NCBI GenBank assembly: GCA_902601345.1
Contig: CACKMK010000002.1
Span: forward strand, 43,571-107,570
Direction of reading: 5' to 3'
DNA from: an uncultured Candidatus Poseidoniales archaeon
GTDB taxonomy: Archaea; Thermoplasmatota; Poseidoniia; Poseidoniales; Thalassarchaeaceae
DNA: 64,000 nt
In this document: piece after piece, positions 1 to 64,000 of the stretch
Layout of the letters: every line of letters begins with the position of its first letter
How positions within the stretch are numbered: the first letter of the stretch is position 1
The notes under the pieces: model-generated
Databases searched by the model: none
The model's input: only the letters and a program-made list of their open reading frames with translations
What the model was told of the DNA's origin: nothing
Made by a program: the position numbers and the translations under genes

Positions 1-1
1 T

Positions 2-649
2 CGCAGCCGCTTCCCATGGTGTTGAGCCATCGTATGATTTTCCAATTGCGCCGACCTTTCCATTGGAAAATGGTGCCTTGCCGAGGTACTCGACAGCTGC
101 GTGGATGCCTAACTGTTCATCGAGACCCATGAGGTCCATGCAATGATTAGATTCCCCGGTTCCGAAAACGCTAACCTGTGCTACTCCGAAACCATGAGGT
201 ACAAAATTCTCAATTAGGAACCTCCCGAGTCTGTCTGCAGGAGTTAATGCGTCTACGTCGCCATCATCATAATATGGGCCTATTTCGGCAATGATCGGTA
301 CCTTACAATCTTCTTGGATCTCTGAAGAGTCCATATCACATCCTTCTATGATTGGAAGCCAGAGGCCTAGGTGGACTTCGGCCCCTCCTAATGCTCCAGC
401 ACCGCCGTCTGAAACAGTAATTTCAGGAACTGGGACAAAAATCGATCTCACGGTATCGATGGGATATGACCCATTAGAAGATACTCTACTGAATACATCA
501 TCGTCTCTGTAAATCAGGTTCGAACGATCTTCCACTCTGGGTAGCCAGTGTTCTTCTTCGACCTCCATAGATTCGGTAGAACCGTCTCCCATGCATCCCG
601 AAAATACTGGTGCCAACAAGAGTAGGATCGCTAGATAGGTTCGATGCAT
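2..649 (-). CDS. CocE/NonD-type alpha/beta hydrolase (peptidase S15, Xaa-Pro dipeptidyl-peptidase-like), N-terminal part; the gene runs off the window start
   Basis: Not in the ORF track because there is no stop inside the window. My reverse-strand translation from ATG 649-647 is open down to position 2. It reads MHRTYLAILLLLAPVFSGC (signal peptide plus lipobox-like Cys), VSVFGTGESNHCMD, then GAIGKSYDGSTPWEAAA (GxSYxG nucleophile elbow typical of S15/CocE). Confidence 0.6.
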   Translation of the reverse strand, partial: MHRTYLAILLLLAPVFSGCMGDGSTESMEVEEEHWLPRVEDRSNLIYRDDDVFSRVSSNGSYPIDTVRSIFVPVPEITVSDGGAGALGGAEVHLGLWLPIIEGCDMDSSEIQEDCKVPIIAEIGPYYDDGDVDALTPADRLGRFLIENFVPHGFGVAQVSVFGTGESNHCMDLMGLDEQLGIHAAVEYLGKAPFSNGKVGAIGKSYDGSTPWEAAA

Positions 650-724
650 TCGATATCGGTCCACTAATTGCACGGTTGGGCGAGTCTGCATGAATATTAG
701 GGATTAATGTCAGGGTGTTTCAGG

Positions 725-1183
725 CTATTCCTTCATCAACATCCTGAGTTCCTCGACTGAGCGTTGTTCGTCGAAGTAGACCACTTCTAGGGAGTCATAG
801 AGCTCCGAGTCTCCGAGTTCCTCCACCAACGGCAAAATCCTGCCATAAATTTCCGCCGCTGCCTTTTCTGTTTGGTACGCCTCTTCGAGTATTTCCTTGT
901 AATTTGAAGTATGAACTATCGGAGATGGGTCCCTCTCAGTTATTGCAGTTCCATCCAGTTTTACGATAGCGGAGCGAACTGTGGAAGCGTGCATCACAGA
1001 TTCGTTGACCTCATTGCTGAAGTGGGTTGATAGATGAAGCCGATGGATCCCTGACACGTATGCAGAATAGTGAGCATACATTGCTATTGCTCTCAGTTCC
1101 CAAGATAAAGCTTGATTTAGCGCTTCGACTAGTTGACTCTTTGGCATATTTCTGTGGTATGTGTTTGTGGCGAGTGCTATCAA
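725..1183 (-). CDS. ferritin-like four-helix-bundle protein (bacterioferritin/Dps superfamily)
   Basis: 152-aa ORF with ferritin-like helix motifs ELRAIAMYAHYS, NESVMHA, EEAYQTEKAAAEIY and YFDEQRSVEEL. Confidence 0.6.
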   Translation of the reverse strand: MIALATNTYHRNMPKSQLVEALNQALSWELRAIAMYAHYSAYVSGIHRLHLSTHFSNEVNESVMHASTVRSAIVKLDGTAITERDPSPIVHTSNYKEILEEAYQTEKAAAEIYGRILPLVEELGDSELYDSLEVVYFDEQRSVEELRMLMKE

Positions 1184-1248
1184 TACTCGTTTTTGAATAG
1201 AGTTTTTTCGGCCGCAACATATGTGTCTGTGTCCTGACTCGAGTAGAC

Positions 1249-2751
1249 GTGAGTGCGTACGAAGAATTACTGACGAGACTGAAAGATATCGACTTAATTA
1301 GACAAATAGGGAGCCTATTGAGTTGGGATCAGGAGGTGTTGATGCCTCCGAAGGCGGCTCCTCTGAGGGCAGAGCAACTTGCTTGGATTTCGAAGACTGC
1401 ACATGAGAGGCTAACTGATGACAGAGTAGGAGAAATATTGGATGAAATTGAGTCCAATGATGATATGGATGTAATTAAATCGGCGAATATCAGGCTTGCA
1501 AGGGAGGCTTTTGACAGGGCAACGAAGTTGCCTACAGAGTTCGTTGAAGAGATGGCGAAGCATCGTTCCAAGGCTCTGATTTCTTGGACTGAGGCGAGGG
1601 AGAAGGACGATTTCTCAATTTTCCGTGATGACCTCGAAATAGCGATTAGACATGCGAGGATGAAGGCCGATTTCTTCGGATATGATGGTCTGAGATACGA
1701 TGCGCTGCTCGATCTTTACGAAAGCGGTCTAACCGTGGAAAGACTCGACCCACTGTTTTCGGGTCTTAGGGAAAATGTGACACCCCTGATCAAGGAAGTA
1801 GTGGAAAGGGACGAAGGGCCGGATTTCTCATGGGTTACAGAAAGCACATGGAGTCAGAAAGCACAGGAAGAGCTGAGCCAAAGTGTTTCTGAGGCAATAG
1901 GTTTCGACTTCGGGGCAGGAAGGAGGGATCTGTCCACTCACCCATTCTGTGGGGGGCCTAATCCCGATGATGTAAGGTGGACAACTCGCTATAGTGAAGA
2001 GGAGCCGTTCGGATCCCTGTTTGGTTCAATGCATGAAACAGGTCACGGTACGTACGAACAAGGTAGACCTAGGGATTTGGACTTCCAACCGGCAGGAAAG
2101 GCAAACGGTCTTGGGATTCACGAGAGTCAAAGTCGCCTCTGGGAGAATCAGGTAGGGAGATCCCGGGAATTTTGTGAATGGTCCATCCCGTTGTGGAGGA
2201 AGTTCTTCCCAGAAAATATGGACGGAGTCAGCGCCGAGCAACTATGGCAGGCAGTTAATTTGGTGAAGCCTGGTTTAATCAGGGTTGATGCTGATGAGGC
2301 CACATACAATCTACACATCATGATCAGGTACGAGATCGAAAAGCAACTTATTGCTGGCGAAATAGATGTAGATGATCTTCCTGATGCTTGGGACGAAATG
2401 TACCATGAATACTTGGGAATTAGAGCTCCTTCCCGTACACTGGGAGTTCTTCAGGATATTCACTGGTCAATGGGTGCAATCGGCTACTTCCCAACGTACA
2501 CTCTCGGGAATCTTTACGCTGCTCAACTGCTCGAGTCAGCCAGAAAAGATCTCCCAGAACACGATACTCAGATTAGGGAGGGGGACTTCTCACCACTACT
2601 CAATTGGATGAGGGACAATGTCCACTCGAGGGGAAGCGTGCTGGAGCCAGCGGAGCTAATCAAGGAAGCAACTGGTCAGGACCCTTCCCCTGATGCTTTC
2701 ATAAGATATCTTAGCTCAAAGGTTGAGAGGCTTTACGGAGTTAGTGCTTAG
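1249..2751 (+). CDS. carboxypeptidase Taq-type metallopeptidase (M32 family)
   Basis: 500-aa ORF with HExxH (MHETGHGTY), HESQSRLWEN and IRVDADEATYNLHI, the hallmark M32 motifs. GTG start. Confidence 0.9.
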   Translation: MSAYEELLTRLKDIDLIRQIGSLLSWDQEVLMPPKAAPLRAEQLAWISKTAHERLTDDRVGEILDEIESNDDMDVIKSANIRLAREAFDRATKLPTEFVEEMAKHRSKALISWTEAREKDDFSIFRDDLEIAIRHARMKADFFGYDGLRYDALLDLYESGLTVERLDPLFSGLRENVTPLIKEVVERDEGPDFSWVTESTWSQKAQEELSQSVSEAIGFDFGAGRRDLSTHPFCGGPNPDDVRWTTRYSEEEPFGSLFGSMHETGHGTYEQGRPRDLDFQPAGKANGLGIHESQSRLWENQVGRSREFCEWSIPLWRKFFPENMDGVSAEQLWQAVNLVKPGLIRVDADEATYNLHIMIRYEIEKQLIAGEIDVDDLPDAWDEMYHEYLGIRAPSRTLGVLQDIHWSMGAIGYFPTYTLGNLYAAQLLESARKDLPEHDTQIREGDFSPLLNWMRDNVHSRGSVLEPAELIKEATGQDPSPDAFIRYLSSKVERLYGVSA

Positions 2752-2767
2752 AAGTGGTGAGGTGCAC

Positions 2768-3853
2768 ATGACAGTATTCAGTCTGACTGACTACTCCTCC
2801 CTGGTCAGGGAGATTGGAGGGGAGTGTGCCTTCGTTAGAGTCTCAGGGAAATTACTGGTGTCGGGCTCCAAATCAGGAGAGGTTGCCTGCTGGGATTTGG
2901 ACAACGGTAAAGAGATGTGGAGATCAAAGTTCGAGGGTCCTTGTTCTAATGCGGATTCGAATAAAGATTTCCTGTTCTTCACAGAGTCAGATAGAGTTCA
3001 TTCAATTGTGTTGTCCTCTGGAGATGAGGCTTGGTGCGTGGAACTGGAGGGTTCTAGCGATCTTGTTAGAGTTTCTTCAGAGTGCGTTTGGGTGACTTCG
3101 TCTGTTTACAACTTCGAGATTCAGGACTATTCAGAGGGTTCGGTATGGAAAATTGACTATTCAGGAAAAGTTAGGTGGAAGGGTGACACGATAGGAAGAG
3201 CCTGGTCTCTATCTGATTTTCAAGGACAAGCAATCATGGGACTAAGTAGGCCTAAGTGTGGATATGCCATTGCATCCGAAACAGGAATTGAATATCTTGA
3301 GTTGGAAGAAAATAAGCCGATAACTGCTGGATGTAAATTAGATGGAGGAGGGATAGTTTTCGGGCATAGCAATGGATCGGTAACTGAGATATATGGAGAA
3401 GTCTGCTCTACCGTCAGCGTAGGAGACTCTGCGATCCGCGCGGTGGATTGCGGGACTAGTTGGGTTGCAGGGCTCGATTCTGGAGTCGTTTCAACCGGCG
3501 AATCCCTAGGATCATGGAAAATAGAGTCTTTTGGCTCCATTGATGTAGTTTCATTCGGTCCTTCGTTGGACGATGTCGCAGGCATATGGTACTCATCTTG
3601 GGACGGTAAAGGAGGAGTTTTCCTAGTAGACTCTTCATTTGGGAGTCTGCAGCTCGAGCTCTCTCACGAATCTAGGATAGTAACCTGTTTCGCTACTGAG
3701 CATACGATTTGCTTTGGAGATATTAGCGGATGCATACATGTAATCGAGAAGGAGGTTCTCCGGCGTCGTTTCGGAAGGCTCCCAGAAGGAGATATCGAAT
3801 CTGGAAGAGAATCGGAGCTTAGAAAGAAAATACGTGCACTGCGAGGTGCCTAA
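2768..3853 (+). CDS. hypothetical beta-propeller (PQQ/WD40-like repeat) protein
   Basis: Repeated motifs such as SGEVACWDLDNGKEMWR suggest propeller blades. The start is moved to ATG 2768 (preceded by GGTGAGGTG) to avoid overlap with the M32 gene. The ORF track starts it at 2723. Confidence 0.5.
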   Translation: MTVFSLTDYSSLVREIGGECAFVRVSGKLLVSGSKSGEVACWDLDNGKEMWRSKFEGPCSNADSNKDFLFFTESDRVHSIVLSSGDEAWCVELEGSSDLVRVSSECVWVTSSVYNFEIQDYSEGSVWKIDYSGKVRWKGDTIGRAWSLSDFQGQAIMGLSRPKCGYAIASETGIEYLELEENKPITAGCKLDGGGIVFGHSNGSVTEIYGEVCSTVSVGDSAIRAVDCGTSWVAGLDSGVVSTGESLGSWKIESFGSIDVVSFGPSLDDVAGIWYSSWDGKGGVFLVDSSFGSLQLELSHESRIVTCFATEHTICFGDISGCIHVIEKEVLRRRFGRLPEGDIESGRESELRKKIRALRGA

Positions 3854-3918
3854 TTTACAGTGGAAAAACACCCCAAAAACCCCCTATTTCCAGTGAACTG
3901 CTCCATTATTGACGAAAT

Positions 3919-3926
3919 GTTTATGT
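3919..3926 (+). promoter_or_regulatory. TATA-like box (GTTTATGT) with upstream purine-rich CGAAA, candidate promoter of the ncRNA
   Basis: It is the only A/T-rich element in front of the GC-rich structured block, about 25-30 nt upstream of the proposed 5' end at 3951. This matches archaeal BRE/TATA spacing from general knowledge. Confidence 0.3.
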
Positions 3927-3950
3927 GCCACCCATAACCCTGTGTTTCTT

Positions 3951-4523
3951 GCCGCTCCGGGGGAGTGGTGTGAGGGCGCTTCGGCGCGACTCGCGGGCCA
4001 CAAAAACCGAGCCCCGAAACCGGGGCGGTAAAACCGAAATCCGAAAGGAAATCGGGGAATGGCTGGAGCGTCTGTGGACGCAAAGGCCGCGGCGAATAAA
4101 TCGGACGAACTGGAGGTAACGAAAGGGAGAGCGAGATAGGAGCTGAAGAGATACACATGCGTAGGGTGAAGAGAATGAACCTGGGTCATGTAGGTGGGGA
4201 ACGAGGCAGAGATAACCGGACGCAAGGAAGGGGAAGGAAACCAAGGGAAACACCGGGCAACAAGGGCGGGGAGACCCGTGGAGAAGCCAGTATCGAGACG
4301 TGAAAGGAAAAGCGGAGACGAAGTACCAGAAGCGGATGCGGCGAGTGAAAGGGAGATCTATTACGAGTCGGAAAATGACAAAGGAAGAGCATGAAGTTCC
4401 GGAGTCGTCTACCCGGGGGAACCCGGGCCTTCGGGCCCGGGGGACACCCGGACCCTGCGGAGTTAACAGGGGGGGAAGCTCCCCCATGTGCTGAACCCCC
4501 TGTTGCTCCCACCTAATATCGGC
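3951..4523 (+). ncRNA. candidate large structured non-coding RNA, class unknown
   Basis: It lies in the 705-bp gap between convergent genes, which has only stacked low-complexity ORFs on both strands. Perfect hairpins are capped by UUCG (3976-3987, 4422-4441) and GAAA (4040-4049 inside 4034-4055). There is a 9-bp helix at 4465-4473/4496-4504. The 5' and 3' ends can pair (3951-3954 with 4520-4523, 3961-3965 with 4506-4510). The core is purine-rich on the + strand. Ends are approximate. Confidence 0.6.
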
Positions 4524-4558
4524 CCAGAAATTTCCTGAAGACTAGTGGAAACTACTGC

Positions 4559-6160
4559 TTATTCCATTGGACCAGTCATATCACCAGGTCTGACCCATTC
4601 TTCGAACTGCTGCTCATTCACCAGGTCCAGTTGGATAGCACTTTGCCTTAGAGTAAGTCCCTTCTCATGGGCATTCTTAGCGATTTTAGCTGCATTGTCG
4701 TATCCGATGTGTGGATTCAGAGCGGTAACTAGCATCAATGAGTTCTCGAGGTGCTCGGCAATCTTTGCTTCGTTTGCGCTGAGCCCGAGTATGCAATTTT
4801 CAGAGAAAGATACACAGCTATCTGAAAGCAGCCTTGTGCTATGCAGGAGATTATGGATCATCAACGGCTTGAAAACGTTCAGTTCGAAGTTCCCCTGACT
4901 TCCACCGATGGAGATAGCGACGTGGTTCCCCATTACTTGGCAACAGACCATAGTCATGGCCTCAGACTGTGTTGGATTGACCTTGCCAGGCATTATACTA
5001 GAGCCTGGTTCATTCGCGGGTAGAGAGAGTTCTCCGAAACCACATCTAGGTCCGGATCCAAGCCATCTCACATCATTGGCTATCTTCATCAATGAGGCTG
5101 AAAGTGTATTCAAAGCGCCAGAAGCTGCTACGATGGCATCGTGAGCTGCTAGTTGTGCAAACTTATTCTCTGCACTGATGAAAGGTAGGCCTGTTTTTTC
5201 TGAAATCTTACCAGCGACTATCTCTGCGAAATCGGGATGAGTATTGAGGCCGGTTCCAACTGCAGTCCCTCCTAGTGCTAGTTCGTACAAATCGTTCAGA
5301 GCCGTTTGAATTCTAATCAAGTCGGCATCCAACATCGACACGTAAGCACCAAACTCCTGTCCAAGTGTTAGCGGAACGGCATCCATGAGGTGGGTTCTGC
5401 CGATTTTGACTATGTCAGAGAACTCTTCCTCCTTCTCCGCTAAAGAATGTCGAAGTTTCAGTACTGATGGAATTAGTCGATGTTGTATTTCCTCAGCTGC
5501 AGCGATGTGCATTGCGGTTGGAAACGTATCATTACTAGACTGCGCGCGGTTTACATGATCATTAGGGTGTACCGGAGATTTACTGCCCAGCTTTCCTCCG
5601 GATATCTCAATTGCCCTATTCGCAACAACCTCGTTTGCATTCATGTTCGTCTGAGTCCCAGAGCCCGTCTGCCAAATCCTGAGGGGGAAATGGGAGTCTA
5701 GAACCCCAGAAATCACCTCTTCACATGTTTCCGTGATCAGTTTTCCAATGTCATCTTCCAGTACTCCGAGCTTGACATTTGTCTCTGCTGCTGCCTGCTT
5801 TAGGATTCCGAATGCACGAATCACAGATCTAGGCATTCTATCTTCTCCTATGTCGAAGTTGATCAGAGACCTTGCTGTCTGTGCCCCATAATATCTATCA
5901 GCAGGAACTTCTATGTCCCCCATTGTATCGGTCTCAACCCTTACTTTGAGATTGGTCTTGTTCGGTTTTCGAGACTTTTTCTCTCCAGAGTTCGGCTTGT
6001 TGATAACGGCTCCAGAAAGGGAGCTTTCAATCATCTTGGAAATAGTGGCAGATCTTCCCTCTCCTCTGCCCTTACCAACCCTAGCGTCCAATCTTCTAGC
6101 AATATCCTCAGGAATACTGACTGAAATTATTCTACGATCACCGACCCGATGTTTCGCCAT
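4559..6160 (-). CDS. fumC: class II fumarate hydratase with an N-terminal ribbon-helix-helix (CopG/NikR-like) extension
   Basis: [13 protein letters not shown] and [16 protein letters not shown] are fumarate-lyase signatures, and the TQSEA variant is FumC-type. The FumC-homologous part starts near aa 71 ([27 protein letters not shown]). Residues 1-50 read as RHH ([40 protein letters not shown]). Confidence 0.9.
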
Positions 6161-6185
6161 AATAATACTATTAATAACTTATTAA

Positions 6186-6197
6186 TAAATATATTTA
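6186..6197 (-). promoter_or_regulatory. TATA-like element in the AT-rich 51-bp spacer upstream of the long (RHH) start of fumC
   Basis: The minus strand reads TAAATATATTTAT about 30 nt upstream of ATG 6160. The spacer 6161-6211 is almost pure A/T, which would fit a leaderless or short-leader archaeal transcript. Confidence 0.35.
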
Positions 6198-6211
6198 CTA
6201 CAGTCTAATCA

Positions 6212-6679
6212 TCATACTCTCTCTACACTGATTATCTTCTGAGGTGACACCGGTCTATCTCCGGGACGAGTCTCTGTGGACTCAATCTTCCTAACTACTT
6301 CCATCCCCTTAGCAACTTCGCCGAATACAGCATGGTTTCCATCGAGCCAGGGAGTGGGTACAGTAGTAAGAAAGAACTGGGAACCCCCCGTATCTCGTCC
6401 TGCGTTTGCCATAGAGAATATCCCTGGCCTGTCGTGTTTTTTCGATAATGCAGATGTCTCACATGGTATCTTCCAGCCGGGACCTCCGGTACCGGCTCTC
6501 CCATTGTTTGCATCTCTTGAATGTGGACATCCTCCTTGGATCATGAAATCTTTGATTATTCTGTGGAAGTGTAGGCCATCATAGAAGCCGTCGTCTACTA
6601 ATTTAAGGAAGTTGTTTGTTGTCTCTGGGCATTCCTCTGTGTACAATTGAATTTCTATCTCTCCCGCACTTGTTGTCAT
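6212..6679 (-). CDS. peptidyl-prolyl cis-trans isomerase, cyclophilin type
   Basis: FHRIIKDFMIQGG, GTGGPGW and SMANAGRDTGGSQFFLT are cyclophilin motifs. The likely start is MTTSAGEIEIQLY. The ORF track extends to 6721. Confidence 0.9.
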   Translation of the reverse strand: MTTSAGEIEIQLYTEECPETTNNFLKLVDDGFYDGLHFHRIIKDFMIQGGCPHSRDANNGRAGTGGPGWKIPCETSALSKKHDRPGIFSMANAGRDTGGSQFFLTTVPTPWLDGNHAVFGEVAKGMEVVRKIESTETRPGDRPVSPQKIISVERV

Positions 6680-6739
6680 TCTTACGTATGTCATATTGTA
6701 TGAGTAGAAAAACAGGTTCAATATGGTATTGTATTGCAG

Positions 6740-7138
6740 CTATGCAACTGTTGAGCCCGGCATAGTTCCTTCTGGGGCCTCCAACAGTCTGACTGTACCA
6801 TCCGCATCTAAAGCACCCAAGACCAGGAATTGGGAAACGAAGCCCGTGGGTAGTGTCTTCTCTCCTAGATTAATAGCCGCTACTACCATCCTTCCTATCA
6901 ATTGTGAACGGGAGTAGTTTGTAATCTGAGCCGAGCTCCAAAGCCTTCCAACTATGGGTCCAAAATCAACTCTAATCTTGTAAGATGGCTTTCTCATCTC
7001 TGGGAATTCCTGGACATCATCAATTATTCCGGCCCTCATATCCACAGAAAGAAATTCTCCGATTCCGATATACTCCTTTCTCTCAAGTTTGGATGGGTGG
7101 TATGGCAGACTTTCTGAATCAATGTCGTGCTGTCCCAT
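6740..7138 (-). CDS. tRNA-binding domain protein (CsaA/EMAP-like OB fold)
   Basis: VDMRAGIIDDVQEFPEMRKPSYKIRVDFGP followed by GRMVVAAINLGEKTL follows the CsaA/Trbp111 tRNA-binding domain pattern. Confidence 0.7.
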   Translation of the reverse strand: MGQHDIDSESLPYHPSKLERKEYIGIGEFLSVDMRAGIIDDVQEFPEMRKPSYKIRVDFGPIVGRLWSSAQITNYSRSQLIGRMVVAAINLGEKTLPTGFVSQFLVLGALDADGTVRLLEAPEGTMPGSTVA

Positions 7139-7142
7139 CTCT

Positions 7143-7727
7143 TCAACTCGCGATATCGGATTTAACGGTGAGAGGAATTAAGTTTATTCCAGCCTCCTCG
7201 AAGGCTTCCAATCCTCCCTCTTGTCTATCTAGTATAGTGATACAACAGACTACATCACAACCCATCTGATTGAGTGTTCTTGCCGCCTTCAAAGCGGACC
7301 CCCCGGTAGTTGTGACGTCCTCAAGAAGAACTACTCTATTCCCCGGCTGTAAACTAGACCCTTCTATCCCGGGAGGGTTTCCTGTCTTTCTCCCACCCCT
7401 GCCCTTTGGTTCCTTTCTGACAATAAAGCCTCTCAATGAGGATCCCTGTGCTGCCTTAGCGATTGTAATTCCTGTTAATGGTACAGCTCCTAATTCGAGG
7501 CCTCCAACTGCATCTACCTCCCCAATCTTCTTGATTTGATCATGAATTAGGATTCCAAGAAGATGAGCGCATTCCGGGTCCATCATAACTGGTTTCATGT
7601 CAAAGAAGTGCTTACTCTTTCTTCCACTGGCTAATGTGAAGGCCTCTTCCTCCGAGAAAAGATAAGCAAGATCGCGTATTCTGTAAATTAGTATTTCTCG
7701 GGCCTGTTCCACTGATGTTGAGGTCAT
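7143..7727 (-). CDS. pyrE: orotate phosphoribosyltransferase
   Basis: PRPP-binding motif VVLLEDVTTTGGS in a 194-aa type I PRTase with PyrE-like N-terminal layout. Confidence 0.9.
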   Translation of the reverse strand: MTSTSVEQAREILIYRIRDLAYLFSEEEAFTLASGRKSKHFFDMKPVMMDPECAHLLGILIHDQIKKIGEVDAVGGLELGAVPLTGITIAKAAQGSSLRGFIVRKEPKGRGGRKTGNPPGIEGSSLQPGNRVVLLEDVTTTGGSALKAARTLNQMGCDVVCCITILDRQEGGLEAFEEAGINLIPLTVKSDIAS

Positions 7728-7855
7728 TCTACCTGATATGGCCTTGACGTAATGTCATGAAGATTGCCTTCATTGAGGTGAATTTCGAGCAAGATGACGG
7801 TGAATGTTCTTGGACGGCCTCTTCGGAGTGGTTAGTGTTGTCGCGAGGGGAAGGC

Positions 7856-10800
7856 ATGTCCAAGAACATCAGAGCCGAGGAAATAGATGTAAAGAGGCTC
7901 GAGATTGAGCGTTCGGATTATTACGAATCTCTGGATAAGGAAATAGAGGAAGCGTATACAATCGCAGCGGAGGCAAAAAAGAAGGGTCTGGACTTTTCTG
8001 AGTCAGTTGAGATACCTAGAGCGTCGGATTTGGCTAGTAGAACCGAGAAGCTCCTTGAAGACCCGTACCTCTATGTTGATCCGGATCAAAGGGCTAAGCA
8101 GCCGCTGAAAATTGAGGGATATCTGAGGGAGCTGCTGCAGAAGCACGACAGGGAAAGTGCTGCAATAATGATCGCGATTCACGTTACAAAGGAGATGCAT
8201 TCTGCGACCGGTGACAGAAGGAGAGCTATTGATTCTGGACTAAGAGTGGGGTTGGCGGTCCTCACTGAGGCTGTCCTGGTGGCCCCATTGGATGGTATAG
8301 GCGAAGTCAGAATAATGAGCAACTCGGATGGATCTGAGTTTCTTTCAATTGATTTCTGCGGCCCCATCAGGGCTGCAGGGGGTACTGCTCAGGCTCTAGG
8401 TGTACTAATTGGTGACATTCTAAGAAGGGAAATAGGAGTGGGCAGATACATCCCAACTGTTCCCGAAGTAGAGAGGGTGAAAGAGGAGTTCGGGCTTTAT
8501 CGTGCGAATCTCCAGTTTAAGCCAGAACCAGAAGAGACAGACCTGATTGTCAACGAGTGCCCGGTGATGATCAACGGCGAAGAGACCGAGAGAATGGAGT
8601 GTGCGGGTTACAAGGAAGTTAGGAACATAGTGAATGACAATGGTTCTTTCAGAACCAGAGTAAGGGGAGGGGTGATGCTAGTAATCGCAGAGGGTCTATG
8701 CCTCAAGGCTCCAAAGATCCGCAGTCACACTGAGAGATTGGGGGTTCCGGGGTGGGATTTCATTTCCAAATTCGCTGATAAGAAGAAGGATGGAAAGTCG
8801 GAAACTACCGAATTGAAGAGTAGGGTTCTGGAAAAAGAAGGACGATACATGGAAGATGTGATTGCGGGCAGACCCGTTTTCGGAGAGCCGCGAGAACCCG
8901 GGGGCTTTAGGCTAAGATATGGTAGGAGTAGAGCTACAGGACTTGCAGCGGCTGGTCTGAATCCGATTACGATGGAAGCATTAGGAGGATTCCTATCAGT
9001 AGGGACTCAGATGAAGATCGAGGGGCCCGGGAAGGCCTGTGCAGTTACACCATGTGTGGACATTGATGGTCCAACCGTTCTACTGAGAAACGGGGAATTC
9101 GTTAGAGTAGGGAGTCAGGAGGAGTGGAAGAGGTGCGAGGGTGAATTGCTCTCGATATGGGATGCTGGGGAAATTCTACTTGGCTATGGGGAGTTTCTGG
9201 AGAATAACAAATCTCTTTCTCCATCCTCCTATTCTGTAGATTGGTGGTCGGTTGATCTTGCAGATTCTCTTGACTCGCATGAGAAAATAGAGTCTTTCGC
9301 TGAGATAATCGGAGTAAAAGTAGGGAAATTACCACCTGGAATGCCATTCAATGGAGCAATTAGCCGTGGAGGTGAATCTAGATTAGAGAGGTCTTTGAGG
9401 AAGAGGAGTTGGATTTCCTATCTCAAAAGTTTAGAGCTATCTTGGGATATGGTCAAAGAGATATGTGAGAGCTTTGGAACCGCTGTCCCCCCTCCATGGA
9501 ACCTCTGGTGGTCAGATTTGCCAATCCAGTTCCTACCTCCTTTAGCTAATGAAATTGAGTCTTATGGAAAAATCGAGGGTTCTTCCCTTAGGATAGGGAA
9601 GTCGGTGGAGGGATGGCCATACTCCTTCGATAAGGATTCAATTGGACTCGCAAATCCGATTCTTGGTGAGTGGCCACGTTGGACAGAAGTTTACCGCCAT
9701 GGATTAGTTAAGTCATCATTGATGACTCTAGGGCTTGTTCATCATCATGAGGGTTCTGATATCGTAATTCCTCTACATTGGGAGGGTCTGCTAGATGGTT
9801 TGGGTCTTGGAGAAGCAGACGGGAGAATCATAGTCAGGAGGGAGGTTGATTCACTGGTCTCGCAGACAGTAGGAAAGATTTCAGAAGTATTGAATTCCAA
9901 AAAAAAGGAAGACAGGGAGAAGAGAGCTGTTGACGACTATCTGGTTGAGAGGTCTCTTAGTTTGGTTCGAAAGGTCTCAGAGCTTCCTAGATGGGAAGAC
10001 TCGGTCCCCTGTAGAATCGGGGCTAGAATGGGTAGACCCGAGAAGTCCGGTGTTAGGGAAATGAGTCCGATGGTTCACTCGCTCTTCCCGATCGGAGAGA
10101 ATGGTGGACCTCAGAGGTTGGTTTCAGAAGCGTCCTCGAGAGGGGCTATCAGAGTAACAGTTGGTCCGAGGATCTGTCAAAAGTGCGGTAAGGAGACACC
10201 TCACGTAACTTGTCATCACCGACCGGACCCCAAGGAACCCATAGAGTGCGGAGGCAGGACCTTGGAAGGACCTTCAAGAAATAGGAGAGGTAGAAGGAAG
10301 GGAGAAATCACCGCAGTGAACCTAGGATCAATTCTGGAAGTAAAGCGGAGGAGGCTTGGTTTGGACAGGATTCCTAGCAAAATCAAGGCAGTGAAGGGAT
10401 TGGTCTCAAAGGATCAGGCTCCCGAGCAAATCGAGAAAGGGATACTGAGAGGATTACATGGTTTGTCTGTTTTCAGAGACGGAACAGCTAGATTCGACAT
10501 GAGTGACGTCCCAGTTACTCACTTCAGGCCATCAGAGATTGGTACGTCGTGGAAGAGGCTTGTTGAATTGGGATATACCCACGATCACGTTGGCGAGCCC
10601 CTGAAGAACGACGAACAACTACTGGAGTTGCTCCCCCAGGACTTCATTCCTTCCAGGTTAGCCTCCAATCATCTTCTTTCAACGTGCTCTTTCGTGGATG
10701 ATCTTTTGGTTAGATTCTACGAAATGCCACCATTCTACATAGCCAAGAACCCAGAAGACATTGTTGGGCATATCGCGATTGGGCTTGCGCCCCATACCTC

Positions 10801-11689
10801 AGGAGGTGTAGCGTGCCGAATAATCGGGTGGACCGATGCGTCTGCAGGCTACGCCCACCCGCTATTTCATGCTGCGAAGAGGCGTAACTGCGATGGGGAC
10901 GAGGATAGCATAATGATGCTGATGGATGGTCTACTGAATTTTACACAGACCATCCTGCCTGCGAACAGGGGAGGTAGAATGGATGCCCCCCTAGTTCTGA
11001 CGACTCGTCTTAATCCCAGCGAAATCGACAAGGAGGCTTTGAACGTGGATTGCGCCTGGTTTTACAGCAGAGATTTCTTTGAGTCTACTCTAGACCAGCC
11101 ACATCCAAAGGATATCAGGGACCTGATGGACATTGTAGAGGACCGTCTCGGGATGATTGGTGAAATTAGAGGCTACGGATGGACTCACGATTCTGGACCA
11201 TTGGACGCTGGTCCGGAGAATTCCTCATACAAGACGCTAGTCACGATGAAGGACAAGTTAGACAGACAACTGAGTCTAGGCAAGACTCTACGCCCAGTTG
11301 CTGCAGATAGAGTTGCCAAACAGGTAATCGAATCGCACTTCCTACCAGACATGAGGGGCAATCTGATGGCATACACTAGGCAGAAAATAAGATGTGTGAA
11401 GTGCGGCGAGTCATACCGGAGGATGCCGCTAGCGGGAAAGTGTATCAAGAATAAGCCGGCATCTGGTGGATTCTCAGGTGGAGAATTAGATTCGGGTTGC
11501 GGAGGGAACGTTGTACTGACTGTCTCTGAGGGCGCTGTTAGGAAGTACATCCAGATAACGGAGGACATCATGAATGAATTCGGAATAGATGACTACACAA
11601 AGCACAGGGTTGGGTGGATGTCTTCAAGCGTGGACTCGTTGTTCAATAATGACAAGGTTACCGTGATGACCCTTGAGGACTTCATCTAA
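7856..11689 (+). CDS. polC: DNA polymerase II (PolD) large subunit DP2
   Basis: Conserved archaeal DP2 blocks are present: GARMGRPEKS, HAAKRRNCDGDEDS, Zn-finger Cys clusters (CQKCG...C and CVKCG). The start is placed at MSKNIRAEE (ATG 7856 after GAGGGGAAGG). The ORF track starts at 7757. Confidence 0.95.
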   Translation: MSKNIRAEEIDVKRLEIERSDYYESLDKEIEEAYTIAAEAKKKGLDFSESVEIPRASDLASRTEKLLEDPYLYVDPDQRAKQPLKIEGYLRELLQKHDRESAAIMIAIHVTKEMHSATGDRRRAIDSGLRVGLAVLTEAVLVAPLDGIGEVRIMSNSDGSEFLSIDFCGPIRAAGGTAQALGVLIGDILRREIGVGRYIPTVPEVERVKEEFGLYRANLQFKPEPEETDLIVNECPVMINGEETERMECAGYKEVRNIVNDNGSFRTRVRGGVMLVIAEGLCLKAPKIRSHTERLGVPGWDFISKFADKKKDGKSETTELKSRVLEKEGRYMEDVIAGRPVFGEPREPGGFRLRYGRSRATGLAAAGLNPITMEALGGFLSVGTQMKIEGPGKACAVTPCVDIDGPTVLLRNGEFVRVGSQEEWKRCEGELLSIWDAGEILLGYGEFLENNKSLSPSSYSVDWWSVDLADSLDSHEKIESFAEIIGVKVGKLPPGMPFNGAISRGGESRLERSLRKRSWISYLKSLELSWDMVKEICESFGTAVPPPWNLWWSDLPIQFLPPLANEIESYGKIEGSSLRIGKSVEGWPYSFDKDSIGLANPILGEWPRWTEVYRHGLVKSSLMTLGLVHHHEGSDIVIPLHWEGLLDGLGLGEADGRIIVRREVDSLVSQTVGKISEVLNSKKKEDREKRAVDDYLVERSLSLVRKVSELPRWEDSVPCRIGARMGRPEKSGVREMSPMVHSLFPIGENGGPQRLVSEASSRGAIRVTVGPRICQKCGKETPHVTCHHRPDPKEPIECGGRTLEGPSRNRRGRRKGEITAVNLGSILEVKRRRLGLDRIPSKIKAVKGLVSKDQAPEQIEKGILRGLHGLSVFRDGTARFDMSDVPVTHFRPSEIGTSWKRLVELGYTHDHVGEPLKNDEQLLELLPQDFIPSRLASNHLLSTCSFVDDLLVRFYEMPPFYIAKNPEDIVGHIAIGLAPHTSGGVACRIIGWTDASAGYAHPLFHAAKRRNCDGDEDSIMMLMDGLLNFTQTILPANRGGRMDAPLVLTTRLNPSEIDKEALNVDCAWFYSRDFFESTLDQPHPKDIRDLMDIVEDRLGMIGEIRGYGWTHDSGPLDAGPENSSYKTLVTMKDKLDRQLSLGKTLRPVAADRVAKQVIESHFLPDMRGNLMAYTRQKIRCVKCGESYRRMPLAGKCIKNKPASGGFSGGELDSGCGGNVVLTVSEGAVRKYIQITEDIMNEFGIDDYTKHRVGWMSSSVDSLFNNDKVTVMTLEDFI

Positions 11690-12686
11690 TCAGGTATGAC
11701 AGAGGGTCTCCAAGAAGGAGCATTGGTAGTATTGCCAAGAAGAGGTAGACTAGAAATGGATGCTTGGTTGTTATCCAGACACTGTCCAAGCCCAATTCCT
11801 CGAGAAGCTCGAACTGCTTGTCCTTGTCATGGGCATTTGATAATCTCCTAGAGGGAAGTATCCGATCTACTGGACTCATCTCTCCGTTTTTCTCAATGAC
11901 CTCAGTCAGAATCCAAGATTGGTATGATTCAGAATCTGGGGCTTCCTTGAGATCTGAGATTCTTCTCTTCGTGGCGTGCCACGCCATCTTAAGATCTGAT
12001 AGTGAAGAAATATTGCCCCTCGCGGTGTTTTGAACGAAGATTATTGGTGGTGCAATCAGAAATGCAGCAGCGGCCCATATGAAGAGTACCATTGACGGGG
12101 GCATTCGGAATAGTGGGTCTTCCACCAGAGGGTACATCTGATCTGGCACGAATGCCCACGAGGGAAACACCAGAGTTACGAGAATCAGCGCCTTTACATC
12201 CGCTCCTCCTTGAATTAGCCCTATCCTCCATGAGCCATAGAAAATCGCAGAGGTCAGGAAAGCACCGTTCATACTCCACCAGAGAGTCGTTTCCTTTGAT
12301 TCATCGCCCAGAACCAAATCAACGAAATTTGTATCCGAGTAGACGTTCGCTCCGTACACGAATCCAACTAAACCCAGCGCATACACCACCGATAGGAGAG
12401 CCTGGTTTTGATTCCAATCCCTGAAATCTCGTGGATCCGGTGGGCCAGAGAAGCAGAAAGAATAGACTGCGACCAACGAGAATACCATGCATAGGTTGGC
12501 AATACCCATGTTCTCGGATACTATCTCCACCAAGAGGATGAGTACAACCGGGACAGACCATCTGACCCAGTGACTGTTCCTGACTGATAGTGTCTCCAAG
12601 TCTGAGCGTGCTGCAATGGCCATCATGATAGTTAGGGCCGAGATTCTCAGAGTGGACAGTAGGGGGTCGGCCACGATTGTTGACAA
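11682..12686 (-). CDS. archaeal prepilin/pre-archaellin signal peptidase (A24 family, FlaK/PibD-like)
   Basis: Polytopic membrane protein carrying the two aspartyl motifs (ARSDLETLSVRN and GGADVKALILV). It is the last gene in the archaellum cluster. Confidence 0.75.
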   Translation of the reverse strand: MSTIVADPLLSTLRISALTIMMAIAARSDLETLSVRNSHWVRWSVPVVLILLVEIVSENMGIANLCMVFSLVAVYSFCFSGPPDPRDFRDWNQNQALLSVVYALGLVGFVYGANVYSDTNFVDLVLGDESKETTLWWSMNGAFLTSAIFYGSWRIGLIQGGADVKALILVTLVFPSWAFVPDQMYPLVEDPLFRMPPSMVLFIWAAAAFLIAPPIIFVQNTARGNISSLSDLKMAWHATKRRISDLKEAPDSESYQSWILTEVIEKNGEMSPVDRILPSRRLSNAHDKDKQFELLEELGLDSVWITTKHPFLVYLFLAILPMLLLGDPLSYLIR

Positions 12687-12719
12687 ATGGCGAATGGCAT
12701 CAAGTCTTCTGCGCTATCG

Positions 12720-14522
12720 CTATGCTCCTGTCTGGAAAAGGCCCACTGACTGGTCCAGGATCCATGCGCTGAAGAAGTTCGCAAGACCTGCCACCCACAT
12801 CATCTGAATCATCTGTCCGAGGACCAGTGTGGTCCCGCCCCCTCTGATCCTAGCGGTTATGAGACCGAGAATGACAATTGAGATGACGATTAGGAAAGAT
12901 CCCATGTATTGGAAGACCCGGATATTCTGTTCAATCCCTCCTGTCTCTGCCAAAGCCGGTAACGCAACGTCTACGCCTCCGGCCGCGGTACCGACCTCAC
13001 CCGCTCCATCGACTAGTCCCTGAGCCACCGAAGCTATCGTCTCACCTAGACCGGCAATAATCGATGTAGTGATGTTGAGAGCGATAATCATCGCAATTAG
13101 GAGACCGTAGGAGACGCTCCTCATCACGTTGGCTGAAATCTGTCTCCTCTGCCTGAGCCCTAACAAACTAGTCGTACTCTGAGAGACCATGTCTCCAACC
13201 AGACCAGCCTCACCGGTGGAAGATGATCCCTCGATGAAAACCCTCGTGAACCTGGATACGAGCATTGAATTGTTGTCGGCTGCAAACCAATCCCATGAGT
13301 AGTCGCTGTCTATCCTCATGGACAGCCTCTTCTCAAGATTGGAGATTGAGTCGTCTAGGGCTCCGAAATCGATACCTGACAGCGCCTTTACCATGGCGCT
13401 GGGTTCCTGGGCCCTGGCTTGTGCAGTTCCTCCGAAGGCTCGAATGAACTCTGGGAAAGCGTCGTCCCTCCTTCTCACTCTTGTCTCCTCCTGAAGGGTT
13501 AGTAGGGCTGGTGCGAGCAGTGGCGACATCATAGCAGCAATCACCAGAAGTCCGAAGTAGTTCCACTGTTCGAACAGGATATCCGTCCCGTAGACAATGA
13601 AGACTGTGGAAATGAGTAATACCATTATCGTACCGAGTATGCCCGCAAAAATCCACGATCTACGCATGTCAATCGCCTGTTCTGTGTTGAATCCGTGTTT
13701 GGCGAAGAGGTCCTCGTCCGGAATAACCAGAGTGAATAGGTACCATGCTCCAATCTGTAGCAACGCGAAGAGTGTCCCCGTGAGGAGAACCCACCTCGCT
13801 CTTATTATCACCTCGAACGGATTCGATGTCTCCGCTCCCGTCTGGAAGAGTATGAGATGAAGGCCGGAAACCACTAGGAGAAGAAGCCCTGTTGTAGTCA
13901 GGGACACGAAGGTCTCCCTCAGAGTATCCAACTGCTCAAGCCTAGCATCGTAGATGGTGGTATAGGCCTGCTCGAAGGTCTCGTTCTCACTGGAGAAGAA
14001 CTCCCCGATTGGTTGCCCCACTTCCACGGAGAAGGCCATCCTGTCTAGGAAGTCGCTCCATATAGCCGACGGGCTCTGTCTTCCGACTATTCTTGCTGCC
14101 TCGGGTAGGTTAGTATGCCATTTGGTGACTAGGGTCTCTATCGCTTGGATCTCGTGAGCCAGTGCTCCGTAGTCACCCATCTCCTTCAGTACGTCGAACA
14201 TCCCCTTCTCGGCCGACTCTCCCATGGAAAGAATCCCCATCCTCGTCATGAACATGTGCATATCTTGCTCTATCTGGATTGCCTCTGCTGAAACCTGTGC
14301 CACCGGATAAGCAAGAGTGCCGGCAAAGGCCAGTGCCGGGAATAAGAGAATCATGAGTACTGCGGAAGGTCCCGTAATGACATCGCTCACGGTATACCAG
14401 ACTGCAATACCGGCGACTAGCCCCACTAAGGACACTGGCAGTGCGAAGAAAAGGAGGTAGTTCCTGAATGGCATTCCCAGACGGAGGAGTGCGATCTCCC
14501 ATGTGCTGGCCTTGTCCTCCAT
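12720..14522 (-). CDS. arlJ: archaellum assembly membrane platform protein ArlJ (FlaJ)
   Basis: 600-aa polytopic membrane protein immediately downstream of ArlI, with the size and position typical of FlaJ/TadC-like proteins. Confidence 0.85.
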   Translation of the reverse strand: MEDKASTWEIALLRLGMPFRNYLLFFALPVSLVGLVAGIAVWYTVSDVITGPSAVLMILLFPALAFAGTLAYPVAQVSAEAIQIEQDMHMFMTRMGILSMGESAEKGMFDVLKEMGDYGALAHEIQAIETLVTKWHTNLPEAARIVGRQSPSAIWSDFLDRMAFSVEVGQPIGEFFSSENETFEQAYTTIYDARLEQLDTLRETFVSLTTTGLLLLVVSGLHLILFQTGAETSNPFEVIIRARWVLLTGTLFALLQIGAWYLFTLVIPDEDLFAKHGFNTEQAIDMRRSWIFAGILGTIMVLLISTVFIVYGTDILFEQWNYFGLLVIAAMMSPLLAPALLTLQEETRVRRRDDAFPEFIRAFGGTAQARAQEPSAMVKALSGIDFGALDDSISNLEKRLSMRIDSDYSWDWFAADNNSMLVSRFTRVFIEGSSSTGEAGLVGDMVSQSTTSLLGLRQRRQISANVMRSVSYGLLIAMIIALNITTSIIAGLGETIASVAQGLVDGAGEVGTAAGGVDVALPALAETGGIEQNIRVFQYMGSFLIVISIVILGLITARIRGGGTTLVLGQMIQMMWVAGLANFFSAWILDQSVGLFQTGA

Positions 14523-14534
14523 ATGGAATCATTC

Positions 14535-16283
14535 CTAGTGATTGATTCCCGTCCAGGTCTCCAGTGCGGATGCAAACCTGTCCCAACCCTCTTTGTAGTA
14601 CACGTCTAATAAATCAAAAACGTCATCGTAGTGAGTTAGGTCTCTGTCGCACATCCTCTGGATGGCCTCTGTCCTTCTCTGCAACTCATCGTAGATGTCT
14701 CGCTTGCTCCGGAATCCCATCCTAGGGGCGATCTTGTTCTCCAGCATATCGGACTGGAACATCCCTCTGAAGTAGACCTCATCCGCCACTGGATCCCATT
14801 CGAACATATTTCTGGTGAGGATACCGTCAGCGGTCTTGTCGAATCCAATCACCTCGCTGACGCCGGTTATCCTCCTGGCTATACCCCCTCCTGGGGCTTC
14901 GACCACTTCCTGGAAGATTGCGAAGTTCAGGTTGTCGAAGAATCGGGCTGGGACGTTAATCGGGTCTCCTGTGAATCTCTGGATAAGCTTGACGATGTTA
15001 GAGGCGTGGAAGGTACCGACCACGGGGTGCCCTGTCTGCATAGCTTGGAAGGCGATTGCTCCCTCTACCCCCCTGATCTCCCCTATTATGATGTATCGGG
15101 GCCTGGATCTTAGTGCTGCCTTGAGCAGATCGAACATCTCCACTCTGGAGTCCTCATTCTTTGAGTCCCTGGTGATTAGCCTCTGCCATATTGTGTGAGC
15201 CACCTTGACCTCAGGAGTGTCCTCTGCTGTGTATATCTTGACATTGTGATCTATGAATGGGAGTACCGCGTTCAGCGTGGTGGTCTTTCCTGAGGCCGTC
15301 TCCCCCGAGACCAGCATGGACATCCCGGACTCCAGACCAAGCCAGATATATGCGGCCATCTGGGCGGATAGTGTCTTCCACTTGATCAACTGGATGATGG
15401 ATATGGTCTCCTCAGCGAACTTCCTTATCGTGAATGAAGAACCCTGGATAGAGACATCGTCGCTGTAGATTATGTTGATTCTAGAACCATCCAGCAGGGC
15501 ACCGTCGACAATCGGCTTGCTGTCAGATACTGGCCTCCCTATCCTTTCTGACATTGACCTCAGGTACTTGGTGAGAAGCTCCTGATCCCTGAATGCGATG
15601 TTTGAGGTAAGCATCGGGAAGACCTTGTGATCCATATTTATCCGAGATAGCCCGATCGAGTGAATATCCTCCAGCATCTCGTCGGCTAGAAGTGTCTCTA
15701 GAGGGCCGTTGTTAACTAGGTCCCTGACCACCACGTACTTGAGCCGATCGAGTTGTTCTGGTGTGACCTTGATTGGGGCCTCGCCCATGCCTATCAGTTC
15801 CCTTGCTTGGTTCACAACTGGATTGGAGAGAAGTGACGATGAAGTGGTGGTGGTCATCTCATCCATCATTTCGTGAATCATTGCGATGAATTCCTCGTCA
15901 TTGTCGAATCGCTCCTTCTGGGGAGCGTCTCTGAGGAGCCTTTCCACGATACGGTCCCTGATTTCGTCCTCCTCGTCTGTGATAGTTGGCTCTAGCCCGA
16001 ACCAGAAGGTGTTCCCTGCTCCTTCGGCTCCCTCAGGAGGGGAGTAGACATGTGCGAAGCAAGGAGGCTTTGTGGCGTAAATCAGGTTACGGGGGCTGAC
16101 GCTCTTCGCATCCCTGTCCAGAGGGCCATAGTAAATCGGCCTGGACCCGTGTTCTGCCTCGAACTGCTCGACCCATTCGCGGATATGTGGGTACTCGGCC
16201 ATGAGGCCACCGAGGTCGCCAGGCTCGATATTGAACTCTGGCTGTTTTCGGTCATCTTCGCTGGACTCTTGCTCGGTAACCAT
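14535..16283 (-). CDS. arlI: archaellum motor ATPase ArlI (FlaI), type II/IV secretion ATPase family
   Basis: Walker A SGETASGKTTTLNA, Walker B/Asp box region and IIGEIRG, in canonical position between arlH and arlJ. Confidence 0.95.
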   Translation of the reverse strand: MVTEQESSEDDRKQPEFNIEPGDLGGLMAEYPHIREWVEQFEAEHGSRPIYYGPLDRDAKSVSPRNLIYATKPPCFAHVYSPPEGAEGAGNTFWFGLEPTITDEEDEIRDRIVERLLRDAPQKERFDNDEEFIAMIHEMMDEMTTTTSSSLLSNPVVNQARELIGMGEAPIKVTPEQLDRLKYVVVRDLVNNGPLETLLADEMLEDIHSIGLSRINMDHKVFPMLTSNIAFRDQELLTKYLRSMSERIGRPVSDSKPIVDGALLDGSRINIIYSDDVSIQGSSFTIRKFAEETISIIQLIKWKTLSAQMAAYIWLGLESGMSMLVSGETASGKTTTLNAVLPFIDHNVKIYTAEDTPEVKVAHTIWQRLITRDSKNEDSRVEMFDLLKAALRSRPRYIIIGEIRGVEGAIAFQAMQTGHPVVGTFHASNIVKLIQRFTGDPINVPARFFDNLNFAIFQEVVEAPGGGIARRITGVSEVIGFDKTADGILTRNMFEWDPVADEVYFRGMFQSDMLENKIAPRMGFRSKRDIYDELQRRTEAIQRMCDRDLTHYDDVFDLLDVYYKEGWDRFASALETWTGINH

Positions 16284-16293
16284 TCAATCAACC

Positions 16294-16992
16294 TCATGCT
16301 ACAGCTGTGATATCCACGATGAATCCCATCTCGGGCATAACCTTCCATCCGATTCTCTCAGTCACTGGTCCCGCGGCTCGAAGGAATCGAGTGACGCTGA
16401 CGGTCCTGACAAGCTGTCCACCAACGACTGCGGTCATCATATCCAGCACGACCTCAGCGGAGTTCTTCATGTCCCTGAGGGTGTGGCTGTCCATCTCTTC
16501 GGGATCAATCGTCAATATCAGGGTACGACCCTCTGAGGTGAACTTCCGGAGAACCCTCAAAAGCTCCTTGCTCGACATATCATCTGGCATCAGCTCTGAG
16601 GCCCTGTCAATGATTACCACGTCTGCCTCCTTCGAGGCCGGTGACTCAAGTAGATTCAGCAGGGTTACTGGCTCTTCGGATGGTTCGGCAATGACTCCGA
16701 AGCTGGAAATCAGGTGGAATGATCCCTCGTCGATCCTCTTGTCCATGTAGTATCCGATGCTGGAAACCTGCTCAAGCCAGCCCCTCGTGGTTAGCTCGGT
16801 GGTGTATAGTGAGACTTTGACGTCGTTCGCTGTCATTCCGAATGACATTCGCTGTCCAATGATGCTCTTTCCGGAGCCAATGCCTCCGCAAACGAGCATC
16901 AGTGCCCTATTCGGGATGGCAGTCCCCATGCTCTGCCCCAGGCTGTCCTGGATTACCCCGAACTCGAAATTGTCGACGTTAGCTTGTGACAA
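16294..16992 (-). CDS. arlH: archaellum RecA/KaiC-like ATP-binding protein ArlH (FlaH)
   Basis: Walker A CGGIGSGKS in a 232-aa protein located between arlG and arlI. Confidence 0.85.
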   Translation of the reverse strand: MSQANVDNFEFGVIQDSLGQSMGTAIPNRALMLVCGGIGSGKSIIGQRMSFGMTANDVKVSLYTTELTTRGWLEQVSSIGYYMDKRIDEGSFHLISSFGVIAEPSEEPVTLLNLLESPASKEADVVIIDRASELMPDDMSSKELLRVLRKFTSEGRTLILTIDPEEMDSHTLRDMKNSAEVVLDMMTAVVGGQLVRTVSVTRFLRAAGPVTERIGWKVMPEMGFIVDITAVA

Positions 16993-17458
16993 GTCTTACT
17001 TCCTCCGAAACTGTGTATGCCCCAGCGTAACCCGTTGCAGTCGATACAACCGTTATTGTCATTATTACATCATTGGTGCCGGTGTAGCTGAGGGTATCGC
17101 TGGTATCGTCGACTGTGAACTGGACGATCTGCCCTTGTACCCAAGTCGTAGAACCGTCTGCGACTGACACGGTCATTGGGGTCCCCTCGATGTAGACTCC
17201 TATGGTTTCTAGGTCCAATTGCGTCTCGCCGGAATTCTGAATGTACAGTGTTGCCCTCTTCTCTGTGTCATCCCAACCTACATTGCTTGGGTCATTGACT
17301 AGGGATGCTCTGGTACGGACGTCCTCAGCGCCCTCCTTGCCCCTATCCTCGATTGCAGAGTCCATGTCCCCCCATGTGTCCAGGAGTACGCCTGAAACTA
17401 GGCCTGCTACTATCAACCCGGCAATGAGGAGAATGATCTCTGAGGGTCCGTTAGCCAT
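16979..17458 (-). CDS. arlG: archaellum protein ArlG (FlaG)-like
   Basis: Archaellin-like hydrophobic N-terminus (SEIILLIAGLIVAGLVSGVL) followed by a beta-rich domain. Its operon position matches flaG. Confidence 0.6.
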   Translation of the reverse strand: MANGPSEIILLIAGLIVAGLVSGVLLDTWGDMDSAIEDRGKEGAEDVRTRASLVNDPSNVGWDDTEKRATLYIQNSGETQLDLETIGVYIEGTPMTVSVADGSTTWVQGQIVQFTVDDTSDTLSYTGTNDVIMTITVVSTATGYAGAYTVSEEVRLVTS

Positions 17459-17469
17459 CTATTCTCACC

Positions 17470-18234
17470 TCATGAAATTGTTACCGAAACCGCGTCGTTG
17501 TAGTCGTATATGGCTAGGAATGCCCTGTCTGGGTCTGCGTCTACAGAGAATCCATGGCTTGCCAAGGATAAAGGGAATGGCTCTGTGGATATCTCCTCAC
17601 CGGGGAAGAGGTACAGGTTTCCCCCGGTATAGTGGTCTGTGAACTGGAATGGTATGCCCTGTTGAATAGGGGAGGTGTCCGAGAGCGTAATCACCACGTG
17701 AGACAATTCAACCGTCTCTGAGCCTGTGTTGCTGATGGATATGGTATTCTGGTCCTCGATCGCTGTGATTGTGTAGGTGGCTGTTCCATCGGAGCCATCG
17801 GAGCCGCAGTCTATCGTCACGACCTCGGCAACGGCGTATCCGTTTCCTGGTACAAGGGTGGCACCGTTGTATCCATCAACCTCACCATCGCCATTAGCAT
17901 CGAGGATTTCGATAGTTGCCCCAGCGCCTGAGGAGCTGCTGACTAGGTCGCATGTTGTCCCTGAGATGTAGTCGCTGCCCCCGGAGTTTACTCCACCCGT
18001 CCAAGAAAGGGTGGAGACTGGCCCCGTTGACTCCTGCTTGTCAGTGACGCTCACTATCACGACCTCAGGGTCGGGTAGCTCGTAATCCGTGTTCTTGATC
18101 GACTCGTTGACGCTGTCGACCAGTGTGACGGTGGCCATTCCGAAGATCATTATGAAGACGGTGCCGACGACCATCGCAGCTACGCTAGAACCAGCCAATA
18201 CCCATCCCCCTATGGAGTCCCCTGGGCCCTCCAA
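17470..18234 (-). CDS. arlF: archaellum protein ArlF (FlaF)-like, enlarged (254 aa)
   Basis: N-terminal TM (VLAGSSVAAMVVGTVFIMIFGMATV) plus a beta-rich domain, in the operon position of flaF. It contains a DANGDGEVDG motif. Confidence 0.55.
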   Translation of the reverse strand: MEGPGDSIGGWVLAGSSVAAMVVGTVFIMIFGMATVTLVDSVNESIKNTDYELPDPEVVIVSVTDKQESTGPVSTLSWTGGVNSGGSDYISGTTCDLVSSSSGAGATIEILDANGDGEVDGYNGATLVPGNGYAVAEVVTIDCGSDGSDGTATYTITAIEDQNTISISNTGSETVELSHVVITLSDTSPIQQGIPFQFTDHYTGGNLYLFPGEEISTEPFPLSLASHGFSVDADPDRAFLAIYDYNDAVSVTIS

Positions 18235-19028
18235 GCCTCGATCATCGCTGCGAAGGTCAGGAGCGTCCTGTTGTCAACCGCTGGTGCTCCCTCTGACTCT
18301 GCCCCGGCCTCTGCCAGCGCGGCGATTGAGCTCAGCGCCTTCTCCTCTGCCGCGGTGATCACTCCCGACTTGGAGGCGGCCTTTAGGAATCCCAGCGTGT
18401 CTGCCCCGCTCATGTTGTCGAGCAGAAGGGCTACTATCTTGGTGGGGTCAACTGACGGCCCGTGCATCAAGGCGTCTGCCTCCCCGCTCTTCAGGAAGGG
18501 GTTGACTGCCAAGGACTGGGCCTCGTAGAGGTCTAGGAGGCCCGGGCCTCCGGCCTTTCCACCGTGGGATAGAGGCCCTTCGACCTCGGACGCGGGAGAG
18601 TCTGCGGGTCGGCTAGTGACCTCTCCGTCATCGCCCACGGTGTGGATCACGTCCTGGGAAGCGCCTGCGGAGGCGCTAGCCGCAGATACCGAATCGGCTG
18701 CTATCTTCGCTGTCTGCTGGGCGGTCATCTTGATGTTGGCCTCCATCAGGTCCATTGCCGTCTCCAGCCTCTCGAACCTGTCCTTGACCATGTCCACCAG
18801 CTCCGGGATCTTGTCCTGCCCCTGGCTCGCCTGAGGGTCGCCGAGAACCCCGACCCTGGTCCCGGAGGGGGCGAAAAGCCACGCCTCTAGGTCCGTCGGC
18901 CTGAACTCGGTTGGGATGTCCACGTGCTCGACGCTTAGCCTGGCTACCTTGTCCAGCCTGGATGACATCCCGGGGTCGGCATCGGAGGAGCCACTAGAGC
19001 CAGACCTGAATTTGTCTAGTAATCCCAT
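18210..19028 (-). CDS. archaellum accessory protein, ArlC/D/E (FlaC/D/E)-like
   Basis: Soluble 272-aa acidic protein between the archaellins and arlF, where euryarchaeal flaC/D/E sit. The call rests on position and composition, not on a motif I can name. Confidence 0.45.
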   Translation of the reverse strand: MGLLDKFRSGSSGSSDADPGMSSRLDKVARLSVEHVDIPTEFRPTDLEAWLFAPSGTRVGVLGDPQASQGQDKIPELVDMVKDRFERLETAMDLMEANIKMTAQQTAKIAADSVSAASASAGASQDVIHTVGDDGEVTSRPADSPASEVEGPLSHGGKAGGPGLLDLYEAQSLAVNPFLKSGEADALMHGPSVDPTKIVALLLDNMSGADTLGFLKAASKSGVITAAEEKALSSIAALAEAGAESEGAPAVDNRTLLTFAAMIEAWRAQGTP

Positions 19029-19078
19029 TCCAACACCTCATGATCCCACCTCGCAAGGCACCTCTAACCCTAAAGGTC

Positions 19079-19723
19079 TCACATCATCGAGGAGCCCAAA
19101 GTCAGGGAGTGTACTGTAAACTCCGTTAGGGTCTCTCCACCGCCGTCTACGACTATGCGCATGTTCAGTGTCTCACCTTGGGTTGCAGTGGTGTCGCAAC
19201 CTGGGTTGACATCATCTGTGTCCACATCACCGTCACTGTCAACGTCCGAGTTTCCTAGGGTAACCGTGGTGTAGTAGGTGTTTCCGGCCGACAGCTCGGT
19301 AGTGCCGGCTATTGGAGTCTCGGTGATTATGCTGGATGCTGGGAGGGTTCCGTCGTCGAACCCGAGACCCAGTCCGGTGTGAGCGCTGAGATCGCACGTG
19401 ATATAGTAGGAGACGTCACCCGGGTAGATGCCGGTTGAACCGGACGATACCCTCCATACGACGTCGAACGTAGCCACGTGGCTTCCTGCTCCTATGTCGT
19501 CAGCGATGGTATTCACAATCAAGTCCGTGAGCGCGACCTTACCGGATATCTGCTGTCTGGTGTCGCTGCTGGTCTGCTCTGCGTTCTGCTGTAGCTCTTC
19601 GGCGGTCTTGATGATGATCGTCGAAGCAACTGCGGCCACTAGGATCAGGGCGATGAAGACGATCATCGCACCGATACCGATTGAGCCCGAGTCCTCTTTG
19701 TCCCTTGGAATTCTCTCGTTCAT
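19079..19723 (-). CDS. arlB: archaellin (ArlB/FlaB), second copy
   Basis: Class III signal peptide followed by SIGIGAMIVFIALILVAAVASTIIIKTAEELQQNAEQTSSDTR. The start is placed at ATG 19723 (GGGAGG lies 7 nt upstream). The ORF track starts at 19738. Confidence 0.9.
   Translation of the reverse strand: MNERIPRDKEDSGSIGIGAMIVFIALILVAAVASTIIIKTAEELQQNAEQTSSDTRQQISGKVALTDLIVNTIADDIGAGSHVATFDVVWRVSSGSTGIYPGDVSYYITCDLSAHTGLGLGFDDGTLPASSIITETPIAGTTELSAGNTYYTTVTLGNSDVDSDGDVDTDDVNPGCDTTATQGETLNMRIVVDGGGETLTEFTVHSLTLGSSMM
19560..19681. repeat. 122-bp segment identical to 20205-20326 (archaellin N-terminal domain)
   Basis: Direct comparison of the two stretches (gtgtcgctgctggtctgctctgcgttctgctgtagc...atcgcaccgataccgat) shows no mismatch, while the flanking sequence diverges. 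Confidence 0.9.
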
Positions 19724-19738
19724 GCTATCGCCTCCCAT

Positions 19739-20374
19739 CTAAACCACCGATGCCCCCGAGGTTAGTGAGTCTATCTTCAGTTCTGTAACGGTCGTGCCAC
19801 CATCGGTTACGATGATCTTGAGGAGCATCGTCTCGCCGATTCCGCCTAGGGCGTCGCAGTCCCCTCCGTTGGTTATTATGTCGAAGCGGAATACGGTTCC
19901 AGCGTCCATCTCAAGGGACCCGAAGTCGGAGCCGTCGAGGTTGTCCGCGTTCTGTGACTCTGTTCCGTCGATGGTGCCACCTTCAGCATCGGTTCCCCCT
20001 AGTGCGGAGGTGCCGAGGTTACCTGCTACGAGCCCGTAGCTTGCACTGTCACCGCATGTGAGGAGCCAGTTGATGTTCTGGGCAACCAGGTTCTGGGCTC
20101 CAGCGGCGACCTTGGCCGTGAAGACCATGCTCTCGACGTCGGTCGCGCTCGATGTGTTCACCAGCGCCTGTACGATGTTGATCTTCCCGGAAATCTCCTT
20201 CCTCGTGTCGCTGCTGGTCTGCTCTGCGTTCTGCTGTAGCTCTTCGGCGGTCTTGATGATGATCGTCGAAGCAACTGCGGCCACTAGGATCAGGGCGATG
20301 AAGACGATCATCGCACCGATACCGATGGAGCCTTCCTCTCGGTTTCTTTCTACTGTCTGGTATTCTTCGCTCAT
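19739..20374 (-). CDS. arlB: archaellin (ArlB/FlaB), first copy
   Basis: Its hydrophobic N-terminal domain is identical to the downstream paralog, and the C-terminal beta domain is divergent. GGTGA lies 8 nt upstream of the ATG. Confidence 0.9.
   Translation of the reverse strand: MSEEYQTVERNREEGSIGIGAMIVFIALILVAAVASTIIIKTAEELQQNAEQTSSDTRKEISGKINIVQALVNTSSATDVESMVFTAKVAAGAQNLVAQNINWLLTCGDSASYGLVAGNLGTSALGGTDAEGGTIDGTESQNADNLDGSDFGSLEMDAGTVFRFDIITNGGDCDALGGIGETMLLKIIVTDGGTTVTELKIDSLTSGASVV
20205..20326. repeat. 122-bp segment identical to 19560-19681 (archaellin N-terminal domain)
   Basis: See the partner copy at 19560-19681. Confidence 0.9.
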
Positions 20375-20410
20375 TGCGTGTTCACCCGTGCCCCCCTGTG
20401 AATGCTAATC

Positions 20411-20419
20411 ATTTATGAT
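20411..20419 (-). promoter_or_regulatory. TATA-like element (minus strand ATCATAAAT) upstream of the first archaellin
   Basis: A/T-rich box about 40 nt upstream of ATG 20374, in the 88-bp gap after the 347-aa gene. Confidence 0.35.
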
Positions 20420-20435
20420 ATTACTGGAAAATGTG

Positions 20436-20448
20436 CTGGATAATCCAG
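20436..20448. promoter_or_regulatory. perfect 6-1-6 palindrome CTGGAT-A-ATCCAG just upstream of the archaellin TATA-like box
   Basis: Read directly from the sequence. It lies between the stop of the 347-aa gene (20463) and the putative archaellin promoter. Confidence 0.3.
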
Positions 20449-20462
20449 TTCTGAGCGGTAAA

Positions 20463-21506
20463 TTAGCTACCGATTCCTACTGCTTCTCGCAGGTTCAGTA
20501 CCTCGATGGGAACGTGAACGACATCCCCTGGTCCAAGGTTCTCCACGAGTGGGAGCCTCATCGTCTCGAATCCCTCTGGCATCCATGGATCCAACAGGAG
20601 ACCCTGCATGATGTTCGGAGTCCTGTTTTCTACCCTGGTCTGGACATTCAGGCTACCGTACTCGACGTCATATCCGGTGGTGATGTTCAGGCTGCTTCCA
20701 AGGAGTGCTGTGGATGGGAAGGATCCGGATGGCCTGATCTCGATCCCGATCTCGATGAAGCCATCTGGGGGTATCTCGGGAATCTCGCACATCTTCGGAG
20801 TGGCAGACCACCCGTACGGTATTGGCGGGGCAAGCCTCATTGTGGAGATGTTGTTCTCGCCGGTGTTCTCTAGTGTAATTACCATCAGGGCGTGGTCCTT
20901 GCCCTCTGGCCATGTCGTCCCTATAGAAAGGAAGAAGCTGTTCACTAGGAAGGGGCTGGCAGCCTCGTTGACAGCGACTGGGCCGAGTGCGCTGATTGCG
21001 TCCTCGAACGCCTTTGCCGCGGACGAGAGGTCGGAGTCGAGTGCCTCCTTACCCTGGTTGACCAGCGTGAGTGCGATGTCCTCTATGTCGCTGAGCTCAC
21101 CCATCTCGTTGAGGTGCCTTCCAAGGGTGTTCAGTGACCTCTCGAGTCCGTCTTTGCCCATCGATGCGACTGCGCCCTCTACGCAATCTGCTGCTGCTCC
21201 CCAGTTCCCCTCCCTGAGGTGCTGCAGGCCTAGCATTGTCAGGTCCCAGGCGTTGCGATCGCCTTCTGACATCTGCTCGAGCTCCTCGAGGGATCGCTCT
21301 AGCGATGATAGCGCCCTGTAGAGGTCCATGATCTGTCCTTCTGCCTCTTCGACCTCCTTCGATAGGTCTCTCAGCATCTTTCTGGCGCCTATAGGCCTGT
21401 TTGCCCAGATTGCGAATTGGATGTTCTCGGCCTCTTCCTCGATGTAGTCGATCCGCTTGAGAGTGGCCTCGGCCCCTCCCGTTGCGGGTGCCTTCGTCCG
21501 TGCCAT
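20463..21506 (-). CDS. hypothetical protein: N-terminal coiled-coil/helical half plus C-terminal CARDB-like beta-sandwich, no signal peptide
   Basis: 347-aa ORF. A heptad-like region (EVEEAEGQIMDLYRALSSLERSLEELEQ) is followed by VITLENTGENNISTMRL-type strands. Its start lies 1 nt after the stop of the 1731-aa gene (TGA G ATG), with GGAGGGAGG inside the upstream gene's last codons. Confidence 0.7.
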   Translation of the reverse strand: MARTKAPATGGAEATLKRIDYIEEEAENIQFAIWANRPIGARKMLRDLSKEVEEAEGQIMDLYRALSSLERSLEELEQMSEGDRNAWDLTMLGLQHLREGNWGAAADCVEGAVASMGKDGLERSLNTLGRHLNEMGELSDIEDIALTLVNQGKEALDSDLSSAAKAFEDAISALGPVAVNEAASPFLVNSFFLSIGTTWPEGKDHALMVITLENTGENNISTMRLAPPIPYGWSATPKMCEIPEIPPDGFIEIGIEIRPSGSFPSTALLGSSLNITTGYDVEYGSLNVQTRVENRTPNIMQGLLLDPWMPEGFETMRLPLVENLGPGDVVHVPIEVLNLREAVGIGS

Positions 21507-21507
21507 C

Positions 21508-24500
21508 TCAGTTCCTCCCTCCTGGCTTCTGACCTGCCCTTCCGAGGATCTTCTTGATTCTGATAGCTCGGAGCTCTATATCAGCGAGTTCGCTGTAAAG
21601 CCTGTCGTAAGAGCTGTCCAGGAATTTCAGGATGATGTGCACTAGGATGGGCGAGGCGATCATGAATCCGATTATGGATATCAACGACGATGCCCCCAGA
21701 TCTATGGCGAGGGATGGTGAGATTAGTACGAATGGAAGGAAGGCGTAGGGAGAGCAGGAGATGATGGCGCGGAGCTCGTTCCTAGTGTTCTGCTGTTCCT
21801 TGTCGTGATCCTCCAACAGCGCCATCGTTCCGATTCTGGCCTTCTTCCTGTCGTCATGGATCGCCTGGAGCTCGCTGGAGGATAGCCATGCTACAAGCCC
21901 TGCGAACAAGATGGAGGCTAGAGCGCAAAGAAGTGATAGGATCGTGGAGGCGCCGGTTAGCGAGAGGGCCCCGAATGCCATTGCTGCCACGTACGAGGAC
22001 GCATGCAGGCGGCTCTCTTGCTCTTCCAGTCCCTGTCTGATGAGCGATACCGCCAAGAGGAGTAGGAGTGCTGCGATTAGAAGTGCGGACGGGAGTTGCA
22101 GACCGGATAGTTCGACGGCTGGGGTGGACCATGAGTCAATGGACAGGTCCTCCGTCCTGACGTCATTTTCTACGACGTTGCCGAAGATTCCGCCCATCTG
22201 CATTATGATGTCCGGATAGGTGATGGATGCGGAGCAAGTCAGTGTCTCTGAGGACTTGTACCATGGGATTGGGTTTAGTTCCACGGCCCAGGAAGCAGTG
22301 AAGTTCCCGTTTGCCTCAAGAGCTGGTATCGGGTACGATGCGAACATGTTCGTCACGTCTGCGTAAGGCGTGGGAGTGCAGTCGAGGTTCAGTTGGGACT
22401 GTGTTGGCATTACTGCGTATCCTGCGTTAATTACGGTAACGTCGATCCAAGTGCTCTCCCCCTCTACGCCCTCCCCCCTGAATGTGATGCTGTTGACGAG
22501 GGGATCCGTCGATTCTGTCATCCTGAGTCTGACGACTAGATCCGTCGAGTACTCCGTTGTCTTGGGCTCCTCTGGGTGTCTTAGTTGCAGGTAGATGTTC
22601 CATCCGTCTCCCGCTGCAACCCCGTCCAGCTGCTTCTCGGGGATAATTACCTGGAGTACGATTGTGCCCCCGTGAGCGGAGTCTGGGCTCCCTCCCTCAT
22701 AGGGAGTGGTGGCGTCGAGTTCCCAATCCGAGTTGCATGTCTCTTCCGTCGCGTCCGTGGCGGCGATACCGAATCCATCTATGTCTGCTAGTTCGCACTT
22801 CGCAGTACCTGCATCGGTGTCGTGATCGATGTATAGCCACCAATGCACCTTGGGGTAGCTGGCTGAGTCCACGAGGCGTTCTGGGGGGTCTGCTGATGCA
22901 TCGTAGGGGTCCATATCCCCGTTCAATGCCAGTGTGTAGGACCTCGGGTCGAATGAGCTGTCTCGGTAGTTTATGTCCACCCATGGTATCTCTATCTGCC
23001 TGCAATTCGGGTCGTCGTTGTTTTCGCACTGGTACTGGCCGGCGGCATCGGCGCTCAAGGTGTAAGTGTCATCGGTCTGGGCTCTGACGACGGTGATTGG
23101 GAAGGAGTTCTGCTGGGTCTCCATCGCGGCGTCCACTGGTACTCTCTTCAGGATGAATGTTCCTTGCTCGCCCTTGATCGTGTCATTATGTGTCATTGCG
23201 AATTCGAAGCTAATTGAGCTGGTCTGCCCAACCTGCAGGTACAGGTTTGTAGAGCCTAGCGAGTTTCGGACTTCGAACCTATCTGGCTTCGAATCGTCCT
23301 GTTCCGTGTCTATGGTTTCCCACTGTATTGTGAGGTTGATCGGTGCGTTGCCCTTGTTCTCCATTTCGAATTCGATTGACCTGTCCACCCCTGGGACTAT
23401 TGCTATCCTCTGTGGGGACTTGGTCAATTCCACATCGAAGACGGGGAGGACCTTGATTTTGAGCGTCGAAGTCCCAGCTGGGACGCCCCCACCCATTGCG
23501 ACCCTCTCTGACAATGGAACGGGCTGGGCCACTCCATCGACCATTTTTGTTGCAGGCCATGTGGGGAACGGGTCGGTGATGTTTACCGCTCTCATGGTTA
23601 GGTTGTGGATGACGTCGGCTACGAGAATCTGGTCTCCGTCCCTGAGAGGGGGCAGTGTGATGCTGAGGAGTACGGTACGAGACTCATACTGGTCTAGTGA
23701 GAATCCGGATTCGTTGACCTGGTAAGACCAGTTGGTCATTCCCTCTGGGAAGGTCACAGTCAAGTTCAGTGTCTCCATGAGGTTGCCGTCGTTCCGTAAA
23801 ACCACCTCTAGGTCGAGGGTGTTCCCCGGGGCTACCTGCATTTCGGTGGGAGCTATGAATAGTATTGCATGGTCAGGAGCAACCTGAACCTTCCATTCGC
23901 TTGTGGACATTAACTGGCCGTCGTGAGACGCATTCAGGAAGAAAGTCTGGTTTTCATCTGCTCTCGAGTCCTCTCCAGCAGTGGAGTAAATCCTGACGAT
24001 TCCCTGCGACCCTGCCGGGACCAACAGTGTGGATTCGGTCACACAGGGCTGCATCTCCTCAGAGAAGCAGACCCTGATCTTGTCGACATCGAGATTGTCC
24101 AGGGACAGGTTGTATGTGACGTTCTTGTTTCCTGTGTTATTGAGCAGGGCAATCAGGGTCTTCTGGCCGACTCTGCTGTCCAATGAGGGGGAAGGGGTGA
24201 TTACCGCCGTGGAAGTAGGGGGGTAGAGTTCTGCCGAGATGACTTCGGTGAGGGTGAAGAGGGCAGGGGCATATGCAAGCAGTTCTCCAGTTTCCGTGGA
24301 GTTGGCGTACACCCAGACCTGATGTGTCTCATCCGCTCTGGCTGAGGCCGGGGGAGTGGCGGTGACCGTTATTGGCCGCTGATTCTGGGTTGATGAACCG
24401 TCATTGTACAGATTCGTCATGGAGGGTACGAGGTTCGCCGCGGTGGACCCCAGGGTGATGGTCCATCCAGGCTTAGGGACGTATCCGATGGTGAAGTTTG

Positions 24501-26703
24501 CTGGATCGTTCCCTGTGTTCTCCAAAACCACCTCAGAGGATATGGGGGTCCCAGGGTCCCCATTGGCTGCTCCTGAGGAAGTCAGCTCTGCCGACCAGAG
24601 TTCTGCTATTGACATGGAAACCGTGGCTGTGGCATTACGGGAAATTGCCCCGGAGAAAGCAGCCCAAGATGATGTCGCCATGAACGAGAAGTTGAGGTGA
24701 CCCGCCGATGGGTATTGGAAGTCTGGGGTGGGGCCGAAGCTCAGTCCCACCATTCCGTATCCGGTTTCTCCTGGCAGGAGTTCCAAGGTCGAGGCGGAGG
24801 ATGAGGAAGAGGTCTGGACCGTAGCCGTCCAACGCGAATTCTCGATGAGGCTGGAGCCAGCCGGGGTATCCTGAAGAAAGACCTTCCCATTGCTACAGGT
24901 GGATTGCGTCCAAGGGCTACCCGATGCAGCAGTGGTTGGCGCTAGGGAGGTACACGGCATGGCGCTGAGGGATACTTGGGCCAAGGTGTTGTTTGAGCCG
25001 AGATTGTGAACTATCGTCACTTCGAAGCCGACGAACCTGTCGGTATTGCCCCCGATGATGTCATTGACTGAAATATCATCGATTTCACTGGTCACGGAGA
25101 TGTCCAACTCAACAATGCTGTCTATCATTAGCGTCGTCTGGTTGACTGCTGGGACTCCCCCCTGTAGGGGGATTGCTTGGACCATCAGATCCACTCTTTC
25201 TATGGAGGAGACCTTCCAGGACGGGTTCAGTGGCATCTCTAGCTCCGGGGTGGTGATTGTTACGGGAAGTGTCCTGGTCTCATTTGGCAGCAGTACGTCG
25301 GTGATTGTGACAGGTGAGTCTATGATCCAGTACGGCACCGATTCCGTCGCTCCGACATCTATCTGATACTGGGCTGGTGCGGTACCGGTGTTCATCAGGG
25401 TGTATTGTAGGGTCCTGGGGGAACCGGGGGTGATGTTCGCGAAGTTTTCTCCCATCGAATGGCTGTGGTTTTGGAAAATCTCCGCGCTGAATGTACCTCC
25501 TGCCATGACCATTGTGCTGGCTGAGAGGACGTAACCCGCCGTGTCGCTTTGAATTGTTAGGGTCACAATTACGGCGTCTCCATTGGCGGCATCCGCGGGA
25601 ACATCGACCGGGATCTGAATTGCATGGGTTTGCTGGGCGCCTACATTGAGAAGGTTGGTGGAGGAATGTATCTGATCCGTGATATTTACCCAGTAGTTGG
25701 CGGGGTCGGAGTTGTTGCTCTGTGTCACGGTGAAGTTGTCCTCAACGGTTCCAGAGTTCTGTAGTATGAAGTTCAGAGTTGCCTGCGAACCTGGGTCGAC
25801 GTTCCGGTTGTTGGCTGGTATTAGCGATGCCCTTAGGGCTACGAAGCTCACTATTCTGGAGTCGATTGTGACCGAGCCCTGTGTAGAGCCCGACACAAGT
25901 ATGCTACCACTAAGGGTGTAATCTCCTTCAAGTCCGGAGCCATCGAACGATATTGTGATATTAGCAGGGGTTGGAGGATCTGCAAGGCTTCCGGGAAGCA
26001 ATTCTTCTGTACTCGAGGAGAGGGGGACGCTCGAACCACCCAGCGACGGAGTTAGTGTTAGCTGGGCTGTGACGTCGACTGGTTGATTGCCCGTGTTGAC
26101 CACGGTGATTGCTCCTTCCCAGAGTGCTCTCGCTAGGGAAGACCCATCGGATGGTAGGGAGTCTGCGATGTCTGAGGCAGACTCCACCTCAGCGACGCTT
26201 ACACCGGATAGAGACATCTGGTTATTGCTCGAGTCCGAGTCGGAGGATGATGATGCCGGGATCCATGACGCAGTTATCTCATATCCTGTTCCTGAGAGGG
26301 AAGAGGCGTCCCAGTACATCACGCTGTTTACCTGTCCTCCAGGAGTGATGGTGGCAGTCCTGTTGTCAACGACGACCCCGTTAACCTTGAGCGTTACATT
26401 GCCTTCGGCAGTAGACCCGCCCTGATTGGTAGTCCCGACAACAATCACGTGATCAACAGGAGCCAGTGTGGGGGTTCCTCCAACCGTAGCGGAGGGTGTG
26501 GTGACGTCTAGATCGGTTACTACCACATCTGGGCCCATTTGACGAGTCGAGCTTGGCATTGGGTTCTCTTCGTCTGTAGCAACGGGAATACCAGCGAGCA
26601 GGGGGGAGAGGAAAAGTAGAGCGACTAGAATCGTGGCCTTGCTAGCCGTTCTAGTTGTCCTATGTAGGTTTCTTGAGGATTCTTGACTGGAATCTTTCAG
26701 CAT
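21508..26703 (-). CDS. giant cell-surface protein: signal peptide, at least 8 CARDB/Ig-like beta-sandwich repeats, C-terminal multi-pass membrane domain
   Basis: The 1731-aa ORF has an N-terminal signal/TM (ATILVALLFLSPLLAGIPVA). A recurring strand motif appears as VVNTGNQPVDV, ILQNSGTVEDNF, LMNTGTAPAQY, LENTGNDPANF, LNNTGNKNVTY, LRNDGNLMETL, MENKGNAPINL and VINAGYAVMPT. It carries many N-x-S/T sequons. The last ~270 aa hold about 5 hydrophobic helices. GAGGAGGGGAG lies upstream of ATG 26703. Confidence 0.85.
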   Translation of the reverse strand: MLKDSSQESSRNLHRTTRTASKATILVALLFLSPLLAGIPVATDEENPMPSSTRQMGPDVVVTDLDVTTPSATVGGTPTLAPVDHVIVVGTTNQGGSTAEGNVTLKVNGVVVDNRTATITPGGQVNSVMYWDASSLSGTGYEITASWIPASSSSDSDSSNNQMSLSGVSVAEVESASDIADSLPSDGSSLARALWEGAITVVNTGNQPVDVTAQLTLTPSLGGSSVPLSSSTEELLPGSLADPPTPANITISFDGSGLEGDYTLSGSILVSGSTQGSVTIDSRIVSFVALRASLIPANNRNVDPGSQATLNFILQNSGTVEDNFTVTQSNNSDPANYWVNITDQIHSSTNLLNVGAQQTHAIQIPVDVPADAANGDAVIVTLTIQSDTAGYVLSASTMVMAGGTFSAEIFQNHSHSMGENFANITPGSPRTLQYTLMNTGTAPAQYQIDVGATESVPYWIIDSPVTITDVLLPNETRTLPVTITTPELEMPLNPSWKVSSIERVDLMVQAIPLQGGVPAVNQTTLMIDSIVELDISVTSEIDDISVNDIIGGNTDRFVGFEVTIVHNLGSNNTLAQVSLSAMPCTSLAPTTAASGSPWTQSTCSNGKVFLQDTPAGSSLIENSRWTATVQTSSSSSASTLELLPGETGYGMVGLSFGPTPDFQYPSAGHLNFSFMATSSWAAFSGAISRNATATVSMSIAELWSAELTSSGAANGDPGTPISSEVVLENTGNDPANFTIGYVPKPGWTITLGSTAANLVPSMTNLYNDGSSTQNQRPITVTATPPASARADETHQVWVYANSTETGELLAYAPALFTLTEVISAELYPPTSTAVITPSPSLDSRVGQKTLIALLNNTGNKNVTYNLSLDNLDVDKIRVCFSEEMQPCVTESTLLVPAGSQGIVRIYSTAGEDSRADENQTFFLNASHDGQLMSTSEWKVQVAPDHAILFIAPTEMQVAPGNTLDLEVVLRNDGNLMETLNLTVTFPEGMTNWSYQVNESGFSLDQYESRTVLLSITLPPLRDGDQILVADVIHNLTMRAVNITDPFPTWPATKMVDGVAQPVPLSERVAMGGGVPAGTSTLKIKVLPVFDVELTKSPQRIAIVPGVDRSIEFEMENKGNAPINLTIQWETIDTEQDDSKPDRFEVRNSLGSTNLYLQVGQTSSISFEFAMTHNDTIKGEQGTFILKRVPVDAAMETQQNSFPITVVRAQTDDTYTLSADAAGQYQCENNDDPNCRQIEIPWVDINYRDSSFDPRSYTLALNGDMDPYDASADPPERLVDSASYPKVHWWLYIDHDTDAGTAKCELADIDGFGIAATDATEETCNSDWELDATTPYEGGSPDSAHGGTIVLQVIIPEKQLDGVAAGDGWNIYLQLRHPEEPKTTEYSTDLVVRLRMTESTDPLVNSITFRGEGVEGESTWIDVTVINAGYAVMPTQSQLNLDCTPTPYADVTNMFASYPIPALEANGNFTASWAVELNPIPWYKSSETLTCSASITYPDIIMQMGGIFGNVVENDVRTEDLSIDSWSTPAVELSGLQLPSALLIAALLLLLAVSLIRQGLEEQESRLHASSYVAAMAFGALSLTGASTILSLLCALASILFAGLVAWLSSSELQAIHDDRKKARIGTMALLEDHDKEQQNTRNELRAIISCSPYAFLPFVLISPSLAIDLGASSLISIIGFMIASPILVHIILKFLDSSYDRLYSELADIELRAIRIKKILGRAGQKPGGRN

Positions 26704-26832
26704 CGCTTCCGCTCCCCTCCTCGTAGAGGAGACTAACCTTCATTATGAAATAACCGGAGGAAATAATTGCACTTCTTAGTTCATCTGGGTTGCAACCGAT
26801 GTTATGAAAAGTCACTGCTCAGGTTCGCTCAC

Positions 26833-28014
26833 GTGGCGGACGCTGTATCCCTCGTTGTCATCGGTCTTATTCTGATGGCGACCTTCAATGGCTTGTTTCG
26901 AATTCTGCGTTCGCAAAATAGGAGGACAATCCTCCCTTCTACAAGGAGGAACGTCCCAGAGGAGGTTCTCGCAGGATCTACATCTAGAAGGAGAAGGGGA
27001 AGGGGAAGAGATCGTTCTGGCACTCCAACCGTATCCAGTTCACTAGGGGAGGGCTCTGAGGCAATTGGTGCCGGAGTGCAGGAAGCAGAGATATCAGAAA
27101 AGGGCGCTTCTGCACTCGAGAAGAGGCTCGAGAGGGAAGGAGCAAAGAGGGGTTCTGTCCAGATCAGTCTGATGTGGGATAATTGGAATGATCTCGACCT
27201 ACATGTAATCACCCCATCTGGAGAGCACATCTATCACGATAACAGGACATCAAATTGCGGTGGTGAGCTAGATGTAGACATGAACTTCAAGCCTACTTCG
27301 AAATCCCCAGTTGAGAATATTGTCTGGACGAAAACCCCTCCTCCAGGAGTCTACAGAGTTGGAGTCAGGCACTACAAAATCCATACAAAAGGGTTGTTCT
27401 CATGGGTACCTCTTCTACGAAGAATACACAATAAGAACGAGACAGATTTCACGGTCAGCCTGACAATTGGTGAGAGCAAACGGTTCTACGAGGGGGCCCT
27501 TGTCAAGAGTAATGACCTGCAATTCGTCGCTAAGTTCGCCATAGCTGGTCCAGATGGAGAAGTGCCTCAGCCTTCGGCGAGTGATGAGGAATTGGCTGAG
27601 GATACAAAGGAGGATTTCACCGAGGCTAGAGATGTGGATGAGCTTAGGAGAAGGGTGGGGACGGTTCAAGACGGTGCATCGGTGAGTCTCAACTGGGAAG
27701 GTAGTTCTGACTTGGGGCTCTCAATAATTGATTCTAATGGCGAGGAGTTGTCTTTCTTCAATCCGGAGGGATTGGGAGGAGGGAAATTCGATATGGATGG
27801 TTACGACCCTGAGTCCGGCTCCAGAGAGATAAGATGGGCCTCTTCTCCTCCATCCGGGACTTACTCGGTGGTTGTGAGGCACTTTGAGACAGAAGGTGAA
27901 GAAGGAGAGGTTCAGTTCGAGGTTAATGTGAACAACGGTGGGGATAGACAGCAATTCTCCGGATCTATCCAATCGGATGGCTCGTCTGTAGAGGCCGGAA
28001 GTTTCGAAATCTAG
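26833..28014 (+). CDS. membrane-anchored protein with two DUF2135/YfaP-C-like domains
   Basis: It has an N-terminal TM ([18 protein letters not shown]) and an Arg-rich linker. Two homologous modules follow: [24 protein letters not shown]...GGELDVDMN...[13 protein letters not shown] and [23 protein letters not shown]...GGGKFDMDG...[13 protein letters not shown]. The start is uncertain (GTG 26833 or TTG 26767). Confidence 0.6.
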
Positions 28015-28778
28015 CCGTCCCAAAGTCCTTGGATCTGCAGAATTGATTTCATCCACTGCAGTTTCTGGAGCTTGGAGGACTCCTCAGTATCTCCTGACCA
28101 TCGGCCCACAATATCAGATCTGGTGCCTAGGAGCTTGATGTTTCCTTTACGCGCCCCTAATGCCGTTAGGAAGCATGCTGCGCGGTCCCCATCCGTAAAC
28201 CCACCAGGGTTGTACATTCCGTCGATTGGATTCCGCGTTTGGTGGGTTAGTATAAGCTCAGGGGGGTTTGTCTGTTCCTCGGCCAATCCTAGTAGGCTGT
28301 CCCAGTCTTCTCTATTGTCTCCATGGGCATGTAGTACGAACGGTATTGATCTTCTAACTGCTTGATAGGTCCCTTCTCCACCATCGGCATCGCTAACCAT
28401 GCACACCACGCGGGACCATGCCTTCTCAGAAAGTGAGGCGGGCATCTCTGAAATCGCTCCAACTGCTCCATCTGCAGCTACAATGAGCGTTGGACCATCC
28501 AGAATAGAGGCTATCTCATCTGGTTCTACGGCTGCTCCGAGGATTGCTACCCGCGCTTCCCTAATCACTATTCTTCGGTAAATCTTCGATAGAGTTGCAG
28601 CTCTATTATGCCTGGCCCAGATTGCCACCGTTGAGTCTTCGACCCTTCGAAGCATCGAAACTGCGCTATCTTTGTCGTCCTCCTCGGTCCAACCGAAGTA
28701 TTCTCTGACTTCATTCTGAACACCAACCAACGTTGGAGAAGATGGCGTCAAGTCAGAGGGAGTTTCTTGTTTCGTCAT
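28011..28778 (-). CDS. mptE: 6-hydroxymethylpterin diphosphokinase MptE-like protein (DUF115 family)
   Basis: VSDADGG, HAHGDN and GGFTDGDRA motifs match the MptE/DUF115 pattern. The start is moved to MTKQETP (28778), because the track's 29060 start overlaps priL by 224 bp. Confidence 0.7.
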
Positions 28779-28836
28779 GCTCTCCACTGGAAGGGCTCGG
28801 TAAGTATTCAAGAACCCTCGCGGAACTCTTGAGTTT

Positions 28837-30006
28837 GTGCCGATGCCAATCAGAGCTCCTGAAATCGATGACGAGGGTTTGCTTGCTAGGTATCCCTTTC
28901 TGCCACAGGGAAGGTCATTCATTCGTAAGATGTTGGAAGAGAACGGAATAACTGTTGAGGATCTAATTGAAGCCCCTTGGCTCGAGGATGTGAGAGTTAG
29001 GGGCAGGTTAAGGCTGGTGGATTCAGTTTTACAGCAGGAGGATGTGGCATCCTCTTCCACAATTGACCTTTCAACAGACGTTGGGAGGATGACTGAGACA
29101 CTGTCCTTCCTTCATGCAATGCTAGTAGTCTGTGCATCATTCGATGAGAGGCTGCTTTCCAGATGGATTGAGGGCGAGTCTAGCAGAGCGGATAAGTTAC
29201 TGGGTATGGACTCCAAGAACTTCAATTTGCTTTCCTCTTCTTTTCTTTCCGATATTGTAGTGGAAAGTAATAGCGAGGGGTCTGAAATATACTGGATTCC
29301 AATGGTAGACTTCATCGAGCTTAGCCCAAAAATTTCCGGCAAATACTGGAGATTGGTAAATAGGCCTTTGAGAGACGGTTGGGTTTGTCTGGATTCTGGA
29401 GCTGGAGAGACAGGGAGAGAGAGGGCTTCTCGACTGATAAAGGAGAGAGTTAGAGAGAGTCTGAGGGTTAGTTGTGAAGATAGAATTTCCAGGATGGATG
29501 ATGAGTTTGCAGCTAAGTTCGCAGACCCGGTAGATAGGATTACTGGACTGCTTTCTGAGAGAGTCAAGGAGGAGATGCCTATGACGGCAGCAGTCAGGGA
29601 TGACTGGCCTCCGTGTTTTGAATCGGCTGTTTCTGAGTTGAACCAGGGGGTAAATGTAAATCATGTTGGAAGGGTCTTCCTTGCCGCTTTCTCAAGATCG
29701 ATAGGACTTCAGCAGGAGCAAACCTGCAACTTCTTTTCCAATGCCCCTGACTATGACGCTGACACTACATCATACCAAGTGGGTCAGATTTACGAAAGAG
29801 AGTATACCCCTCATGGATGCTCTTCTCTAAAAACGAACGCCAGATGCCCCGTGCAAATAGGAGAGGACCCCCTCTGTGATCAAGAATGGTTGACTCATCC
29901 TCTGAAGTATATCAGAGCAAAGCAGAGGAGGAGGTATGGCTCGGGCAATGCCGGATCTGACGGATATGCCAATGACTCAGATAGCGATTCTGCCAATTCC
30001 TCATAA
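28837..30006 (+). CDS. priL: DNA primase large subunit PriL
   Basis: N-terminal YPFLPQG motif and a C-terminal Fe-S domain with PPCF, C and HGCSSLKTNARCP cysteines. Confidence 0.8.
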   Translation: MPMPIRAPEIDDEGLLARYPFLPQGRSFIRKMLEENGITVEDLIEAPWLEDVRVRGRLRLVDSVLQQEDVASSSTIDLSTDVGRMTETLSFLHAMLVVCASFDERLLSRWIEGESSRADKLLGMDSKNFNLLSSSFLSDIVVESNSEGSEIYWIPMVDFIELSPKISGKYWRLVNRPLRDGWVCLDSGAGETGRERASRLIKERVRESLRVSCEDRISRMDDEFAAKFADPVDRITGLLSERVKEEMPMTAAVRDDWPPCFESAVSELNQGVNVNHVGRVFLAAFSRSIGLQQEQTCNFFSNAPDYDADTTSYQVGQIYEREYTPHGCSSLKTNARCPVQIGEDPLCDQEWLTHPLKYIRAKQRRRYGSGNAGSDGYANDSDSDSANSS

Positions 30007-30039
30007 GTAGGTGCTTACCAACCACTGACAAGGGAGGGC

Positions 30040-31167
30040 GTGATCATAGTACGAACACTGGTTCTCACAATTGACAGAGACAATGATTTGGGTGTGAAAT
30101 CGGGGATAAGAGGGCCGGTTGTTGGTAGGAAATCCTGCTTGACGGCAGCTCTCAGATTGGGTATCGCGGACCCTGAGGAGTCCGATACAAACGCGATTCT
30201 TGGTGCACTGCACCACCATGATAGGCTGGCAGAAGGAGCTGCTGCAAGCGATGAGGTTCAGATCGCTATTCTAACAGGTGACGTGAGGGTAGGACCTAGG
30301 AGCGATAGGTCGATAGCTAGCCAGTTGGACGAGGTGATTCAGGATTTCCAACCAGATGCAGCACTCCTTGTTACGGACGGCGCTGATGACGAAGCTTCTC
30401 TGCCTATAGTTACCTCGAGGGTGAGAGTGGACACGGTGGAGAAGGTAATAGTCAGGCAGTCAAAGGGAATCGAGGGCACCTACTACTACATCGTGAAGGC
30501 AATAGAGGACCCCAGATTCAGGTCTAGACTTCTAGTTCCACTCGCAGTTTTCCTAATCATAATTGGTCTGGGCCTAATCCTACCAAACGGAATAGCTCTC
30601 ATCGGCTCTCTACCACTTTTGATAGGATTGTGGGTCTTGGGCAAGGGGCTAGGTCTTGAGGCACAAATGGAGAGGGTAGCCATGGAGATGAGAGACAGCG
30701 CTACTGGGGGGCTTTTCTCGTCATTACTATGGGGGATGTCAATTGTGAGTTTGTTCCTGGCAGTTGCTACTGTTTGGGCGGGATGGGACGATCCTGTTCC
30801 AGATGGGAATTCTCAGTTCGAGCACTTACTAGGGCTTGTTGATGAGGTTCTACAATGGATTGTGGGTTCCGTATTCTCGTTCTTACTTGCTCTGGGAGTT
30901 CTGAGGTGGAAGGAGGGTTCCTTCACAGGGAGGAGCGTTCTACTAATTGGTCTTGGGGTAGTATTCTACACCTTCGTTGCGGCAACAATCGACGTGGCAC
31001 TCGTGATTTCATCAGGGCAGGAATATAGTCCCACATTCAATCAACTAGGGGATGATTGGGGGCTACCAATAATGTCCATGGTAATGTACTACCTTCTGAG
31101 AACCATAGTCCAATCATTCTCCGAGGACGATGACTTAGTCCAAGGAAGTCGTTTCTGGGGAGTATGA
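30040..31167 (+). CDS. DUF373-family archaeal membrane protein
   Basis: N-terminal soluble domain LVLTIDRDNDLG (as in DUF373) followed by multiple TM helices. GTG start. Confidence 0.65.
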   Translation: MIIVRTLVLTIDRDNDLGVKSGIRGPVVGRKSCLTAALRLGIADPEESDTNAILGALHHHDRLAEGAAASDEVQIAILTGDVRVGPRSDRSIASQLDEVIQDFQPDAALLVTDGADDEASLPIVTSRVRVDTVEKVIVRQSKGIEGTYYYIVKAIEDPRFRSRLLVPLAVFLIIIGLGLILPNGIALIGSLPLLIGLWVLGKGLGLEAQMERVAMEMRDSATGGLFSSLLWGMSIVSLFLAVATVWAGWDDPVPDGNSQFEHLLGLVDEVLQWIVGSVFSFLLALGVLRWKEGSFTGRSVLLIGLGVVFYTFVAATIDVALVISSGQEYSPTFNQLGDDWGLPIMSMVMYYLLRTIVQSFSEDDDLVQGSRFWGV

Positions 31168-31406
31168 TGGGAAAAGTAACTGCATCCATACTTTGGACCG
31201 GTTCGAAGGAAAGAGGGGAGGCGCTGCTGGCAGCGATAATCCCCGACGATCCAGATGATTTCACGGTTGAGTTATTGGATTTCAGTGACCACGTAGAGTT
31301 GAGGATAGGAGTTATCGCGGACGGGCTGGGTCGATCGAGATCATCGGTAGATGACATTCTTGCCTGCTTGTCAGCAGCTGAGTCCGGGCTTGACTCTCTA
31401 GATTGA
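31164..31406 (+). CDS. pcc1: KEOPS complex subunit Pcc1-like
   Basis: 80-aa protein with the Pcc1 pattern (A..L..AIIPD ... ELRIGVIADGLGRSRSSVDDILACL). Its start overlaps the upstream stop (ATGATGG). Confidence 0.5.
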   Translation: MMGKVTASILWTGSKERGEALLAAIIPDDPDDFTVELLDFSDHVELRIGVIADGLGRSRSSVDDILACLSAAESGLDSLD

Positions 31407-31525
31407 CCTTAACGAGTACTAGTACTATTCAAGGGTGGGCTTGCAGTCCATGATGCGTGGAAGGACTGCCGCATGACCGATCCCACTTGTTATGCAATGC
31501 AAATGAAGTTCCTAATCCGACAAAA

Positions 31526-32398
31526 ATGTTTCAGGATTCAATAAGGAGATGGTTGATTGCTCACTTGTCAGATGACTCTGCAACGGATGGAAAAATGGGA
31601 AGTATTGTTGAGGCAGTGGTGATATCGAAAAGTGCAGGAGTGTTCTGTGGCAGAATTCCAGTGGACTTGCTTTTCGCCGAGTGGTTTCCCTCCTGTGAGC
31701 TGACTTGGAATGTCGAAGAAGGAGGGGATATCAAAGTAGGTAGCCAGATTCTCTCTATCTCTGGGCCATCGGATAGTGTCTTGAGTTGTGAGAGGGTTGT
31801 GCTGAACATTCTTGGTAGGCTATCAGGCATTACCACTAGGACCTCCGAATGGGTAAGCGAGTCAGGAGATGTTTCTATAGCATGCACAAGAAAAACTGCA
31901 TGGGGGTTGATGGACAAATGGGCCGTACATATGGGAGGAGGACTAACCCATCGGCTCAGTAGGACAGATGCATTGATGATTAAGGAAAATGATTTGAGCG
32001 TAATCGGCTCTAAAGATGGTGTTGAATCAGCAATTTCATCCGCAATCTCCTCCATTGATTTTGAGAAGAATCCCGGATTTGTTGTAATCGAGGTTCAGGA
32101 CTCTGCGCAGGCGATTTCAGCCGCCGAGTCCTGGTCAGAAAATCAGAAAATCAGAGGAAGGGAGGAAAGAATAGTGATACTGCTAGACAATATGGGACCA
32201 AGTGGGTGCAGGTCTGCAGAAATTCTTCTGAGAGAGTCTGGGTTAAGGGAGTGGTGCATTCTCGAGGGATCAGGAGGAGTAACATTGGATGATTTGCATA
32301 CCTGGATTGAGAATTCCATGGTAGATGTGATATCTTCAAGCTCGGTAAACATGGGAGTCCCCCCGCTGGATCTCTCAATGCTAATTGGAGGGAGTTGA
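31526..32398 (+). CDS. nadC: nicotinate-nucleotide pyrophosphorylase (quinolinate phosphoribosyltransferase)
   Basis: ERVVLNILGRLSGITTRT, TRKTAWG and HMGGGLTHRLSRTDALMIKEND follow the NadC pattern. The start is placed at ATG 31526. The track starts at 31457. Confidence 0.85.
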   Translation: MFQDSIRRWLIAHLSDDSATDGKMGSIVEAVVISKSAGVFCGRIPVDLLFAEWFPSCELTWNVEEGGDIKVGSQILSISGPSDSVLSCERVVLNILGRLSGITTRTSEWVSESGDVSIACTRKTAWGLMDKWAVHMGGGLTHRLSRTDALMIKENDLSVIGSKDGVESAISSAISSIDFEKNPGFVVIEVQDSAQAISAAESWSENQKIRGREERIVILLDNMGPSGCRSAEILLRESGLREWCILEGSGGVTLDDLHTWIENSMVDVISSSSVNMGVPPLDLSMLIGGS

Positions 32399-33183
32399 TG
32401 GCCAGGATTCCCGATAGCCACCCTAGGAAGAAATCCCTAGAGTCAAGGCAGAAGATAGTGGATGGCAGCTCCATGGGTCTGCTTGCGGACTCGGCAATGA
32501 TTGCTCATGGCAGAGGAGAGGCTTTCGACTATCTGCTCGGAGAGAGGACCACGGAGTCAGCCAGAGAGGCCATTCGTGAGAGTGCGGCTCGCCTCAGGAA
32601 TGCCAGAAGACCGATCATCTCAGTTAACGGAAACACGACAGTCCTAGCAGGCGACGGAGCGATTAGGTTGGCTGCAGTCCTTGGTTGTCCTATTGAGGTG
32701 AACCTCTACTACAGAACCCCAAGCAGGGTCAAGGGGCTGATCTCGCTATTGGAAGAAGGGAAGTTTAAGCTGTCCCAAGAGGCTGCCCCTGACGGGTTCT
32801 ATCGGGACTGGAAGGAAAGAGTCGAGGGAGTGTCGATTCTAGGGGAATCTCCTAATTTCAAGATAGAAGGTTTGGAGGGGCCACGTTCAAACTGCACTGT
32901 AGAAGGAATAGGCGGAGCTGATACTATCCTTGTCCCTCTTGAGGACGGTGACAGGTGCGAGGCACTGATCAGTCTTGACAAGGAGGTCATAGTGGTCGAT
33001 CTGAACCCTCTTTCAAGAAGTGCTAGGATGGCCTCGGTGACGATAGTAGACGAGGTTTCCAGAGCGTTCGAGGGTATTCTGTCCTGTCTACTCAATGACT
33101 CCGATTACAAACAGACAGAATGGGATAATCAGAAATCTTTGAGAGGGTCCCTGCAGGAGATTTGTGAACATTTCTCAGAATAG
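32395..33183 (+). CDS. archaeal 4-phosphopantoate--beta-alanine ligase (phosphopantothenate synthetase)
   Basis: AHGRGEAFDYLLGERT and PIISVNGNTTVLAG match the MJ0209/DUF137 family used in archaeal CoA synthesis. The start overlaps the nadC stop. Confidence 0.75.
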   Translation: MMARIPDSHPRKKSLESRQKIVDGSSMGLLADSAMIAHGRGEAFDYLLGERTTESAREAIRESAARLRNARRPIISVNGNTTVLAGDGAIRLAAVLGCPIEVNLYYRTPSRVKGLISLLEEGKFKLSQEAAPDGFYRDWKERVEGVSILGESPNFKIEGLEGPRSNCTVEGIGGADTILVPLEDGDRCEALISLDKEVIVVDLNPLSRSARMASVTIVDEVSRAFEGILSCLLNDSDYKQTEWDNQKSLRGSLQEICEHFSE

Positions 33184-33198
33184 GTCCTAATGTCCTGT

Positions 33199-34413
33199 TC
33201 AGCTGCCTAACTCTGTGAGAATAGCCGCACATCTGGACGCTATGGCCTCGCCGACCTCCGTGGTTGAGGCCTTGCCTCCCAAGTCGTAAGTAACGGGTCC
33301 TCCAGAAGACATGTGTTCTGAAATCGCTCTCTCAATGACTTCTGCGCACAATATCGCTTCCTGATCGTCATTCTTCAAACCAAGAGAATCGAACATCAAT
33401 TGTACAGAAGATATTGCTGCAATGGGATTCACTTTGTTCTGTCCTGCATATTTCGGGCTGGACCCGTGAACTGGCTCGAACAGCATGTGTTCGTCTCCTA
33501 TGTTGGCGCTGGCCGCCATACCCATCCCACCCTGAAGTACTGAGGCTAGATCTGTGGCTATATCTCCAAACATGTTCGGAAGAACGACTACATCGAGATC
33601 CTCTGGACTCCTGACTAGCCACATAGTGAATGCATCGATGAACGCCTCGTTGGTTACAATGCCATGGTATTCAGATGAGACCTCTCTGAAAACATCCCTG
33701 AATAGTCTGCATCCCCTAGTGACGTTGCTCTTGTCTACGCATGTTACCTTCTGAACGCTACCAAATCTGGATTCACGTCTTTTAGCTAGTTCAAATGAGA
33801 AACGGATAACTCTCTCGCTACCCTTCCGCGATATCGGCCTAACGTCCCAGCCTACTTCTCCTTCCAGACCCGGGAATCCGTCGATTACAAGCGGTTCGTC
33901 CCTTTCCTCTCCTCTGGCTGCCATTCCAGATCTCCTTAACAGGGCATGGTATAGGCCCTCGGTATTTTCTCTCACCATTACGACGTCTACGAGTTCGTTG
34001 TCCCAAACATCAATGAAAGTCCCATGCACCTTGTGCTTGACACCCTTGTAGAGTTTGACTGGTCTAACGTTAGCATACAGATCTAATGCTGACCTCAGTC
34101 CCAGAAGTGCCTGCCCTCCGGCAATATCACCATTTGGGAGAGTAGCGCCCGGCCAGCCAACTGCACCGACTACAATGGCATCAGATTCATCTCTGCAGTG
34201 TTCGAAAGAACCAGTTGGCCATTCCTCACCAGTATCCAGATAGTGTTGGCCGCCACAAGGAATCTCGGTGGTTTCCATTGAAATTGCTCCTGAATCGTGG
34301 AAGGTTGAGAGCAACCGCTTTACCTCTTCCATAACCTCTCGACCAGTCCCATCCCCGGGCAAAAGTGCCAATCTGTACGGCGCCATTGACCGGGGCACAA
34401 CCTTTTCATTCAT
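33199..34413 (-). CDS. isocitrate/isopropylmalate/homoisocitrate dehydrogenase family enzyme
   Basis: LLPGDGTGREV, DLYANVRP, VRENTEGLY and NMFGDIATDLAS are family motifs. The start is placed at MNEKV (34413). The track's 34713 start adds 100 aa of Ser/Leu-rich sequence overlapping the next gene. Confidence 0.85.
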   Translation of the reverse strand: MNEKVVPRSMAPYRLALLPGDGTGREVMEEVKRLLSTFHDSGAISMETTEIPCGGQHYLDTGEEWPTGSFEHCRDESDAIVVGAVGWPGATLPNGDIAGGQALLGLRSALDLYANVRPVKLYKGVKHKVHGTFIDVWDNELVDVVMVRENTEGLYHALLRRSGMAARGEERDEPLVIDGFPGLEGEVGWDVRPISRKGSERVIRFSFELAKRRESRFGSVQKVTCVDKSNVTRGCRLFRDVFREVSSEYHGIVTNEAFIDAFTMWLVRSPEDLDVVVLPNMFGDIATDLASVLQGGMGMAASANIGDEHMLFEPVHGSSPKYAGQNKVNPIAAISSVQLMFDSLGLKNDDQEAILCAEVIERAISEHMSSGGPVTYDLGGKASTTEVGEAIASRCAAILTELGS

Positions 34414-34483
34414 CAATCCAACCCCATGGAGAGGTTTTCTCACAGAGCAGATAATTGATAGACGGTCAAGTTGACAACAAGAT

Positions 34484-35092
34484 ATGGGAACCAACTCAGA
34501 AGAGGATAAGAGCGGACCGAAAATCGACATCAGAACACTACCGGAGTCCGTATCCCTCCTCTGGGAGTCAATGCTACGCAAAAATCCAAACTGGGACTTA
34601 TCTGAGTGGCTAGACGAAAGAGCCAATGAAGAGTTGGAACTTCTGGAGTCGCACCTCGGCAGGGAGAAGCTCAGGTACGAGCAAAGACTCCATAGAATAG
34701 AGAATCTCTCCAAACAGATGAGCAGGAGGAGGGAGAGCGCTGGGACATCTCCATTGCCCGATCCAAACCAGCGGAATCTCTTCGATGTATACGGTCCTTC
34801 GGAGGAGGTCCCCCCTGCCGAAGGAAAGGAAATCGATGGAGTGCCATTAGTTGACCTCGGATCGCTTTCGGCTGATGATGACCTCCTGCTGGCTTACATT
34901 AGTCAGAAGATTCTGATTGTAATAGAGGAGGCAAATGAGAAGGGAGAGGGTTTGCATTTCGACAATATAATTCGGTTGATGGAGTCTCCTGGGATAACCT
35001 CAGAGGACATTGATGAGTCGATATCTTGGCTTCTTCAGAAGAACGAGATTATTGAGATAGAAAGAGACGTTTTTGTCATCAGCTCAAAATAA
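34484..35092 (+). CDS. hypothetical protein with a probable C-terminal winged-helix domain
   Basis: 202-aa acidic ORF. The C-terminal ~70 aa (LLLAYISQKILIVIEEANEKGEGLHFDNIIRLMESPGITSEDIDESISWLLQKNEIIEIERDVFVI) has a wHTH-like pattern. Confidence 0.5.
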   Translation: MGTNSEEDKSGPKIDIRTLPESVSLLWESMLRKNPNWDLSEWLDERANEELELLESHLGREKLRYEQRLHRIENLSKQMSRRRESAGTSPLPDPNQRNLFDVYGPSEEVPPAEGKEIDGVPLVDLGSLSADDDLLLAYISQKILIVIEEANEKGEGLHFDNIIRLMESPGITSEDIDESISWLLQKNEIIEIERDVFVISSK

Positions 35093-35149
35093 TCGTGGTG
35101 GTAATCAATACAACCATTCAAACACGAAGAGCGAATCGGTGGGTTACCT

Positions 35150-37105
35150 ATGACGAGCGAAACTTCTGGGTGGTATGCAAGGCTGGATCATGAGTGTCCA
35201 GAAAGGACCCGACAGATCGGAATTTGGCTTGATTCATGGCTTGAGGCAACCAAGAAAGGGCTCCCTATAGCAGCCACTCTCCCAAACAATTGGCCAACCC
35301 TTCCTGCAGGTCTGCTCAGCAACCCAGGAACGGTTTTAGATCACCTGATTGCTAGGTTTGATGCCCAAAGCGATGGGCGTTCCCCGAGGGGAGTTTACGC
35401 ACCTCCAGCGCGATTTGTAGATGCGATATTGTACGACGAGCTGCGGCATGGAAGGGGTAAGAAGAAAGAGCCCCCCGCTACTCTCTCTCTAGCTGCTCTT
35501 CCACCTAGTTTCAGAGGGTTTGCAAAACAGATTAACGAGAACATCGATGAGAATGGGGACTCCGAAAGCGACAGTCTGGAGATGGATAATAGAACGATGT
35601 CGGGAATTCCGATTCCGTTTGCAGACCCTTGTGTAGGGGGCGGTCTCTTCGTTGAGAGAATATTGAGGATACACTCTGAAAGAATTTCAGGAAACACACC
35701 GAATGAGAGGAGAGAGGATACCCTGCGACTCTTGGAGGGACTACAGTTGGTGGACAGTTCCGAGGTGGCAGTGACTTCGGCGAGGAAGAGAATCGTGATT
35801 GTTCTTGCCAGGCTAGATCTTGTAGATCTGGACGGAGAGGGGAACGAAGGAAAGATTGGTCTCAGTGAGGCAGAGATGATTATCGAGAGTAACGTTCGTT
35901 GTGTTGATCCTCTACTTGGCGAGTGGCCTTGGAACGAAGGCCCCATGCTTCTAGTTTCACGCCCTCCGTGGCTCAGAATCAAGGATAGGTTCAGAGGACA
36001 TCCAGATGGGAGTGCTCTTAGAAAGAGGCTATCCTGTCAGCTAAGGGAATTCAAGGAGTCAGATGGAAGAACCAGATTCTCAGCAATCAAAGGGAATGTG
36101 AACCTGTACAGACTTTACATCGAGAGATCAATGCAGTTGTGTCAGAAAGGAGGAAGGGCTAGGCTAGTAGTGCCCAGTTCGGTTCTGAGAGAAAAAAGCA
36201 GTCTGCCGCTCAGAAAATTGCTTGTTGAGTCAAACCAATGGGATTCAGTCTGGTCGTTTCCAGAAGACCACAAATTGCTCTTTGGGGGTTCACAAGGAGT
36301 ATCTGTAATCGGTGTTACCGTTGGAGAGGAAACCGATGTTCTAACCAGCTTCGGACCTCTGCAGACCAATGACCTCTCATCGGGCAATGGACTTGTGTCC
36401 GACGCTCCATTCTTTGAATTAGAAAGAGGGCCATGGTCCTCATGGACGGATGCATCATATGCCGTTCCAAAGATGCCCAGATCGTCGATTGAAAGGACTA
36501 GGACCTTGTCAGCAATAGGAAAACTGGCAGATAAGCCTCGTTTGGTCGAAGACGGAACGGGCTTGAATCCGAGTACTAGAGTCATCAAAGTCAGGGTAGG
36601 GGAGGTTGAGAGGTCTTCCTGGGAGGACGAGATATGCGAATGGAGGGAGGGTCTTCTTCCATTTGTAAGGGCATCTCACATCCATTTCGAGGATGGTAGA
36701 GGGGTGATTAGGCACCCCGCTTTTGATGCCAACAATGTAGGCGAACTAGAGGCTAGTAATTCTGGATGGTCAGGACCCAAAAATATGGCCGTCCAGTCTA
36801 GAATCGCCTGTCAGGCGGTGGTGAATCCTAACTCAGAGAGGAGACTGGTGTGGGCGGTTGTTCCAGAGGGCTGCGTTATCGGGAACTCGGTTAGCTTCCT
36901 CGATCTGCCTCCCGAGGTTACAGAGCGGCTAAAGGATAGGTTCGGAACCATTGAAGAGGGTTTGAGAGTCCTTGCTAGCCAACTGAATTCAGAAGATCTG
37001 GATCTGTGGTCCAAAGCTTGGGCGGCAAATAACAATGTGAATAACTATGAAATCGAGACTCTACCGTTCGAAATAGAGGGTGGAGAGTTTGGATTGCCTG
37101 CCTAG
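35150..37105 (+). CDS. Eco57I/TaqI-type (gamma-class) N6-adenine methyltransferase-like protein with degenerate catalytic motif
   Basis: GVYAPPARFV stands where the conserved TP-containing block usually reads (Y/F)(Y/F)TP. Motif I is FADPCVGGGLFV. Motif IV is VSRPPW (35957-35971) instead of (N/D/S)PP(Y/F/W). NLYRLYIERSMQLCQKGGRARLVVPSSVL covers motifs V-VIII. The C-terminal region looks like a target-recognition domain. Confidence 0.65.
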   Translation: MTSETSGWYARLDHECPERTRQIGIWLDSWLEATKKGLPIAATLPNNWPTLPAGLLSNPGTVLDHLIARFDAQSDGRSPRGVYAPPARFVDAILYDELRHGRGKKKEPPATLSLAALPPSFRGFAKQINENIDENGDSESDSLEMDNRTMSGIPIPFADPCVGGGLFVERILRIHSERISGNTPNERREDTLRLLEGLQLVDSSEVAVTSARKRIVIVLARLDLVDLDGEGNEGKIGLSEAEMIIESNVRCVDPLLGEWPWNEGPMLLVSRPPWLRIKDRFRGHPDGSALRKRLSCQLREFKESDGRTRFSAIKGNVNLYRLYIERSMQLCQKGGRARLVVPSSVLREKSSLPLRKLLVESNQWDSVWSFPEDHKLLFGGSQGVSVIGVTVGEETDVLTSFGPLQTNDLSSGNGLVSDAPFFELERGPWSSWTDASYAVPKMPRSSIERTRTLSAIGKLADKPRLVEDGTGLNPSTRVIKVRVGEVERSSWEDEICEWREGLLPFVRASHIHFEDGRGVIRHPAFDANNVGELEASNSGWSGPKNMAVQSRIACQAVVNPNSERRLVWAVVPEGCVIGNSVSFLDLPPEVTERLKDRFGTIEEGLRVLASQLNSEDLDLWSKAWAANNNVNNYEIETLPFEIEGGEFGLPA

Positions 37106-37248
37106 AGGGATAACGGGCGTAGGATAATTTGCAGATTTCGGATTTTGGTTTCCTAGTTCCGGAAAACCACCCATATCGAGAATGGATTAATATCCATGGT
37201 TTGCGTACGCGGGACGTTCCGAACTTGGAATGCATTTAGGAGAGCAGC

Positions 37249-37827
37249 ATGGGAATCAATCCAAAGATCGGAATTACTGGTCTCCCACGCTCGGGAAAGT
37301 CAGCTGTACTTCAGAAAGTTGTAGACATGATCTCCCAAGAGGGTAGTGGCTTCAGGAGGACCAAGGGTCCTAGTCCCCCTGAGCACATCATTGGGGGCAT
37401 GAGGTGCGAGCCAGTAATTGAGAACGGAGAGAGGGTTGGATATGCTTGCGTAAACATTCTTACCGGTGAGAAAGGGGTAATGGCCCATAGAGAAATAGAC
37501 TCTAGGAATCGCATACTTGGTTTCGGCATAGACCCAAGTGAGATTGATAGGGTTGGGGTTCCCGCGATAATTGACAGTATAGGAAACTGCGAGATCTTAG
37601 TGATTGACGAGGTCGGGAAGTTCACTGTTGAAAGCGAGGGGTTCGTCAATTCGGTTAGGTTGGCACTACAGCATGACCTACCTACTCTGCTGACTCTTCA
37701 CAAGAAAAGTCGTCACCCTCTATTGCAGGATATCCGGAGGAGGGATGACGCTCGTATACTGGAGGTGACTCCAGTGAACAGGTCGCTGCTTCCATACAAG
37801 ATTCACAAGTTAATCCAAGAGTTGTGA
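37249..37827 (+). CDS. THEP1-like nucleoside-triphosphatase (COG1618)
   Basis: Walker A GLPRSGKS, then GGMRCEPVIENGERVGY and Walker B VIDEVGKF, in a 192-aa protein as in archaeal THEP1/MJ1559. Confidence 0.7.
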   Translation: MGINPKIGITGLPRSGKSAVLQKVVDMISQEGSGFRRTKGPSPPEHIIGGMRCEPVIENGERVGYACVNILTGEKGVMAHREIDSRNRILGFGIDPSEIDRVGVPAIIDSIGNCEILVIDEVGKFTVESEGFVNSVRLALQHDLPTLLTLHKKSRHPLLQDIRRRDDARILEVTPVNRSLLPYKIHKLIQEL

Positions 37828-37873
37828 TGCTAACTTAGGTCAAGTTGATTGGAAGTGTCGAATTCGTGAAGCC

Positions 37874-38230
37874 ATGGATTCTCCGGCTTCGAGGATGAGC
37901 AGGCTCCTGTCGGGATTCATTCTCTGTCTACTGGCGGTGACATCCATTGCAGTCGTAGATGGCAGATTCACTGATTTTTCAGAGTTCGGAGTCTTCTCGG
38001 TAGTCTGTGCAATCTCGGTCTTAGCATCGGTTCTTCTTGTCTCATTAGCAGCGGGCAGGGGGAAGGAACACGGGAGATGGCCTACAGACTCAATGATCAG
38101 TAGAGAAGCCGAAGAGGCTATGATATCTAGGTTGGAGAAAGAGAGGGAGGAGGCCAGCATGCAGGGTCTTAGTTCCAAATGGGCAAGGATGGAGATGGAG
38201 CACCTGGAGTCAAAACACAGTGAGGAGTAG
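37874..38230 (+). CDS. hypothetical small membrane protein (2 TM plus charged C-terminal tail)
   Basis: Two hydrophobic helices and an E/R/K-rich tail. I prefer it to the antisense 195-aa Ser-rich ORF, which also overlaps gcvH. Confidence 0.4.
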   Translation: MDSPASRMSRLLSGFILCLLAVTSIAVVDGRFTDFSEFGVFSVVCAISVLASVLLVSLAAGRGKEHGRWPTDSMISREAEEAMISRLEKEREEASMQGLSSKWARMEMEHLESKHSEE

Positions 38231-38281
38231 GGAGCGAAAACTTGACCCCATGTCCACTGCACGCGCTGTTTGGTAGTTGGT

Positions 38282-38665
38282 ATGGGAGACGTTCCTGAAG
38301 AGCTGAAATACACCGAGGAGCATGAGTGGGTTAGAGTTGAAGGAGACGAGGTGAGTATAGGAATAACTGACTTTGCCCAGAATGCCCTGACTGAGGTGGT
38401 CTGGGTAGAGCTTCCCGAGACCGACATCGAGGTGAGCGCGATGGAGTCTTTTGCGAGTGTCGAATCTGTGAAGTCGGTTAGCGAGATTTATGCCCCTGTC
38501 GCCGGTACCGTAACTGAAGTCAACCATTCTCTGGAGGATTCTCCAGAGCAGATAAACGAGGACCCATATGGCTCGGGGTGGATATGCAAAATCAATGTAG
38601 GTCCTGATTTGGATCTGAGTGGGCTTCTGGATGCAGGCAGTTACTCCAAACTTATCGGAGAATGA
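38282..38665 (+). CDS. gcvH: glycine cleavage system H protein
   Basis: YTEEHEWVRVEGD, the lipoyl-lysine block VESVKSVSEIYAPVAG and EDPYGSGW. The start is placed at ATG 38282. The track starts at 38270. Confidence 0.9.
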   Translation: MGDVPEELKYTEEHEWVRVEGDEVSIGITDFAQNALTEVVWVELPETDIEVSAMESFASVESVKSVSEIYAPVAGTVTEVNHSLEDSPEQINEDPYGSGWICKINVGPDLDLSGLLDAGSYSKLIGE

Positions 38666-39207
38666 CCATGGGGTCTACTCGGCCTGTACACATCTACGTT
38701 GACGGTTCATGTGGAGAGAATCGTAATGTTACATCAGATACCAAGGCTGGATGGGGGTTCTGTGTAATCTCAGAGGACACCGGGTCTGGAAATGGTAAGG
38801 GGAGTCTCTTGATGGAATCATTTGGACATGTCGTCACAAATCCAGAGGATGATGGGTTTTTGGGTGCCGAAGTGGGTTCTAACAACACCGCCGAGCTATC
38901 GGCCATCGCCCATGCTCTGAGGTGGGTTATTCTGGAGAAGGGAGTAGGGGCAGCAATAGTGAGGAGTGACTCGACTTATGCGTTGAATATAGCCTCGGGG
39001 ACTTGGGAGGCGAAGGCAAATCAAGAATTAGCAAGGAGAGTGAGTTCTTTGTGGAAGGAAGTGTCTGGCCTTATGATGCTGAGTGGTGAGCATGTGCCTG
39101 CTCACACCGGTCATAGGTGGAATGAGCGAGCTGATCACCTAGCGTTCAGGGCTATGAAAGGAGAACCCCCGCTACCTCTGCAGTTCTGGAAACCCGGGAA
39201 GAGGTAG
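38662..39207 (+). CDS. rnhA: ribonuclease HI (type 1 RNase H)
   Basis: IYVDGSC, TNNTAELSAIAHAL and HVPAHTGHRWNERADHLA contain the DEDD catalytic residues. The start overlaps the gcvH stop (ATGA). Confidence 0.85.
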   Translation: MTMGSTRPVHIYVDGSCGENRNVTSDTKAGWGFCVISEDTGSGNGKGSLLMESFGHVVTNPEDDGFLGAEVGSNNTAELSAIAHALRWVILEKGVGAAIVRSDSTYALNIASGTWEAKANQELARRVSSLWKEVSGLMMLSGEHVPAHTGHRWNERADHLAFRAMKGEPPLPLQFWKPGKR

Positions 39208-39208
39208 T

Positions 39209-39622
39209 TCACTCCTCTTTTAGAGGGCCTATGACGAGGTATACGTATACGGCCTGGAGACCCAGAAGGAGTCCAACTAGAACCAAGATGAGCCCGGTTG
39301 GATCAGGAAGGTGAGGTTGCATAGGATTCCCAGCTACCCAGGAAATTGCTAGAAATCCTATGGAGGCATATAGAACTAGTCTGGCGGACTCCTCTGGTTT
39401 CTCCCAAAGGTCAATCCAAGGGACTAGTCCCTTTCTCTTGAATGTTCGACGATACCAAGCCACATAGGCTAAGGATGCCCCTACAAGACCGATTACTCCT
39501 CTGGAAAAACTGGAGTCTTCCCAAGGTCCGCTCGGTGCGACGCCGAACACTAGGGCATCGAGAATCAACAGCACGGCTGCGACTGCATGCGGCTTCCACT
39601 GCGGCTCGCTTTGGCTTACCAT
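39209..39622 (-). CDS. hypothetical membrane protein (about 4 TM)
   Basis: 137-aa ORF with four hydrophobic segments and no recognisable motif. Confidence 0.5.
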   Translation of the reverse strand: MVSQSEPQWKPHAVAAVLLILDALVFGVAPSGPWEDSSFSRGVIGLVGASLAYVAWYRRTFKRKGLVPWIDLWEKPEESARLVLYASIGFLAISWVAGNPMQPHLPDPTGLILVLVGLLLGLQAVYVYLVIGPLKEE

Positions 39623-39684
39623 GGAATGACCAGGTCGAGCCGCAGTAATGATGTATTGCTCTCATCTGCGAAGCCTGAGAAGAC

Positions 39685-40638
39685 ATGGAAGAAGTTGCGT
39701 TCTCCGATATCGTCGAGGCTGCTAAAGCGCTCGAAGGAGTAATCGTAAGGACTCCAGTTGTAAATTCCGCGAAAATTGACGAAATCGCTGGAAGGAAGGT
39801 TTTCATGAAGTGTGAGAATGCCCAACACGTCAAGGCGTTCAAATTCCGAGGGGCTTCTAATGCGGTAAGAGTCCTCGGGGACGACGCAGAGGATGGTCTT
39901 TGCACTCACAGCAGCGGGAACCATGGACAGGCAGTCGCTTTGGCTGCAAAGCACAGGGGAGTCCCTGCCTACATCGTGATGCCTAACAACGCTCCCAAGG
40001 TTAAGATCAACGGCGTCATTAGCCATGGTGCAGAGGTGATCCTCTGCGAGCCTAACCTAGATGCGAGGATTTCTACTGCAAATTCGGTGCTTGAAAGGAC
40101 CGGGGCGACCTTCATCCATCCTTTTGACAACCTCAGCGTCATAGCCGGACAGGGAACTGCAGCGAAAGAGATGATAGAGGATTGTGAGGGACTAGATGCC
40201 GTCTTGTCCCCCATTGGCGGAGGTGGCCTGATGTCTGGGACATGCATTTCCACCCGGGCTCTACTTCCGGAAGCTCGAATTTTCGGAGCAGAGCCAGAAG
40301 GGGCTGATGATGCTGCTAGATCTCTGGAGACCGGGGAGTATGTGTCCCAGACAGATCCCGATACTATCTGTGATGGCCTTTTGACCAGCATGGGCCAGAA
40401 GACATGGCCAATCATCAAGAGGCACGTAGAAGAAATTGTCACCGTTAATGACGATGCTGTGCTGGGGGCAATGTCGCTGATTCACGAAGAGTTCGGGATG
40501 GTCGTGGAACCCAGTGGAGCCATATCCCTGGCAGCAGTGCTCAAGGATGAGTTCAGAGAAAAGAAAGGAATCGGATCTATTGGAATTATTCTGTGTGGTG
40601 GAAACGTAGACCCTGAGAATCTCCCCTTCACCCTTTGA
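39685..40638 (+). CDS. PLP-dependent threonine/serine dehydratase (serine racemase-like, fold type II)
   Basis: KCENAQHVKAFKFRGA (PLP lysine), SSGNHGQA and GGGGLMSG are family motifs. Confidence 0.85.
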   Translation: MEEVAFSDIVEAAKALEGVIVRTPVVNSAKIDEIAGRKVFMKCENAQHVKAFKFRGASNAVRVLGDDAEDGLCTHSSGNHGQAVALAAKHRGVPAYIVMPNNAPKVKINGVISHGAEVILCEPNLDARISTANSVLERTGATFIHPFDNLSVIAGQGTAAKEMIEDCEGLDAVLSPIGGGGLMSGTCISTRALLPEARIFGAEPEGADDAARSLETGEYVSQTDPDTICDGLLTSMGQKTWPIIKRHVEEIVTVNDDAVLGAMSLIHEEFGMVVEPSGAISLAAVLKDEFREKKGIGSIGIILCGGNVDPENLPFTL

Positions 40639-40682
40639 ATCTATGCTAACAGATTATATCCTTATGGTGAGCCTAGTACCCA

Positions 40683-41693
40683 ATGGCCCTAGTATTTGAT
40701 AGGATTAAATCGACGCCCGGCGAAGCACTGCTTCTTCTGACTGCCTTGGTAACCCTGGTTTACTCGTTGAACTTCATGTTCTTCTCGGTGTGTTACACTA
40801 CTGCAGGAGAAGATTGCTTCACCTTACTAAATAATGGTGCGCCCATTGGTGATCCAGCATACGGTGCTGGCGCACCAGAGTTCGCATTCAACGGCATCCT
40901 GATGTTCGGGCTTTTCATATCGACCATGCTGATTCTCAATGAGGGCGCGCGTGGCATGTGGAAGGTGATGCTCCCCGTTCTCGCTGGACTAGTCGTAGCT
41001 AGCGCGGTAATCTGGATATTCTGGAACGATGCTAGCGAGTCTAGCGAGGCCCCCAAGTTCCTCACTCCCATCGTGACCTTGGCTTATGCCGGAGCGTACA
41101 TGATGCTCCGTTCGGAGGATCAGGTTCACGAGGGTTTGGATTCGCTCTCGTTCGGTATCGGTATCAAGGACCCAGTGGCTATGATGGGCCTGATCTTGGT
41201 CATCGCAACGGGGATATTCTACGTGTTCAGGCAGATAGCTGACCCACAATCCGTGATTGACGCGGTCACTCCGGGGAATGCCACAGATGGCCTCCTAGCT
41301 CCGTCTGAAGTTACTGTGGCCTTCACAGGGGCTCTTCTACTAACTTACGTACTTTGGGCAGTCGTTATCCTGACCCAAGGGGCCAAGGGGATGTGGGCAG
41401 TAGCTCACCCTGCACTCTTCGCTTTCCTTACCGTGACGATAGCCAACTACTTCGGATTCGTCTTTGGTCCGATTAGAGAGTTCTCAGAGCAGAATGAGAT
41501 GGATGCGATTTCGGGACCGGCGACCATGCTCGTATTCCTCTTGGTCTACCTCAGGCTAAGGGACGAGGGCATCGAGGATGGCATGACCATCCAAGGTGAG
41601 TCGCAGGATTCTGCAGGATTCGATCGTTTCTTCGTGGTGGGTGCAATCATGATATCAGCAGCATTTATGATCGTACAGATATCTGGTCTGTGA
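40683..41693 (+). CDS. hypothetical polytopic membrane protein
   Basis: 336-aa ORF with about 9 hydrophobic segments and no recognisable motif. Confidence 0.55.
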   Translation: MALVFDRIKSTPGEALLLLTALVTLVYSLNFMFFSVCYTTAGEDCFTLLNNGAPIGDPAYGAGAPEFAFNGILMFGLFISTMLILNEGARGMWKVMLPVLAGLVVASAVIWIFWNDASESSEAPKFLTPIVTLAYAGAYMMLRSEDQVHEGLDSLSFGIGIKDPVAMMGLILVIATGIFYVFRQIADPQSVIDAVTPGNATDGLLAPSEVTVAFTGALLLTYVLWAVVILTQGAKGMWAVAHPALFAFLTVTIANYFGFVFGPIREFSEQNEMDAISGPATMLVFLLVYLRLRDEGIEDGMTIQGESQDSAGFDRFFVVGAIMISAAFMIVQISGL

Positions 41694-41698
41694 ATAGG

Positions 41699-41772
41699 TG
41701 GAGCACGAGCCGGGATTTGCACCCGGGTCCATGGATCTGCAGTCCATTGCATAGCTGCTCTGCCACTCGTGC
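41699..41772 (-). tRNA. tRNA-Cys (anticodon GCA), CCA encoded
   Basis: The minus strand reads GCACGAG-UG-GCAG-AGCAGCU-AUGC-A-AUGGA-CUGCAGA-UCCAU-GGAC-CCGGG-UGCAAAU-CCCGG-CUCGUGC-U-CCA. It has a perfect 7-bp acceptor, a 5-bp anticodon stem and a 5-bp T stem. Discriminator U73 is typical for Cys. The D and T loops are non-canonical. Confidence 0.8.
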
Positions 41773-41856
41773 TTCACCCCGCCGACCGTACTTTCTCTCT
41801 TGAAGGCTGTCCGCGTTTCGGCATACCTTCATTGGGTGGGTGCCGGTGTGAAAGGC

Positions 41857-42993
41857 ATGCCCCGGGTGTCTTCCCGTTTCGAGGGTCTCGGCGTCGGTTT
41901 CGCCCCTTATCTCCAGCCTCCAGGTCCCGAGGTCGTCAGATGGACCGTTGGCGAACCCGGTTTCGAAACCCCATCCCCTATCGTCGATGCTGCGATTAGG
42001 GGTCTCGAGGAAGGGAAGACGAAGTACACCAGAGGACCGGGATCAGTAGAACTATGCAATGCCGTTTCCGAATACCTCAGAACTCACCATGACATCGAGG
42101 CAAGGGCGGAAGATATCGTAGTCACTCCAGGGGCGAAGCAGGCTCTTCTATACTCATTCTTGATTACAACTATGCCGGGAGACGAAGCTATTCTCCTTTC
42201 CCCATCATGGGCATCATACGAACCCATGCTGGAATTCATCGGAGCCGTGCCCGTGAATGTAAATGTGAAGATGGACAACTTTCACCCTGATTTGGAAGCA
42301 ATTAGAGAGGCTGTAACCGAGAAGACCAAAATGATCCTCATCAATTCTCCATGCAATCCGACTGGAGCCGTATTCACTCCTGAGGAAATCAGGGGGATTG
42401 TGGATATAGCGGTTGAGAATGACTTGTGGATAGTTTCTGACGAGATTTACGGAAGAATGGTTTGGGTGGATTGGCCTCACGTTTCTCCGTCAACAATGCC
42501 CGGTGGAATGGAGAGGACCATTGTGGTCAATGGTTGGTCAAAGTCTTGGGCTATGACCGGGATGAGAGTAGGTTTTCTCACTGGTCCAAGCGAAGCGATG
42601 AGAGCAGCGGTGAAGAGCCAGGCCAACTCAGCATCCCATATCCCGACATTCATGATGGATGCAGCCAAGGTAGCGCTGGAATGCGAGGACTCGGTACAGG
42701 AGTTCAACAGTGAGTATAGGAAGAGAAGGAATCTGATGACGGAAGGGCTATCTTCCATCCCAGGAATAAGGGTCCCGGAACCAGAGGGTGCTTTCTACGT
42801 ATTCGCAGACGTAACAGGGACTGGGATGACCGATATCGAATTCGCAGATGGGGCATTAGAAGCAGGAGTGCAACTAATTCCGGCCTCTTTGATTACGGGA
42901 GGCGAGGGTTTCGTCAGGATCTCATATGCTGCTGATGAAGAGGACATTATGGAGGGTTTGAGGAGACTCAAGTCCTGGCTATTGCAAGAGTGA
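41857..42993 (+). CDS. class I/II PLP-dependent aminotransferase (aspartate aminotransferase-like)
   Basis: NSPCNPTGAV and the PLP-lysine block GWSKSWAMTGMRVGF. The start is placed at ATG 41857, because the track start at 41800 would abut the tRNA. Confidence 0.85.
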   Translation: MPRVSSRFEGLGVGFAPYLQPPGPEVVRWTVGEPGFETPSPIVDAAIRGLEEGKTKYTRGPGSVELCNAVSEYLRTHHDIEARAEDIVVTPGAKQALLYSFLITTMPGDEAILLSPSWASYEPMLEFIGAVPVNVNVKMDNFHPDLEAIREAVTEKTKMILINSPCNPTGAVFTPEEIRGIVDIAVENDLWIVSDEIYGRMVWVDWPHVSPSTMPGGMERTIVVNGWSKSWAMTGMRVGFLTGPSEAMRAAVKSQANSASHIPTFMMDAAKVALECEDSVQEFNSEYRKRRNLMTEGLSSIPGIRVPEPEGAFYVFADVTGTGMTDIEFADGALEAGVQLIPASLITGGEGFVRISYAADEEDIMEGLRRLKSWLLQE

Positions 42994-43006
42994 GTTTGAA
43001 ATCTCG

Positions 43007-43408
43007 GTGACTTGGCTCGGGACTGTGGACGATATCGAATCTGCAGGTTCCCATGTCCTTCTTGACTATGTCAACTACAGGAGGGGAGAAACTGGAGACG
43101 GAGAATGGGTACTATCGGTTCTAAGGGAGTGCGTAAGAGAGTCAGGAGTGAGGGAGGTCCATTCACACGTAGAGATATTCGATGGAGAAGATAGCCCCCC
43201 TGGTTTTGCTGCTGTAGTTCTTATCGATGAGAGCCATGTAACGGCACATTGCTACTCGGAGAGGGGAATTCTAGCCGTCGACGTCTTCACATGTGGAGAT
43301 AGCGATCCCTCTGAGGTAGCAGCCATGATCAATGACACGCTGGTATCCGAGATTCCCGGCTTGAGGAGAGTTTTCGAGAAGAGAGTCGAACGATTCAGGA
43401 GTGATTAG
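43007..43408 (+). CDS. speH: S-adenosylmethionine decarboxylase proenzyme (SpeH type)
   Basis: Self-processing/active-site block ESHVTAHCYSE and AVDVFTCGD in a 133-aa protein. GTG start. Confidence 0.8.
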   Translation: MTWLGTVDDIESAGSHVLLDYVNYRRGETGDGEWVLSVLRECVRESGVREVHSHVEIFDGEDSPPGFAAVVLIDESHVTAHCYSERGILAVDVFTCGDSDPSEVAAMINDTLVSEIPGLRRVFEKRVERFRSD

Positions 43409-44353
43409 ATGGGAATTAGGGACTTCATCGAAACCCACTATTCTCACTTCAATGCCGGTGAACTGGCGAAATGCATAGATTCCCTAAGGGAGTTCCTAGA
43501 TGGAGGAGGGAGACTGATGATCACTCTAGCAGGAGCGATGTCCACTGCAGAGGTCGGAAAGAGCCTAGCCCCTGCAATCAGGTCTCAGAAAGTGCATGCA
43601 ATTTGCTGCACCGGAGCAAATCTGGAAGAGGAGTTGTTTGGCCTCTTCTCTAGATCTGAATACGAGCATGTTCCAAACTGGAGGCATCAGAGCAAGGAAG
43701 AGGATGCTGAGCTTCACCAAAGAGGAATGAACCGTGTTACTGACGTAGCAATCCCGGAAAGTACGTTCACCAAGGTGGGGGAATCATTGATGTCACTGTG
43801 GGAGGAATCCGAGGCCGTGGGGGACAGTCGCTTCCCGCACGAATACGTATACGACCTGCTACTTCACGAAGACCTCGAGGTCTCCTCGGCACCTGAGGAT
43901 TCGTGGTTAGTAGCGGCTGCTGATGCCAATCTTCCTATTTTCACCCCTGGCTGGGAGGACTCAACACTCGGGAACCTGCTTTCTGCTAGGGTCATAGACT
44001 GCACGCTCAAGAGCAATGCGATTGTGAGAGGCGGATTAGACGCGATGCAATCTCTTGCAGATTGGTATCGAGAGGATGACTCTCCCACGGGTATGCTACA
44101 AGTTGGAGGCGGAATTTCAGGAGATTTCGCGATCTCAGTCGTACCTATGCTTAGGCAGGACGCGGGAGTGGAGGTTCCACTTTGGGCATGGTTTGCTCAA
44201 ATCTCTGAGTCCAGTCCTTCATACGGCGGCTATTCTGGAGCTCCTCCAACTGAGAAGATTAGCTGGGGCAAATTGGGAGTCGAGACTCCTCAGTTCGTAA
44301 TCGAGTCAGATGCAAGCATCGTACTTCCCCTGATCCTTTGCTCATTGGAATAG
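43409..44353 (+). CDS. dys: deoxyhypusine synthase
   Basis: ITLAGAMSTAEVG, CCTGANLEEE and the C-terminal catalytic-lysine block EKISWGK follow the DHS pattern. Confidence 0.85.
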   Translation: MGIRDFIETHYSHFNAGELAKCIDSLREFLDGGGRLMITLAGAMSTAEVGKSLAPAIRSQKVHAICCTGANLEEELFGLFSRSEYEHVPNWRHQSKEEDAELHQRGMNRVTDVAIPESTFTKVGESLMSLWEESEAVGDSRFPHEYVYDLLLHEDLEVSSAPEDSWLVAAADANLPIFTPGWEDSTLGNLLSARVIDCTLKSNAIVRGGLDAMQSLADWYREDDSPTGMLQVGGGISGDFAISVVPMLRQDAGVEVPLWAWFAQISESSPSYGGYSGAPPTEKISWGKLGVETPQFVIESDASIVLPLILCSLE

Positions 44354-45586
44354 TTGAGAGTAGTTCCCAACCTCCTCTGATATTCGAATCAGTTGGTTGT
44401 ACTTCGATGTCCTGTCTGACCTAGCCGGTGCCCCCGTCTTGATCTGCATTGAGTTTGTACCAACGGCCAAATCGGAAATTATGTCGTCAGAAGTCTCTCC
44501 TGACCTATGACTGATTATAGTCCCAAAACCAGCCTCTCTTGACTTTCGAATCACTTCCATAGTCTCAGTGAAGGTCCCAATCTGGTTCAATTTGATTAGT
44601 ATAGCATTTGAGGCATGGATAGAGATTCCTTTCTCGAGCCTCTTAGGATTAGTCACATACAGGTCATCACCGACTATCTGTACCCTGTGTCCTTCTCTGG
44701 AGGTGAATTCCTTCCAAGAGTCCCAATCGTCTTCTCCGAATGGGTCCTCGATTGACACAATTGGATACTCATCCAACCAATCAGAGTATTTTTTGCCGAG
44801 ATCTGTTCCAGATATTAGTTCTCCATCAATTAGGTAGTTTGAGCCATCGAAGAATTCCTGTGCTGCTACGTCTAAGGCTATGGAGACCTCTTTCCCTGGA
44901 GTGTATCCTGCTGCCTCTATTGCTTCTCTGACCAAACGTAGTCCCTCTTCGTTCCTAGGAAGATTCGGGGCGAAGCCACCTTCGTCCCCCACTCCGCCAA
45001 GCAGTCCCTCTTCCTTTAATTTGGTCTTGAGGGAATGGTAAATCTCGACTCCCGATCTCAGAGCCTCCGAGAAGGATTGGAAACCGTGAGGGACGACCAT
45101 AAATTCCTGCACATCGACATTCGATTCGGCGTGTGCTCCGCCGTTCAGAATATTCATCATCGGAACTGGCAGACTGATCTCGTCTCCGTGACAAATATGC
45201 TTCCAAAGTTCTCCTTCTGAAGAAGCCCTCAAGCATGCCAAGGAGGCTCCCAATATGGCGTTGGCCCCCAAGGAACCTTTGTTCTCAGAGCCATCCAATT
45301 CTATCAGTAGAGAGTCAATACTCTCCTGTTCAGAAGGATTCATTCCGATCAGTGCCTCTCTGATTGGACCGTTGACATTGTCAACCGCCTTTTGAACTCC
45401 CTTACCCATCCACTGAGTCCCGCCATCTCTCAATTCTACTGCTTCATGTGTTCCAGTGCTTGCTCCCGAAGGAACCGCTGCCCTACCCTTCAATACACCA
45501 TCGACATAGCAGTCGACTTCAATGGTTGGATTCCCTCTTGAATCGATGATAGCCCTAGCGAAGATGTCGCTGATAGCGGCACCCAT
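44342..45586 (-). CDS. eno: enolase (phosphopyruvate hydratase)
   Basis: IIDSRGNPTIEVD near the N-terminus and the SHRSGETSDDIISDLAVG signature. The start is placed at MGAAISDIFAR. The track extends to 45649. Confidence 0.95.
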   Translation of the reverse strand: MGAAISDIFARAIIDSRGNPTIEVDCYVDGVLKGRAAVPSGASTGTHEAVELRDGGTQWMGKGVQKAVDNVNGPIREALIGMNPSEQESIDSLLIELDGSENKGSLGANAILGASLACLRASSEGELWKHICHGDEISLPVPMMNILNGGAHAESNVDVQEFMVVPHGFQSFSEALRSGVEIYHSLKTKLKEEGLLGGVGDEGGFAPNLPRNEEGLRLVREAIEAAGYTPGKEVSIALDVAAQEFFDGSNYLIDGELISGTDLGKKYSDWLDEYPIVSIEDPFGEDDWDSWKEFTSREGHRVQIVGDDLYVTNPKRLEKGISIHASNAILIKLNQIGTFTETMEVIRKSREAGFGTIISHRSGETSDDIISDLAVGTNSMQIKTGAPARSDRTSKYNQLIRISEEVGNYSQLFQ

Positions 45587-45633
45587 TGATGCGCCCACGG
45601 GACCCTGACTTCTCAAGGTAGCGATTCGAATGG

Positions 45634-46068
45634 CTATCTGTTTAGCCAACTAAGCCACCGAGAGACCTTACTCTGCATCTCTGGGACTTCCAACTCTGAT
45701 CTGCATGAGCATTCCCAGCACAGTTGCTCCTCATTAGGTGAAATTGAGAATAGTTCGGCTCTAATTAGTACTCCATCTGCATCATTAGATTTGGAACGGT
45801 TATCGTCTACGAAGCAGTGCAACAAGTGCTTTGGGTAATGGTGGATTCTTCCAGACTTGGGGCAGCATAACATAGCGCTCCTAGGGAGGAAGATGAGCGA
45901 GGAGCCAGTAGCTGGGTCAAGTTCGTGTCCCTCGATCTTGGTTCCATCCAACAGGGATGCCACGTCAATATGATGCCACTGAGATTCTGAATGTGGGATA
46001 TCTAGTCCAGACACGTCATCAAGGTACTCCTGAATCCTGAGTTGGGAGGCTGCTTCCTCCTTAGTCAT
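45634..46068 (-). CDS. hypothetical Cys/His-rich protein
   Basis: The ORF has clustered Cys/His (CCPKSGRIHHYPKHLLHC and CWECSC). The start is placed at MTKEEAAS (46068), because the upstream extension runs into the AT-rich promoter region. Confidence 0.45.
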   Translation of the reverse strand: MTKEEAASQLRIQEYLDDVSGLDIPHSESQWHHIDVASLLDGTKIEGHELDPATGSSLIFLPRSAMLCCPKSGRIHHYPKHLLHCFVDDNRSKSNDADGVLIRAELFSISPNEEQLCWECSCRSELEVPEMQSKVSRWLSWLNR

Positions 46069-46210
46069 GGCTAACCAAGATGGGTCGTCCCATTTGAATA
46101 CAACCAATTTTATTGATTTAAACAATAACAAGAAAAGTGTCTTTTTATGAAGAAAAATGTTCGATAATACCAAGAAATAACCATAAGTTGCATGTTTTTC
46201 GGAGAAGAGT

Positions 46211-46633
46211 ATGAGTAATGTTGATTCACTAGACAGATCTATTCTATCCTTCCTCAGAGAGTCTGCAAGGGCCCCCTACGTAGAGATAGCCAAAGGAGTC
46301 GGAGTCACAGAAAGGACTGTTCGAACTAGAATCAAAAGGCTAGAGGATGAGGGCGTAATCAGAGGATATACGGTTAGAGAGTCCGGAATAGGGCTCACTG
46401 CGCTGATTCGTCTCAAAGTTGGTTCGGGTACCGAGATTGGTTCTCTGGCTGGTGAGTTCTCGGGATGGGCTGGCGTTGAGTGCGTATACGAAATAAGCGG
46501 CGATGCAGATTTAGTTGCGGTGGTTCACGTTGATGATACCGTGGCTCTGAGGGACATGCTGGACAGAATGTGGTTAGCAGCACCCGGAGACATCAGTTCG
46601 ACTCAGACCGAACTAGTCCTAGAACAGTACTAG
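46211..46633 (+). CDS. lrp: Lrp/AsnC family transcriptional regulator
   Basis: HTH block YVEIAKGVGVTERTVRTRIKRLEDEGVIRGYT plus a C-terminal RAM/ACT-like domain, 140 aa. Confidence 0.9.
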   Translation: MSNVDSLDRSILSFLRESARAPYVEIAKGVGVTERTVRTRIKRLEDEGVIRGYTVRESGIGLTALIRLKVGSGTEIGSLAGEFSGWAGVECVYEISGDADLVAVVHVDDTVALRDMLDRMWLAAPGDISSTQTELVLEQY

Positions 46634-46647
46634 AGTAGGAATATTGT

Positions 46648-47502
46648 CTATTCGGGTTTGCAAAGAAGATATCTGAAATACTGAATCCTCCCTAACTTTA
46701 GGGACTCGTAAACAGGAGTGCCGGGCACCCCCCCGAAGGTCTCGAAGCTTTTCCTGAGAGATGGCGGAGCACTTTGGCGTATCATCTCCCTCCTGTCCTC
46801 ATCGATAATATCCAATGCGTCCACTACGTTTTCAGTCACGTCCGTCCATGACTCTATGGTAAATCCGGACTGGACGAAACTCTCGTGCATTTTCTCCATG
46901 GTCTTCTTATCCCTCATATCGGTCCAGCAGAACTTTCCACCTGGCTTTAGGACCCTGAATACCTCAGAGACGAAGGCTGGAATATCAGCATAGCAATGGG
47001 ATGATTCGACATTGTACACGATATCAAACGATTGATCTGGTAGAGCAAGTTGCTGAGCGTTTCCAACTCTGAATTCTAAATTATCCTGGTCTGAAAACCA
47101 CCCTTGAGAGAGTCGTATCGCCTCATCTGAATAGTCGACTGCAAGAAGGGATTTTGGATTGTATTTCCTTGATACCCAACTCGCTCCTCCTCCCCTTCCA
47201 GACCCTACTTCGAGGACTTCTTTTCCCTCAATCTCAACATCCCTAATATTCATGTTGTAAAGTTGGATGAATAGCCTGTCTCCCTCATCCTCGGGGGATA
47301 ATTCGAGTTCATCTCCATCTTTGAATCCATAGTTCATGAATCGGAAGTTGTGGTCTTTCTGTGATCTTGCCATCCTCTGATATAGACCTCTCCACATTCT
47401 CATCCTAATCCGGGGAGGAGCCAGTCGCATTACAGAGTAGAATATCCTCGCAGGGATGCCGGTTGACAAATTAGCACCTATTCTTTCCACTTTACTGAAC
47501 AA
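46648..47502 (-). CDS. class I SAM-dependent methyltransferase
   Basis: Motif I VLEVGSGRGGGASW and post-I DYSDEAI in a Rossmann-like layout. The substrate is unknown. Confidence 0.8.
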   Translation of the reverse strand: MFSKVERIGANLSTGIPARIFYSVMRLAPPRIRMRMWRGLYQRMARSQKDHNFRFMNYGFKDGDELELSPEDEGDRLFIQLYNMNIRDVEIEGKEVLEVGSGRGGGASWVSRKYNPKSLLAVDYSDEAIRLSQGWFSDQDNLEFRVGNAQQLALPDQSFDIVYNVESSHCYADIPAFVSEVFRVLKPGGKFCWTDMRDKKTMEKMHESFVQSGFTIESWTDVTENVVDALDIIDEDRREMIRQSAPPSLRKSFETFGGVPGTPVYESLKLGRIQYFRYLLCKPE

Positions 47503-48032
47503 CCGATACTCTCTGTCCTAGACACGGACACCTTCTGCCCTGAGGTAAGCTCGTTTATTGCGTCGTCTAGTTCGGAAGTAGTAGCGTGTGACGGATCTCT
47601 GGGAGAGTCATCCAGGCGACCCCTGTAAACCACGATTGATTCCTTATTCAGGAGGTAGAATTCCGGGGTCCTCTCCGCGCTGTAGGCAATTGCAACCTCC
47701 TGGGTTGAGTCGTGGAGGTATGGATATGTCATACCCTTTTTAGCTCTCTTTACCATGTTCTCCCATGAATCCGATTCATACTTGACTGGGTCATTTGAGT
47801 TGATTCCAACGAACCCCAGGCCCTTGCTTCTGGCTACATTAGCTGCGTCCTCTATTCTGGGCTCTGACCCCACTACATACGGGCAGTGATTGCAAGTGAA
47901 GAAGACAACAGTACCGTTCTCTCCCATGGTATCACTGAGTGTGATGGTCTTCTCGCCTGAGTTTTCGTTGGCGTTTGGAAGTTCGAAATTAGGGGCCAAT
48001 TCTCCCGGTTCAAGTTTCTTCAAGAAATGCAT
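47478..48032 (-). CDS. thioredoxin-fold redoxin (AhpC/TSA-TlpA-like) with CxxC
   Basis: VVFFTCNHCPYV (CNHC active site) in a 184-aa thioredoxin-like fold. Confidence 0.75.
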   Translation of the reverse strand: MHFLKKLEPGELAPNFELPNANENSGEKTITLSDTMGENGTVVFFTCNHCPYVVGSEPRIEDAANVARSKGLGFVGINSNDPVKYESDSWENMVKRAKKGMTYPYLHDSTQEVAIAYSAERTPEFYLLNKESIVVYRGRLDDSPRDPSHATTSELDDAINELTSGQKVSVSRTESIGCSVKWKE

Positions 48033-48058
48033 GTATTAACGCCAGGGTAGCACATTGT

Positions 48059-50347
48059 TCAATCCTTTGGAACGAGGGCTTCCCTCTTGGTATTGATTTG
48101 CTCTCGACACTCCTCCAACCTCCTCCTTGCCAGTCTATTCTGAGAGTCAACATCGAGTACCTTACGCCAAGCTGTAGCGGCTTTCTCTACATCTCTACCT
48201 TCATGAAGAATTGCAGCGATACGGAGTCTCGCGTCCAGGTGTTGTGGGTCGGTCCTGACTGCAGCCTCGAAATCAGAAATTGCCTTCTCAGATCTTCCGA
48301 AGTCAACATACAGAAGTCCTCTTTGATACCATGCCTCCGAAAGATTAGGATTCTCCTCTATGGCTTTGTTTAGAGGTTTCTCCGCCTGTTCTGACCTGCC
48401 CATTGCTATCATACATGTACCCAAGTGGACTAATCCCATCGAATGGTTATGACTTAACTTTAGGAGTTCTCTTAACTCGAATTCAGCATTTTCCCAATCG
48501 CCCTGATTCATTAGTATCTCCGACTTCCTCAAGCGACCTAGTTCATGATTGGGTCGTTCCTCCACCAATTGGGTGGCATCATCTAATGCCATTGCCAAAT
48601 CGTCACAGAGAAGGGCTGCTGATGATCTGTTTAGTCTGGCCCTGGCATGTTTTGGGTCGAAACTTAGAGTATCGGAGAATAGCTTGATCGCCTCTCTAAA
48701 ACGACCGTGCTTGGCTGCGATGATTCCCCGGATGAACGGTACGGTTTGATTGTCCTTCAGAGTAGTTGTTGCCTCCAGAGTTAGTGCGTTCGCCTGCTCC
48801 AAGTCTCCAACCTCCAAGCATAACTGTGCTTCCTCCAGCGAAATCGAGGGGTGTTCTGGAATCAGCCTCCGCGCTCTCACCAGAGCAACTTCTGCCTCAT
48901 CGAAGGCACCTTGGTATCTGAGTGCTCTAGCCCTCCCAAGCCAGGCTAAACCTGACTCCCTATCAATCTCAATCGCTCTATCGAAAGAGACGAGTGCGTC
49001 AATCACTGGAATCTGATCGACTTTGCCGGTCTCATCACGATGATGGTCTGCGTCAACTAGACTGAGTCTTCCTTTCATGATGTGCAATGAAGACGAGTTC
49101 CAGGCTTCCTCCGGTGCTTCTTCCAGAGTTTGAAGAGCGGAGTCCGGTGATCCGCTGCTTAACCAGAGTTGACTCAGTCTACCTCTGGCCTCTGAATCTC
49201 CTGGAGAGTTGCGGAGATGTTCCTCTAGAACCTCTATTGAGGCATCTGTCCTACCGTCGTTTTCGAGTATCTCGGACTCTAAAATAACAGTATATTCGCC
49301 CAAGGCGTTTGCCCTTCTAAGGGATTTCATTGCCTCTTTCATGGGGCCAGCCTCGGCAGCAACCAATCTGGCCTTGAGAGACCATGCCTGGCCGAAATTT
49401 TGATCCCTCTTGATTGCCGATTCTACCGACTCCAGTGCTGGTCTGAACTCTCCCAGCATCAGTTGCTTGGTTGCCTTTTCGACCAAAGTCGATGCTGTTC
49501 CTGACGAATAATCGCCTCTGTCATCTGACTCCTTCGCTCTTTGGGATATTTGAGAGAGATCGCCATCTATTGCAGATAGAGATGTCGAGGCGCCCAAGCC
49601 CTCTAGTCTCTTCGTGTTCCTACCATATCGTTCGTCTTCAGTACCGTCCAACAGAACGAGTTGCTCATTTAGTAAGCTGATATCATCCGGAACAATCGCA
49701 AGTAGCCTCTCTAGAGTCCTATCAAGAGAGTCAAGATCTCCGCTTTTCCTCAGGATGTCAGAAAGTGAGCGGAGAGCTGCTTCGTCCTCTGGATCTAAGT
49801 CGTTCGCTCTATGATAACAGTCTGCGGCCCAATCAAACCTTTCGATGGAGTGGAAAAGTTCACCCAATCTCCGATGCTCATTGGCAGACAGTTCAACATC
49901 CTCAGCCTTCATCTCAGCCTCTGTGAGGATGGCAGCTAGCCTCTTAGAAAGCGGTTTAAGTCCCTGGAGTATTATTCTCTCTTCTTCAGGGTCGCCCTCT
50001 TCATAGTGCTCCAGCAAAGACTTAGCTGCATGGCTCGCTATCGCGCATGACTCGCTATTACTGACTGGTATGCCTTGATTGAACAGTAACGACTCTGCTG
50101 CCTCTAGTGACTTATGTACTCCGAGTAGCTCATGGACTTCAGGAGCGTCGGAAAGAATGGTGTCGACGCCCCGGGAAAGAAGATCTAACTTCTCCGAGGT
50201 TTGTACCAGATTTCCTTTCATGGAACCGATCTTAGATGCAAGCTTCTGTCTCTGTCTAAGTACAGACTTGTGCTTTATCCACAAAACAAATAGAGTGATC
50301 GACAGTATCCCGTAGAGAGTCATGACGACCATGGTGGTCTCTTGCAT
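48059..50347 (-). CDS. membrane-anchored tetratricopeptide (TPR) repeat protein
   Basis: N-terminal TM (MVVMTLYGILSITLFVLWI) followed by about 700 aa of TPR-like repeats (for example WYQRGLLYVDFGRSEKAISDFEAAVRTDP). Confidence 0.75.
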   Translation of the reverse strand: MQETTMVVMTLYGILSITLFVLWIKHKSVLRQRQKLASKIGSMKGNLVQTSEKLDLLSRGVDTILSDAPEVHELLGVHKSLEAAESLLFNQGIPVSNSESCAIASHAAKSLLEHYEEGDPEEERIILQGLKPLSKRLAAILTEAEMKAEDVELSANEHRRLGELFHSIERFDWAADCYHRANDLDPEDEAALRSLSDILRKSGDLDSLDRTLERLLAIVPDDISLLNEQLVLLDGTEDERYGRNTKRLEGLGASTSLSAIDGDLSQISQRAKESDDRGDYSSGTASTLVEKATKQLMLGEFRPALESVESAIKRDQNFGQAWSLKARLVAAEAGPMKEAMKSLRRANALGEYTVILESEILENDGRTDASIEVLEEHLRNSPGDSEARGRLSQLWLSSGSPDSALQTLEEAPEEAWNSSSLHIMKGRLSLVDADHHRDETGKVDQIPVIDALVSFDRAIEIDRESGLAWLGRARALRYQGAFDEAEVALVRARRLIPEHPSISLEEAQLCLEVGDLEQANALTLEATTTLKDNQTVPFIRGIIAAKHGRFREAIKLFSDTLSFDPKHARARLNRSSAALLCDDLAMALDDATQLVEERPNHELGRLRKSEILMNQGDWENAEFELRELLKLSHNHSMGLVHLGTCMIAMGRSEQAEKPLNKAIEENPNLSEAWYQRGLLYVDFGRSEKAISDFEAAVRTDPQHLDARLRIAAILHEGRDVEKAATAWRKVLDVDSQNRLARRRLEECREQINTKREALVPKD

Positions 50348-50453
50348 CGCTCCCAGCGGACATGAGAGACTTTTGATGGCTTCTGCTAAGAATGCCCCTC
50401 AGATGGCCATTAACCCTGGGTCAAAGAACAGCCATACAAGTGTTAGTTGTATC

Positions 50454-51623
50454 TCATTCCAAATCTCTAATGGAGTATGCCTGAACTCCAAGTTTCAGAG
50501 ATTGAGGGCCCACTGTCTTGCCTACGACATTGTTTATTCCAGCGCCCGACGCTAGTTCATGAATCCGATCTGTCACCTTACCCGAGAATACTAGCCCTTG
50601 GGCTCCTTCTATTTCACCGAGAGCAGACTCTAGGTCCTTCGCACTAACAGGCTCAGAGCCGCTTCCATCGGCCTGGACAATTACTGTGTAGTTTCTCTTG
50701 AGTCCGTCCATCATAGGTGCCCATCCCTTGATCTCATCTGATGCTTCCATAGTCGGTTTTCCTTTCCCGACCGATGCGTCATCGTCCTTTTGGATTTCTG
50801 TCTGAATCCTGGCGACGGCCTTGGATGCCGGTTCTTTCTGTCCTAGGCACTTGGTCACAACCTTGCCCTCCAGATGCTCGACTTCCCTACTCTGCGGTGC
50901 AAATGCTACATGGGTTAGTGACTTACCTAGTGTACCGCTAATCTCCATCAACAGAAGCTTGCCTCCTCGATCTCCATCAAGGAAAGCGGTAACTGTCTTC
51001 TTCTTGGATGCCAACTCCGCCAGTTCCGGCTTGATTCCGGAACCCATGGTCGCGATAGCATTGTTAATCCCGTACTTCAATAGGTTTCGGACATCATTTC
51101 TACCCTCAACTATGATGATTGCGTCCGAGTTCTTCACATTCGGGCCGGCAGTCATCTCTTGGTAGTCTGTCTCTGTATCGAGTGTCAACACTGCTCTGAC
51201 CTCATCGAGGATGTTCTTTGACTCCCCGGATGCAGAGTTCACAATGTTCAGGAGAAGCTGCTTTGCTCTGTCAATGACGTGGTCTCTCTTAGCAGACCTA
51301 ACGTTCTCTATCTCCTTAACCTTGATTACGGCCTTGCATGGTCCTATCCTGTCGATAGTCTCCAGGGCAGCACCGATTACTGCAGTGCTAACCTGATCTA
51401 TCGAGGAAGAAACTTCTAGTGTTCCCTGGACACGTCCCTTGTGGTTGTTTAAACTCACATCCACGTGTCCGATTCTCCCGGTCTGCTGGAGTTTCCTTAG
51501 CTGCAGCCCTTCTCCTAGAAGTCCCTCGGTCTGGCCGAAAATAGCACCTACGACGTCTTTGCGCGCCACGGTACCATCGACTCTAATTGTTGCATGTATT
51601 ACGTATTTTCCTTCATTTGCCAT
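50454..51623 (-). CDS. dnaG: archaeal DnaG-type primase / exosome-associated TOPRIM protein
   Basis: N-terminal YVIHATIRVDGTVARKDVVGAIFGQTEGLLG and the TOPRIM block AIIIVEGRNDV...LDGDRGG. The start is placed at MANEGKY (51623). The track's extension to 51782 crosses a GC-rich hairpin cluster. Confidence 0.9.
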   Translation of the reverse strand: MANEGKYVIHATIRVDGTVARKDVVGAIFGQTEGLLGEGLQLRKLQQTGRIGHVDVSLNNHKGRVQGTLEVSSSIDQVSTAVIGAALETIDRIGPCKAVIKVKEIENVRSAKRDHVIDRAKQLLLNIVNSASGESKNILDEVRAVLTLDTETDYQEMTAGPNVKNSDAIIIVEGRNDVRNLLKYGINNAIATMGSGIKPELAELASKKKTVTAFLDGDRGGKLLLMEISGTLGKSLTHVAFAPQSREVEHLEGKVVTKCLGQKEPASKAVARIQTEIQKDDDASVGKGKPTMEASDEIKGWAPMMDGLKRNYTVIVQADGSGSEPVSAKDLESALGEIEGAQGLVFSGKVTDRIHELASGAGINNVVGKTVGPQSLKLGVQAYSIRDLE

Positions 51624-51840
51624 ATTGTTCAAATCCTTTGCTTCTCGGCCCCAAACCGGGGCCTTGCCCCCTATTTTGCCAGTTTGGCTCGGGGGGTTCG
51701 GATGGGCGCAAGGCGCCCGCGAGTGGGCTGATAAGCAACTTACCGGGCGATAGGGGTATTCATGAATCCTCCTGTTTACCAATGGGTCTTTACTGAAGCG
51801 ATATACCCAGTGGTTAAGTCTAGTATGTATATCGGAGTTC

Positions 51841-52329
51841 GTGGTGGAAGAGTCCTGGCTCGAAGATGATCGGTCTCAAGTATTCATGAACGCATCTATG
51901 CTGGCTCTTAGAGACGGGCAATTATCTAATGGAGAGAAGAGAATCTTGGTGAAGCTAGCACACGCGCTGAGGCTCCAGGAGGACGAGCCCAAGCGGATTT
52001 ACGATGCTATTCTATCAGGAGAGACGGACAGGACCAGTGGAGATAAGTTAGGGCATAGCGAGAAGATACTAGTGTACGGCCAAGTTCTGGAAGCAATGCT
52101 AATCCACACGGATCGTTCAGAAGAGGTGATCGCTCAAATTGCATATCTTAGAAAGATGTTCGCTATTGAGGAGGCTGAGCACAGGGCTATTGCAAGAAGT
52201 CTGGATCGGCAGTTAGAAGAAATAGTCCATCGGTCTTTCATAGACGAGTATCGAGTCCGTCTGAACGAGACTGGAGATGCGCTAAGACAGATTTCTTCAC
52301 AGCTACTGGAGCGAGTTGTTCGTCGATAG
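51841..52329 (+). CDS. TerB-like (tellurite-resistance TerB/DjlA-N fold) protein, tentative
   Basis: Two half-repeats of the pattern 'DG.l...E..il..la..l.l.e.E', namely ALRDGQLSNGEKRILVKLAHALRLQEDE and EEVIAQIAYLRKMFAIEEAE. GTG start. Confidence 0.4.
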   Translation: MVEESWLEDDRSQVFMNASMLALRDGQLSNGEKRILVKLAHALRLQEDEPKRIYDAILSGETDRTSGDKLGHSEKILVYGQVLEAMLIHTDRSEEVIAQIAYLRKMFAIEEAEHRAIARSLDRQLEEIVHRSFIDEYRVRLNETGDALRQISSQLLERVVRR

Positions 52330-52362
52330 CGTCAAATTGCCAATAGGGAATCAGTAGTTGAA

Positions 52363-53007
52363 ATGAGTGGAGTATTGGTACTTGATGAGTTCCTTGAGAG
52401 CCAACCGAAGAGAGTGCACAGATCATACAGGAAGTTAGCTAGAGTAGTTCGTGAGGCATACCCGATAGGGGTACCAGCACTGATCATGAAATCAAGTACA
52501 GATAGACTGGGAGCGTCTGCCGGTTACTCTTTCCACCTTGGAACACCGGATGACATCCTCAGAAGGATTGCTTCCTGGCTGATTACATATGCTAAGGGAA
52601 ATCAGGACGTGCTATGGAGACTGATGCGAGAGCTGTGGTCCAGGCACGGAAGAGAGGATGTTGCTCTTTCCGCGCTGCTTCTAGCGAATTTGGACCACCA
52701 GGCAGCTGGTACCGACCCGTGGGATATACTGTCTTCATTGATTAATACCAAGGAGCCTGCAGATGCGCTCCTGCTAAGTATTGAGGAGGTGCTTAGAGCA
52801 GGTCATGGAGGGCCAAGTAATGTGCAGTATAGATCATGGTGCTCTGGTAGGATGGTGCAGACTCACCTAGCGCTTATATCAGCGTTCGCTAGCCAAAACT
52901 CGGGTCTAGACATCTCTCCGGAGGTTATTGCACTGCTCCTTGATGTAGATGTCCCGGACGGCGATACTCTTCTTGGCCGAATCAGAGACAGGTTTTCGGA
53001 ACTCTAA
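52363..53007 (+). CDS. hypothetical alpha-helical (HEAT/AlkD-like?) protein
   Basis: 214-aa all-helical ORF. The resemblance to DNA-alkylation-repair HEAT-like proteins is weak and unverified. Confidence 0.4.
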   Translation: MSGVLVLDEFLESQPKRVHRSYRKLARVVREAYPIGVPALIMKSSTDRLGASAGYSFHLGTPDDILRRIASWLITYAKGNQDVLWRLMRELWSRHGREDVALSALLLANLDHQAAGTDPWDILSSLINTKEPADALLLSIEEVLRAGHGGPSNVQYRSWCSGRMVQTHLALISAFASQNSGLDISPEVIALLLDVDVPDGDTLLGRIRDRFSEL

Positions 53008-53044
53008 CAATAGTACTAATTCGTCCTTAGCCTCCGTAATTGCC

Positions 53045-53254
53045 ATGGTCGAGCGCCTGTTGCCATCGGATGACCCCGTAGCAGAGGAAGTTCTAGAGTG
53101 GACAATTAAGAGAGATGCCCAAGATATTGCCCAGTTAATGGAGTGGCTAGTAGGAACCACTGCAAGGAAGGATCGAGAGATGCTCATAAACCGTGCATTG
53201 GATTTAATGGAAGAGATTGATCATGCATTAAAGCGACTTGACGAGCTAAGGTGA
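53045..53254 (+). CDS. hypothetical small helical protein
   Basis: The coding-looking part of the 101-aa track ORF starts at MVERLLPSDDP. The upstream 32 codons overlap the previous gene and look non-coding. Confidence 0.35.
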   Translation: MVERLLPSDDPVAEEVLEWTIKRDAQDIAQLMEWLVGTTARKDREMLINRALDLMEEIDHALKRLDELR

Positions 53255-53258
53255 ACTT

Positions 53259-53816
53259 ATGCGGTCTCTATTGCTTGCAGGGGGGAAATCGTCTAGGATG
53301 GGGATAGATAAAGCAATGATTGAGGTAGATGGCTACTCAATGATTTCGAGAGTAGTCAAGGCACTGACTCTCGCAGGATTGGAGCCAATCAGAATCGCTG
53401 TGGCTAGTCCTGAAGACATCGAGAAATATGGAAGCGTAGTAGGCCCGGACGCAGATGTTGAATGGGTTTTGGATGCCAGAACTCACGCTGGTCCAATTGA
53501 TGCTATTAAGGAGGCGCTTCTAGACTCTGGATGCGGTGAAATCCTACAGCTAGCGGCAGTAGACTACCCATGGGTGACAGAGGAGTTGTTCATCTCTCTG
53601 CAGGAGGGTTTGGATGATGATAATGCTCTAATCATGCCCCATGATGGAGAGGTTTCCCACCCTCTCCTAGCATTGATTCGGAGCGAGGACGTTCTAGGAA
53701 TCCTGCATTCTGACAGGAGGTCCCTCAGAGCGCAGTTCGCAGAGGTCAAGCATTCAATACTAATTGAAGAGCCAGAAATCCTTCGGAACGCGAACTCACC
53801 CGAGGACCTCAAGTGA
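53259..53816 (+). CDS. mobA: molybdenum cofactor guanylyltransferase (MobA-like nucleotidyltransferase)
   Basis: N-terminal LLLAGGKSSRMGIDKAMIEVDG motif, 185 aa. Confidence 0.8.
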   Translation: MRSLLLAGGKSSRMGIDKAMIEVDGYSMISRVVKALTLAGLEPIRIAVASPEDIEKYGSVVGPDADVEWVLDARTHAGPIDAIKEALLDSGCGEILQLAAVDYPWVTEELFISLQEGLDDDNALIMPHDGEVSHPLLALIRSEDVLGILHSDRRSLRAQFAEVKHSILIEEPEILRNANSPEDLK

Positions 53817-54488
53817 AACCCCCCCATTGCAGAGTAGATCGATAATCTCGGGATATAGAGTATGCTCGACCTTCCTGACTCTATCCTGGAGTGACTCCTC
53901 ATCGTCGTCAGGGAGAATAGGCACTTCTCTTTGAGCGAGAATGGGGCCTGAATCGACGCCCTCATCAACCAGATGTACGGTACACCCCGTGGTTTTCACA
54001 CCTGCAGCGAGTGCGTCTCGGTGAGCATGCGCCCCAGGGAAATCTGGAAGTAGAGAGGGATGAATATTCAGGAGCCTCCCCTTCCATATTGCTACGAAAG
54101 ATGGTGTCAGGATTCTCATATACCCACTGAGAACAACTAGTTCAACACCGGAAGATTTGAGTTGTCGTAGAATCATACTCTCATGTGCTAAACGACGCTC
54201 GGTGCTCTGCAGTCCCAGCGGAAGTGGGATTCCCATCGTGGCGATTCCTGCACTCCTTCCATGCTCTAGTCCTCCAGCATTTTCACTATCTGCAATTACC
54301 AAAACTGTCCGATGACTCCTAGGCTTGGAAAATTGGAACGACAATATGGAAGATAGTCCCGAACCGCCTCCTGAAATCAGAACGGCCAACCTCAGAGGCT
54401 CTTCGATAGAAGCGGCTCTAGGTAGAATGAATGGCGCCTCCATGCCTTTCTGGTGAGGAGTTTCCGCTTGAGTCTTCGGATTACTCAA
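53796..54488 (-). CDS. purN: phosphoribosylglycinamide formyltransferase
   Basis: VLISGGGSGL, VLSGYMRIL, NIHPSLLP and GCTVHLVDEGVDSGPILAQ are PurN motifs. Confidence 0.9.
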   Translation of the reverse strand: MSNPKTQAETPHQKGMEAPFILPRAASIEEPLRLAVLISGGGSGLSSILSFQFSKPRSHRTVLVIADSENAGGLEHGRSAGIATMGIPLPLGLQSTERRLAHESMILRQLKSSGVELVVLSGYMRILTPSFVAIWKGRLLNIHPSLLPDFPGAHAHRDALAAGVKTTGCTVHLVDEGVDSGPILAQREVPILPDDDEESLQDRVRKVEHTLYPEIIDLLCNGGVSLEVLG

Positions 54489-54525
54489 ACTTAAACGAAG
54501 GCGGGGTTACCAATGGACGTAGTTC

Positions 54526-55017
54526 ATGGAAAGAACAGCCACCATTGACGAAATTGTTGAGAGATATTGCGTATCCAGCAATCCCTTTCTGAGTCGTTTA
54601 TACCTGGGGTTAGGATTTATGTTCATAGGTTTCGCTATAATCGGCCTTTGGGTTCCAGGATGGCCTACGGTTTCATGGGCTGTACCAGCGGCCTTCCTCT
54701 TCTCATACTCCAGCGAGAGAATGTTCAGGTGGACTCTTACGAATCGGTTCTTCGGCTCCGCGATGTTCGATTACTATGCAACTGGAAAGACGGTGCCGAG
54801 TCATGCAAAAGTGGCAATCATTGTGCTTATTGCGTTGATGTCTGCCGCATCGGCGACCCTCGTCTGGAAGGTTTCTACACTTGGTGATGGAAAAATTTTC
54901 GAGCCATCCTCATGGAATGGTGCTGATCCGGGATATGGGGCTGTGACCATTATCCTAGTCGGGCTTTTCGGTATGTATTACGTGGCAACCAGAGTCAGAA
55001 TCAGAGAAATAGGCTGA
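54526..55017 (+). CDS. DUF454 (YbaN-like) inner-membrane protein
   Basis: LGLGFMFIGFAIIGLWVPGWPTVSW is the characteristic DUF454 N-terminal block. About 4 TM. Confidence 0.7.
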   Translation: MERTATIDEIVERYCVSSNPFLSRLYLGLGFMFIGFAIIGLWVPGWPTVSWAVPAAFLFSYSSERMFRWTLTNRFFGSAMFDYYATGKTVPSHAKVAIIVLIALMSAASATLVWKVSTLGDGKIFEPSSWNGADPGYGAVTIILVGLFGMYYVATRVRIREIG

Positions 55018-55062
55018 CTCAAACTCTTTTTGCAGGTGGCCAGTCCGAGGGCTTTGAGAAAC

Positions 55063-56205
55063 ATGGACTTTGACACAATCTCAGTAAGAGGCAAGAGCAA
55101 GCCAGACCCGACAACGGGTGCGATAGTACCCCCGATATACCAGACTGCGACCTATGTATTGGAGGAGATAGGGGTCGACAAGGGGTTCGACTACACTCGC
55201 TCATCCAATCCCACCAGGCAGGATCTGGAGGAGCACTTGGCCGCGTTGGAGGGAGGCAAATATGGGATTGCTTTCTCCAGTGGAATGGCAAGTGCGGATA
55301 GTTGTATGAAGCTTCTAAAACAGGGCGATCACGTTGTCTGCTGCGATGACGTGTATGGTGGGACTGCGAGACTTTTCAACAACCTGATGACGAACTACGG
55401 AGTCGAGTTCACCTACGTTGACTCACAAGTGGCGGAGAATGTCCAGAAGGCTATACGTCCAGAGACGAAGATGGTGTGGGTAGAAACCCCAACAAATCCA
55501 CTTTTGAAGGTTACAGATCTAGAGGCTGTAGGGAATATCGCAAAGAGTAATGATCTGCTTTACGTTGTGGATACCACTTTCGCGACCCCGGTTTTCCTCA
55601 GGCCTCTTGAGTATGGGGCTGATCTGGTGCTTCACAGTACCACGAAGTATCTGAGTGGACATAACCAGATTATCGGGGGTGCAATAATTACCGATAGAGA
55701 CGATCTATATAATCAGTTGAAGTACATCCAAAAGAGCGTTGGGGCCGTCCCTAGCCCGTTCGATTGCTGGTTGGTGATTATGGGTCTGAAGACTCTTCAT
55801 CTCAGGATGCATAGACATTGGGAGAACGCGGAGAAGATAGCGTCCTACTTGGAGGGACATCCAAAGGTATCCAAGGTGGTCTATCCTGGATTGGAGTCAC
55901 ATCCCATGCACAAAGTTGCCAAAAGTCAGATGAAAGGGTACAGTGGGATGATCTCATTCGAGTTGGAGGGAGGATTGGAGGCTGGTAAGAAGTTAATGAA
56001 TTCGGTCGAGTTGTGCCTCCTTGCCGAGAGCCTGGGTGCTGTGGAAACTATGATCACCCATCCTGCAACTATGACTCATGCGGAGGTTCCTCGAGAGGAG
56101 CGTTTGTCCAGAGGGTTTGAAGACGGCTTGGTCAGGCTCTCTGTGGGAATCGAGGACCCAGATGACCTGATTGCTGATTTGGAGAAGGCCTTCGAAAAGG
56201 TGTGA
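55063..56205 (+). CDS. Cys/Met-metabolism PLP enzyme (cystathionine gamma-lyase/gamma-synthase/beta-lyase family)
   Basis: PPIYQTATY and the PLP-lysine block HSTTKYLSGHN. The start is placed at ATG 55063 (MDFDTISVRG). The track starts at 55030. Confidence 0.9.
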   Translation: MDFDTISVRGKSKPDPTTGAIVPPIYQTATYVLEEIGVDKGFDYTRSSNPTRQDLEEHLAALEGGKYGIAFSSGMASADSCMKLLKQGDHVVCCDDVYGGTARLFNNLMTNYGVEFTYVDSQVAENVQKAIRPETKMVWVETPTNPLLKVTDLEAVGNIAKSNDLLYVVDTTFATPVFLRPLEYGADLVLHSTTKYLSGHNQIIGGAIITDRDDLYNQLKYIQKSVGAVPSPFDCWLVIMGLKTLHLRMHRHWENAEKIASYLEGHPKVSKVVYPGLESHPMHKVAKSQMKGYSGMISFELEGGLEAGKKLMNSVELCLLAESLGAVETMITHPATMTHAEVPREERLSRGFEDGLVRLSVGIEDPDDLIADLEKAFEKV

Positions 56206-57243
56206 TTATTCCCACTCGTCTGGCTCCCAACCGTTCTCTCTAAGCCAGTCGTCGTTATAGAACTTCGAAAGATATGGATTACCGGCATCTGGGAGAACTG
56301 CGACCACCATGGCTTCCTCGCCATTTTCCTCTGCCTCGTTGGCAATATCGATAGCCACCTTGATCGAGCCCCCACATGAGCCTCCGCAGAACATCCCCTC
56401 CCTCCTTGCAAGGGCTCTCGCCCATTGGAAGCACTCTCCGTCATCGACCTGACGAATCTCGTCAATTACAGAGAAATCGGTTGCAGATGGGATAAAATCC
56501 TCTCCGAATCCTTCGACCTTGTACGTGTCTGGCTGCCCCATGGTCCCCTCTTCGAACCATTGTTTGAGAATAGAGCCAACTGCGTCGACCCCAACGATCT
56601 TTGGTGGTTCTGATCCATTTGACTCGGCCATCTCCTTCAATGACTTGGAGGTGCCAGAAATCGTCCCACCAGTTCCCATAGTGGCTACGAAGTGGGTTAT
56701 CTTTCCCTGAGTCTGCTCCCAAATCTCCGGTCCTGTTGAGAGGTAGTGAGTCAATGGATTCGCCTCGTGAGAGTATTGGTCAGGATACCAGGCTCCTGGT
56801 ATATCTCTTGCCAGTCTAGCAGCTACTTCGTAGTACGAACGGGGATCCTCCTTCTCTACTGCGGTCGGACAGACGTGAACCTCAGCTCCCATAGCCCGTA
56901 GGAGGTCTATCTTCTCCTTACTCATTTTATCTGCCATGGTGAAGATGCAGCGATAGCCCCGCTGTGCAGCAACCATTGCTAGCCCTATTCCAGTGTTTCC
57001 AGAAGTTCCCTCGACGATCGTCCCTCCTGGTTTCAGTAGTCCTTTCTCCTCAGCGTCTAGAACCATCTGCAGACCGATTCTATCCTTTATCGATCCTCCC
57101 GGGTTACATCTCTCAAGCTTGACCCAGACGGAAGATTTTCTCAGTTCCTCCGTAATTCTATTCAATCGAATGAGGGGCGTATTGCCTATGGCCGATACCA
57201 AGTCCTCATAGGTATTGGAACGTGGTTGGGACGGGTTGGGCAC
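56206..57243 (-). CDS. cysteine synthase / cystathionine beta-synthase family PLP enzyme (no CBS domains)
   Basis: TPLIRLNRI, KLERCNPGGSIKDR (PLP lysine) and TSGNTGIGLA are family motifs. Confidence 0.9.
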   Translation of the reverse strand: MPNPSQPRSNTYEDLVSAIGNTPLIRLNRITEELRKSSVWVKLERCNPGGSIKDRIGLQMVLDAEEKGLLKPGGTIVEGTSGNTGIGLAMVAAQRGYRCIFTMADKMSKEKIDLLRAMGAEVHVCPTAVEKEDPRSYYEVAARLARDIPGAWYPDQYSHEANPLTHYLSTGPEIWEQTQGKITHFVATMGTGGTISGTSKSLKEMAESNGSEPPKIVGVDAVGSILKQWFEEGTMGQPDTYKVEGFGEDFIPSATDFSVIDEIRQVDDGECFQWARALARREGMFCGGSCGGSIKVAIDIANEAEENGEEAMVVAVLPDAGNPYLSKFYNDDWLRENGWEPDEWE

Positions 57244-57276
57244 AGTGGTGCATCGAACCCCGCTGTATGATGGTTT

Positions 57277-57621
57277 TCACTCAGAGTTTCTTGATGATTT
57301 GTAGTAGTTCCATCCAGCAAAAGGTAGGCTCCAGAAGAGGCCGCCCAAGGCGGCGAATGGGATGAGCAATAGCCAGTAGGAATACTCGTCAAGTGATGGG
57401 CCTCCGAAAGTTGCACCGAATACAGGAAAAACGAACGTTCCAAAAGAGGTTGGAACGAGGTGATATAGACTAAGTCTCACATTGAGTTTTTCCTCCCATA
57501 TTTTCTGAGTTAGAATCGGGGGCAATAGGGCTATACAAAGAAAGCCGATTGCCGCACTGCCGCATGACTCGAATATCATATCACCTAGAGACAGAAGTAG
57601 AAGCATCAAGATAGCAATCAT
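57277..57621 (-). CDS. hypothetical small membrane protein
   Basis: 114-aa ORF with 3-4 hydrophobic segments and no motif. Confidence 0.45.
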   Translation of the reverse strand: MIAILMLLLLSLGDMIFESCGSAAIGFLCIALLPPILTQKIWEEKLNVRLSLYHLVPTSFGTFVFPVFGATFGGPSLDEYSYWLLLIPFAALGGLFWSLPFAGWNYYKSSRNSE

Positions 57622-57674
57622 TCCGCCGGATACCGCTCCGCTGGAGAGGATTTGCTTCCAATTCAGGTACTCAC

Positions 57675-59258
57675 CTAATGTCTGAAGAGCCGGATTCCTG
57701 TAAATATCATTGCCATATCATGCTGGTTAGCGGCCTCGATTACTTCATCGTCACGAATTGAGCCTCCTGGTTGCACAATACTGGTAATCCCGATTTCATT
57801 TGATGTGTCTATCCCATCGCGGAAGGGAAAGAAGGCATCGGATATCATCATGGCTCCCTTTGCTCTTTCACCCGCCCTTCTTGCCGCTATTCGGACTGAC
57901 TCCACCCGACTAGTCTGCCCGGGACCGACTCCCACGGTAGAGTAACCATTCTCTGTCTTAACTACTAGAATAATCGCATTAGACTGGACTTCGGCAATCA
58001 CGGAAGTACCGAACCTAGCCAGATTTAGCTCGTCCCCGTCAAGCGTCTTTTCGGTGACATGGCTTACATTTTCCCAATCGATGTTAGGAATGCCTTGGAT
58101 TTGAGATAGCCAACCTCCCTGTACTTGTCGAATCTTCGGTTCATCTGTAAGTTCGCCTAATGGATCAAGAGTCAGAATTCTCCTATTCTTGCTCTCAGAG
58201 AGAATCTCCAAGGCATCCGATTCGTAACCCGGTGCAATCATACATTCAAAGAAGTGATTTCCGATTGACTCGGCGGTTTCTCTCTCAACCACCTGATCGA
58301 ATGCGATCACGCATCCGAATGCGCTCTCTGGGTCGCTGGCCAGAGAGTTTTCCCAGGCAGAAACCTGATTCTCGGAGATAGAGGCCCCACAGGGATTTGT
58401 GTGCTTGATGACTACACAAGAGTGAGTACCGAAATCGCAAGTCTGCGAAATAGACCTGACTAGCCTCAGCGCGGCGTCGAGATCCAAGTAGTTGTTGTAT
58501 GAGAGGGGTTTGCCACCATGTTGAACTGCTCTTGAGAGCCCTCTTGGCGCCCCAGGAGATGGGAAGAAAGAAGCCGGTTGGTGAGGATTCTCCCCATACC
58601 TTAGTTCTACACCCTGATCTGAGGTCGTCAGAATTCTATTTGGTATCGTACTTTCTGTGAACCTTCCCCACAACTCGTTAGAAACCGCAGAGTCGTAAGC
58701 TGCGGTAGATTGGAATGCAGATATTGCCAAGTCCCTCCTCAACCCCAAATCGACCCCAGAGGGGTTCCCTTCGGTTTTCGAAAGCGCTTCCAGTACCGAT
58801 CTATGCTGATCTGGGTGTGTGATTACAATGACGTCTGAATGGTTCTTTGCCGCCGATCTCACCATCGCCGGTCCACCAATATCAATCATCTCAATCAGTT
58901 CTTGTTCGCTTGCCGGGGGGTCTCGCGCAGCGGTTTCTTCGAAAGGATACAGGTTTACGCATACCATTTCTATTGACCCATATCCCATTTCCACTAGTTT
59001 TTCCATATCCTGTTTCGAATCGCGTCTGGCAAGTATCCCTCCGTGGACCGCGGGGTGTAGGGTCTTGACCCTGCCATCGAATATCTCAGGGTGACCGGTA
59101 GCTTCGGATACATCCATTACTTCGATTCCCGAATCTCTGAGTCTGGTTGCTGTTCCACCCGTCGATAGGATTGCCCAGCCCATGGATTGTAATGATGCAG
59201 CCAGTTCTTCGATTCCGGTTTTGTCCCAGACGCTGATCAGCGCTGTGGGTCGCTCCAT
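57675..59258 (-). CDS. purH: bifunctional AICAR transformylase / IMP cyclohydrolase
   Basis: ALISVWDKTGIEELA (MGS-like N domain), DIGGPAMVRSAAKNH and IVQPGGSIRD are PurH motifs. 527 aa. Confidence 0.95.
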   Translation of the reverse strand: MERPTALISVWDKTGIEELAASLQSMGWAILSTGGTATRLRDSGIEVMDVSEATGHPEIFDGRVKTLHPAVHGGILARRDSKQDMEKLVEMGYGSIEMVCVNLYPFEETAARDPPASEQELIEMIDIGGPAMVRSAAKNHSDVIVITHPDQHRSVLEALSKTEGNPSGVDLGLRRDLAISAFQSTAAYDSAVSNELWGRFTESTIPNRILTTSDQGVELRYGENPHQPASFFPSPGAPRGLSRAVQHGGKPLSYNNYLDLDAALRLVRSISQTCDFGTHSCVVIKHTNPCGASISENQVSAWENSLASDPESAFGCVIAFDQVVERETAESIGNHFFECMIAPGYESDALEILSESKNRRILTLDPLGELTDEPKIRQVQGGWLSQIQGIPNIDWENVSHVTEKTLDGDELNLARFGTSVIAEVQSNAIILVVKTENGYSTVGVGPGQTSRVESVRIAARRAGERAKGAMMISDAFFPFRDGIDTSNEIGITSIVQPGGSIRDDEVIEAANQHDMAMIFTGIRLFRH

Positions 59259-59298
59259 GGGAACCCGTGTGTGAAGGAGGCTTGAAGGTTCGTGGTCG

Positions 59299-60921
59299 CT
59301 ATTCGCCCCTAGCTGAAATGACCTGATCTATTCGTAGCATCCCCATTGCCGTCTCGGTGGCCGATTGCAAGGAGTTCTCAATTACTGACCTAGGGTGCCA
59401 GACCCTTTCGACTACCCATTTCTTGCCGTCCTCGGAAATTCCAACGGGAGGCTCCTCCAGTGATGTAGATCTTAGTTCCAGAATACGGTCCAGCGGCTCC
59501 CCTCCAGCGTTCTCAACAAGTGTGGAGGGGATCGTCTCCATGGCTCTAGCAAACGCCTCCATTGCAAGTCTCTCCCTCCCTGACTGTTTCTCTGAAGCCA
59601 ATCTAACTGCATGAGCTATTCTGCTGTGGATAGATCCTGCGCCCGGAAGGACGTATTCATTCAGTGCTAAGGAAGTAGATCTGAGCGAGTCGTGTATTCC
59701 TCTGATTACCTCCTCTGTACCTGTCTCACCTGCACCTCCTATCTCTATAGTCACAACTGATGGATTTGGGCATCCCTCAATCCGAATCACGTCTTCTACC
59801 TCATTAGTGGCTGGCTTCCTCTCCCATGACGCGCTACCGCACTGCCCCAGGTCAGACTCCTCTATATCTAGCGGGCTTTCTACTATCCTAGCTCCCGTTG
59901 CACCAGAAGCGTTTCTCAATTCAGAAGAGTCCAGTCCTTCCACGACTAGAACAGATTTCTGGCAGAGCATATGAAGGACGTCCTTGTCGATCTCACCGGA
60001 GCAAAGAACTACACTTGCACCAGATTCGAGGATACTTCTGGAAATTTCCTCCTTCCGGTACTTCTCGGCTTCGATGAAAGAGTCCAAGTCGTCAGCACTC
60101 GTGATTTTCATTTCTGCATCTCTGGACATTTCTCTAATCTTCAGTTCTCCGTTTAGACACACCACCTTCGCATCTCGTAAGTCGTTGGGTAGGTTGTCCA
60201 TCAGTACTCGTCTACGTAGGATAATCCCGTTTACCAATCGAGAGTCCCTGATGCTCCCAGTTCCGCTCTTGAACATGGAAACGTGTTGGGCGGATGCCTC
60301 TCCCCTGTTGTCTAACACTGTGCTGAGAGCCTTGACAATTAGAGGTGGGAAGAACCCGAGGGCGGTGTCTGCAACTTTACCACTGAGAGACGTCTTGGCC
60401 ACTTCCAATAGCTTCTTGTCATCGCATTTTCTCAGGTCTGACTCTATCTGTAATCTAGCGGTCTGGAGTGATAATTCGTATCCATCGACCAGGGTTAGAG
60501 GGTGGAGGCCCTTCCTGAATAGGTTATTCGCCTCGATTAGCAGTGAACCGCAGAGTAGCATCGTGGTTGTTACCCCGTCACCGCAGTCCTCCTCTTGCGA
60601 CTCTGCCATCGAGACCATCATCTTGGCAGCAGGGTGCCTTACCAGAAGCTCAGCCACTATCTTCGCTCCGTCGTTGGTGACTGCTGTGGTACCGTCCGTC
60701 TTGTAGAGCATCTTATCTAGACCTCTGGGTCCGAATGTTGGCTTCAGAAGATCAGAGAATACTCTCGCTGCGACGATGAGTTTCTCTTGGACCTCTGTAC
60801 TGCTGGTGACCTTGGTGCTTCGTGAGGTGATTGCGACCTTGGGTCCATCTGAGTCCCCTCCCATGAGGGTTTCCGGCACGAAGGGCTGACATGAATGCTT
60901 TGAGGAGGCAAAACGCACCAA
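59299..60921 (-). CDS. ths: thermosome subunit (group II chaperonin)
   Basis: FGPRGLDKMLY, VTNDGAKI and GDGVTTT are group II chaperonin motifs. The true start may be the internal Met at 60864. Confidence 0.9.
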   Translation of the reverse strand: MVRFASSKHSCQPFVPETLMGGDSDGPKVAITSRSTKVTSSTEVQEKLIVAARVFSDLLKPTFGPRGLDKMLYKTDGTTAVTNDGAKIVAELLVRHPAAKMMVSMAESQEEDCGDGVTTTMLLCGSLLIEANNLFRKGLHPLTLVDGYELSLQTARLQIESDLRKCDDKKLLEVAKTSLSGKVADTALGFFPPLIVKALSTVLDNRGEASAQHVSMFKSGTGSIRDSRLVNGIILRRRVLMDNLPNDLRDAKVVCLNGELKIREMSRDAEMKITSADDLDSFIEAEKYRKEEISRSILESGASVVLCSGEIDKDVLHMLCQKSVLVVEGLDSSELRNASGATGARIVESPLDIEESDLGQCGSASWERKPATNEVEDVIRIEGCPNPSVVTIEIGGAGETGTEEVIRGIHDSLRSTSLALNEYVLPGAGSIHSRIAHAVRLASEKQSGRERLAMEAFARAMETIPSTLVENAGGEPLDRILELRSTSLEEPPVGISEDGKKWVVERVWHPRSVIENSLQSATETAMGMLRIDQVISARGE

Positions 60922-60972
60922 TTGTTAGTAAAAGATACGAATGTCTATGATAGTTAAAACTCAGGAATTATT

Positions 60973-61920
60973 GTGAAAATACGACGTAAGGCTGTCATAT
61001 TCGTTTCCTCTATGATGCTGATCTGCTGCTTTTCGACCATTGGTTCAGCTCAAATTCTCCCCGAGGCTGATGTGGAGTGCGAGGATTTGGTTACGTTGGA
61101 CATATCTCCTGGTTCTACAAGACAAGCAATTGTTAATTGCGAACTGACAAATCCTACTTCCGGACCTGAGAGTATAGAAATCTCGTATCAATCTGGAAAC
61201 CTGGACGTAGCCGGTCCGGGAAGCATGACTGTGGAAGGTGGGGAGTCTGTAGATTTCCAGATTGCTGTAGAATCTACAGGCGAAATTCCAGCCGGGATGT
61301 ATGATATCAACGTGAGTGTCGTAGTCACTGAGTGGAACGGAGTGCCAGTGAGTGTGTTTGGGTTCTCAGATGAGGATGTGATCGAAGTGGAAGTTCTACC
61401 ATACACCGTATGCTCTTCATCCGGTCCTTCTGCGATATTCTCTGAGGCGGGAGAAGATGTATTGTTCTCAGTTGTTTACAGTTGCGACAGCAACGAAGAG
61501 AACTCTCTGGAAGTCTCGCTACACCTCCTAGAGAAGGGGAGTAGCCAGGAGACTATGTGGCCCTCTGGGTTCAATGATATGTCCGTAGATACTTGTAGAG
61601 TGGAAAATCCTATGGGCTCAGTCAACTGTGATTTTGTCCTGACCACCCCCTCCAATCTTCAGAGCAAATGGGAGGGTTGTCTAATCATAGTAGATGAAAT
61701 GACGGATCCGAACTGGGGATGTTCTAGCGAGTTCGCTTTCTCGCTCACTGTTAATGAGAAGGAGACCGTGGTTCCATCTGTTGGTTTGGATGTTAATGGA
61801 ACGTTTCTTGAAGACTTTGGCATTACCGAGGAGAATCAGAGTTTGTTGATTGGAGTAGGTTTGGGAGGAGCAATTCTGATGCTTTCACTATTCTTTCTTT
61901 ACAGGAGAAGAAGAGGCTAG
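60973..61920 (+). CDS. secreted/cell-surface beta-sandwich protein with C-terminal TM anchor
   Basis: Signal peptide (AVIFVSSMMLICCFSTIGSA), beta-rich body and a C-terminal LLIGVGLGGAILMLSLFFLYRRRRG anchor. GTG start. Confidence 0.65.
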   Translation: MKIRRKAVIFVSSMMLICCFSTIGSAQILPEADVECEDLVTLDISPGSTRQAIVNCELTNPTSGPESIEISYQSGNLDVAGPGSMTVEGGESVDFQIAVESTGEIPAGMYDINVSVVVTEWNGVPVSVFGFSDEDVIEVEVLPYTVCSSSGPSAIFSEAGEDVLFSVVYSCDSNEENSLEVSLHLLEKGSSQETMWPSGFNDMSVDTCRVENPMGSVNCDFVLTTPSNLQSKWEGCLIIVDEMTDPNWGCSSEFAFSLTVNEKETVVPSVGLDVNGTFLEDFGITEENQSLLIGVGLGGAILMLSLFFLYRRRRG

Positions 61921-62276
61921 CCCAATACGGTGACCATCCATCTGATTGACAGGGAAGAGGTGGCTCCGAGAGCCAACGAGGCAACTGATTCGAAGTTGAA
62001 TGTGTTCGTGTAAATATAGAATAGGGAAAGTGTGAGTAGGAGGAAGACGCCCAGGTCTAATATCTCGTTCTTTCCGAATCCTGATCTCTGGATGATATGA
62101 TCCCGCTCCTTAATGCCCAAAACGATAGTTGCCAGAGCTGCTGCAAGAATGGAATGCCCTACGATCCAGCCTAATGTTTCGCCGAACAGGACGACTAAAT
62201 CGTCCTGGAACCCAGCAAGGATGGTTGATGCAATGTTCACCATGGACCTGCGGTCAGGCTCTGAACCTTTGAACAA
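61917..62276 (-). CDS. hypothetical membrane protein
   Basis: 119-aa ORF with three hydrophobic segments. Confidence 0.45.
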   Translation of the reverse strand: MFKGSEPDRRSMVNIASTILAGFQDDLVVLFGETLGWIVGHSILAAALATIVLGIKERDHIIQRSGFGKNEILDLGVFLLLTLSLFYIYTNTFNFESVASLALGATSSLSIRWMVTVLG

Positions 62277-62377
62277 TATGTAAGTGAGTGCACCTTAGTT
62301 GGCCGTAATGAGTGGGCTTGAACCTCGCTATTGTGGGGATTTATTACGAATGCCCATGCAGAAGAATCGGGGATCAG

Positions 62378-63034
62378 ATGTATATTCCGGGGGCTTGGAC
62401 ACTGAAGCAACTCATTACAGATCCTGGGTCCCTATTCGATAGGTCTCCAAAGAACCCGGATGGGACCAAGATAGTGACCGAAGAGAGTGAGTTAGTAGAA
62501 ATGTTCCTCAAGGAGCCGATTGACATTTGGGTAAATTCGTTCGGAGGGGCACGCTCAAACTTCATCGTAAACCTGCTGGAGCACAAATACACGGTCAGGA
62601 ATGAGGCACACAGGGTCAAGGGGTGTCATTACATCAGACCTCTAGATGTAGGGGTCCAAATGGGTGCCTTCTGCTTTGTGGATGACTTCGGCTTGGCTCT
62701 GAGCTCTCAGATAAACAGAGGCTTCACTTTCAACTACAACAAACTAAGAGACGACACCAGCGAATTCTCTGTGGAAAGATGGATCGAGAAGGTATCCAAG
62801 CAAATTGACAATTGGACGGCGGGGAGTTTCTTTCCGGTGATTCTGATAAACACGGATCGAATTACGGAAAATGCAGCTGAATTCGAGAAAACCTTCGAAG
62901 TTCCATTTTCTGGTTTTCAGGTAAGAAAGACGAGGGAAATGCATCCGAGCCTGGAGCCATTCCACGAGCACATCTCCGAAGTAAATGATAAATTGGCAGA
63001 ACTCCCGGATTTTGCTACTTTAGGAGTAAATTAG
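62378..63034 (+). CDS. hypothetical protein (possible transferase in a surface-modification cluster)
   Basis: ORF with coding-like composition and no motif I can name. The start is placed at MYIPGAW (62378). The track starts at 62312. Confidence 0.45.
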   Translation: MYIPGAWTLKQLITDPGSLFDRSPKNPDGTKIVTEESELVEMFLKEPIDIWVNSFGGARSNFIVNLLEHKYTVRNEAHRVKGCHYIRPLDVGVQMGAFCFVDDFGLALSSQINRGFTFNYNKLRDDTSEFSVERWIEKVSKQIDNWTAGSFFPVILINTDRITENAAEFEKTFEVPFSGFQVRKTREMHPSLEPFHEHISEVNDKLAELPDFATLGVN

Positions 63035-63044
63035 AGGTATCAGT

Positions 63045-63740
63045 TTGACTATTTCTAGGGAAGATTCAGCGAGGATTTACTCGATTCTGGATAAGTCAGG
63101 GGTTTTTTCCGGGGGTAGCCAGAATGACTTCCATGATGCAGGAGAAAACCAATTGGCCATACTTACTCATTTTGGATTAATGGCGTCTTCATTGGTCTTG
63201 GACATCGGCTGCGGCTGCCTTAGAGGAGGCAGGTGGCTCATTCCCTACCTAAATTCGGACTGTTACTTCGGTGTGGAGCCTAATGTAGAAATGCTTGAGA
63301 TAGGGAAGAAAGTAGTAATCGATTCTAAAATACTACGAGATAAGAAACCAAAATTCAACACGAATTCAGACTTCGAGTTCGATGTATTCGGAACAACTTT
63401 CGATTATTTCATCGCAAGATCAATATGGACCCATTCTTCCAAAAAACAGATAGAAAAGATGCTTGACCAGTTTGTCAGACATTCGTCCCCCTCGGCTAGA
63501 TTCCTGACTTCTTACATGAGGCCAAGAATACCATTCCTCGACGGCTACAAGGGAGAGAGTTGGATTGGCAAGAGTCACGAATCTGATCAACCAGGAATTG
63601 CTAGGCATAGTCTAAGATGGATAAAAAGGGCCTGTTTAAACAGGGGACTGAAGGTAAGTAGTATAGATGAGCCAAATCTGAACTACGGAGCACAAATATG
63701 GCTGTTGATAGAGAGGACGCAGGAGGATACTGACCTCTAA
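63045..63740 (+). CDS. class I SAM-dependent methyltransferase
   Basis: Motif I VLDIGCGCLRGG followed by YFGVEPN. TTG start. Confidence 0.65.
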   Translation: MTISREDSARIYSILDKSGVFSGGSQNDFHDAGENQLAILTHFGLMASSLVLDIGCGCLRGGRWLIPYLNSDCYFGVEPNVEMLEIGKKVVIDSKILRDKKPKFNTNSDFEFDVFGTTFDYFIARSIWTHSSKKQIEKMLDQFVRHSSPSARFLTSYMRPRIPFLDGYKGESWIGKSHESDQPGIARHSLRWIKRACLNRGLKVSSIDEPNLNYGAQIWLLIERTQEDTDL

Positions 63741-63749
63741 TGTGTATCA

Positions 63750-64000
63750 TTATACGGTAGTGATCGAATCTATCGATTTCTTGAGTCGTTCCACGTGTCT
63801 TTCAGGAGTAAGGCCTAGTTCCTGGATTCGCGTCACACCTTCCCTTGCCCATGACTCTCTCGTTTCCTCATCCTTGGCTTGTTCGAAGGCTTTCCTCCAA
63901 GCTTCGAGGTCGCCTCTGCCAAGCAGTCTTCCGTTTACCCCGTCGACGATTGTATCTGTATACCCTCCAAAATCAACAAACAACGGGGGCGTTCCTATGG
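63750..64000 (-). CDS. glycosyltransferase family 1 (GT-B), C-terminal part; the gene continues beyond the window end
   Basis: FGGYTDTIVDGVNGRLL followed by a helical tail is the typical GT1 C-terminus. The reading frame stays open to the window edge. Confidence 0.6.
   Translation of the reverse strand, partial: IGTPPLFVDFGGYTDTIVDGVNGRLLGRGDLEAWRKAFEQAKDEETRESWAREGVTRIQELGLTPERHVERLKKSIDSITTV

What the first reader, a model, noticed from the sequence alone, without database searches (positions are those of the whole stretch)
3951..4523. Candidate ~570-nt structured non-coding RNA of no class I can recognise
The 705-bp gap (3854-4558) between two convergent genes has no credible CDS. The ORF track shows only 60-190-aa ORFs stacked on both strands, with low-complexity R/G/K/E or S/P/F/R translations. 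Composition shifts sharply from the flanks, with G+C-rich helical ends and a strongly purine-rich core on the + strand. I can read these perfect hairpins directly: 3976-3987 GCGC(UUCG)GCGC; 4011-4026 GCCCCG(AAAC)CGGGGC; 4034-4055 CCGA-AA-UCC(GAAA)GGA-AA-UCGG; 4068-4081 GCGUC(UGUG)GACGC; 4422-4441 CCCGGGCC(UUCG)GGCCCGGG; and a 9-bp helix AACAGGGGG (4465-4473) with CCCCCUGUU (4496-4504). The UUCG and GAAA tetraloops exist only if the + strand is transcribed. The proposed 5' end (GCCG 3951-3954, GGGAG 3961-3965) can pair with the 3' end (CUCCC 4506-4510, CGGC 4520-4523), closing the molecule as in other large RNAs. A TATA-like GTTTATGT box (3919-3926) sits about 25-30 nt upstream. I could not find the RNase P CR-I block (GAGGAAAGUCC), the SRP helix-8 GGAAG...AGCA block, or group II intron domain V. 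The known RNAs of this size that I remember (OLE, GOLLD, ROOL, HEARO) are bacterial. It may therefore be an undescribed archaeal large ncRNA.
Basis: partly seen in the sequence, partly recalled or inferred. Interest (0 to 1): 0.85.

Follow-up and report, generated by a model that had tools for sequence, protein, structure and literature searches.

The report
New large structured RNA of marine archaea
The gap between two convergent genes holds a real, separately transcribed, roughly 585-base structured non-coding RNA gene that matches no known RNA family, is conserved better than its neighbouring genes, and occurs across the abundant ocean archaea called Marine Group II (Poseidoniales).

Summary

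- **Distribution:** the element occurs at the same place in 41 genome loci and at least 120 marine metagenome contigs of Poseidoniales.
- **Conservation:** it is 87-91% identical in nucleotides where the flanking genes are 65-77%.
- **Not coding:** there is no codon periodicity, no conserved ORF, and the indels are mostly 1-2 nt.
- **Structure:** covariation is strong. About 92% of cells are paired in both end domains, against 26-54% when partners are slid. 26 of 43 and 18 of 35 pairs carry compensatory changes.
- **Strand:** G-U cells outnumber A-C cells 850 to 151, which fixes the + strand.
- **Promoter:** a GAAA/TTTAW promoter sits exactly 31 nt upstream of the conserved 5' end in 67 of 69 non-redundant copies.
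- **Known families:** Rfam 15 gives nothing. Published work found canonical Marine Group II RNase P and SRP RNAs on other environmental contigs.

Both ends form local hairpins.

The centre carries 0-6 copies of a GGA/GAA-GNRA hairpin module, so length ranges from 563 to 908 nt. Function is unknown. I favour an RNP scaffold. A partial earlier sighting, the 229-nt 'Tan1' RNA, could not be excluded.

The parts
3858..3900 (.). Conserved inverted repeat cAGTGGAAA-N19/20-TTTCCaGTG. It lies between the propeller stop codon and the RNA promoter. It could be an operator or the terminator hairpin of the upstream gene. Whether it belongs to the RNA gene is uncertain.
   Evidence: The GGAAA and TTTCC halves are at least 90% conserved across 69 non-redundant loci. 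Not followed up.
3914..3927 (+). Archaeal promoter: BRE-like GAAA (3914-3917) and TATA box TTTATGTG (3920-3927).
   Evidence: TTTA[AT] starts exactly at -31 from the conserved G+1 in 67 of 69 non-redundant copies. GAAA at -37..-34 is at least 90% conserved. The 22 nt between the box and +1 vary freely.
3951..4535 (+). The RNA gene, about 585 nt here and 563-908 nt in relatives. The 5' end is inferred from the onset of conservation and the promoter spacing. The 3' end is approximate, set by the weak T-run at 4532-4534.
3951..3994 (+). Hairpins H1 (3951-3958/3962-3969) and H2 (3970-3974 and 3976-3979 / 3984-3987 and 3990-3994, UUCG loop).
   Evidence: H1 has 4 of 8 pairs with compensatory change, and H2 has 6 of 9. 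Pair 3973-3991 flips A-U/G-C in 30 versus 34 copies.
3995..4005 (+). Nearly invariant joining strand GGGCCACAAAA. GGG(CC) may pair long-range with CCC 4453-4455 or with GGCCC 4521-4525.
   Evidence: Invariant columns. There is no covariation to decide between them.
4006..4087 (+). Hairpins H3 (4006-4029), H4 (4034-4055, GNRA loop, 3x3 internal loop) and H5 (4062-4087, conserved UGUG loop, purine internal loop).
   Evidence: Compensatory changes occur in 4 of 9 (H3), 5 of 6 (H4) and 7 of 8 (H5) pairs.
4110..4125 (+). Module copy 1: CU-GGA-G-GUAA-C-GAA-AG. It is a 2-bp stem, a GGA/GAA internal loop, one closing pair and a GNRA tetraloop.
   Evidence: The closing pair flips C-G (49) / G-C (15). 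The loop stays GNRA in 68 of 68 copies. GGA/GAA is kept in 58 of 68.
4150..4294 (+). Central domain closed by GAUAC/GUAUC (4150-4154/4290-4294). It holds hairpin 4156-4190, module copy 2 (4216-4231) and hairpin 4266-4279 (GAGA loop). It is purine-rich and variable in length.
   Evidence: Covariation in the closing helix (A-U 44 / G-C 18) and in the inner hairpins. Module copy number is 0-6. L120 carries a 106-nt tandem unit x3.7.
4299..4370 (+). Two helices, each capped by a GNRA hairpin: 4299-4301/4332-4334 enclosing 4310-4323 (GAGA loop), and 4339-4342/4367-4370 enclosing 4347-4362 (GNRA loop).
   Evidence: There are many pair types per position, for example 4348-4361 A-U 30 / G-C 26 and 4313-4320 C-G 20 / G-C 26.
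4383..4451 (+). Hairpin 4383-4386/4397-4400, and a two-tier hairpin 4413-4417/4447-4451 with 4422-4429/4434-4441 (UUCG loop).
   Evidence: 4 of 4 and 8 of 8 pairs carry compensatory changes. The outer tier 4413-4417 shows one-sided changes only.
4452..4514 (+). Most conserved part. It comprises the invariant strand GACCCUGCGGAG, a long terminal hairpin 4457-4473/4496-4510 with inner stem 4478-4481/4488-4491, the invariant loop CCCCAU (4482-4487), and the tail CACCU.
   Evidence: The invariant columns are. The helix is 97% paired, with 4 of 15 pairs compensatory (4466-4503 A-U 32 / G-C 19). The loop is identical in 67 of 68 copies.
4515..4535 (+). 3' tail (UCGGCCC in most copies) followed by a T-run. 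This is the probable termination region.
   Evidence: A run of 4 or more T lies within 40 nt in 31 of 68 non-redundant copies. The window has only TTT at 4532-4534. Some clades insert an extra hairpin here.

Best explanation
This is a single-copy, core-genome gene for a large structured non-coding RNA. The RNA belongs to a family of its own and is confined, as far as I could see, to Poseidoniales (Marine Group II archaea).

**Shown**
- It has its own BRE/TATA promoter 31 nt upstream of a conserved G+1.
- It is read from the + strand.
- It does not code for protein.
- It folds into a 5' domain of five or six hairpins, a central domain closed by a long-range helix, and a 3' domain ending in a long, nearly invariant hairpin.
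- At least six hairpins keep GNRA tetraloops while their stems covary.
- The centre holds a variable number (0-6) of one small module: a 2-bp stem, a GGA/GAA purine internal loop, one pair and a GNRA loop.

**Inferred**
- The RNA acts in trans as a stable housekeeping RNA.
- The conserved end domains pack through GNRA-mediated tertiary contacts into a compact core.
- That core carries the function by binding a conserved protein or RNA partner.
- The repeated purine modules serve as an expandable, multivalent protein-binding platform. In short, the RNA is the scaffold or RNA subunit of a ribonucleoprotein.

**My confidence**
- That it is a genuine structured ncRNA gene of no known family: about 0.95.
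- That it works as an RNP scaffold: about 0.35.
- That the partner is the adjacent, apparently lineage-restricted beta-propeller protein with a basic C-terminal helix: about 0.15.
For: **Homologs and synteny**
- 41 genome loci and at least 120 metagenome contigs carry it, always downstream of the propeller gene: 110 of 110 loci that have enough upstream DNA.

**Conservation**
- The RNA is 87-91% identical in nucleotides over at least 97% of its length where M32, propeller, fumC and cyclophilin genes are 65-77% identical.
- Assemblies often break inside it, as they do at rRNA.

**Non-coding**
- Substitutions are spread evenly over the three codon phases (190/200/208).
- ORFs change between close relatives.
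- 656 of 915 gaps are 1-2 nt long.

**Structure**
- RNAalifold finds 55 of 102 pairs with compensatory change in 36 copies.
- It finds about 30 helices in 69 non-redundant copies.
- 5' domain: 92.3% of cells paired versus 36-46% slid; 26 pairs and 241 cells compensatory versus 4-12 pairs and 12-45 cells slid; 0 of 500 shuffles reach the observed value.
- 3' domain: 92.1% versus 26-54%; 18 pairs and 133 cells versus 4-12 pairs and 4-49 cells.

**Strand**
- 850 G-U cells versus 151 A-C cells.

**Promoter**
- TTTAW lies at exactly -31 in 67 of 69 copies.

**Modules and GNRA loops**
-.

**Not mobile**
- One copy in the window.
- None in phage, plasmid or viral collections.
- The neighbours are housekeeping genes.

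**Propeller protein**
- It is a confidently modelled 8-bladed propeller (pLDDT 87) with basic C-terminal helices. All named homologs found are from Poseidoniales or other marine Euryarchaeota.
Against: - No transcript data could be examined here, so expression, the RNA ends and abundance are all inferred.
- The function rests on analogy, not on any test.
- The whole block M32-propeller-RNA-fumC-cyclophilin is syntenic (83/83, 110/110, 105/108, 92/96). Adjacency to the propeller therefore does not single it out as a partner.
- The propeller fold matches only generic scaffolds.
- One clade (L037, L075, L091, L146, L148) has no copy matching the strict module pattern. It may keep a variant with an AAA/AAU loop, judging by eye from the alignments; I did not test this. 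The module sequence is therefore not indispensable.
- The terminator signal is weak in the window (TTT only).
- The long-range helices are invariant, so covariation does not prove them.
Confidence: 0.55

Rival explanations
1. It is the same RNA as 'Tan1', or contains it. Tan1 is the abundant 229-nt Marine Group II non-coding RNA reported from Red Sea metatranscriptomes in 2016. On that reading the RNA has been seen before, though never characterised or placed in Rfam. This is compatible with the best explanation. It bears only on novelty.
For: - Hou et al. 2016 (PMC5069720) describe an unknown 229-nt RNA ranked 5th in Marine Group II RNA-Seq, with five homologs at 75-79% identity in Thalassoarchaea.
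- Between distant clades, BLASTN aligns only the first 170-206 nt of our RNA, at 70-76% identity. That is a similar picture.
- The RNA is present on at least one KM3 fosmid, from a marine group II/III euryarchaeote. I take it, from the name only, to belong to the Mediterranean set that paper used as reference (P0142).
Against: - The lengths differ: 229 nt versus 563-908 nt.
- Our RNA is 86-96% identical within Thalassarchaeaceae, not 75-79%.
- The paper notes when an RNA lies antisense to an annotated gene, as it did for RNase P. It says no such thing for Tan1, yet our locus is annotated with an antisense ORF on the KM3 fosmid.
- The sequence and coordinates of Tan1 were not retrievable: Table S5 is truncated and figures are not held.
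Confidence: 0.3
2. It is a large ribozyme or a self-assembling RNA-only particle, in the manner of RNase P or group I/II introns, or of ROOL/GOLLD cages, rather than a passive protein scaffold.
For: - Its size, the invariant unpaired strands (GGGCCACA, GACCCUGCGGAG, loop CCCCAU) and at least six conserved GNRA tetraloops are typical of RNAs with a dense tertiary core.
- Its conservation exceeds that of the neighbouring enzyme genes.
Against: - No recognisable catalytic core was found, and no match to any ribozyme model.
- 74% purine content and very low U in the centre limit internal pairing there.
- The centre tolerates large insertions and tandem duplications.
- Nothing here tests activity.
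Confidence: 0.15
3. It is a regulatory sponge. The repeated purine hairpin modules would titrate an RNA-binding protein, in the manner of CsrB/RsmZ. Alternatively, the purine-rich centre would pair with the pyrimidine-rich 3' end of 16S rRNA.
For: The copy number of one small module varies from 0 to 6 between lineages, as in sponge RNAs.
Against: - Shine-Dalgarno-like words are not enriched and are often depleted. GAGG scores z = -2.2 to -2.9 in three of five copies tested, and GGAGG z = -0.3 to -2.0 in four of five.
- The most conserved parts are the elaborate end domains, not the modules.
- One clade lacks the canonical module.
- Archaea have no CsrA (my own knowledge).
Confidence: 0.12
4. 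It is a cis-acting element of a neighbouring gene. Candidates are a long 3' UTR of the propeller mRNA, an antisense or termination buffer for the convergent fumC, or a leader.
For: It sits immediately downstream of the propeller gene in all loci and ends about 25 nt from the fumC stop codon.
Against: - It has its own promoter at a fixed distance, and conservation starts only at +1. The 22 nt before +1 vary.
- It persists where fumC is not downstream (L022-L024, L117).
- No + strand gene follows it.
- It is far better conserved than either neighbour.
Confidence: 0.04
5. It is a protein-coding gene, either the 188-aa antisense ORF 3921-4487 that public databases list as a hypothetical protein, or a small + strand peptide.
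For: Gene callers predict the antisense ORF in 86 protein clusters. Several 60-190-aa ORFs exist.
Against: - There is no Pfam match.
- There is no third-position bias.
- ORF frames and lengths change among close relatives, and indels are mostly 1-2 nt.
- Substitutions are compensatory across helices.
- U-poor, purine-rich sequence has few stop codons by chance.
Confidence: 0.02
6. It is a highly diverged copy of a universal RNA: RNase P RNA, SRP RNA, an rRNA fragment or a group II intron.
For: Its size and complexity are in the range of those RNAs.
Against: - No Rfam model matches, even at E<=10 on this copy or at E<=1 on four divergent copies.
- ARAGORN finds no tRNA or tmRNA-like element.
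- Canonical Marine Group II RNase P RNA (292-306 nt, RF00373) and SRP RNA (305-315 nt, RF01857) have been found on other environmental contigs (PMC5069720).
- The element is single-copy, with no intron-encoded protein nearby.
Confidence: 0.02

Closest known systems
OLE RNA (about 610 nt, extremophilic Firmicutes)
   Same: Both are large (about 600 nt), lineage-restricted and ornate in structure. Both have exceptionally high sequence conservation, sit as a single copy in the chromosome, and lie next to a lineage-specific protein gene. OLE works as an RNP with its neighbour-encoded partner OapA (my own knowledge, and PMC3413148 listed).
   Different: There is no sequence or structure match to the Rfam OLE model. 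The host is an archaeon, not a bacterium. The neighbour is a soluble beta-propeller, not a membrane protein. This RNA has a length-variable purine-rich centre with repeated modules.
Archaeal RNase P RNA (RF00373) and SRP RNA (RF01857)
   Same: All are housekeeping archaeal RNAs of several hundred nt, with stand-alone promoters, GNRA loops, purine-rich internal loops and rRNA-like conservation.
   Different: Their covariance models do not match. Marine Group II already has canonical versions of both on other contigs. No CR-I/CR-V block or helix-8 motif is present.
GOLLD, ROOL and HEARO large bacterial ncRNAs
   Same: They are large structured RNAs found by comparative genomics, and their function was unknown at discovery.
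   Different: Those RNAs are typically linked to phages, plasmids or transposon nucleases and are often multi-copy (my own knowledge). This RNA is single-copy, in a fixed housekeeping neighbourhood, and absent from the phage, plasmid and viral collections. No Rfam model matches.
Tan1 (Thalassoarchaea ncRNA 1; Hou et al. 2016, PMC5069720)
   Same: Same organisms (Marine Group II / Thalassoarchaea), no known family, and a proposed complex structure. It was reported as very abundant in situ.
   Different: It was reported as 229 nt, with homologs only 75-79% identical. Identity with this locus could not be tested, because no sequence was available.
CsrB/RsmZ-type sponge RNAs
   Same: Both carry a variable number of short repeated purine (GGA-containing) hairpin modules.
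   Different: Sponge RNAs lack large invariant structured domains. The GGA here lies in an internal loop, not in the hairpin loop. No CsrA homolog is known in archaea (my own knowledge).

Membership tests
Structured non-coding RNA gene (generic criteria) | Base pairs are maintained by compensatory substitutions beyond what phylogeny or a shifted register gives. | tested here: met
   - 5' domain: 92.3% paired versus 36-46% slid; 26 compensatory pairs versus 4-12.
- 3' domain: 92.1% versus 26-54%; 18 versus 4-12.
- Whole RNA: 55 of 102 pairs compensatory.
Structured non-coding RNA gene (generic criteria) | No conserved reading frame. | tested here: met
   Phase counts are 190/200/208. ORFs differ between relatives. 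Most gaps (656 of 915) are 1-2 nt long. No Pfam hit.
Structured non-coding RNA gene (generic criteria) | Own promoter, and a discrete transcript on the predicted strand. | tested here: inconclusive
   The promoter is conserved at -31 in 67 of 69 copies, and the G-U/A-C ratio is 850/151. The transcript itself could not be observed with these tools.
Archaeal RNase P RNA (RF00373, RF02357) | Match to the covariance model, and the CR-I/CR-V P4 core. | tested here: not met
   No hit at gathering thresholds, at E<=10 here, or at E<=1 in four homologs. Canonical Marine Group II RNase P RNA is reported on other contigs.
Archaeal SRP RNA (RF01857) | Match to the covariance model, and the helix 8 motif. 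| tested here: not met
   Canonical Marine Group II SRP RNA of 305-315 nt is reported on other contigs.
OLE, GOLLD, ROOL and HEARO large ncRNAs; group I and II introns; rRNA | Match to the Rfam covariance model of the family. | tested here: not met
   No such family appears among all hits with E<=10 in 3800-4650, nor in the homolog loci.
tRNA-like or tmRNA | A tRNA-like domain detectable by ARAGORN. | tested here: not met
   0 genes in 3800-4700.
Tan1 (PMC5069720) | Sequence identity with the published 229-nt RNA and its five Thalassoarchaea homologs. | not testable with these tools
   The sequence is not in the text held. Table S5 is truncated and figures are not held.
Mobile or repeat element (intron, IS-associated RNA, phage RNA) | Multiple copies, variable context, or association with phage, plasmid or transposase genes. 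| tested here: not met
   - One copy in the window.
- The same neighbours in 110 of 110 and 105 of 108 loci.
- None in the viral, phage or plasmid collections.

The most novel reading that the evidence does not exclude
This may be the first lineage-specific large RNA of Archaea with a function of its own: a new ribozyme, or the RNA core of an unknown RNP machine. It would be specific to one of the most abundant archaeal orders of the surface ocean and conserved at rRNA-like levels. It would have been overlooked because gene callers annotate its antisense strand as a hypothetical protein.
Probability: 0.2. Interest if true: 0.92.

Novelty: categorically new. Interest (0 to 1): 0.8.

Why it matters
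Beyond rRNA, RNase P RNA and SRP RNA, I know of no large, ornately structured RNA classes in Archaea. The known 'orphan' large RNAs (OLE, GOLLD, ROOL, HEARO) are essentially bacterial (my own knowledge).

A roughly 600-nt RNA that evolves more slowly than the enzymes around it points to an unrecognised cellular function in these uncultured organisms. It occurs in every Poseidoniales locus examined. Those loci include 41 GTDB species-representative genomes, 8 of which break off within or just after the RNA.

It has three practical uses:
- It is a ready target for cryo-EM, SHAPE and metatranscriptome mining.
- It corrects 86 clusters of spurious 'hypothetical proteins'.
- It offers a conserved marker for Marine Group II.

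Its expandable module array may also show how large RNAs grow.

Tried and rejected
- **Rfam:** searched at gathering and at permissive thresholds, on this copy and on four divergent copies. Nothing was found.
- **ARAGORN:** no tRNA or tmRNA-like domain.
rejected. 3961 G>U in 30 copies and 3962 G>A in 6 copies break it. The same changes are compensated in local hairpin H1.
- **Alternative helix GCCGC 3951-3955 with GCGGC 4090-4094:** rejected by eye. L026-type copies would give C-A mismatches.
- **Anti-Shine-Dalgarno sponge:** rejected. GGAGG and GAGG are not enriched and are mostly depleted relative to dinucleotide shuffles.
- **Mutual information for long-range or pseudoknot pairs:** the signal was dominated by clade-defining positions and gave nothing usable.
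- **Transcript-like contigs via the spurious antisense ORF:** only a metagenome contig was returned.
- **Tan1 sequence from the paper's supplements:** the table is truncated.
- **Literature on Poseidoniales, Marine Group II or archaeal large ncRNAs:** nothing beyond the 2016 paper.
- **Viral contig hit L163 from a 5'-motif scan:** a chance match with no similarity.
- **Propeller fold search:** only generic propellers, so no functional lead.
- **Synteny as evidence for a propeller partner:** weakened, because the whole five-gene block is syntenic.
- **tRNA promoter comparison:** uninformative.
Full report
**1. Checking the observation**

The region 3854-4558 lies between a 376-aa PQQ/BamB-like beta-propeller gene (2723-3853, +) and a class II fumarase gene (4559-6160, -). 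So are the GTTTATGT box at 3919-3926 and the terminal GCCG/GGGAG and CUCCC/CGGC words.

The composition shift is real. Purines make up 74% of 4100-4380, against 50% for the whole window. U is only 12% of the element.

On a single sequence the folding signal is modest: MFE z = -2.6 on the + strand and -1.9 on the - strand. The case therefore had to be made by comparison with relatives.

**2. Known RNA families**

Rfam 15 finds only a tRNA in the whole window at gathering thresholds. A permissive scan of 3800-4650 returns only chance-level matches with E of 0.3 or more. A scan of four divergent homologous loci finds nothing at the element. ARAGORN sees no tRNA or tmRNA-like domain.

**3. Relatives**

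The propeller protein has homologs named only from Poseidoniales/Thalassarchaeaceae or, more broadly, marine Euryarchaeota.

- A scan of one genome per GTDB species with an alignment of that protein gave 41 loci. All of them carry the intergenic element directly downstream.
- One of those contigs, L084 (a TARA assembly contig), is 100% identical to the window.

In loci found through the RNA alone, the neighbourhood is the same:

| Neighbour | Loci with it / loci with enough flanking DNA |
|---|---|
| Propeller, upstream | 110 / 110 |
| M32 carboxypeptidase, upstream | 83 / 83 |
| fumC, downstream | 105 / 108 |
| Cyclophilin, downstream | 92 / 96 |

The element is kept in L022-L024 and L117, where fumC is not downstream.

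There is one copy in the window. There is none in the viral, phage or plasmid collections. The single viral hit to a 5' motif was a chance match. The surrounding genes are ordinary housekeeping genes: ferritin-like, M32 peptidase, cyclophilin, a tRNA-binding-domain protein and the PolD large subunit.

**4. Conservation**

At intermediate divergence (for example L009, L013, L021, L052, L092), the element is 87-91% identical in nucleotides over at least 97% of its length. The M32, propeller, fumC and cyclophilin genes in the same loci are 65-77% identical.

Many MAG and metagenome contigs start or stop inside the element. That is the behaviour of rRNA-like sequences shared between co-occurring strains.

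**5. Not coding**

- Substitutions are spread evenly over the three phases (190/200/208).
- The longest ORFs change frame and length between close relatives.
- Most gaps (656 of 915) are 1-2 nt long.
- No ORF has a Pfam match.

Even so, the 188-aa antisense ORF (3921-4487) is deposited as a 'hypothetical protein' in 86 protein clusters. One of them comes from a Marine Group II/III fosmid, KM3_62_D04.

**6. Structure**

RNAalifold on 36 copies predicts 102 pairs, of which 55 carry compensatory changes. On 69 non-redundant copies (96% identity or less) it gives about 30 helices.

I tested a fixed structure for each end domain against controls:

| Measure | 5' domain (43 pairs) | 3' domain (35 pairs) |
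|---|---|---|
| Cells paired | 92.3% | 92.1% |
| Cells paired when partners slid 1-3 columns | 36-46% | 26-54% |
| Pairs with compensatory change | 26 | 18 |
| Same, slid | 4-12 | 4-12 |
| Cells with compensatory change | 241 | 133 |
| Same, slid | 12-45 | 4-49 |

In both domains, 0 of 500 shuffles reached the observed percentage paired, number of compensatory pairs or covariation score.

The strand is fixed by the wobble pairs. There are 850 G-U cells against 151 A-C cells in the predicted pairs, and several G-U pairs are invariant.

**7. Architecture (window coordinates)**

- **5' domain:** H1 3951-3969, H2 3970-3994 (UUCG loop), the invariant joiner GGGCCACAAAA, H3 4006-4029, H4 4034-4055 (GNRA loop), and H5 4062-4087 (conserved UGUG loop).
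- **Central domain:** closed by GAUAC/GUAUC (4150-4154/4290-4294). It is followed by two helices, each capped by a GNRA hairpin (4299-4334 and 4339-4370).
- **3' domain:** hairpin 4383-4400, the two-tier hairpin 4413-4451, the invariant strand GACCCUGCGGAG, and a long terminal hairpin 4457-4510. The loop of that hairpin, CCCCAU, is identical in 67 of 68 copies.

At least six loops stay within the GNRA class while their stems covary.

3961 is U in 30 copies and 3962 is A in 6 copies, which gives U-C and A-C against the invariant 3' CUCCC. The 3962 changes are compensated inside H1, where pair 3958-3962 is C-G in 59 copies and U-A in 6. CUCCC itself pairs locally with GGAG at 4459-4462.

Candidate long-range pairings are GGGCC 3995-3999 with GGCCC 4521-4525, or GGG with CCC 4453-4455. 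These positions are invariant, so the pairings remain untested.

**8. The variable centre**

Length ranges from 563 to 908 nt. The difference comes largely from one small module, YY-GGA-S-GNRA-S-GAA-RR. The window has two copies, at 4110-4125 and 4216-4231.

- The closing pair flips C-G/G-C.
- The loop stays GNRA.
- The GGA/GAA internal loop is kept in 58 of 68 copies.
- Copy number runs from 0 to 6.
- L120 carries a 106-nt unit repeated 3.7 times.
- One clade (L037, L075, L091, L146, L148) lacks the canonical sequence. By eye, from the alignments, it may keep the same shape with an AAA/AAU loop.

**9. Ends and promoter**

Conservation begins abruptly at G3951. TTTA[AT] begins exactly 31 nt upstream in 67 of 69 non-redundant copies, preceded by GAAA at -37..-34. 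The bases between the box and +1 vary. This is the geometry of an archaeal BRE/TATA promoter with the start about 25 nt downstream of the box (established knowledge).

The 3' end is less sharp. After GCUCCCACCU and (mostly) UCGGCCC, a run of 4 or more T follows within 40 nt in 31 of 68 copies. The window has only TTT at 4532-4534.

**10. What it is not**

Hou et al. 2016 (PMC5069720) found canonical Marine Group II RNase P RNA (292-306 nt, RF00373) and SRP RNA (305-315 nt, RF01857) on other environmental contigs. This RNA is therefore not a disguised version of either.

It is not a cis element of fumC, because it persists without fumC. It is not a 3' UTR either, because it has its own promoter and conservation starts at +1.

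The idea of a sponge for the 16S anti-Shine-Dalgarno sequence fails. GGAGG and GAGG are at or below the expectation from dinucleotide shuffles.

**11. What it most likely does**

**Shown:** it is a single-copy, core-genome, independently promoted, highly structured RNA that is under stronger constraint than neighbouring enzyme genes.

**Inferred:** it is a stable trans-acting RNA. Its conserved end domains would form a compact, GNRA-stitched core that carries the function. Its purine modules would form an expandable platform for protein binding. That makes it the RNA subunit or scaffold of an RNP.

The adjacent propeller protein appears restricted to this lineage and lacks an evident signal peptide on inspection. 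AlphaFold models it as an 8-bladed propeller (pLDDT 87) with a conserved basic C-terminal helix. It is a candidate partner by analogy with OLE/OapA. The evidence is weak, however. The entire five-gene block is syntenic, and the fold matches only generic propellers.

A ribozyme or an RNA-only assembly remains possible. Nothing here tests activity.

**12. Novelty**

No Rfam family and no paper in the searchable library describes this RNA.

There is one caveat. The same 2016 paper named an abundant 229-nt Marine Group II RNA 'Tan1', with homologs at 75-79% identity in Thalassoarchaea. Its sequence was not retrievable. The length and the identity levels differ from ours. However, between distant clades BLASTN aligns only the 5' 170-206 nt of our RNA, at 70-76%, so an overlap cannot be excluded. 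I put it at about 0.3.

Even if Tan1 overlaps this locus, four things established here would remain new: the full-length roughly 585-nt gene, its three-domain covarying structure, its modular centre, and its presence across Poseidoniales.

**13. Verdict**

This is a genuine new family of large structured non-coding RNA in Marine Group II archaea. Function is unknown, and an RNP scaffold is my working model.

Noticed in passing
window 3858-3900: A conserved inverted repeat, cAGTGGAAA-N19/20-TTTCCaGTG, lies directly after the propeller stop codon and about 14 nt upstream of the RNA's BRE/TATA. The GGAAA and TTTCC halves are at least 90% conserved in 69 non-redundant loci. It could be a transcription-factor operator for the RNA promoter, or the terminator hairpin of the propeller gene.
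   Followed up: partly
window 4559-6160 (- strand), N-terminal ~70 residues: The class II fumarase carries an N-terminal extension with a weak ribbon-helix-helix (CopG, RHH_1) match (E = 0.012, below the Pfam cut-off). The extension is conserved in nearly all loci, since tblastn aligns from residue 1. A fumarase fused to a DNA-binding-type domain is unusual.
   Followed up: partly
window 2723-2768: The propeller ORF as listed starts at TTG 2723 and overlaps the M32 carboxypeptidase gene by 29 nt. Most homologs are 361-362 aa, and the first 17 residues model at pLDDT below 50. The true start is probably ATG 2768, which removes the overlap.
   Followed up: partly
window 3921-4487 (- strand); proteins P0058-P0143: The antisense ORF across the RNA is deposited as a 'hypothetical protein' in 86 clusters of public protein databases. 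One comes from Marine Group II/III fosmid KM3_62_D04. These are almost certainly spurious gene calls.
   Followed up: yes
L008, L010, L018-L020, L046, L047, L049, L051, L060 and others: Many MAG and metagenome contigs begin or end inside the RNA gene. Assemblies appear to break there as they do at rRNA genes, probably because the sequence is nearly identical between co-occurring strains.
   Followed up: no
L065 8400-8440: One contig lacks the first hairpin (H1). The TATA box is fused directly to GGGUGUG, a loss of about 40 nt. The two sister contigs L079 and L100 are complete. This is either a deletion variant or a misassembly.
   Followed up: partly
L120 9877-10278: The longest copy (908 nt) holds a 106-nt unit repeated 3.7 times inside the purine-rich centre. 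Nested inside it are 10-nt repeats, GGAGAGAACU and GGAAGGGGAA on the RNA strand.
   Followed up: partly
window 41702-41772 (- strand): This is the only Rfam hit in the window, a tRNA (57 bits). Its gene encodes CCA followed by CCUAUU. That resembles the RNA's conserved 3' tail CCCACCUAAU. It is probably a coincidence.
   Followed up: no
L028 7238-7292 (- strand): A weak match to the C/D-box sRNA family sR45 (23.6 bits, E = 0.26, below the gathering score) lies inside the fumC region of a homologous locus. It is likely chance.
   Followed up: no

Follow-up and report, generated by a model that had tools for sequence, protein, structure and literature searches.

What is the purine-rich stretch at positions 4076-4375 of the window, by which we mean the whole 64,000-nt stretch of DNA analysed here, and what do its repeated motifs do? 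Purines make up 74% of this segment, the highest share that any 300-nt segment of the 64 kb attains (mean 50%, sd 6, 99th percentile 63%). The other non-ORF gaps of the window are 40-57% purine. This confirms the purine-rich core described in an initial annotation of the locus. Based on homologous loci, we assign the segment to a conserved and highly structured predicted non-coding RNA (ncRNA) with a promoter of its own, in which it forms the variable central domain; the RNA belongs to Marine Group II (MGII; Poseidoniales, Thalassarchaeaceae-type). In the window, the RNA lies on the + strand at about 3946-4526 (~580 nt), with the flagged purine stretch as its variable middle domain. Its transcription, ends and abundance are predicted from sequence comparison.

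A conserved locus in Poseidoniales

We recovered at least 81 full-length distinct homologs from Poseidoniales, with lengths of 539-889 nt, and two longer forms of ~1.3 kb (L007, L010). The gene order M32 peptidase, beta-propeller, RNA, convergent fumarase, PPIase was found in essentially every locus. Between clades the beta-propeller protein shares only 23-35% identity, yet the gene order is kept, and the RNA, which is single-copy and fixed in position, has ends that are far better conserved than the neighbouring protein gene. A role of the beta-propeller gene as the dedicated partner of the RNA was weakened by two Poseidonia genomes, in which the ortholog directly adjoins the fumarase gene with no intervening RNA. 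A covariance model of the 5' domain (R1) scored 92-139 bits in all 27 loci in which the contig end spares the domain, and 63-96 bits in three copies interrupted by a contig end. About a dozen metagenome pattern matches (e.g. L089, L098, L099, L103, L113, L115, L120) were dropped as chance hits to unrelated, mostly high-GC sequence; likewise, a weak model match in L008 was discarded, as it falls within the beta-propeller coding region. A scan of viral contigs detected no copies of the RNA.

The locus matched no described RNA family. Searching the whole window with Rfam 15 at the gathering threshold returned a tRNA at 41702-41772 as the sole match and no family at the RNA locus, and the best match in a permissive scan of 3700-4700 was at chance level (RT-13, 18.7 bits compared with a threshold of 69.1). 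No Rfam family matched the ~1.3-kb relative L010 either. The RNaseP_arch and Archaea_SRP models had no match in the window or at the locus; canonical RNase P and SRP RNAs of MGII archaea have been reported from elsewhere in their genomes (PMC5069720).

Promoter, upstream element and RNA ends

The predicted gene carries its own archaeal promoter-like element (Table 1), whose conserved core keeps a fixed spacing to the conserved 5' block of the RNA in all clades. From the usual archaeal distance between TATA box and start site, we predict transcription to begin at about 3944-3950. Upstream lies an inverted repeat with GGAAA and TTTCC cores that are at least 90% conserved among 18 cluster representatives; it may bind a regulator or form the hairpin at the 3' end of the preceding mRNA. 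A GGCCC element lies past the terminal hairpin in nearly all cluster representatives, at variable distance, and in many homologs T-runs come after it. The element is complementary to the invariant GGGCC of the 5' domain, a pair without covariation, and probably represents either the true 3' end or a predicted closing helix. A scan for bacterial-type promoters and terminators was set aside as uninformative for an archaeon.

Table 1. Features of the predicted RNA gene and its surroundings, in window coordinates
Feature	Position	Strand	Description
Conserved inverted repeat	3858-3895	+	CAGTGGAAA ... TTTCCAGTG; 5 nt past beta-propeller stop codon, upstream of promoter
Archaeal BRE/TATA-like promoter	3911-3925	+	GACGAAA .. 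TTTATG; GAAA.gTTTA conserved in all clades
Spurious antisense ORF	3921-4487	-	188 aa, S/P/F/R/L-rich; annotated across the RNA by gene callers
Conserved RNA body	3948-4513	+	566 nt, from 5' block TTGCCGCTCC to 3' block TGCTCCCACC
5' domain	3951-4029	+	Helix covariation
HP1	3951-3969	+	GGG triloop; helix covariation
HP2	3970-3994	+	UUCG loop; helix covariation
Invariant GCGGGCCACA	Within 5' domain	+	Includes GGGCC 3995-3999
Further 5'-domain hairpin	4006-4029	+	Helix covariation
Hairpin H3	4034-4055	+	CCGA-AA-UCC-GAAA-GGA-AA-UCGG; -9.3 kcal/mol, z -2.3
Hairpin	4061-4088	+	GGCU-GGA-GCGUC-UGUG-GACGC-AAA-GGCC; outer and inner stems covary (helices 7, 8)
Module 1	4110-4125	+	CU-GGA-G-GUAA-C-GAA-AG, followed by purine tail; closing pair GC17/CG8, outer pair CG13/UG10/UA2
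Module 2	4216-4231	+	CC-GGA-C-GCAA-G-GAA-GG; closing pair CG12/GC11, outer pair CG18/UG3/UA2
Module 2 tail	4232-4250	+	Unpaired G/A, GGAAGGAAACCAAGGGAAA
Most conserved core element	4259-4285	+	AACAAGG-GCGGG-GAGA-CCCGU-GGAGAA; hairpin 4266-4279
Irregular hairpin	4299-4334	+	CGU-GAAA-GG-AAAAG-CG-GAGA-CG-AAGUA-CC-AGAA-GCG; helices 21-23, compensatory changes
Hairpin	4339-4370	+	GAGA-capped inner stem 4347-4362; helices 24, 25
3' domain	4397-4511	+	UUCG-capped hairpin 4422-4441 and long terminal hairpin 4456-4511
Conserved GGCCC	4521-4525	+	Downstream of terminal hairpin

Covariation defines the fold

The covariation analysis of the homolog alignment gave 30 helices with 133 pairs (98.2% paired). 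Compensatory changes were present in 38 pairs, compared with 16.8±2.4 in shuffles and 7-11 in slid controls. Invariant G.U pairs fixed the RNA to the + strand, and the fold of the minus strand was weaker (z -1.8). The single-sequence MFE fold of the whole RNA reached a z of only -2.6, and covariation contradicted many of its pairs. Homologs and covariation together thus establish the candidate RNA of the initial annotation as real, conserved, structured and + strand.

Within the 5' domain, the triloop of HP1 (3959-3961) forms a loop-loop kiss with the loop at 4019-4021 of the hairpin 4006-4029. Its pairs covary (GC17/UA6/AU3/GU3 and GU11/GC9/CG4/AU2/UA1) and score 0.741 compared with 0.252±0.056, a value equalled by none of 500 shuffles. 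The loop-loop covariation surfaced when RNAalifold was run on the isolated 5' domain; the different long-range fold which that run returned was not adopted.

The purine bias stems from this architecture, as pyrimidines are almost confined to short covarying helices: in the core, 88% of the unpaired positions are purines and 72% of the pyrimidines are paired. The non-helix remainder, nearly all A/G, consists of GNRA tetraloops, symmetric GGA/GAA-type internal loops in which purine faces purine, and A/G linkers with AAGGAAGGGG repeats that are prone to slippage.

The central hairpins vary among clades around a nearly invariant centre. The element at 4259-4285 is retained in all clades of the alignment, and its helix 20 shows compensatory changes. 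The internal loop of H3 is GGA/GAA in other clades (L004, L005), and in L090 this hairpin occurs in tandem as a 26-nt unit repeated 5.1 times with 98% identity. The hairpin at 4061-4088 has a 3x3 purine internal loop, GGA/AAA, which is GGA/GAA in L004. In L141 and L195, the irregular hairpin at 4299-4334 is replaced by a canonical GGA/GAA module. Compensatory changes were found in four of the five inner pairs of the hairpin at 4339-4370 (-10.4 kcal/mol, z -3.1), a site occupied by GGGGGA-GCAA-UCCCCC or CGGAGA-GAGA-UCUCCG in other clades. In the 3' domain, the terminal hairpin contains a conserved C-rich segment, CUCCCCCAU, and its apex allows two alternative pairings with some covariation for each. 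A pairing of the C-rich 3' loop with G-rich tracts, checked by eye, was dropped as it showed no covariation.

The antisense reading frame

Gene callers place a protein across the RNA. The exact sequence of the antisense ORF is deposited in the protein collection within a 195-member cluster named 'hypothetical protein'; a query for the contigs that encode it returned nothing on record. That entry and the long stop-free frames on both strands would fit a coding region, either for this 188-aa protein or for a small, charged, disordered one such as the 66-aa + strand ORF at 4194-4394. The frames are, however, a consequence of the T-poor composition, and they shift place between homologs. Indels in the alignment are mostly not multiples of 3, and substitutions preserve base pairs and not codons, leaving a coding role extremely improbable. 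The RNA thereby corrects the deposited annotation of this locus as an antisense hypothetical protein with 195 cluster members. The result also calls for caution with metatranscriptomes, in which a purine-rich RNA gene can pass for the gene of a 'disordered protein'; Hou et al. 2016 (PMC5069720) describe antisense mis-annotation of MGII RNA genes as well as very highly expressed 'disordered-protein mRNAs'.

The repeated unit is a mini-hairpin

The initial annotation had read the core as reiterated GAAAGG(A/G)A motifs with a 20-nt periodic block and a large purine loop. All its coordinates were correct: GAAAGGA at 4043-4049 and 4302-4308, GAAAGGGA at 4121-4128 and 4347-4354, a 28-nt purine run at 4224-4251 between CCGG at 4216-4219 and 4253-4256, and three 20-nt units from 4295 to 4354. 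GAAAGGRA is indeed enriched, with four copies in the 566-nt RNA where 2000 dinucleotide shuffles of its own sequence predict 0.31 (19 compared with 7.6 expected over the whole window). It is neither conserved nor a single motif, though: among 25 close homologs its four sites are kept in 7, 2, 8 and 3, and 42 of the 81 homologs lack it altogether. Structurally, the copies fall into four contexts. The one at 4043 spans the GAAA tetraloop and the 3' arm of the inner stem of H3, that at 4121-4128 the 3' half of module 1 and the start of its tail, that at 4302-4308 an internal loop and stem, and that at 4347-4354, together with unit 3, the 5' arm and half the tetraloop of the GAGA-capped hairpin.

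The 20-nt periodicity did not hold up. The units are 65% and 40% identical, declining further in relatives, and an equally good three-unit tandem arose somewhere in 94.5% of shuffles; neither Tandem Repeats Finder on 3900-4560, with nothing even at score 30, nor a separate repeat search recovered a 20-nt block. Units 1 and 2 are the two arms of the hairpin at 4299-4334, the GAGAC of unit 2 being a GAGA tetraloop and its closing C. Closure of a purine loop by the two CCGG sequences was equally unsupported, since 90% of cells are pairable but so they are in 458 of 500 shuffles, and covariation is absent. Covariation places the first CCGG in a mini-hairpin, while the second shares positions with a GGUG/CACC helix that also covaries; the purine run between them corresponds to module 2 with its G/A tail.

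What is truly repeated is a mini-hairpin of 16 nt, C(C/U)-GGA-N-GNRA-N'-GAA-GG, with a G/A tail behind it. The window holds two modules and no further mismatch-free copy; relatives carry from none to at least six, and the number tracks RNA length. Strict modules numbered 154 in the RNAs and zero in 1.27 Mb of flanking Poseidoniales DNA. Counted with pairing required, the loops are GCAA (109), GAAA (55), GUAA (9) and CUUG (2). A pairing-free count gave 138 distinct GGA-N6-GAA instances, 89 of which close with C-G or G-C and 82 of which have GCAA, GAAA or GUAA loops. An equivalent of module 1 is present in all clades, while module 2 varies in its loop (GCAA, GAAA, CUUG) and is missing with its tail from the L013 and L081 clades. 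In low-GC clades (L081, L130), GGA/GAA is replaced by AAA/AAU and the tail is A-rich; hence the purine character and the hairpin shape are conserved, and not GGA as such. As isolated sequences, the mini-hairpins have weak nearest-neighbour energies (-2.9 and -3.6 kcal/mol) that are no better than those of shuffles; it is covariation that identifies them.

Module number changes through duplication between lineages, which explains most of the length variation. In L145, for instance, recent duplications comprise a 106-nt unit present 2.9 times plus AAGGAAGGGG micro-repeats. The ~1.3-kb forms are only 52-67% purine and have zero canonical modules.

What the modules may do

The absence of module 2 from two clades and of canonical modules from the long forms implies that the family can perform its core task without modules, which could be slippage products that are tolerated. 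Taken further, replication slippage in the G/A tract would produce neutral expansion segments, tolerated hairpins and AAGGAAGGGG repeats alike, and function would be confined to the 5', central and 3' elements. The near identity of tandem copies (98%), the micro-repeats and the gain and loss of modules between clades, including the loss of module 2, agree with this idea. What speaks against it is that two orthologous modules persist in most clades with a conserved internal loop, while their closing pair flips between C-G and G-C in 8 of 25 and 11 of 25 sequences, which argues for purifying selection on the hairpin. In addition, unpaired positions stay purine even where G drifts to A. We regard a neutral origin as fairly unlikely.

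The initial annotation raised, purely as a hypothesis, a protein-sponge or scaffold role, with CsrB/RsmY/RsmZ as the bacterial precedent. In such a sponge, GGA modules and G/A tails would titrate a sequence-specific RNA-binding protein, and copy number would set the capacity. The reiterated unit, its widely varying copy number (none to at least six), the GGA-bearing unpaired tails between hairpins and the higher conservation of internal loop and tail than of tetraloop or closing pair all fit such a role, and the arrangement would accommodate multivalent binding. In this clade the unpaired tails contain GGA; in the modules GGA lies in an internal loop, and the apical loops are GNRA or UUCG. Moreover, low-GC clades swap GGA for AAA/AAU and A-rich tails, some clades have zero or one strict module and the long forms none, and the large invariant folded core with its tertiary kiss is unlike a simple sponge. 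The 1.27 Mb of nearby DNA, a limited sample in which mRNA targets might lie, is devoid of the module. No match was found to the CsrB, CsrC, RsmX, RsmY and RsmZ models in 3700-4700 at E values up to 10, or in the window at the gathering threshold. CsrA is regarded as bacterial, and we know of none in archaea. Taken together, such a sponge role is unlikely.

The G.A-rich segments could also be kink-turns, as the initial annotation proposed, or K-loops, in either case as sites for L7Ae, which in archaea binds many RNAs. By its likely geometry, every GGA/GAA loop would offer tandem 5'-GA/5'-GA mismatches. Nevertheless, the 3x3 loop is symmetric and lies between covarying Watson-Crick pairs, the defining asymmetric 3-nt bulge of a kink-turn being absent, and a K-loop is at odds with a pair stacked on the G.A mismatches that covaries as Watson-Crick (CG12/GC11, GC17/CG8) under a capping tetraloop, which leaves the apex closed. 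We consider this reading very improbable.

We favor the view that the modules are expandable peripheral elements of a folded RNA or ribonucleoprotein. Sheared G.A loops of this kind reportedly have the sequence 5'GGA/3'AAG, and we take the module loop, 5'-GGA-3'/5'-GAA-3', to be the exact sequence of this 3x3 class. Such loops, with three consecutive sheared G.A pairs, are a stable loop type, as documented among the references of PMC5393185 (Chen et al. 2005; Chen and Turner 2006). The GGA/GAA loops of the modules would form stacked sheared G.A pairs, and given the stability of the loop type each module would amount to a stiff rod made almost entirely of purines and unable to mispair with its neighbors. 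As peripheral expansions, the modules would sit on a conserved core that comprises the kissing 5' domain, the 4259-4285 central hairpin and the 3' hairpin, and would offer repeated docking surfaces of a ribonucleoprotein or a higher-order RNA assembly. Because tetraloop sequence and closing pair vary freely, recognition would act via the conserved internal loop and tail and not via the tetraloop. For the complete explanation, which joins the ncRNA identity, the module architecture and the docking-surface role, we judge the balance to lie just on the favorable side.

A bolder proposal, which we put forward as a tentative and rather doubtful one, is that the RNA founds the first large 'ornate' class of archaea-specific ncRNA, whose G.A-zipper array, expanding and contracting through duplication, serves as a tunable multivalent platform, with copy number as the valency in each ocean lineage. 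Such a platform would either titrate a putative protein that recognizes purine loops, acting in archaea as the functional counterpart of CsrB, or promote RNA-RNA self-assembly into a higher-order particle.

Significance and relation to known RNAs

Marine Group II archaea are uncultured and among the most abundant planktonic archaea, and to our knowledge almost nothing has been described of their RNAs beyond rRNA, tRNA, RNase P RNA and SRP RNA. A single-copy RNA of 0.5-1.3 kb at a fixed locus, with ends that outconserve the neighboring gene, indicates a cellular function under strong selection. A natural RNA built from a repeated G.A-zipper hairpin is also relevant to RNA folding rules and RNA design. 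We know of no earlier description of a single RNA in which the 3x3 G.A loop recurs at the heart of up to six or more hairpins. The sheared 3x3 loop itself is a structural motif and not an RNA family, and the module variants AAA/AAU and UGA/GAU retain its tandem purine-purine pairs.

A comparable RNA from the same archaeal group is Tan1 (Thalassoarchaea ncRNA 1), given by Hou et al. 2016 (PMC5069720) as an abundant structured ncRNA of 229 nt and unknown function; this published length is shorter than the 566 nt or more of the MGII RNA, with which Tan1 could still be identical or overlap. The RNA shares with CsrB/RsmY/RsmZ a short GGA purine motif reiterated both on hairpins and between them, in lineage-variable copy number. 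It differs from them in that the module GGA faces GAA within a symmetric internal loop and is not conserved in low-GC clades, in its large conserved folded core and in matching none of their models.

The large 'ornate' bacterial RNAs OLE, GOLLD, ROOL, HEARO and raiA, whose functions are unknown or known in part, offer another comparison, and ROOL and GOLLD are known to self-assemble through RNA-RNA contacts into a higher-order particle. The MGII RNA is archaeal and has no sequence or structure match to the Rfam models of the five. Unlike these ornate RNAs, it has an extremely purine-rich core with a duplicating mini-hairpin, and its length ranges from 539 nt to ~1.3 kb in one order. Like them, it exceeds 500 nt, folds into many short covarying helices with abundant GNRA and UUCG caps, contains a tertiary loop-loop contact and keeps to one conserved genomic context.

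A structured RNA in the gap between the beta-propeller and fumarase genes

The purine-rich stretch lies in a 700-nt gap between two ORFs. All coordinates in the initial annotation proved correct when the sequence was read directly, and the purine bias that it described is real and exceptional: positions 4076-4375 (74% A+G) form the most extreme 300-nt purine stretch on either strand of the 64 kb (mean 50%, sd 6, 99th percentile 63%). Other long-ORF-free stretches are 40-57% purine, so such a bias is not typical of intergenic DNA in the window, a possibility that the annotation had raised. Rfam 15 has no match in the gap at either threshold.

We predicted the structure of the RNA with RNAalifold from an alignment of 25 sequences of the 566-nt class, which yielded 133 pairs in 30 helices with 98.2% of cells paired. 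Compensatory double changes occur at 38 pairs, compared with 16.8±2.4 in column shuffles (0/500 shuffles reach 38), and sliding the partners by 1-3 columns leaves 7-11 such pairs. The RNA is assigned to the + strand by its GNRA and UUCG loops and by invariant G.U pairs, since these would read C.A on the opposite strand. In the core (4090-4396), purines occupy 88% of the unpaired positions and 72% of the pyrimidines are base-paired. Covariation between the first-hairpin triloop (3959-3961) and the loop (4019-4021) of the 4006-4029 hairpin, with GGG:ACC, UUU:AAA, UCU:AGA, AGG:CUU, GAG:UUU, AGA:UUU and other combinations in homologs and a score of 0.741 versus 0.252±0.056 expected from shuffles, indicates that the 5' domain contains a tertiary loop-loop kiss.

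Beyond the terminal hairpin, the conserved GGCCC is complementary to the invariant GGGCC (3995-3999); this pairing would rival the helix predicted between 3995-3999 and 4450-4455. The apex of the terminal hairpin (4456-4511) has two mutually exclusive pairings, GGGGGA/UCCCCC and a longer stem with a GGA/GAA loop that leaves a CUCCCCCAU loop exposed; since each shows some compensatory changes, the apex could be an alternative-conformer element. Across clades, the GGAAA and TTTCC cores of the inverted repeat upstream of the RNA show at least 90% conservation and no covariation; the repeat thus looks less like an RNA hairpin than like a site for a dimeric regulator.

A protein-coding reading of the locus was rejected, as the lengths of most indels are not divisible by three and the stop-free frames change place between homologs; their length is due to the T-poor composition. 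The antisense ORF is likewise very likely a mis-annotation, because the sense strand is T-poor.

Features of the locus and of the long RNA forms (positions without a locus label refer to the window)
Feature	Position	Strand	Remark
Beta-propeller ORF	2723-3853	+	upstream neighbour of the gap
Inverted repeat CAGTGGAAA-N20-TTTCCAGTG	3858-3895		between beta-propeller stop codon and RNA promoter
BRE/TATA-like element	3911-3925	+	in all clades, at a constant distance upstream from the conserved 5' block
188-aa antisense ORF	3921-4487	-	'hypothetical protein' in public protein sets, 195 cluster members
GAAAGGA	4043-4049, 4302-4308		confirmed
Module 1	4110-4125	+	CU-GGA-G-GUAA-C-GAA-AG
GAAAGGGA	4121-4128, 4347-4354		confirmed
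Module 2	4216-4231	+	CC-GGA-C-GCAA-G-GAA-GG
28-nt purine run	4224-4251		flanked by CCGG at 4216-4219 and 4253-4256
Three 20-nt units	4295-4354		
GGCCC	4521-4525		conserved in nearly all homologs, a few to about 35 nt past the terminal hairpin; T-runs often come next
Class II fumarase/aspartase gene	4559-6160	-	downstream of the gap, convergent
tRNA	41702-41772	-	sole Rfam gathering-level match within 64 kb
Long RNA forms	L007:2286-3640, L010:5591-6950	-	5' start as in the shorter RNAs, 3' hairpin of like style

Homologs and gene order

A metagenome search with a DNA pattern drawn from the invariant 5' block of the RNA recovered at least 120 loci, about a dozen of them chance matches, and the distinct full-length homologs number at least 81 (539-889 nt). 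The viral contigs scanned contained no copy. Relatives of the fumarase place the source organism in Marine Group II (MGII) of the archaea, order Candidatus Poseidoniales, the closest relative coming from a single-cell genome (97% identity), and several species keep the gap sequence downstream of this gene. Across homologous loci the order M32 carboxypeptidase, beta-propeller, RNA, convergent fumarase, PPIase is essentially invariant. The beta-propeller protein evolves fast (23-35% identity between clades), whereas the ends of the RNA are nearly invariant. This PQQ/BamB-like protein has no obvious signal peptide, and its C-terminal tail (…LRRRFGRL…ELRKKIRALRGA) is basic and probably helical.

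Two Poseidonia (MGIIa) genomes have no RNA gene between the beta-propeller ortholog and the fumarase gene (L008:4033-4057, L015:5596-5610), which are separated by 14-24 nt; thus, either the RNA is restricted to certain lineages at this locus, or these genomes carry it at another site. At a further locus, L177, a full-length copy is present and none of the four usual neighbour genes was detected in the 8.9 kb downstream, which may be a synteny exception or an assembly artefact. Two further, divergent forms (about 1.25-1.3 kb) are detected by a covariance model built for the 5' domain: L007, which carries a Thalassarchaeaceae label and is interrupted by a 100-N gap, and L010. Numerous GCAA, GAAA and UUCG hairpins occur in both, as does an internal duplication (roughly 300 nt) that takes in the 3' hairpin element.

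Reiterated motifs and the 20-nt period

The GAAAGGRA motif, reported initially as reiterated, is indeed enriched, with four copies in the 566-nt RNA against a mean of 0.31 in dinucleotide shuffles, but the copies stand in four unrelated contexts and are poorly kept: the four sites retain it in 7/25, 2/25, 8/25 and 3/25 close relatives, and 42 of the 81 homologs, among those listed, have no copy. When the consensus structure is mapped onto the window, the motif at 4043-4049 corresponds to the GAAA tetraloop and 3' arm of hairpin H3 (4034-4055), that at 4121-4128 to the 3' half of a mini-hairpin and the start of its tail, that at 4302-4308 to an internal loop and a 2-bp stem, and that at 4347-4354 to the 5' arm and half of the GAGA loop of a hairpin with strong covariation.

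The proposed 20-nt period is at chance level, with unit identities of 65% and 40% and an equally good three-unit tandem in 94.5% of shuffles; neither Tandem Repeats Finder nor a repeat search reported the block. Units 1 and 2 correspond to the two arms of one irregular hairpin (4299-4334), whose GAGA tetraloop and closing C make up the 'GAGAC' of unit 2. The two CCGG sites, thought to close a large purine loop, pair in 90% of cells, but likewise in 458 of 500 shuffles, and both overlap covarying helices. Kink-turns, the other structure suggested, are defined by an asymmetric bulge that is absent here. The first observation was right to the letter; neither the motifs that it lists nor the periodicity is a meaningful feature.

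A GGA/GAA mini-hairpin is the true repeat

What truly repeats is a mini-hairpin of 16 nt, C(C/U)-GGA-N-GNRA-N'-GAA-GG, with a G/A tail (consensus GGAAGGAA) on its 3' side; the window holds two copies. This strict module occurs 154 times inside the RNAs and is absent from 1.27 Mb of flanking Poseidoniales DNA, and its copy number (0 to 6 per RNA) tracks RNA length. At both orthologous positions the single closing pair switches between C-G and G-C (17:8 and 12:11), and the outer pairs vary among C-G, U-G and U-A. A search for GGA-N6-GAA, which does not require pairing, gave 138 distinct instances, 89 with C-G or G-C closure and 82 with a GCAA, GAAA or GUAA loop. H3 and the 4061-4088 hairpin (GGA/AAA) follow the same design of short stem, symmetric purine-purine loop, short stem and tetraloop, and the 3' hairpin may follow it too.

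The tetraloop sequence and the closing pair are less conserved than the internal loop and tail, CUUG replaces the tetraloop in two sequences, and copy number changes freely; together, these patterns suggest that the module would be recognized through its internal loop and tail, not its tetraloop. The 5'-GGA/5'-GAA loop presumably has the sequence of the well-studied 3x3 loop with three consecutive sheared G.A pairs, and the variants of other clades (AAA/AAU, UGA/GAU, GA/AA) retain tandem purine-purine pairs, from which we infer that each module may form a continuous, rigid, nearly all-purine helix. Such a 3x3 loop is the subject of studies in the reference list of PMC5393185. The purine-only linkers would keep the many short hairpins from mispairing.

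In some lineages, duplications are recent: locus L090 (2060-2192) carries a 26-nt hairpin unit x5.1 at 98% identity, and L145 (4218-4736) a 106-nt unit x2.9 plus five AAGGAAGGGG micro-repeat tracts. That the modules are tolerated slippage products is a serious rival explanation, since isolated modules are marginally stable at most under nearest-neighbour rules, two clades lack module 2 and its tail, and the 1.3-kb forms are less purine-rich (only 52-67%) and without canonical modules, all of which argues against an essential role. We favor a model in which the modules would act as repeated docking surfaces at the periphery of a conserved folded core, the whole RNA serving as a ribonucleoprotein or RNA-assembly scaffold.

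Comparison with known RNAs

The RNase P and SRP RNAs of MGII are canonical and encoded elsewhere in the genome, Tan1 is an abundant 229-nt MGII RNA, and MGII 'disordered-protein mRNAs' recruit most archaeal reads (PMC5069720). Relative to Rfam 15 and the searchable literature, with Tan1 and the 'disordered-protein mRNAs' compared by description only, the RNA represents a new family of unusual modular, purine-rich architecture. In size and complexity it comes closest to the large 'ornate' bacterial RNAs, and none of their models matches it. With the CsrB-type sponges, to which it was likened initially, it shares only a variable number of GGA-bearing units; unlike these, it has GNRA apical loops, has lost the GGA in low-GC clades and possesses a large invariant core.

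Follow-up and report, generated by a model that had tools for sequence, protein, structure and literature searches.

Analysis of the locus, which lies in the 64,000-nucleotide stretch of marine archaeal (Marine Group II) DNA studied here (the window), revealed a complete gene, RHH-fumC (RHH, ribbon-helix-helix), preceded by a short intergenic region and a cyclophilin gene (Table 1). Its start codon is the first ATG downstream of an in-frame stop, with the ATG at 6160. The neighbors read comprised the cyclophilin gene, an OB-fold ORF, a phosphoribosyltransferase-like ORF, and the gene for the DNA polymerase II large subunit. On the other side, a stretch of 700 bp separated the fumC stop from the following gene and contained a structured non-coding RNA, which was GC-rich and conserved and showed many compensatory base changes; it matched no Rfam family, and nothing on it was found in the literature searched.

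Table 1. Features of the RHH-fumC locus, with positions in the window
Feature	Position	Strand	Remarks
Structured non-coding RNA	~3951..4514	(+)	conserved, GC-rich
RHH-fumC gene, complete	4559..6160	(-)	533 codons + stop; ORF list, Pfam, NCBIfam
FumC body (class II fumarate hydratase), residues 73-533	4562..5944	(-)	SS-loop and catalytic motifs intact
N-terminal extension, residues 1-72	5945..6160		in frame, without stop
Linker, residues 49-72	5945..6016	(-)	variable; contains basic KKSRKPNK
RHH domain, residues 1-48	6017..6160	(-)	basic N-terminal arm, strand IISVSI, helix 1 (~18-33), loop, helix 2 (36-48)
Intergenic region, cyclophilin gene to RHH-fumC	6161..6211	(-)	51 bp
Spacer between 22-bp element and ATG	6161..6167		7 nt
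Candidate operator TTTATTAATAA-G-TTATTAATAG	6168..6189	(-)	22 bp, overlaps promoter
Palindrome TTATTAATAG	6168..6177		10 bp
Palindrome TTATTAATAA	6179..6188		10 bp
Cyclophilin gene, upstream neighbor	6212..6721	(-)

Domain searches revealed that the larger part of the protein matched the class II fumarate hydratase equivalog TIGR00979 of NCBIfam with 768.5 bits (cut-off 664.75), model positions 1–457 of 458 aligning with residues 73–529, while Pfam placed Lyase_1 at residues 81–411 and FumaraseC_C at residues 477–530. Solved fumarases were recovered with E values of 1e-177 to 1e-196 (best PDB match 6n1m), and all PDB fumarases aligned from residue 65–74 onward only. Residues 4–463 of E. coli FumC (1fuo) paired with residues 73–532, and residues 73–533 represent a full-length FumC orthologue with intact catalytic motifs. 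The fumarate-lyase signature loop GSSxMPxKxN was present; the signature loop (residues 386–396) and the motifs H198-P-N-D-H-V-N and S208-S-N-D-T-F-P-T were invariant or nearly so among 56 homologues. In a full-length AlphaFold2 (AF2) monomer model, the FumC fold opened with a hairpin (E73–78/E81–86). Class II fumarases are homotetramers in which each active site is made by three subunits. Judged by these comparisons, the enzyme part does not stand out from other FumC proteins; we know of no solved or characterized FumC with a DNA-binding N-terminal domain.

Upstream of this enzyme, the frame remained open through the whole extension. The initial annotation had described an in-frame N-terminal extension on FumC, and this was borne out by the lack of a stop and by the start of TIGR00979 at residue 73; of the limits it gave, 5951–6160 for residues 1–70 with FumC beginning at about residue 71, the extension itself stood and the enzyme border moved to residue 73. 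The reading frame establishes the predicted product as a single polypeptide consisting of a 48-residue RHH domain, a fast-evolving linker of approximately 24 residues, and an entire class II fumarase whose catalytic motifs are intact.

A homologue search with the whole protein revealed that, among the best 120 homologues listed, 119 were full-length (529–545 aa, 99–100% coverage, 72–97% identity), and the full-length homologues all carried the extension in frame; the odd one, P0107, comprised 453 aa (85% coverage) on a 4.3-kb contig. The RHH domain was encoded by 241 GTDB species genomes (one genome per species), and the best 80 of these 241 formed our locus sample. All 80 were Poseidoniales (Marine Group II), drawn from both families, Thalassarchaeaceae and Poseidonia/Poseidoniaceae. 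The fused ORF was intact (519–539 aa) in 78 of the 80 loci, the other two being cut by contig ends, and the extension ran uninterrupted across all 80. Every homologue N-terminus began with MAKHR or a close variant, and residues 1–48 were near-invariant among the relatives (MAKHRxGDRRIxSxSIPExxAxxLDxxVGKGxxxGRSATIxxMI). The linker was poorly conserved and varied slightly in length, with conservation returning at VRxExDTMG. In public databases, the full-length homologues are annotated as "class II fumarate hydratase", and Pfam gives the two fumarase domains only.

Comparison with seven close relatives by the Nei–Gojobori method gave a dN/dS of 0.053 for RHH codons 1–49 (pS 0.24), 0.41 for the linker (pS 0.30), and 0.053 for the FumC body (pS 0.29). 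Since synonymous divergence was comparable in the RHH and FumC parts, the constraint acts at the protein level, and the pattern indicates that the extension is translated in this frame and constrained as much as the enzyme. These estimates place the RHH domain under purifying selection as strong as that on the enzyme. Met80, a potential internal start, was rejected: it pairs with Met11, a conserved internal residue in E. coli FumC, and, in the AF2 model, sits inside the first FumC beta-hairpin, between E73–78 and E81–86.

When residues 1–92 served as query, 80 protein clusters were recovered at identities as low as 50%, every one a fragment of at most 160 aa. The 23 clusters that were read showed either the same N-terminus running on through a linker toward the FumC start, or N-terminal pieces of FumC. 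Adapter-derived peptides or frameshifts at the ends of many of these fragments identify those as contig-end artefacts. The fusion was also found in at least two deeper related clades, B and C, with a common synteny of cyclophilin, asparaginase, and then RHH-fumC. The clade B protein began with MAKHNVGDRRIVSVSIPEDVAQELDRWTGGGK, and the clade C protein had a shorter-loop form, MPTKGRPRTHDARIVSVSFPSELLEKMEEIESIAENRSQWIVEAV. Because all five clade B contigs were disrupted (two long-read frameshifts, one deletion, and one TAG codon common to two assemblies), their upstream sequences alone were used. The fusion is ancestral to the sampled Poseidoniales and has been kept in them.

To assign the fold of residues 1–48, we combined profile searches with structure prediction. 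The window sequence matched Pfam RHH_1 with 16.9 bits (E 0.006; gathering score 20.5), and RHH_1 was matched at E ≤ 0.01 by 51 of 55 non-redundant relatives, the best at 5.9e-6. Precomputed PF01402 matches exist for some relatives, and two N-terminal fragments have been named "ribbon-helix-helix protein, CopG family" by NCBI. When a profile of the 55 domains was compared with all PDB sequences, the top matches were the NikR RHH domains of H. pylori and P. horikoshii; the alignment was ungapped over residues 12–51 and included the long inter-helix loop, with an E of approximately 0.6 that is not significant alone. The loop is NikR-like and ends in G35-R36-S37. AF2 prediction on the domain alignment (pLDDT 67) gave an N-terminal strand and helices at 18–33 and 36–48, and the close structural neighbors of this model were all DNA binders, with the PutA RHH (2rbf) among them. 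The hallmarks of the fold were thus seen as a strand-helix-helix order, an alternating polar/hydrophobic strand I-I-S-V-S-I, and a G-x-S turn at G35-R36-S37.

The full-length AF2 model showed the RHH domain at a pLDDT of approximately 60 and no regular secondary structure in the linker, whose residues 49–58 stayed below a pLDDT of 50; by this model, residues 49–72 are probably disordered. The monomer model gave no sign of the RHH domain docking onto the enzyme. An exhaustive RHH profile search of 1.84 billion representatives returned 44 matches, nearly all of them fragments of the same fusion. It revealed no obvious donor family for the domain, as only two weak stand-alone RHH proteins (P0238 and P0239) were found beyond the fusion fragments. 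We consider the RHH assignment of residues 1–48 sound and very likely correct, since the single lines of evidence, each modest, are all concordant. The strand-helix-helix arrangement proposed in the initial annotation matched both the AF2 helices and the NikR alignment; the expected RHH profile match was weak for the window sequence (16.9 against 20.5 bits) and was found in the 51 of 55 relatives. The fusion also withstood two further tests proposed there, loss of the extension in close relatives and a start at Met80: the extension was present and unbroken in all relatives examined, and Met80 is an internal conserved FumC residue.

RHH domains form obligate intertwined dimers whose two-stranded ribbon is inserted into the DNA major groove. 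They bind palindromic or tandem subsites, normally as sequence-specific operator binders, with adjacent dimers typically one turn apart (Arc, CopG, and MetJ) or spaced by a tetrameric core (NikR). The intergenic region upstream of RHH-fumC was AT-rich (GC 0.37–0.385 in 200-nt windows versus approximately 0.47 nearby) and held a TATA-like element; no Shine-Dalgarno-like sequence was present in it. Immediately upstream of the ATG lay a two-palindrome element that can also be written TTTATTAATAA-G-TTATTAAT, in which the centers of the two 10-bp palindromes were 11 bp apart and the first palindrome occupied the position of the TATA box, –29 to –22 from the ATG. The AT-rich stretch with a TATA-like element that had been noted upstream of the long start was thereby recovered, and the operator-like repeats anticipated near 6161–6211 were located at 6168–6189 and proved strongly conserved.

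Comparison across the 80 loci revealed that the motif TTTATTAATAA[CG]T[AT]ATTAA[TC] was kept although the flanks, and even the upstream gene, varied. The 11-mer was exact in 68 of the 80 loci and had one mismatch in seven, and it started 29–30 nt 5' of the ATG in 70. Information content reached 1.2–2.0 bits per position over a block of approximately 20 bp, with flanks mostly below 1 bit. The second subsite was absent in about six Poseidoniales loci, and no covariation of the RHH strand residues with operator variants was seen across the loci. In clade B, the promoters carried paired TTAATAA/TTATTAA-type sites approximately 21 bp apart (about two helical turns), in the layout ATTTAATAAC-N11-GTTATTAAT immediately 5' of the ATG; the clade C promoter read GATTTATTAATTATC. 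These alignments establish the putative operator, with its TTATTAA/TTAATAA-type subsites one helical turn apart, as the best conserved non-coding sequence nearby.

A generic promoter reading of this motif was tested in three ways. Within the 64-kb window, the 19-mer (≤3 mismatches), TATTAATA, the 7-mers TTATTAA/TTAATAA, and the 10-mer palindrome occurred only at the RHH-fumC promoter. The related loci, 598 kb in total, contained the 11-mer (≤1 mismatch) 75 times at fumC promoters and four times elsewhere. As a control, the cyclophilin promoter was analyzed in the same 68 loci, where its best 20-nt block reached 14.1 bits versus 22.0 bits at fumC; this block was conserved too, but was weaker and varied between clades. 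By these counts the candidate operator is essentially specific to the fumC promoter. The generic reading was rejected only in part, because the element sits where a TATA box or AT-rich proximal promoter is expected and part of its conservation can be explained without a repressor.

The matching, conserved palindrome pair on its own promoter suggests that RHH-FumC probably turns off the gene that encodes it. We propose, by analogy with PutA, that RHH-FumC represses its own transcription over the TATA box, and we put the probability of this reading at roughly 60%. The fixed spacing between motif and ATG, together with the lack of a Shine-Dalgarno sequence, suggests that the mRNA would be leaderless or nearly so and translated from Met1; a leaderless mRNA would itself enforce initiation at Met1. 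The distance from TATA box to transcription start is established for archaea and fits the fixed motif-to-ATG spacing. With a transcription start on the ATG or adjacent to it, the first palindrome would double as the TATA box. Since class II fumarases are tetrameric, each tetramer would carry four RHH chains, enough for two RHH dimers, and these two dimers could sit on the two subsites and contact them through their beta-ribbons. Bound in this way, they would occlude TBP/TFB and RNA polymerase, resulting in negative feedback on RHH-FumC synthesis. The precedent is trifunctional PutA, whose N-terminal RHH represses its own regulon, including the put promoter (PMC5293562).

Substrate occupancy by fumarate or malate may in addition modulate DNA binding, and promoters beyond fumC may be controlled by RHH-FumC. 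This would yield a sensor, regulator, and enzyme in one protein, in which fumarate/malate occupancy of the tetramer sets RHH binding on its own TATA-box palindromes and possibly on other carbon-metabolism genes. We advance this extended version tentatively, with about one chance in a few of being right; if true, it would couple TCA flux directly to transcription in abundant surface-ocean archaea.

Considerably less likely than autorepression is that RHH-FumC is chiefly a transcription factor with a wider regulon of TCA cycle or C4-dicarboxylate genes, in which the fumarase serves as metabolite sensor and autoregulation is only one output. The architecture resembles that of PutA-type trigger enzymes (PMC5293562), the operator-like site at its own promoter is compatible with such a role, and the order-wide conservation of the fusion suggests an important regulatory function. 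However, the 64-kb window held no further copy of the motif, and a second site defining a regulon was found neither there nor in the 598 kb of related loci, including the 8-kb flanks of the 80 relatives. A 19-mer scan of the JGI metagenome collection, swamped by AT-rich organisms, likewise gave no regulon: 16 of the 120 matches listed were fumC loci and the others came from unrelated AT-rich organisms. The model also gave no indication of ligand coupling to an RHH domain tethered by a predicted disordered linker.

We regard it as improbable that the RHH domain serves to anchor fumarase on DNA or chromatin, be it for DNA damage functions or local metabolite supply, with the upstream element as a plain promoter. 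Moonlighting of fumarase in DNA repair is established as background knowledge for other organisms, with a DNA-damage role proposed for yeast, human cells, and Bacillus subtilis, and basic residues in the N-terminal arm and the linker could make non-specific DNA contacts. Against this, RHH domains normally bind operators sequence-specifically, as do the top structural neighbors, the conserved pair of palindromes falls precisely on the promoter of the protein's own gene, and no repair genes were noted among the neighbors read. Slightly more improbable still is an RHH fold that serves protein-protein interaction or enzyme regulation (e.g. oligomer stabilization) without DNA binding, the motif being an ordinary strong promoter. 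It could draw on RHH evidence that is weak to moderate piece by piece and on promoter elements, which alone could explain some of the conservation; the conserved basic arm and alternating strand (R9 R10 I I S V S I), however, fit a DNA-reading ribbon, all close structural neighbors bind DNA, and the motif far exceeds the neighboring promoter in specificity and is also better conserved. An annotation artefact, with translation truly beginning at an internal codon such as Met80 and the 70–79 codons before it forming an untranslated leader, has nothing further in its favor than the existence of an internal ATG and is scarcely credible, being effectively already refuted by the dN/dS of codons 1–49 at normal synonymous divergence, the unbroken frame in all relatives, the variable linker flanked by two conserved blocks, the match of Met80 to an internal FumC methionine with residues 73–79 as the first FumC strand, and the promoter-like element upstream of Met1.

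Autorepression by RHH-FumC thus remains our preferred reading, and it bears on an uncultured, globally abundant order in which the fusion is fixed across the sampled members while current annotation misses the RHH domain. The initial annotation had called an RHH-FumC trigger enzyme unusual. No description of an RHH-fumarase fusion was found in the full-text literature searched. The fusion is no one-genome oddity, as it occurred in every Poseidoniales relative examined. To our knowledge, essentially no transcription factor–operator pair is known from Poseidoniales. RHH-fumC offers a concrete, testable circuit with a defined protein, a candidate 22-bp site, and a predicted leaderless promoter, and may be a natural system for how a repressor acts at an archaeal TATA box. 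If ligand-responsive, RHH-FumC would represent a new class of metabolic trigger enzyme.

Among known systems, NikR has the RHH domain closest by sequence, with a long helix 1–helix 2 loop ending in R-S, at an E of approximately 0.6 that is not significant. Its tetrameric core presents two RHH dimers and binds two operator half-sites, an arrangement that resembles the one proposed for RHH-FumC. The C-terminus of NikR, however, is a small ACT-like metal-binding domain with a His/Cys nickel site, in place of which RHH-FumC has the linker and FumC, and its operators differ from our candidate. In the absence of the metal-binding domain, RHH-FumC is, by its domain content, no NikR.

Enzymes that regulate transcription through their own DNA-binding domain are rare. 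The biotin ligase BirA, which carries a wHTH at its N-terminus, is a "trigger enzyme" that represses its own pathway in a co-repressor-dependent manner; it shares the concept with RHH-FumC but has another DNA-binding fold and another enzyme. We know of no such enzyme/DNA-binding-domain autoregulator with a TCA-cycle enzyme, nor of any TCA-cycle enzyme that incorporates a DNA-binding domain, and none turned up in the literature searched. Among RHH proteins of this kind, PutA is the textbook case; its operator motif, GTTGCA, is unrelated to TTATTAATAA. Like RHH-FumC, PutA of E. coli and Salmonella carries RHH and enzyme in one chain, and it represses its own promoter via operator sites (PMC5293562). 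The enzymes are unrelated, a flavin PRODH/P5CDH in PutA versus a fumarate lyase-superfamily hydratase in RHH-FumC, and the PutA switch is redox- and membrane-dependent. PutA also comes from bacteria, while the archaeal RHH-FumC would have a TATA/TBP-type promoter as its target. By analogy of architecture and proposed function, PutA is nevertheless the functionally nearest analogue, and RHH-FumC extends its paradigm of the enzyme/RHH autoregulator.

Inspection of the intergenic sequence downstream of RHH-fumC, the gene for the ribbon-helix-helix/class II fumarase fusion, revealed a conserved region that, judging from its sequence, probably encodes an unannotated large structured non-coding RNA. 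This candidate is about 565 nt long in the window, where about 45 nt separate its 3' end from the stop codon of fumC. In other clades its length reaches about 800 nt. In the window, the region has a GC content of 0.55–0.60 versus about 0.47 nearby, its plus strand is purine-rich, and it contains no credible ORF. The candidate lies directly 3' of fumC in 62 of 80 Poseidoniales loci (the best 80 of 241 GTDB species genomes with the RHH domain), and its nucleotide identity is 85–96% across about 23 of the genome loci (L001–L025). The coordinates of this and the other features are summarized in the table.

Positions of the candidate RNA, an upstream block and interrupted fusion genes (window numbering unless a locus is named)
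Feature	Position	Strand	Remarks
Promoter-like GAAATGTTTATG ahead of candidate ncRNA	about 3914-3925	+	
Candidate ncRNA body	about 3951-4514	+	convergent with RHH-fumC; whole region 3914-4514
Conserved block upstream of cyclophilin gene (Pro_isomerase)	about 6700-6760	-	likewise in L001-L031
Clade B RHH-fumC with in-frame TAG	L205:1252-1707; L206:848-1303		

RNAalifold analysis of 19 sequences predicted a consensus fold of 97 pairs, 48 of which showed compensatory double changes. The predicted fold includes a long-range closing helix and many UUCG, GAAA, and GCAA loops, and its G-U pairs are compatible with the plus strand only. A purine-rich module, GAGAACCGGACGCAAGGAAGGGGAAGGAA, occurs in duplicated form with varying copy number. 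Searching the window and eight divergent loci against Rfam 15 returned no match for the candidate RNA, even at E ≤ 1.

The block preceding the cyclophilin gene, which lies upstream of fumC, may be a further regulatory site. It reads ATACCATATTGAAC(C/T)TG about 20–38 nt before the start codon in L001–L031, is not TATA-like, and differs by clade (TTACACTATTGGAC, CATGCTCTTGAGCC, and CATCAACCTCATGAATG). Separately, loci in which cyclophilin is not the immediate neighbour show a short conserved element, (A)CACTGC, about 20–25 nt upstream of the candidate fumC operator/TATA element (L027, L043, L045, L060, L063, L071, L076, and others).

Several RHH-fumC copies in clade B, a divergent related clade that also carries the fusion, are disrupted. 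Two independent short-read assemblies (L205 and L206) carry an identical in-frame TAG (EEVMHG-TAG-LDAHFPLRIW) at a position occupied by Asp in the intact clade B homologues read, and the reading frame and conservation continue downstream; the codon could be a recoded stop, or the two assemblies could share a nonsense mutation or pseudogene. L204 has lost the first FumC hairpin by deletion between two GAATTTCG repeats. The frameshifts in L081 and L203, both long-read contigs, are probably sequencing errors.

Among the database records, a contig labelled 'MAG: Yoonia sp.', an alphaproteobacterium (L048, CAXRJJ010000018.1), contains an RHH-fumC gene typical of Poseidoniales, with 68% identity over the RHH domain, most likely through binning contamination of that MAG. 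Many database protein fragments (P0001, P0002, P0021, P0032, P0064, and P0223) terminate in CLLYTSPSPRDS, LSLIHI, or VSYTHLTLPTTPYV, tails that we take to be translated Nextera transposase adapter sequence, which would mean that untrimmed adapters persist at contig ends of ENA assemblies.
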